Shown one piece after another: positions 1 to 15,409 of a stretch of 15,409 nucleotides of DNA. The notes under the pieces are model-generated. The model was not told where the DNA came from. It did no database searches and was given only the letters and a program-made list of their open reading frames with translations. The first letter of the stretch is position 1; every line of letters starts with the position of its first letter. Source of the DNA: Candidatus Zixiibacteriota bacterium (GTDB lineage: Bacteria; Zixibacteria; MSB-5A5; WJJR01); assembly GCA_036170655.1 (NCBI GenBank), contig JAVHPP010000057.1, positions 1-15,409 on the forward strand. Direction: 5' to 3'. A program made the position numbers and the translations under genes.

Positions 1-764
1 GCACGATACCCGCTCTGAACAAGGGCCGCACTCAGATCGTCAACTTTGTTGCGGCTGATGCAATAAATGATGCCTGACTCTTTACGGTGCCGGTTCACGA
101 TCGCGCGAATTTGGTCCCATCCGTCTCCTGTGCGCTGCTCGGCGCGGTAGATCAGGTTGGGCCGGTCAAATGAGCCAACCAATATGCAGGCGTCGCGCAG
201 TTGCAACTGGCTGGCGATATCGGCACGGACCTGCTCGGTCGCAGTGGCGGTGTACCCATGCACGGCCAGACCCGGAAAGGCCGCCTTCAGAAGTTTGAGC
301 TCGCGGTAGTCTTTGCGGAAATCGTGCCCCCACATGCTGATGCAATGCGCCTCATCGACAGCAAAGAACGAAACCGTGACACTCTTGAGGAAGTCAACGA
401 AGCCGCTGGCGGTCAACCGCTCCGGGGCCACATAAAGAAGTTTGAGTTCGCCATGGCGTATTTGATCGATCGTCGACCGGCGTTCATCGGATGATTGAGT
501 GCTGTTGATGAACGCCGCCGGGACACCGCAGCCGGTCAGCGCATCGACCTGATCCTTCATCAATGAAATCAGCGGCGAGACGACCACCGCCAGTCCGGGC
601 ATGGCCATCGCGGGCGCCTGAAAACACAACGACTTTCCGCCGCCTGTTGGCAGCACAACCACCGAATCCCGCTGCGCCATCACACAGGCCATTGCCTCTT
701 CCTGCAGTGGCCGGAAACTGTCGTATCCCCAGTGTTTCTTCAGCAGACCTTGGAGTTGTTTCAT
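1..764 (-). CDS. recQ: ATP-dependent DNA helicase RecQ, N-terminal part (runs off the window at position 1)
   Basis: Manual minus-strand translation from ATG at 764: MKQLQGLLKKHWGYDSFRPLQEEAM...VVLPTGGGKSLCFQAPA...VVSPLISLMKDQV...YVAPERL...AVDEAHCISMWGHDFR...TATAT...SFDRPNL...SGIIYC. These are RecQ motif 0, Walker A, the DEAH box and motif IV. An in-frame TGA lies 7 codons upstream of the ATG. Not in the ORF track because no stop codon lies in the window. Confidence 0.97.
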   Translation of the reverse strand, partial: MKQLQGLLKKHWGYDSFRPLQEEAMACVMAQRDSVVVLPTGGGKSLCFQAPAMAMPGLAVVVSPLISLMKDQVDALTGCGVPAAFINSTQSSDERRSTIDQIRHGELKLLYVAPERLTASGFVDFLKSVTVSFFAVDEAHCISMWGHDFRKDYRELKLLKAAFPGLAVHGYTATATEQVRADIASQLQLRDACILVGSFDRPNLIYRAEQRTGDGWDQIRAIVNRHRKESGIIYCISRNKVDDLSAALVQSGYR

Positions 765-959
765 CAGATTCGATCCCGCAACTCAACTGCCCGGGCCACC
801 GGCAAACAAGCGCCGTTCGGACAGGCCCGTCAATCACCATTTCAAGGCCAATGAACTTCCCCCAAGAGTCTCAACCAGAGAAATTCCCCCTTGATTTGAC
901 CTGTTTCCACGTTTAATACACCAGTCAGCCCCATAATGGGGCAGCGAAAGGAAGGATAG

Positions 960-1862
960 ATGCGTCACGCAAAGAGATTGATCTGCAGTGCATTTCTGAT
1001 CGCCATGGTGATTGCACTGACTGCTGGAAGGTCGTATGCTGAAGAAGCCAAAGAGGACGCTTGGGATCATGCGTTCAAGGGGCATGAGATGTGGGTGACC
1101 GCTCTGGATTCCGGCCTCGCGGCGTCGGCCAAAGAGAACAAACCTCTCCTGATCGACTTCTACAGCCGCCACTGAGGGTCATGCCGGACTCTGGCAGAGT
1201 CCACGTGGGCCGACCCGAAGTTTCAGGCTTGGGCGAAAGACAAGTTCATCCTCGTTAAAGTCCACACACTCGACCAGCCCGAGATGCGGGATAAATATGG
1301 CATCGCCGGACTACCAACGGTGATCCTCGCCAAACCCGGCGGCGAAGAGATCGACCGCACCATTGGCTACGTCAAAACCGGCAACTTCATCTCCACAGTT
1401 GAGGGTTACCAGAAGGGAATCGGTACCCTGGCGGCCATGAAGCTGGAAGAGAAGACTAAGGGAAAAGATCCTGCATTTCTGTTCTTGCTGGGTGAGAAGT
1501 TTTTCGCCCATAGTCTTTGGGACGCGGCCGAGGCTCGGTTTGAGAAGGTGATCGCCCTCGACCCGGACAACAAGAGCGGCAGCGCTGACAAAGCCATGAT
1601 TAACAGCGCCAGCACATGGGCCAAGAAAGAGGATTATGCCAGAGCCATCAGTTGCTGCCACGATCTGCTCAAGCGCTGGCCTGACAGCCACCTGAATTCT
1701 GACGCGACAGCCTATGTTGGCTGGTATGCCACAAAAGCCGGGAAGTCCGATGAAGCTATTGCCGCGTACACCGAGTACTTGAAGCGCTGGCCGACAGGCG
1801 AGGATGCCGCATTCGCCAAAGAGGAACTGGAGAAGCTGAAGAATCCGGCGAAGAGCAACTGA
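960..1862 (+). CDS. Exported thioredoxin-fold + TPR protein, predicted selenoprotein (TGA 1173-1175 = Sec72, UxxC motif), 300 aa
   Basis: ORFs 960..1175 and 1284..1862 are in the same frame and separated only by TGA. Readthrough gives KPLLIDFYSRH-U-GSC-RTLAESTWADPKFQAWAKDKFILVKVHTLDQPEMRDKYGIAGLPTVILAKPGGEEIDRTIGY, a complete thioredoxin-like domain with the cis-Pro loop (GLPTV). Signal peptide MRHAKR...SYA at the N-terminus, TPR-like helical repeats at the C-terminus, AAGGA RBS before 960. Confidence 0.88.
1176..1216 (+). promoter_or_regulatory. Putative bacterial SECIS element
   Basis: Directly after the TGA. Lower stem GGGTC(1176-1180)/GACCC(1212-1216). Perfect apical stem GGACTCT(1186-1192)/AGAGTCC(1196-1202). 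Loop GGC starts with G and lies 17 nt after the UGA. Confidence 0.78.
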
Positions 1863-1891
1863 CGGTTCACTGCCATTCTCCGTCACATACG

Positions 1892-1929
1892 TCGGCCCAA
1901 CTCTCAATCGAGGTTGGGCCGATTCGTTT
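1892..1929 (+). terminator. Probable intrinsic terminator between convergent genes
   Basis: TCGGCCCAAC(1892-1901)/GTTGGGCCGA(1913-1922) stem followed by TTCGTTT, 30 nt after the stop at 1862. Confidence 0.7.
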
Positions 1930-2047
1930 GTGAGTAACCGTCAGAGCAGGAGCACGCAGATCCTGACCCCGCTTCATCGTACCACCCTCGGGTTTATCCA
2001 CACGCCCGAGAGCGGAAAGTCCGGTACCGCCGCACGACACTTAGCAG

Positions 2048-3565
2048 TCAGAACCCGTATAGCTCGCCAAACTTCTTCGTCATATAGTCGATCAGCGGCT
2101 TCGAGCTGAGCGGTTGCCCGGTAACTCGCTCCACCAAGTTCGCGGCGCGGTAACGGCGTCCATGACGATGGATGTTCTGGCGCAACCAGTTCTTCAGCGC
2201 TCCGAATTCGCCTTTGGCAAACTGCCCGCTGAGATCCCCTATATCCTTCTGCGCTTTGGCGAAGAACTGCGCGGCGTACAGGTTTCCGAGCGTGTACGTC
2301 GGGAAATAGCCAATATACCCCGCGCTCCAGTGCACATCCTGGAGGCAACCTTCTTTGTCGTTCGGCGGCGTCAGCCCGAAGTACGATTTGAACTTCTCGC
2401 TCCAAGCGCCGGGAATATCATCAACAGACAGACCACCCGAGAAGAAGGCCCGCTCCATCTCGAAACGCAGCAGGACATGAAGATTGTATGTTGCTTCATC
2501 GGCTTCCACACGGATCAGCGAAGGGCGCACGTCGTTGATCGCCCAATAGAATTCGTCGGCCGACACATTCCCCAGCGCTTCAGGGAATGCCTTCTGCGCT
2601 TTTGGGAAGAAGTGCGTCCAGAACGGGCGCGAACGTCCGACCAGATTCTCCCACATCCGCGATTGCGATTCGTGTATCCCCAGCGAAATCATCTCGCCCA
2701 TTGGTGTGCCGAAGTGCTTCGGGTCCAGCCCCTGGTCATAAATTCCGTGGCCGGCCTCATGCAGAATTCCAAAGAACGCACAGGGGAAATGATGCGCATC
2801 GTAACGGGTCGTGATGCGCACATCCCCCGGCCCGATACCGGTGCAGAACGGATGGGTCGTGATGTCCAGACGCCCCTCTTCGAAGTCAAACCCAATGGCG
2901 GCGGCGGCTTCTTTGCCGAATTTCTCCTGACGGTCGACTGGGTACTCGCGCGTGATGATGCCGACATCGGGGGATCGTCCCGTGCTGCGGATCTTCTCCA
3001 AGAGCGCGACTAGCTCGACACGCAGTGGGGTGAAGATTTTCTCGATTGAAGCGACAGTCGCGCCCGGCTCGAAGGCATCGAGCATGGCGTTGTATGGGTC
3101 GTCCTTGTAGCCGACGGCTTCGGCCTCTTGCTTCTTGAGGTCGATGACCTTCTGCAGCCACGGCTTGAACGCGGCGAAATCCGATTTCGCGCGCGCCTCG
3201 GCCCATTTCCCCTGCGCCAAGGTTGTGACACGGGTTATCTCTTCAACAAGCGACTTGGGGATCTTGACCTGCCGGTCGTAAATCCGTCCGACCTCGCGAA
3301 CCATTACCGCGGCATCGCTGTCGTCGCCATTGGCCATGCCGCTGGATTTCAGTGTGTTCAGAAGTTCGCCGATGCGTGGCTCAACCAGCCGTGAATGCGA
3401 CAATCCTGCCAGAAAGGCCAATTGCTCGGCACGGTGTTCGGCGCCCTTGCGGGGCATGTAAGTTCTTTCATCCCATCCTAATAGCGAGCCGCATGAATCG
3501 ATCATCGAGATCTCGCGGCACTCGCGGACGAGTGCGTTCAGGGCATCTTGCGGGGATTGTGGCAT
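2048..3565 (-). CDS. Carboxypeptidase, family M32 (Taq carboxypeptidase-like)
   Basis: Motifs LLGWDERTYMP, HPFC, DVRITTRY, HEAGH (HEXXH), HESQSR, IRVEADE, GCLQDVHW, GYFPTY. GAGGAG RBS upstream. Confidence 0.97.
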   Translation of the reverse strand: MPQSPQDALNALVRECREISMIDSCGSLLGWDERTYMPRKGAEHRAEQLAFLAGLSHSRLVEPRIGELLNTLKSSGMANGDDSDAAVMVREVGRIYDRQVKIPKSLVEEITRVTTLAQGKWAEARAKSDFAAFKPWLQKVIDLKKQEAEAVGYKDDPYNAMLDAFEPGATVASIEKIFTPLRVELVALLEKIRSTGRSPDVGIITREYPVDRQEKFGKEAAAAIGFDFEEGRLDITTHPFCTGIGPGDVRITTRYDAHHFPCAFFGILHEAGHGIYDQGLDPKHFGTPMGEMISLGIHESQSRMWENLVGRSRPFWTHFFPKAQKAFPEALGNVSADEFYWAINDVRPSLIRVEADEATYNLHVLLRFEMERAFFSGGLSVDDIPGAWSEKFKSYFGLTPPNDKEGCLQDVHWSAGYIGYFPTYTLGNLYAAQFFAKAQKDIGDLSGQFAKGEFGALKNWLRQNIHRHGRRYRAANLVERVTGQPLSSKPLIDYMTKKFGELYGF

Positions 3566-3861
3566 GGGATTTCAACTCCTCCTCATGTGTGTGTGTGTAC
3601 GCCGCTTTGTCGCGTCCCCAGATAACCCTGCTGGAGAGGGAACGTGCCGCAGAAGATACACTCCGACGGACGGGAAGACAACCGTCACGGGTAGATTCCC
3701 GGCCGACGCGACACAATCCTTTCATGAATCAAACGCCCCCCTAAAAACGTATTGAGGCACATGCGACCCTCACGCCGACCCGGCGAAAGAGATTCCGTTT
3801 TCGGCGCGATCCGGGGCATGGGGTCGTTCCACAACAGCAGTGGATCCTCTGGAGTCAGCCG

Positions 3862-4758
3862 ATGCAGCTTGAAATCGATGCGGTCAGCAAGGAATACCGG
3901 GGCAACGTCCGGGCTCTGCGCGATTTCTGCCTGACCCTTCGCCCCGGAGTGTTGGGCCTCCTCGGACCAAACGGCGCCGGCAAATCGACGTTGATGCGCA
4001 TTCTGGCCACGGTCACGAAGCCATCAAGCGGTACTGTCCGATGGAATGGAACCGACATCGTGCATGCACCAGATGCCTTGCGAGCCGATCTGGGGTACCT
4101 GCCTCAGGACTTTGGCGTCTATCCCAACCTGACGGCCTCGGAGTTTCTCGAATACCTGGCGGCGATCCGCGGGGTGGATGGCGCCACAGCCAAGAGACGG
4201 ATCGGGGAGCTTCTGGATCTGGTCGGTCTCACCACATGGCGGGACCGTCCCTTGGGAAAGTATTCCGGCGGGATGAAGCAGCGCGTTGGCATCGCGCAGG
4301 CCCTGCTGAACAATCCCAAGCTGTTGATTGTCGATGAGCCAACCGTCGGGCTGGACCCGGAAGAGCGCGTGCGGTTCCGCAACTTGCTGGCTGACCTGTC
4401 CGGCGAACGCATTGTCATCCTCTCCACGCATATTGTCTCCGATGTCGAAGCCAGCGCGACCGAGATCGCGATTATGTCCGGGGGGCGCTTGCTGATCCAT
4501 GCGGCGCCGGAGGAACTGCTGCGAGCGGTTGAGGGAAAGGTCTGGGAATGGATTATCGCCAGCACTTCGCTCCCGGCGGTGAAAGCGCAGTACCTGATCA
4601 GCGGCACCATCCGACGGACCGACGGGGTCCATGTGCGCATCGTCAGCGCGGTGTCGCCGGGATCGGAGGCGCAGCCGTCATCCCCAACTCTGGAGGATGC
4701 CTACCTGCATTTCATTGCCGGCAGCAGAAACGCCAATGAACAGACAACCGCCGCTTAG
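3862..4758 (+). CDS. ABC transporter ATP-binding protein (exporter type)
   Basis: Walker A GPNGAGKS, signature YSGGMKQR, Walker B LIVDEPT, H-loop STH, C-terminal PTLEDAYL. Confidence 0.97.
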   Translation: MQLEIDAVSKEYRGNVRALRDFCLTLRPGVLGLLGPNGAGKSTLMRILATVTKPSSGTVRWNGTDIVHAPDALRADLGYLPQDFGVYPNLTASEFLEYLAAIRGVDGATAKRRIGELLDLVGLTTWRDRPLGKYSGGMKQRVGIAQALLNNPKLLIVDEPTVGLDPEERVRFRNLLADLSGERIVILSTHIVSDVEASATEIAIMSGGRLLIHAAPEELLRAVEGKVWEWIIASTSLPAVKAQYLISGTIRRTDGVHVRIVSAVSPGSEAQPSSPTLEDAYLHFIAGSRNANEQTTAA

Positions 4759-4760
4759 CC

Positions 4761-6344
4761 ATGTTGCGTCCCCTCTACCATCTGATGCGCGCCGATTTCC
4801 TGGAGCGGGTGCGGCGTGTGAGTTTCCTCATCACGCTCGGCCTGTCCGTGTACCTGGCTTACCTGTTCGTGCCTCCGAACCACACGAGCTACGCCACGTT
4901 GGAGATGGCCAACCATCGCGGCATCTACAACTCGGCTTGGATCGGTATGCTGGTCGCGCTGATGACGGGGCAGTTCATCTCGTTCGCCGGGTTTTATCTG
5001 GTCAAGAACGCCATCCGCCGGGACCGTGACACCGGCGTCGGCCAGATCATTGCGGCGACGCCGACCACACGTTTTCAGTACGCGGCCGGGAAATGGCTAA
5101 GCAATCTGATGGTGCTGGCGACGATGGTCGGAGTGATGGCCATCTCAGCCATTGTCATGCAATTGGTGCGCGGGGAAGACTCGCACATCGATCTGCTGGT
5201 GCTCCTCGCGCCATTCCTGTTCTTCGCGCTCCCGGTCATGGCCCTGACAGCGGCTGTGGCCGTGCTGTTCGAAACAGTTCCGTTTCTAACCGGCGGGCTG
5301 GGAAATGTGATCTACTTCTTTCTATGGATGGCTGGCATCTCCGGGGAGATGTTCGTGGCATTTGACCTTTTTGGCATCAAGAGCGCCACACCTTCGATGC
5401 TCCGAGCGTGCGAGACTGCCTTCCCGGATTACCACGCCGCTGAAGACAAGTTCAGCATGGGGTTCACCATCCTCGGCGATGGCAAGACCTGGTCGCTCTC
5501 GACGTTCCACTGGAACGGACTTGACTGGACAACAGCGATCATACTCAATCGCCTGCTCCTCATTGGTCTCGCGCTCGGGATCACAGCCATCGCCTCACGG
5601 TTGTTTGATCGCTTTGATCAATCCCGAGAGCAGACCACGGGGCGACGACAACGGAACGGAGCGGAACAAATGACGGACGCCCGGCCCCGCATGTGGATTT
5701 GGCTGGGGGTATCCCGCCTGGGCGGGTTGGCGTGGTTGCGACGGATCTTCGGCCCCATCGTCACAGCAGAGGTACGCCTGATGTTCAAGGGAGTCTCGCG
5801 CTGGTGGTACATGGTGGCTGCCGGGCTCTTCATCGCCGAGATTGCCAGCCCTCTCAAAGTGGGTCGCGAAATCTTGCTGCCGATCGCCTGGCTCTGGCCT
5901 GTACTGTTATGGTCATCAATGGGAATCCGCGAAACCAGTTCCGGCACTGATCAGTTGATCTTCTCCAGTCCACGGTCGTTGCACCGCCAGTTCCCCGCCC
6001 TCTGGATTGCGGGGATCATCGTTTCACTCTTGACAGGCGGAGGGATCTTGGTCCGCCTGGCCATCGTCGGCGCGTGGAGTCCCCTGTTGGCGATCGCGAT
6101 TGGAGCGGCATTCATTCCTTCACTGGCGCTCTGCCTGGGAGTCTGGAGTGGCACCGGCAAACTCTTCGAAGTCCTCTATGTTCTCCTCTGGTACGTTGGT
6201 CTGATCAACCACGTGCCTGCGTTGGATTATGCCGGAACCACGTCTGCCGCAGCCCAAGCGGGCGCTCACTGGACATTTCTGACCACCACGGTTGTCTTGC
6301 TGACGACAGCGTATGTCGGACGACGCCGACAGATGCAGCAGTGA
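4761..6344 (+). CDS. ABC transporter permease (multi-pass membrane protein)
   Basis: Starts 2 nt after the ATPase stop. Many hydrophobic segments, with two ABC-2-like cytoplasmic loop motifs (RDRDTGVGQIIAATP and RETSSGTDQLIFSSP). Confidence 0.88.
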   Translation: MLRPLYHLMRADFLERVRRVSFLITLGLSVYLAYLFVPPNHTSYATLEMANHRGIYNSAWIGMLVALMTGQFISFAGFYLVKNAIRRDRDTGVGQIIAATPTTRFQYAAGKWLSNLMVLATMVGVMAISAIVMQLVRGEDSHIDLLVLLAPFLFFALPVMALTAAVAVLFETVPFLTGGLGNVIYFFLWMAGISGEMFVAFDLFGIKSATPSMLRACETAFPDYHAAEDKFSMGFTILGDGKTWSLSTFHWNGLDWTTAIILNRLLLIGLALGITAIASRLFDRFDQSREQTTGRRQRNGAEQMTDARPRMWIWLGVSRLGGLAWLRRIFGPIVTAEVRLMFKGVSRWWYMVAAGLFIAEIASPLKVGREILLPIAWLWPVLLWSSMGIRETSSGTDQLIFSSPRSLHRQFPALWIAGIIVSLLTGGGILVRLAIVGAWSPLLAIAIGAAFIPSLALCLGVWSGTGKLFEVLYVLLWYVGLINHVPALDYAGTTSAAAQAGAHWTFLTTTVVLLTTAYVGRRRQMQQ

Positions 6345-6409
6345 CTCACAAGAAGAGAGAGGGTGCAGATCGAGTCGGCATCGACAAGTACCAAGCGCCG
6401 ACCGGCCAG

Positions 6410-6437
6410 TTGACAAAAATCCGTTTTGACCGATATT
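6410..6437 (+). promoter_or_regulatory. Possible sigma70 promoter for the peptidase
   Basis: TTGACA (6410-6415), 16-nt spacer, GATATT (6432-6437), within the intergenic gap. Confidence 0.4.
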
Positions 6438-6518
6438 GCTGGAGACGCCTCCGGCTCCGCACGGAGTCGGGGACGATCAATCTCGCCCGCACATGAAGCG
6501 CATTCTCCGGCAGACCAC

Positions 6519-8537
6519 ATGAATACAAACCGGCTTGGCCACATATCTTTGATCGCCTGCATGATGGCGTTCGTAGTTATGGCCTCGGTTTCCCCAAATG
6601 CGCTACCCGCCGGGCGGAGTTCCCCTCTCGCTGTTTTGGAAATGGCCGTTACTCCAAGTCGGGCCAAACATTTTCCCGGTATCGCCGCGACCGCAGCGTT
6701 TGATTCTCTACAGGCACGGTCGCCACGGCGCTGGGATGTGCGCTGGAATGAGACAACAGGCCTCCCGAAGATGCTTTCCGGCGGCGAATCCGCTGCCTTG
6801 ACCACTGCGCCCACGGCAGCAGCAAGCATGTTCCTTTCCGACAATGCCGCCTTATTCGGCTTGGAGAGCGGCCCCGGACGCCTGCCAGGCGCCGTCGCCA
6901 TGATCCGAGAACAGGAACTCCCCGTGGCCACCAAGATCACCTATGAGCAGACCGTCGGCGGATTGCCCGTTGCCGATGCGCAGATCAGTATCATCGTCAA
7001 CTCCAAAGGATCGGTCACGCATGTAACGTCGACTGCCCAAGTCATCGCGTCGGTGGACACCGTTCCCACGCTGACAGTGAACGACGCCATCACCCGTGCA
7101 ACCGCTTCACTGGGCGGGCTGCGGCTGGTCCATGACGATCAGTCACCCCGGCTCTGCATTTTTCCGGCGGCGTCGCCCCGCCTTGCCTATGAGATCTATC
7201 TGACAGTCGATGCCGGATACGAGGAACCCTGGCGGCTGGTCATCGACGCGCACGATGGCTCAATCCTCTGGCGCCGCCGTCTGGTCGCCGACCAGTCACA
7301 GGTCTTCGACCCGAACCCTGTCGCGACCCTGAATGACGAAACGCTCCACGATCAGAACGACGCGAACGCAGCGGTCCCGCTGACCGCCTATTTCCCCGTG
7401 ACCCTCGCGCACCTCGATCCGCCAGTGGGAGGCCTTTATCAGCTCAAGGGGTTGTATGTCTGGATGCAGAACATCGAATCGCCGGCAAACTTGCCACCGA
7501 CATCCGAGGATGGCACGTTCCCCTATCTTCGTTTCGATAACGGGTTTGAAGAGGTAATGGTCTACTACACGATCGACCAGAATCAGACCTACATCCAGGG
7601 TCTCGGTTTCAACAATATCGACAATCGCCAGCATCGTTTCGACGCTCACGGTTTCAACGGCGAGGACAATTCGCACTATGTTGGCTCGCCCATCGGCTCG
7701 GGGTACATCACCTATGGCGATGGCGGCGTCGACGACGCCGAAGACGCCGACATCATCCTGCATGAGTATGGCCACTCCATTCAGGACAACTCCACGCATG
7801 GAATCTATTTCGGTTACGCCAGCAATGGCTACGGCGACGAAACCGGCGCGATGGGGGAGGGATTTGGCGACTACTGGGCGGCGTCCGGCGGCTACGACTC
7901 TTCGGTTGCACATTCATTTCCACTGGCCTACGTGGGCGAATGGGACGCGAAGGGGTATTCTCCCGGTGGGGACCCCTATCTCCGCGTGGTGAACACGGCC
8001 AAGGTGTACCCAGCCGACATGGTCAACGAGATTCACTCCGACGGCGAGATCTGGTCGGCAACGCTGTGGGACATCTTTCAGCAACTGGGACGGACCGTCA
8101 CGGACCGCATCGTGCTCTACTCGCACTTTCTGGTTCCGGTCAATCCGGATTTTGCTGACGGAGCCAATGCCCTTCTGGCCGCCGACGCCGCACTCTACCC
8201 TGCCGCCACGATGTCAGGAGCATCAACAGCCGGGGTCCATCGGGCGCAGATATGCTCTGTCTTGTCGGCACGCGGCATCCTGACCTGCCCGCCAGCCTGT
8301 GATTGCACGCTGCATGGCGATCCCAACGGCGACTCGTCGATCAACATTTTAGACATCGCGTTCACGATCGACGAGGCCTTCAGTAATGGCCAGAAGGCGC
8401 CGCAAGACCCGCTCTGTCCGCATCTGTCGCGCTCCGACTACAACTGCGACCGTCAGATCGATGTCCTCGACATCATCTATGTGATCGACTTCGTATTCAG
8501 CGGGGGACCGGCCCCCTGCAATCCCTGCGCGATGTAG
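6519..8537 (+). CDS. Secreted M36/M4 (fungalysin/thermolysin-like) metallopeptidase with FTP/PepSY-like propeptide and C-terminal dockerin-like domain
   Basis: ATG 6519 is followed by a signal peptide, so it is preferred over TTG 6426. Propeptide motifs YEQTVGGLPV and WRLVIDAHDGSIL. Catalytic motifs HEYGH, GAMGEGFGD and EIHSDGEIWS. C-terminal duplicated Ca-loops GDPNGDSSINILDI / SDYNCDRQIDVLDI. Confidence 0.9.
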   Translation: MNTNRLGHISLIACMMAFVVMASVSPNALPAGRSSPLAVLEMAVTPSRAKHFPGIAATAAFDSLQARSPRRWDVRWNETTGLPKMLSGGESAALTTAPTAAASMFLSDNAALFGLESGPGRLPGAVAMIREQELPVATKITYEQTVGGLPVADAQISIIVNSKGSVTHVTSTAQVIASVDTVPTLTVNDAITRATASLGGLRLVHDDQSPRLCIFPAASPRLAYEIYLTVDAGYEEPWRLVIDAHDGSILWRRRLVADQSQVFDPNPVATLNDETLHDQNDANAAVPLTAYFPVTLAHLDPPVGGLYQLKGLYVWMQNIESPANLPPTSEDGTFPYLRFDNGFEEVMVYYTIDQNQTYIQGLGFNNIDNRQHRFDAHGFNGEDNSHYVGSPIGSGYITYGDGGVDDAEDADIILHEYGHSIQDNSTHGIYFGYASNGYGDETGAMGEGFGDYWAASGGYDSSVAHSFPLAYVGEWDAKGYSPGGDPYLRVVNTAKVYPADMVNEIHSDGEIWSATLWDIFQQLGRTVTDRIVLYSHFLVPVNPDFADGANALLAADAALYPAATMSGASTAGVHRAQICSVLSARGILTCPPACDCTLHGDPNGDSSINILDIAFTIDEAFSNGQKAPQDPLCPHLSRSDYNCDRQIDVLDIIYVIDFVFSGGPAPCNPCAM

Positions 8538-8637
8538 AAGTGTCGCGCTGCCGCACGTTCGTGTAGCATAGGCCCTTGTGGCCGTTCTCCGTAGACACCA
8601 AACCCATCGCCATGTTGTTGCAGAGCACGATCTTGGT

Positions 8638-8773
8638 TTGGCGCGGCCGCCCCCGGCCGCGTTGGCAGGCAAAGCCTGCCATCCATTCTGGTAACCTCCG
8701 CGGGCAATTTCATGGTCAGGGATCGTCGCTTCGCGACCCGCCGCGGCGGGCGGACGAGGGGCGCCCGCGCCAC
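8638..8773. repeat. Inverted pair of a second (GTGG-type) REP-like sequence
   Basis: TTGGCGCGGCCGCCCCCGGCCGC at 8638-8660(+) versus GTGGCGCGGGCGCCCCTCGTCCGC at 8750-8773(-). Confidence 0.6.
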
Positions 8774-8791
8774 ATTCAAGATGCGGTTGGG

Positions 8792-8890
8792 GAATCCCTC
8801 AACGCCCACAAAGGGCTATGCTACAAATGCAGAACCCCGTCGGCATTTGTGTAACATAGGCCCTCGTGGCCGTCGATCGTGGGCACCGGG
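8792..8890 (+). repeat. ~100-bp direct repeat, copy A
   Basis: GAATCCCTCAACGCCCACAAAGGGCTATGCTACAAATGCAGAACCCCG...ATAGGCCCTCGTGGCCGTCGATCGTGGGCACCGGG aligns along its length with 9284-9385. Confidence 0.9.
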
Positions 8891-8919
8891 AGGAAGCGTT
8901 CGGAATGGACCAGTCGCAT

Positions 8920-9180
8920 CTACGCGCGTCCAGTCTTCCGTGACTTCCGGAGACGCCGAATCGTTTCCTTGGCTGATCCCAAAGGCCCATGGAAGCGACC
9001 CGCCTTAATGTCCGCCAGACCCTCCGCCAGGCGCTTCTCAATCAGTTCCTTGGGGGTCAGGACGAGCTTATCACCATCCAGCTCGACTTCCAAGTAATCG
9101 CCGGGTGTCAGTCTGAGCTGGTCATAGACTTTCTTGGGGATCACGATCTGCCGACTCACGCCGATCTTTACTGCAGCCAC
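8920..9180 (-). CDS. AbrB/MazE/SpoVT-family DNA-binding protein (antitoxin-like), 86 aa
   Basis: GTG start at 9180 with GGAGG RBS at 9187-9191. VKIGVSRQIVIPKKVYDQLRLTPGDYLEVELDGDKLVLTP is the AbrB swapped-hairpin pattern. The tail EGLADIKAGRFHGP resembles antitoxin C-termini. Confidence 0.9.
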   Translation of the reverse strand: MAAVKIGVSRQIVIPKKVYDQLRLTPGDYLEVELDGDKLVLTPKELIEKRLAEGLADIKAGRFHGPLGSAKETIRRLRKSRKTGRA

Positions 9181-9217
9181 GAAATGCCTCCGTTTCCATA
9201 AATTGTAGAACCATATT

Positions 9218-9235
9218 TCCGTATAATTATACGGA
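9218..9235. promoter_or_regulatory. 18-bp perfect palindrome containing TATAAT on both strands (promoter -10 / operator)
   Basis: TCCGTATAATTATACGGA, in an AT-rich patch 38 nt upstream of the AbrB-family start. Confidence 0.7.
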
Positions 9236-9283
9236 GAACAGAGGAAAACGACAGGCATTTTCTGCGAGCGTTGCGGGGGTAGC

Positions 9284-9385
9284 GAATTCCCTCAACACCC
9301 ACAAGGGGCTATGCTACAGATGCAAAAACCCCGACGCGCACTCGTGTAGCATAGGCCCTCGCGGCCGTAGATCGTGGGCACCGGG
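9284..9385 (+). repeat. ~100-bp direct repeat, copy B
   Basis: GAATTCCCTCAACACCCACAAGGGGCTATGCTACAGATGCAAAAACCCCG...ATAGGCCCTCGCGGCCGTAGATCGTGGGCACCGGG matches 8792-8890. Confidence 0.9.
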
Positions 9386-9553
9386 CGCGATCGCCAGCGA
9401 CTGCCAGTATCCTCTGTCAGTGATGTCTTGAAAGAGACCGAACCGGCGAAGCAGTGCCCGGCCTTCTTAACCTGTCAACACCATTGTTGGCTCGCCGAAC
9501 GGATTTCATTAGTATTGAAGCGGGACGCTGGCCACACGGAAGGGCAAATGTAG

Positions 9554-12500
9554 ATGGACCCAGTCCAAGAATACCTGAAAGAACTACGCGACATCCGCTC
9601 CACGGGCGCCGGTGTGCCGGAGACATCTTACTATCCGGCCCTCTCCAACCTGCTCAACGAAGTCGGGAAGACCCTTAAACCCAGAGTCCGCTGCGTCATG
9701 CAGCTTGCCAACCGGGGCGCGGGAAATCCCGATGGCGGTCTGTTCACTCCCGACCAGCTTCAGCAGGTCTCCGACACGGATCCGCTGACCGGGCAGATTC
9801 CTGCACGTGGTGTTATCGAGATCAAGCCGATATCTGATGACACTTGGATTACAGCCGGGAGTCATCAGGTCACCAAGTACTGGAGACGTTATGGCCTTGT
9901 CCTCGTGACGAACTACCGTGACTTCCTGATTATTGGCACGGACGACGATGGCAAACCGAAGAAGTTTGAATCGTTCCGTTTGACTGGAAGCGAGAAGGAA
10001 TTCTGGGATCTTGCGGGCCATCCCGGTCGCACACGGAGCGGGGTGGCCAGCCGGTTTATGGAATTCCTCAAGCGTGTCATCCTGCATCGTGCTCCCTTAT
10101 CGAAGCCCGAAGACGTCGCGTGGTTCCTGGCATCCTACGCGCGCGATGCCAGATCGCGAATCGAGGACGTCGATGTGTCGACTCTCGATGCGTTCCGCGC
10201 AGCGCTCGAAGAGGCGCTCGGGATGAAATTCGAGGGGCCTGACGGGGAGAATCTCTTTCGCTCGTCGTTCATTCAGACCTTGTTCTACGGTGTGTTCTCG
10301 GCCTGGGTGCTCTGGGCGCACGAACCCGACCAGACGGACAAGTCGGCCAATTTCGATTGGAAACGGGCGGGATGGTGGCTCCATGTGCCGATGATCCGTG
10401 TCTTGTACGAGGAAGTCTCCGGTCCCCTGAAGCTGCGATCGCTTGATCTTGTTGAACCGTTGGACTGGACTGCCGAAGTGCTCAACCGTGTAGATCGCGA
10501 CACATTCTTCGCAACTTTCGACCAGGGTGAAGCCGTTCAATACTTCTACGAGCCATTTCTTCAGCAATTCGATCCCAACCTGCGCAAACGGTACGGAGTC
10601 TGGTACACGCCGCCGGAGATCGTGAAATACATGGTTGCTCGGGTTGACAGGGTGCTCCGCGAGGAACTGGGAATCGGGGATGGACTGGCCGACAGCCGTG
10701 TTCTCGTGCTCGATCCCTGCTGCGGGACCGGGGCTTATCTTGTCGAGGTATTGCGGAAGATTGCCGAGACGCTCAAAAGCAAGGGCGGTGATGCGCTCGC
10801 ACCGCAGGACATCAAGCACGCCGCGATGGAACGGGTGTTCGGATTTGAGATCATGCCAGCACCGTTTGTCGTGGCACATCTGCAGGTGGGGCTGCTGCTG
10901 CAACGACTCGGTGCACCACTATCTCACGATGCTGCGGAGCGTGCTGCCGTCTACCTCACTAACGCGCTTACAGACTGGGAGCCGCCGAAGGACCCGAAGA
11001 ATAGGATTCTTCTGCCGCTGCCGGAACTGCAGCAGGAGCGCGACGCAGCAGGTCGCATCAAGCGTGACACTCCGATCCTCGTTGTTCTCGGTAATCCCCC
11101 TTACAACGCGTTCGCAGGCACGGCGGCGAGTGACGAGGAACGCATGCTGATCGAACCGTACAAGCAAGATCTGAATAAACCGGTCAAGGAAGGCGGCTGG
11201 GGGATCAAGAAATTTAACCTCGACGATCTTTACATTCGATTCTTTCGACTTGCCGAACGCCGCATTGCAGAACTGTCAAAGCGAGGCGTCGTTTGCTTCA
11301 TCTCGAATGGATCATGGGTGAGCGAGCCATCGTTCGTTGTGCTGCGCGAGCACTTACTGGCCTCCTTTGACAAGTTCTGGATCGAGAACCTTCATGGGAA
11401 TCGCAAGATATCCGAGTATGCGCCCGACGGCCGCACGAGTGAGACTATCTTCGCAATCTCCGGTTTTTCACCGGGCATCCAGCAGGGCGTGGCGACGTCA
11501 CTTTGGGTGAAGAGCGGAAAGATGTCTCGCAGCGCGACTGTTCTTTTCCGCGACGATATCGACGCCGCGCGCGCAGGCGAGCGGCGCGAGCAGCTCCTCC
11601 GCAGCCTCGAAGCCCTGCAATTCGACGCCAAGTATCGCCGGGCCGTACCTATGCGTGACAATCGTCACTCGTTCCGACCATCTACGGTTGCTGAGCACTA
11701 CATGGAGTGGCCGAAGGTGGTCGACCTGTGTGCCGTGCCCCCGAGCAACGGTCTGATGGAAAAGCGTGGGGGGGCTCTCATCGACATTGATCGCGACGCG
11801 CTCGCCACGCGCATGAGGGCGTATTTTGATCCCAAGCTGGATTGGAATGAGTACAAGGCACTCGGATACGGGCTCAATGACAAACAGGCAGGGTTCGACC
11901 CGCCCAAGGCACGGAGCAAGGCAGTTGCATCCGAGAGATTCAGCCTGGATCGAATTGTACGGTACGCGGTCAGGCCGTTTGACATGCGTTGGTGTTACTA
12001 CACTCCAGTCAGTCCGGTATGGAATCGTGCCCGCCCTTCCCTTTGGGCGCAGTACTGGAAGGGGAATCGGTTCTTGATGACTCGTCCCGCAGGGGTGGCA
12101 TCACCCGAGGGTATCCCGTTCTTCTTTACTTCCGTGCTTGGGGATAACGATTTCCTGAGGGGGCATGCGTACTACTTCCCCTATCAACTTCGAATGGCAG
12201 AAGGCGCGGGACACGCTGATGGTCAGGATCTTTTCGCCAAGGCCAAGGGGGAATCGAAGAGGCGCAAATCTGTCAGCAGTCACGGGCTGCACGCGGCAAG
12301 GTATTTGGGAGGTGTGGGTATGGATTTCAACGATGCCGCACCGGTCTGGAATCACGTCTTAGCTGTAGGGTTCTCGCCGGCTTACCTTACCGAGAACATG
12401 CAGGGCATTCGTCAGGATTGGCCGCGCATTCCGCTGCCCGCATCGAAAAAGCAACTGCTCCACTCTGCCAGTCTTGGGAGTGCGTTGGCACTGCTGCTCG

Positions 12501-13060
12501 ACACTGAATCCGAAGTCAAAGGAGTGACCCAAGGCACGATTCGGCCCGAGCTGTCGGGTGTCGGCGTGATCGCACGAGCCGGGGGCGGGGCGCTTAGCCC
12601 AACTAAGGGTGATCTCGACACCACTGTTGGTTGGGGGCACCGTGGCAAAGACGGTGCCGTCATGCCGGGCAAAGGCCGCCTTGTCGAGCGTGATTATTCG
12701 AAAGAGGAGCTTGAAGCGCTAAGAGTTGGCGCCAAGGCCCTGGGAGTGTCCTTCGAACAGGCGCTGGCTCAGTGGGGAGGCACAACCTGCGACGTGTACC
12801 TGAACGATGTCGCTTACTGGAAGAACGTGCCCAAGAACGTGTGGGAGTATGTCATCGGCGGATATCAGGTGGTCAAGAAGTGGCTCAGCTACCGCGAGTG
12901 CAGCATCCTCGGGCGCGGTCTGACAAAGGACGAAGCGCGCGAAGTGACCAACATGTGCCGGCGAATCGCCGCCATCCTCTTGATGCAGCCGGCGCTTGAC
13001 CAGAACTATCAGGCCGTCAAGGAATCCTGTTTTGACTGGTCCACGGTCAAGGAGAACTGA
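9554..13060 (+). CDS. Single-chain restriction-modification protein: PD-(D/E)xK-like nuclease + N6-adenine methyltransferase + type ISP-like C-terminal specificity domain (helicase-less, type IIG-like)
   Basis: N-terminal PDGGLF...VIEIK...QVTKY...LVTNYRDF. MTase motifs YFYEPFL, GVWYTPPEIV, LDPCCGTG (motif I), GFEIMP, GNPPY (motif IV), DDLYIRF. C-terminal RYAVRPFDMRW, DWPRIPLP, VWEYVIGGYQVVKKWLSYR. No Walker A or DEAD motif. Confidence 0.9.
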   Translation: MDPVQEYLKELRDIRSTGAGVPETSYYPALSNLLNEVGKTLKPRVRCVMQLANRGAGNPDGGLFTPDQLQQVSDTDPLTGQIPARGVIEIKPISDDTWITAGSHQVTKYWRRYGLVLVTNYRDFLIIGTDDDGKPKKFESFRLTGSEKEFWDLAGHPGRTRSGVASRFMEFLKRVILHRAPLSKPEDVAWFLASYARDARSRIEDVDVSTLDAFRAALEEALGMKFEGPDGENLFRSSFIQTLFYGVFSAWVLWAHEPDQTDKSANFDWKRAGWWLHVPMIRVLYEEVSGPLKLRSLDLVEPLDWTAEVLNRVDRDTFFATFDQGEAVQYFYEPFLQQFDPNLRKRYGVWYTPPEIVKYMVARVDRVLREELGIGDGLADSRVLVLDPCCGTGAYLVEVLRKIAETLKSKGGDALAPQDIKHAAMERVFGFEIMPAPFVVAHLQVGLLLQRLGAPLSHDAAERAAVYLTNALTDWEPPKDPKNRILLPLPELQQERDAAGRIKRDTPILVVLGNPPYNAFAGTAASDEERMLIEPYKQDLNKPVKEGGWGIKKFNLDDLYIRFFRLAERRIAELSKRGVVCFISNGSWVSEPSFVVLREHLLASFDKFWIENLHGNRKISEYAPDGRTSETIFAISGFSPGIQQGVATSLWVKSGKMSRSATVLFRDDIDAARAGERREQLLRSLEALQFDAKYRRAVPMRDNRHSFRPSTVAEHYMEWPKVVDLCAVPPSNGLMEKRGGALIDIDRDALATRMRAYFDPKLDWNEYKALGYGLNDKQAGFDPPKARSKAVASERFSLDRIVRYAVRPFDMRWCYYTPVSPVWNRARPSLWAQYWKGNRFLMTRPAGVASPEGIPFFFTSVLGDNDFLRGHAYYFPYQLRMAEGAGHADGQDLFAKAKGESKRRKSVSSHGLHAARYLGGVGMDFNDAAPVWNHVLAVGFSPAYLTENMQGIRQDWPRIPLPASKKQLLHSASLGSALALLLDTESEVKGVTQGTIRPELSGVGVIARAGGGALSPTKGDLDTTVGWGHRGKDGAVMPGKGRLVERDYSKEELEALRVGAKALGVSFEQALAQWGGTTCDVYLNDVAYWKNVPKNVWEYVIGGYQVVKKWLSYRECSILGRGLTKDEAREVTNMCRRIAAILLMQPALDQNYQAVKESCFDWSTVKEN

Positions 13061-13174
13061 GGAACCATGCGCACTATTCCGGTCGATTCCAATACCAGAG
13101 TTCCGTCCCGCTCTCGGTGGCCAAGCAGAGACGGAGGTGGGAGGCGGTAAATGCCATCCAGCGAAGCGTGTCTT

Positions 13175-13203
13175 AGCTTGGAGTCCGAACGTGTCCGATT
13201 TCT
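13175..13203 (+). repeat. 29-bp direct repeat, copy 1 (upstream of kinase)
   Basis: AGCTTGGAGTCCGAACGTGTCCGATTTCT; 27/29 identical to 15141-15169. Confidence 0.85.
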
Positions 13204-13293
13204 TTGACGACTTGCAGCCCATGGCCATCACGAACCACGGATGCGCCGACGAGGCAAGCTCTGTGGTTCGCGGTCCTCAGCGATCGCTCGGAG

Positions 13294-15036
13294 ATGACGG
13301 TGATCTCGATCGGTGACAGGTTGGACGGCAAGTATCTGATTACGCGCAGACTCGGGGGTGGCGGGTTCGGCGAGGTGTTTCTGGCCACGGATGAGGTGAT
13401 CCCCAATCGCCAGGTCGCAATAAAGGTGCTTTCCCAACCACGTCCGGGGGATCACAGCGACCTCGTGTGGGAGATGCAGACACTGGCGCAGTTCAACCAT
13501 CCGCACATCGTGACGTTCTACCACCATTTCAACGCCGAGGAACGGTTGTACCTAGTGATGGAGTTCTGCCCGGCCGGAAGTTTGAATGATCTGCTGGTGG
13601 CAGGGGGGCCTTACTGCAAGGAACAGGTGTTCGCGTGGGGTCTGGAACTGTGCGAGACCCTCGCTTTCGTCCATGGAAAGGGAATAGTCCACCACGACAT
13701 CAAGCCCCAGAACATTCTCTTCGCCGGGGACGGGACGATTAAGCTCGGAGACTTCGGCGTGGCCAACCGCATCGCAGGCACCCGCTTGTATCTGCCACCG
13801 GAAATGCTGCTCGGCGAACGCGTGTCTCGGATTGACCCAAGGGTGGACGTATACGCACTCGGTCTGACGTTGCTCGAAGCGATAAATGGCCACCATCCCT
13901 TCGAGCATCTCCAGCCGGACGAGGCCATCAGGGCCCGCATCAAGCACGATTTCGTCCCGACCGAACTGCCCCGCTGGGTACAGGAAGTCCTGCTCAAGGC
14001 AACTCACCCCACTCCCGAACTGCGATTCCAGTCGGCGGACGATTTTTGCGATGCCATCCGCGGTCAACACGTGCCCTACGTATTCGATGGTAACCGGATC
14101 AGGGCCGACGATCTGGCCAGGAGGGCCGAGTCTTCGATCGCACGCAGGAAGTGGAAAACGGCCGAGAAGCTCGCATCCTATGCACTTGAGTTGAGCCCCG
14201 ATTCCGTCGCCGCATTGCTGGCTGCGGGCCGTTGCCAGCTGCTGATTCGCCGCATTGATCGGGCCAGCGAATACCTGTCCAAGGCAGTATCCATTAGTCC
14301 GCGTACGCCGGTTCAGAAGGAACTCGGATGGATAAACCTTGAGCAAGGCCGGATCCCGACAGCAATCTCGCTGCTGACCGACCATTTACAGAGGAATGCG
14401 TCCGACTACGAAGCCTATAACCTGCTCCTAAAGTGCTTCTACTTGACCGATCGCTACGAAGCGGGAGAATCTCTTGCAAACATTGTCGTTGACGCGAAAG
14501 CGCCGAATGACTGCTTCCGCAACAACCGGCTCCTGTGCCGTTTACTGAACGGAGATAGCGCCCCTGTCGAACTGGCAACGCCCACTTCCCGTGAGGCTGC
14601 CAATCCCTTCATCGTCTACAACCTCGCGGTGGCGAATGAAAGGCCGCGGTCCTGGGGAAGCGATACGCCGGTGTCGCTGAAATCGAAGCTGCTGTTCGAA
14701 GAGTACCGATTCGGGACCGCTGTCCGCACTGGAAGAAAGAATACGCTCGCAGTGTACACGTCCGGCAATGTCCGTGACGACTTTGGTCGGTCGATTGTGG
14801 CGATTGGCTCCCTGAGCGTGAACGATCTCGTTGTCAACGACAAGAGCGTGAGTCGTCGCCACTGCGTCATCGTGAACTATCCTGACGATGTGTGGCTCTA
14901 TGACCTCGGAAGCACGGTCGGCACTGTGATCGACGGGCAGCGCCTCGTTGGTCGAACACTCTTGGACAGTGTGCACGAAGTGGCGGTCGGACGGGTCCGC
15001 CTGCGCATTGCTGCGAGAAACGACATATTTCTCTAA
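13294..15036 (+). CDS. Hanks-type Ser/Thr protein kinase with TPR repeats and C-terminal FHA domain
   Basis: Kinase motifs GGGGFGEV, VAIK, HHDIKPQN, DFG, GTRLYLPPE, DVYALG. Central TPR-like helices. FHA pattern IGS...NDLVV...VSRRHC...DLGSTVGT. Start is ATG 13294 or GTG 13300; GGAG at 13290-13293 fits the GTG better. Confidence 0.93.
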   Translation: MTVISIGDRLDGKYLITRRLGGGGFGEVFLATDEVIPNRQVAIKVLSQPRPGDHSDLVWEMQTLAQFNHPHIVTFYHHFNAEERLYLVMEFCPAGSLNDLLVAGGPYCKEQVFAWGLELCETLAFVHGKGIVHHDIKPQNILFAGDGTIKLGDFGVANRIAGTRLYLPPEMLLGERVSRIDPRVDVYALGLTLLEAINGHHPFEHLQPDEAIRARIKHDFVPTELPRWVQEVLLKATHPTPELRFQSADDFCDAIRGQHVPYVFDGNRIRADDLARRAESSIARRKWKTAEKLASYALELSPDSVAALLAAGRCQLLIRRIDRASEYLSKAVSISPRTPVQKELGWINLEQGRIPTAISLLTDHLQRNASDYEAYNLLLKCFYLTDRYEAGESLANIVVDAKAPNDCFRNNRLLCRLLNGDSAPVELATPTSREAANPFIVYNLAVANERPRSWGSDTPVSLKSKLLFEEYRFGTAVRTGRKNTLAVYTSGNVRDDFGRSIVAIGSLSVNDLVVNDKSVSRRHCVIVNYPDDVWLYDLGSTVGTVIDGQRLVGRTLLDSVHEVAVGRVRLRIAARNDIFL

Positions 15037-15140
15037 GCAGGAGGCACCGACACCCGAAACGGCCGAGCACGTAAGGGCTTTCTGCTGAAGCGTGGCCTTG
15101 GTAGAGGGGTCTTGGCGAAAGGAGCGGCTGAGGAGAGGCA

Positions 15141-15169
15141 AGCTTGGAGTTCGAACGTGTGCGATTTCT
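15141..15169 (+). repeat. 29-bp direct repeat, copy 2 (downstream of kinase); left arm of an imperfect hairpin extending to about 15218
   Basis: AGCTTGGAGTTCGAACGTGTGCGATTTCT. It can pair with AATCTACACTTCGGA...CAAGC, with an inner TACATC/GATGTA stem. Confidence 0.8.
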
Positions 15170-15365
15170 CTACATCCCGGCCGATGTAATCTACACTTCG
15201 GATGTCTTCCACACAAGCCCGACCCTTCTCACTTTTGACGTCCACTCATTCCCCAGTCACCCAGGCTGCTGCCGCAAATTCCGTGTCAAAAAGCCGGGCA
15301 TGCGAGAGCCATCGGGCCGCGCGTCAAAACTATCGCAAGCCCCACTCGGTCAGGGGCGAAAGCGC

Positions 15366-15394
15366 TTGACAGTCGGCCGATCCGGGCTTAATCT
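15366..15394 (+). promoter_or_regulatory. Putative sigma70 promoter for a gene beyond the window
   Basis: TTGACA (15366-15371), 17-nt spacer, TAATCT (15389-15394). Confidence 0.6.
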
Positions 15395-15409
15395 CGCCAC
15401 CTCGGTGTC

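What the first reader, a model, noticed from the sequence alone, without database searches (positions are those of the whole stretch)
960..1862. Hidden selenoprotein: thioredoxin-TPR gene split by an in-frame UGA at a UxxC active site
Seen: two ORFs in the same frame are joined by an open 36-codon linker after TGA 1173-1175. The TGA falls where the first Cys of a thioredoxin CxxC belongs (LLIDFYSRH-TGA-GSC, compare the usual xxDFyaxWCxxC). The rest of the fold, including the helix, FILVKV strand and GLPTV cis-Pro loop, continues without decay. Established: UGA encodes Sec in bacteria carrying selA/selB/selC/selD, often as UxxC in Trx folds, and gene callers commonly split such genes. Inference: this is one 300-aa selenoprotein, possibly of a poorly described Trx+TPR family. 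H instead of W before the Sec is also unusual.
Basis: partly seen in the sequence, partly recalled or inferred. Interest (0 to 1): 0.88.

Follow-up and report, generated by a model that had tools for sequence, protein, structure and literature searches.

The report
Exported thioredoxin-TPR selenoprotein of Zixibacteria
A gene that databases list as two fragments is one exported redox protein that uses the rare amino acid selenocysteine at its active site, and its family has switched between selenium and sulfur several times in a little-studied bacterial phylum.

Summary
Confirmed. 960-1862(+) is one 300-aa gene: signal peptide, thioredoxin domain with U72-G-S-C75, then TPR helices. The TGA sits at the same column in 14 of 14 closest homologues and 31 of 51 homologous loci; 18 have Cys there. 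A hairpin at 1186-1202 fits the bacterial SECIS model, is synonymously frozen (0.94 vs mean 0.51), and has the same register as the hairpin after the genome's own selD UGA. tRNA-Sec, selD and part of selA are present. selB is not assembled; in 3 relatives it directly follows selA. Named relatives are mostly Ca. Zixiibacteriota. The family occurs in 194 of 201 phylum genomes. Of 51 loci, 33 lie beside gcvPA/gcvPB; this genome's gcv-linked copy has Cys, and the window gene is a stand-alone, always-Sec paralogue. A quick tree needs 6-7 Sec/Cys switches. Likely role (inferred): envelope disulfide reductase/isomerase with a TPR client grip, recharged by DsbD. No Trx-TPR entry appears in a 2026 catalogue of 119 families, but homology-built databases may already hold it under a generic name.

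The parts
949..955 (+). Purine-rich ribosome-binding-site-like stretch 4 nt before ATG 960
   Evidence: Read directly from the sequence; function inferred
960..1862 (+). Whole gene, 300 aa with Sec at residue 72
960..1040 (+). Signal-peptide-like N-terminus, residues 1-27: basic n-region, hydrophobic core, likely cleavage after A27
   Evidence: Kyte-Doolittle 11-residue mean up to 2.86, with 3 K/R in the first 10 residues. A similar Met-initiated stretch was found in 13 of the 14 close-clade loci. No SignalP-type tool was available, so this is a manual call.
1062..1094 (+). N-terminal motif W35...F39-x-GHEMW45, specific to the stand-alone clade
   Evidence: W35 and G41-W45 invariant in 11 of 11 aligned close homologues; GHEM is not present in the 16 distant rows of alignment A1
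1092..1412 (+). Thioredoxin domain (about residues 45-151), including cis-Pro P119 (1314-1316)
   Evidence: Pfam PF13899, PF00085, PF13098 over cut-off; AlphaFold2 model pLDDT 94.9; Foldseek thioredoxin hits at about 2.2-2.8 A rmsd
1173..1175 (+). In-frame UGA read as selenocysteine 72, the nucleophilic position of UxxC
1182..1184 (+). Resolving Cys75
   Evidence: Invariant in 29 of 29 rows of alignment A1
1186..1202 (+). Bacterial SECIS hairpin: 7-bp stem, GGC loop at 1193-1195, 17 nt after the UGA, -8.6 kcal/mol
   Evidence: model criteria from PMC13188914 section 5
1470..1841 (+). TPR region: three helix pairs plus a capping helix (about residues 171-294)
   Evidence: Pfam TPR_16/TPR_2/TPR_6; helices in the model
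1892..1922 (.). Strong hairpin between this gene and the convergent M32 carboxypeptidase gene, terminator-like
   Evidence: -27.5 kcal/mol, z -5.3, 0 of 200 shuffles as low. The terminator consensus scan did not list it.

Best explanation
A genuine selenoprotein gene. SUPPORTED BY TOOL RESULTS: UGA72 aligns with the nucleophilic Cys of a thioredoxin CxxC, is followed by a conserved SECIS, and the lineage has the Sec machinery. INFERRED FROM ESTABLISHED KNOWLEDGE: SelB with Sec-tRNA binds the hairpin 17 nt downstream and inserts Sec. The signal peptide exports the protein to the periplasm. INFERRED MECHANISM: the Sec72 selenolate attacks disulfides or oxidised cysteines of envelope proteins, Cys75 resolves the mixed bond, and the resulting Se-S bridge is re-reduced by the genome's DsbD-type membrane electron carrier. 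The TPR helices hold or select the client, so it works like an exported, reducing counterpart of the chaperedoxin CnoX. It is a stand-alone paralogue of a phylum-wide Trx-TPR gene whose other copy here, between gcvPA and gcvPB, uses Cys. Odds: Sec incorporation about 0.97; export about 0.9; DsbD-fed reductase/isomerase role about 0.55.
For: TGA at the column in 14 of 14 close loci. Among 51 loci from 44 genomes: 31 TGA, 18 Cys, 1 Gly, 1 Ser. The own-genome Cys paralogue is 36% identical over 256 aa with C opposite U. Synonymous identity is 0.94 in codons 74-81, against mean 0.51, sd 0.07, max 0.73 in 242 windows elsewhere. All 70 of 70 stem cells pair, and both stem variants keep pairing while changing the amino acid: one G-U and one compensatory U-A to A-U. 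GG at +18/+19 after the codon occurs in 31 of 31 Sec genes and 12 of 18 Cys genes. selD has its own in-frame UGA with a hairpin whose GGN loop starts at the same +18. tRNA-Sec is present. selA matches in 56 of 61 genomes. selB is over cut-off in 3 of 5 relatives, each just downstream of selA. The model is confident (pLDDT 94.9), and its top Foldseek hits are YbbN/CnoX. The best thioredoxin-domain sequence hits in PDB are DsbD C-terminal domains. A 642-aa DsbD-like protein with DsbD_N, DsbD_TM and Trx domains is in the genome. No DsbB or VKOR was found in the assembly.
Against: selB is not in this assembly and only about 130 of 455 selA profile positions are. No RNA or protein evidence exists. 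Longer windows over the SECIS do not fold better than shuffles (z -0.25 to -1.03), and the 17-nt z of -3.2 was picked after the fact. Covariation is weak (43 of 500 shuffles as high). The strict hairpin signature is not enriched after TGA genome-wide (11 of 85,429, against 19 of 90,541 after TGC), and the other 9 TGA hits do not look like read-through genes. In 7 of the 17 Sec genes outside the close clade my perfect-stem search found no hairpin. The YbbN match is by parts only (TM 0.33, rmsd 23 A). The DsbD-like protein scores 301 bits, under NCBIfam's 330 cut-off. No conserved neighbour points to a substrate. Missing DsbB and VKOR may be assembly gaps.
Confidence: 0.55

Rival explanations
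1. UGA is a true stop: a pseudogene, or two separate small proteins.
For: Databases hold only the pieces: 71 aa (P0185) and 192 aa (P0002), and the close homologues as 170-223-aa fragments. selB is absent from this assembly.
Against: The same TGA is kept in 14 genomes at 40-97% identity with no other stop inside the aligned region. Codons are frozen just downstream. The split would cut the thioredoxin fold at its catalytic residue.
Confidence: 0.02
2. The organism reads UGA as Trp or Gly genome-wide (codes 4 or 25).
For: One homologue has Gly at the column (L041).
Against: 490 of 849 stop-to-stop frames of 400 codons or more end in TGA. RF2 is present at 520 bits. The only UCA-anticodon tRNA found is tRNA-Sec. 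The column aligns with Cys, not Trp or Gly.
Confidence: 0.005
3. A selenoprotein, but a DsbA-like oxidase that introduces disulfides into exported proteins.
For: Exported thioredoxin fold. The xx dipeptide differs from the xW of the Cys forms.
Against: No DsbB or VKOR re-oxidant was found (fragmented assembly). No DsbA-family hit appears. The cis-Pro loop is L/T-P rather than DsbA's V-P (recalled rule). The low potential of Sec favours reduction (established knowledge).
Confidence: 0.12
4. A selenoprotein that acts as a redox-sensing TPR adaptor of one envelope machine (BamD/CpoB-like) or one dedicated client, not as a general disulfide catalyst.
For: The TPR part hits CpoB/YbgF and BamD models below cut-off. 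Several gcv-linked homologues have lipobox-like signals (by eye). Single copies with SxxS or GxxC persist. The clade-specific GHEMW motif is invariant.
Against: (U/C)xxC is kept in 49 of 51 loci. No envelope-machine gene is a conserved neighbour.
Confidence: 0.17
5. The family serves glycine cleavage or an associated lipoyl/selenium cycle, as its place in the gcv operon suggests.
For: 33 of 51 loci have gcvPA and/or gcvPB in their flanks. In this genome the paralogue lies between them.
Against: Glycine cleavage is cytoplasmic (established knowledge) and these proteins carry export signals. The window's own clade has no gcv gene in the flanks held: 14 of 14 loci at about 1.5 kb, 12 of 12 at up to 5 kb.
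Confidence: 0.1

Closest known systems
Bacterial UxxC thioredoxin-fold selenoproteins: Trx (PF00085) and 'thiol:disulfide interchange protein' (PF13098, WP_011366075.1) in Table 1 of PMC13188914
   Same: UxxC at the start of the active-site helix; PF00085 and PF13098 over cut-off; SECIS right after the UGA; Cys homologues exist.
   Different: Fused C-terminal TPR region and export signal; no table entry names TPR. The representative sequence of the PF13098 entry could not be fetched, so its architecture was not compared.
CnoX/YbbN chaperedoxin (PDB 3QOU; review PMC8129009)
   Same: N-terminal thioredoxin fused to C-terminal TPR; top three Foldseek hits; Caulobacter CnoX has an active CxxC.
   Different: CnoX works with cytoplasmic GroEL/DnaK and has two five-helix TPR subdomains. 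This protein has a signal peptide, about seven TPR helices, Sec, 13-17% identity and TM about 0.3 to the solved structures.
DsbD C-terminal domain / Thioredoxin_7 (SoxW/DsbH-like) periplasmic thioredoxins
   Same: Best Pfam domain PF13899; best thioredoxin-domain PDB sequence hits are DsbD C-terminal domains.
   Different: Free-standing, with no DsbD membrane domain; DsbD and DsbH models far below cut-off.
Trx7/PDZ (seleno)protein NF041199 and TsoB NF045694
   Same: Thioredoxin_7-type domain in a selenoprotein.
   Different: 22.5 vs 300 bits and 48.9 vs 805 bits cut-off; their motifs are CxxU and UxxxxU; other architectures.

Membership tests
Bacterial selenoprotein gene | In-frame UGA aligned to a catalytic Cys in homologues | tested here: met
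   31 TGA and 18 Cys of 51 loci at one column; paralogue alignment
Bacterial selenoprotein gene | [quoted passage not shown] 2 legend) | tested here: met
   Loop GGC, 7 bp, 17 nt, -8.6 kcal/mol; conservation
Bacterial selenoprotein gene | tRNA-Sec, selA and selD in the genome | tested here: met
   selA only its 5' part, cut by a contig end
Bacterial selenoprotein gene | selB in the genome | tested here: inconclusive
   Not assembled. It follows selA in G003, G004 and G006, so it would fall beyond the contig end here.
Bacterial selenoprotein gene | Se incorporated in the expressed protein | not testable with these tools
   Needs proteomics or 75Se labelling
Thioredoxin fold | Trx fold with (U/C)xxC at a helix start and a cis-Pro loop | tested here: met
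   the model carries Cys in place of Sec
CnoX/YbbN chaperedoxin | Trx domain fused to a C-terminal TPR domain | tested here: met
CnoX/YbbN chaperedoxin | Cytoplasmic (no export signal), with a ten-helix TPR saddle and whole-chain similarity to 3QOU | tested here: not met
   Signal-peptide-like N-terminus; seven TPR helices; TM 0.33, rmsd 23 A
CnoX/YbbN chaperedoxin | Holdase activity and hand-over to GroEL | not testable with these tools
   Needs biochemistry
UGSC-containing selenoprotein (NF041046) | Match to the family model and a conserved UGSC | tested here: not met
   No hit; UGSC in only 8 of 14 close loci, so the motif match is coincidental
Any curated NCBIfam (seleno)protein family | Score over the model's cut-off | tested here: not met
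   0 of 14 matched families over cut-off; 0 of 13 for the Trx domain alone
Thiol:disulfide interchange selenoprotein (PF13098, UxxC; WP_011366075.1) | Same domain, motif and overall architecture | tested here: inconclusive
   Domain and motif agree; the representative sequence could not be retrieved

The most novel reading that the evidence does not exclude
A near-universal core gene of a whole uncultured phylum is an uncatalogued exported seleno-chaperedoxin whose active site has toggled between Sec and Cys at least six times in organisms that keep the Sec machinery. The Sec state goes with loss of the Trp before the nucleophile. In this family a duplication fixed a division of labour: a Cys copy in the gcv operon and a stand-alone Sec copy with its own GHEMW extension, possibly a selenium-dependent and a selenium-independent route for envelope protein repair.
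Probability: 0.35. Interest if true: 0.65.

Novelty: new variant of a known kind. Interest (0 to 1): 0.48.

Why it matters
It corrects a systematic annotation error. Of 150 best cluster representatives, 21 start just after the active site, and several close fragments are named BamD or TPR protein, which hides a redox enzyme. It adds an exported Trx-TPR architecture to bacterial selenoproteomes and shows Sec use across a phylum (selA in 56 of 61 genomes) that the paper searches did not link to selenoproteins. Because Sec and Cys orthologues alternate between sister lineages and coexist as paralogues in one genome, the family is a natural test set for why Sec is chosen over Cys, and for whether Trp loss next to the nucleophile is a Sec adaptation. 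The chemistry itself (UxxC thioredoxin) is well known, which caps the interest.

Tried and rejected
Single-sequence AlphaFold gave a poor model (pLDDT 53.5) and was replaced by the alignment-based one. The search for related loci with the single protein found nothing; alignment A1 was too diverse for it; A2 worked. A loose genome-wide scan for UGA + hairpin gave 155 candidate frames, mostly noise by eye; only selD and this gene were recognisable. The best-looking other candidate (C3, UAFCC) showed no gene-like reading when printed and was dropped, as were 9 strict-signature sites. No RNA holder was listed among sequencing runs. Runs X6-X10 held small shares and are not used for habitat. UGSC-family, Trx7/PDZ, TsoB, DsbH and BamD assignments were rejected. 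The promoter scan found nothing on the gene's strand. The careful tree did not finish; quick trees were used. In one search row L061 was mis-parsed as Ser and was corrected to Cys. In one search, 8 of 51 rows had no motif parse and were parsed. Three look-ups of earlier scan findings returned nothing. No language-model atlas comparison was obtained, so remote look-alike clusters remain unchecked. No complex prediction was run.

Full report
OBSERVATION. The frame from ATG 960 to TGA 1860-1862 has one internal stop, TGA 1173-1175, at codon 72. Table 11 splits it into 71-aa and 192-aa ORFs 36 codons apart. Read through, it is a 300-aa protein with Thioredoxin_7 (45-123), Thioredoxin and Thioredoxin_2 over their Pfam cut-offs, and TPR matches at 172-285. 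None of 14 NCBIfam families matched reaches its cut-off. Contigs from runs X2, X4 (same study as the possible source) and X5 (a second study) cover the codon with no variant listed there.

HOMOLOGUES. A search of 61 genomes (own + 60 relatives) returned the 30 best loci. I fetched 20 more from the listed full-length matches, a hand-picked part of those left, and took the own-genome paralogue from the laid genome: 51 loci, 44 genomes, 14 families. At the column of residue 72 there are 31 TGA, 18 Cys, 1 Gly and 1 Ser. The 14 closest loci, from 14 of the 15 genomes of the window's family (none found in G008, 88% complete), all have TGA and no other stop inside the aligned region, and form one clade (SH-aLRT 100). 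A profile of 29 of them matches 194 of 201 genomes of the phylum at E 1e-40 or better; codons were not parsed for that set. Of 12 named loci from GTDB, 6 are labelled Ca. Zixiibacteriota, 3 'Ignavibacteria', 2 'bacterium' and 1 'Acidobacteriota'. I take the lineage to be Zixibacteria on that basis and do not count these loci as independent of the G handles. A full-length Cys form is named from candidate division KSB1.

SEC MACHINERY AND CODE. The genome has tRNA-Sec (71.9 bits, cut-off 47). Its selD scores 331 bits and has its own in-frame TGA in a UxxK motif. The 5' part of selA lies next to tRNA-Sec and runs off contig C90. selB was not found. In G003, G004 and G006 selB lies directly downstream of selA, so a gap explains its absence (inference). 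The assembly also lacks tRNA-Asp and tRNA-Ile despite its 100% marker score. selA matches in 56 of 61 genomes. UGA is otherwise a stop: 490 of 849 long frames end in it and RF2 is present.

SECIS. 1186-1202 folds as a 7-bp stem with a GGC loop 17 nt after the UGA, -8.6 kcal/mol. This meets all four criteria of the bacterial model as given in PMC13188914 section 5. In the 14 close loci, synonymous identity over codons 74-81 is 0.94, against mean 0.51, sd 0.07, max 0.73 in 242 windows elsewhere. The only two stem variants keep pairing while changing the amino acid. The hairpin after the selD UGA has its GGN loop at the same +18. GG at +18/+19 holds in 31 of 31 Sec genes and 12 of 18 Cys genes (17 of 17 outside the close clade; Fisher p 0.019, but kin are not independent). 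Against: longer windows fold no better than shuffles; covariation reaches only 43 of 500 shuffles; the strict signature is no commoner after TGA than after TGC (11 of 85,429 vs 19 of 90,541); and 7 of 17 distant Sec genes show no perfect stem of 4 bp or more in my search. The case therefore rests on conservation, not on folding energy.

ANATOMY. Residues 1-27 look like a cleavable signal peptide (manual call). AlphaFold2 on the 29-row alignment, with Cys for Sec, gives pLDDT 94.9 and pTM 0.89: a thioredoxin domain with residue 72 just before the active-site helix, two linker helices, three TPR helix pairs and a cap. Foldseek ranks YbbN/CnoX first but only by parts (TM 0.33, rmsd 23 A), then thioredoxins and consensus TPRs. 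By sequence the best thioredoxin-domain hits are DsbD C-terminal domains.

CONTEXT AND EVOLUTION. The window gene stands alone, divergent from a DEAD/RecQ-like helicase gene and convergent with an M32 carboxypeptidase gene, with a strong hairpin between them. The close clade shares no constant neighbour. By contrast 33 of 51 loci have gcvPA and/or gcvPB in their flanks. All 18 Cys forms are gcv-linked and all 18 unlinked loci are Sec (flanks about 1.5-3 kb). The own-genome paralogue (36% identical, WCKWC) lies between gcvPA and gcvPB. In the window's family the gcv copy is Cys in 7 of 7 loci examined; in the sister family it is Sec in 3 of 3. With the active-site and SECIS-encoded residues masked, a quick ML tree needs 7 Sec/Cys changes, 6 forced by branches with SH-aLRT of 95 or more (no bootstrap, midpoint root, so direction is not established). 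The unmasked tree, with one row mis-parsed, gave 6 and 4. One Cys gene (L067) keeps the same hairpin as its Sec sister (L068), which suggests a Sec-to-Cys reversion like those described in PMC1794560 section 9, where such reversions were found in only four families. Trp precedes the nucleophile in 3 of 31 Sec and 14 of 18 Cys forms.

MECHANISM. Supported by tool results: Sec/Cys alignment, SECIS, machinery, fold. Inferred: export; Sec72 attack and Cys75 resolution (standard thioredoxin chemistry, established knowledge); re-reduction by the genome's DsbD-like protein (DsbD_N + DsbD_TM + Trx); client binding by the TPR region, by analogy with CnoX (PMC8129009). No DsbB or VKOR was found, which weakly favours a reducing role. 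The substrate is unknown. My best guess is general repair or isomerisation of envelope protein disulfides (0.55), with a dedicated adaptor (0.17), an oxidase (0.12) and a gcv-linked role (0.10) as rivals.

WHAT IS KNOWN. Eight paper searches gave no description of a Trx-TPR selenoprotein or of Zixibacteria selenoproteins in their listings; the library lacks most subscription papers. What I saw of each paper: PMC13188914, abstract, passages, section 5 and parts 1-2 of 3 of section 7 including all of Table 1 (119 families; 0 occurrences of TPR). PMC9312934, passages. PMC1794560, passages and section 9. PMC8129009, parts 1-2 of 3. PMC12013277, PMC13745706 and PMC8318568, term searches only. PMC13326102 (BSepDB), passages, section 7 and a supplement search. 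Against novelty: BSepDB's input lists Zixibacteria genomes (7 rows in a file cut when stored) and it collects any TGA that aligns to a known Sec by tblastn, so these genes may already be filed there as generic thioredoxin-like entries. Its family table and website could not be seen. Public protein sets hold the gene split: 21 of 150 best representatives begin after the active site, against 54 full-length (49 with CxxC) and 75 others; close fragments are named BamD or TPR protein.

VERDICT. Real selenoprotein (about 0.97). It works like an exported thioredoxin/chaperedoxin but is not a member of CnoX or of any curated NCBIfam family tested. New variant of a known kind; interest 0.48.

Noticed in passing
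G000:C163:5627-9461 (L086:1628-5462, - strand): The Cys paralogue (294 aa, WCKWC, signal-peptide-like start) sits between gcvPA and gcvPB; 33 of 51 homologous loci are gcv-linked. An exported protein inside a cytoplasmic glycine-cleavage operon is unexplained.
   Followed up: partly
G000:C40:21378-22436 (-), L017: selD is itself a selenoprotein (UxxK) with a hairpin in the same +18 register as the window gene's SECIS.
   Followed up: yes
L059 (G043) and L035 (G043): In G043 the gcv-linked copy has lost both catalytic residues (SxxS) while an unlinked copy carries Sec; L041 (G056) has GxxC.
   Followed up: no
L067 (G022) vs L068 (G046): A Cys gene keeps the same 17-nt hairpin as its Sec sister, a likely remnant SECIS.
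   Followed up: partly
L002 (G000:C90:1-2228): tRNA-Sec lies just upstream of selA and downstream of a deacetylase-like and a glycosyltransferase-like ORF that resemble bacillithiol synthesis genes (resemblance recalled, not scanned).
   Followed up: no
window 8920-15036: AbrB/MazE-like ORF with no toxin partner identified (8920-9258 -), a 1168-aa N6-methyltransferase with a Type ISP C-terminal domain (9554-13060 +), and a Ser/Thr kinase-TPR-FHA protein (13204-15036 +): possibly a defence island.
   Followed up: no
window 6426-8537 (+): M36 fungalysin-family peptidase with an FTP propeptide and a Cys-rich, dockerin-like C-terminal tail (tail label recalled, not scanned).
   Followed up: no
window 3-764 (-), 2048-3565 (-), 3862-6344 (+): DEAD/RecQ-like helicase cut by the contig start, M32 carboxypeptidase, and an ABC ATPase + ABC-2 permease pair; ordinary.
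   Followed up: partly
G000 whole assembly: Scored 100% complete, yet no tRNA-Asp, tRNA-Ile or selB was found and EF-Tu is cut at contig ends; absence claims for this genome are weak.
   Followed up: partly
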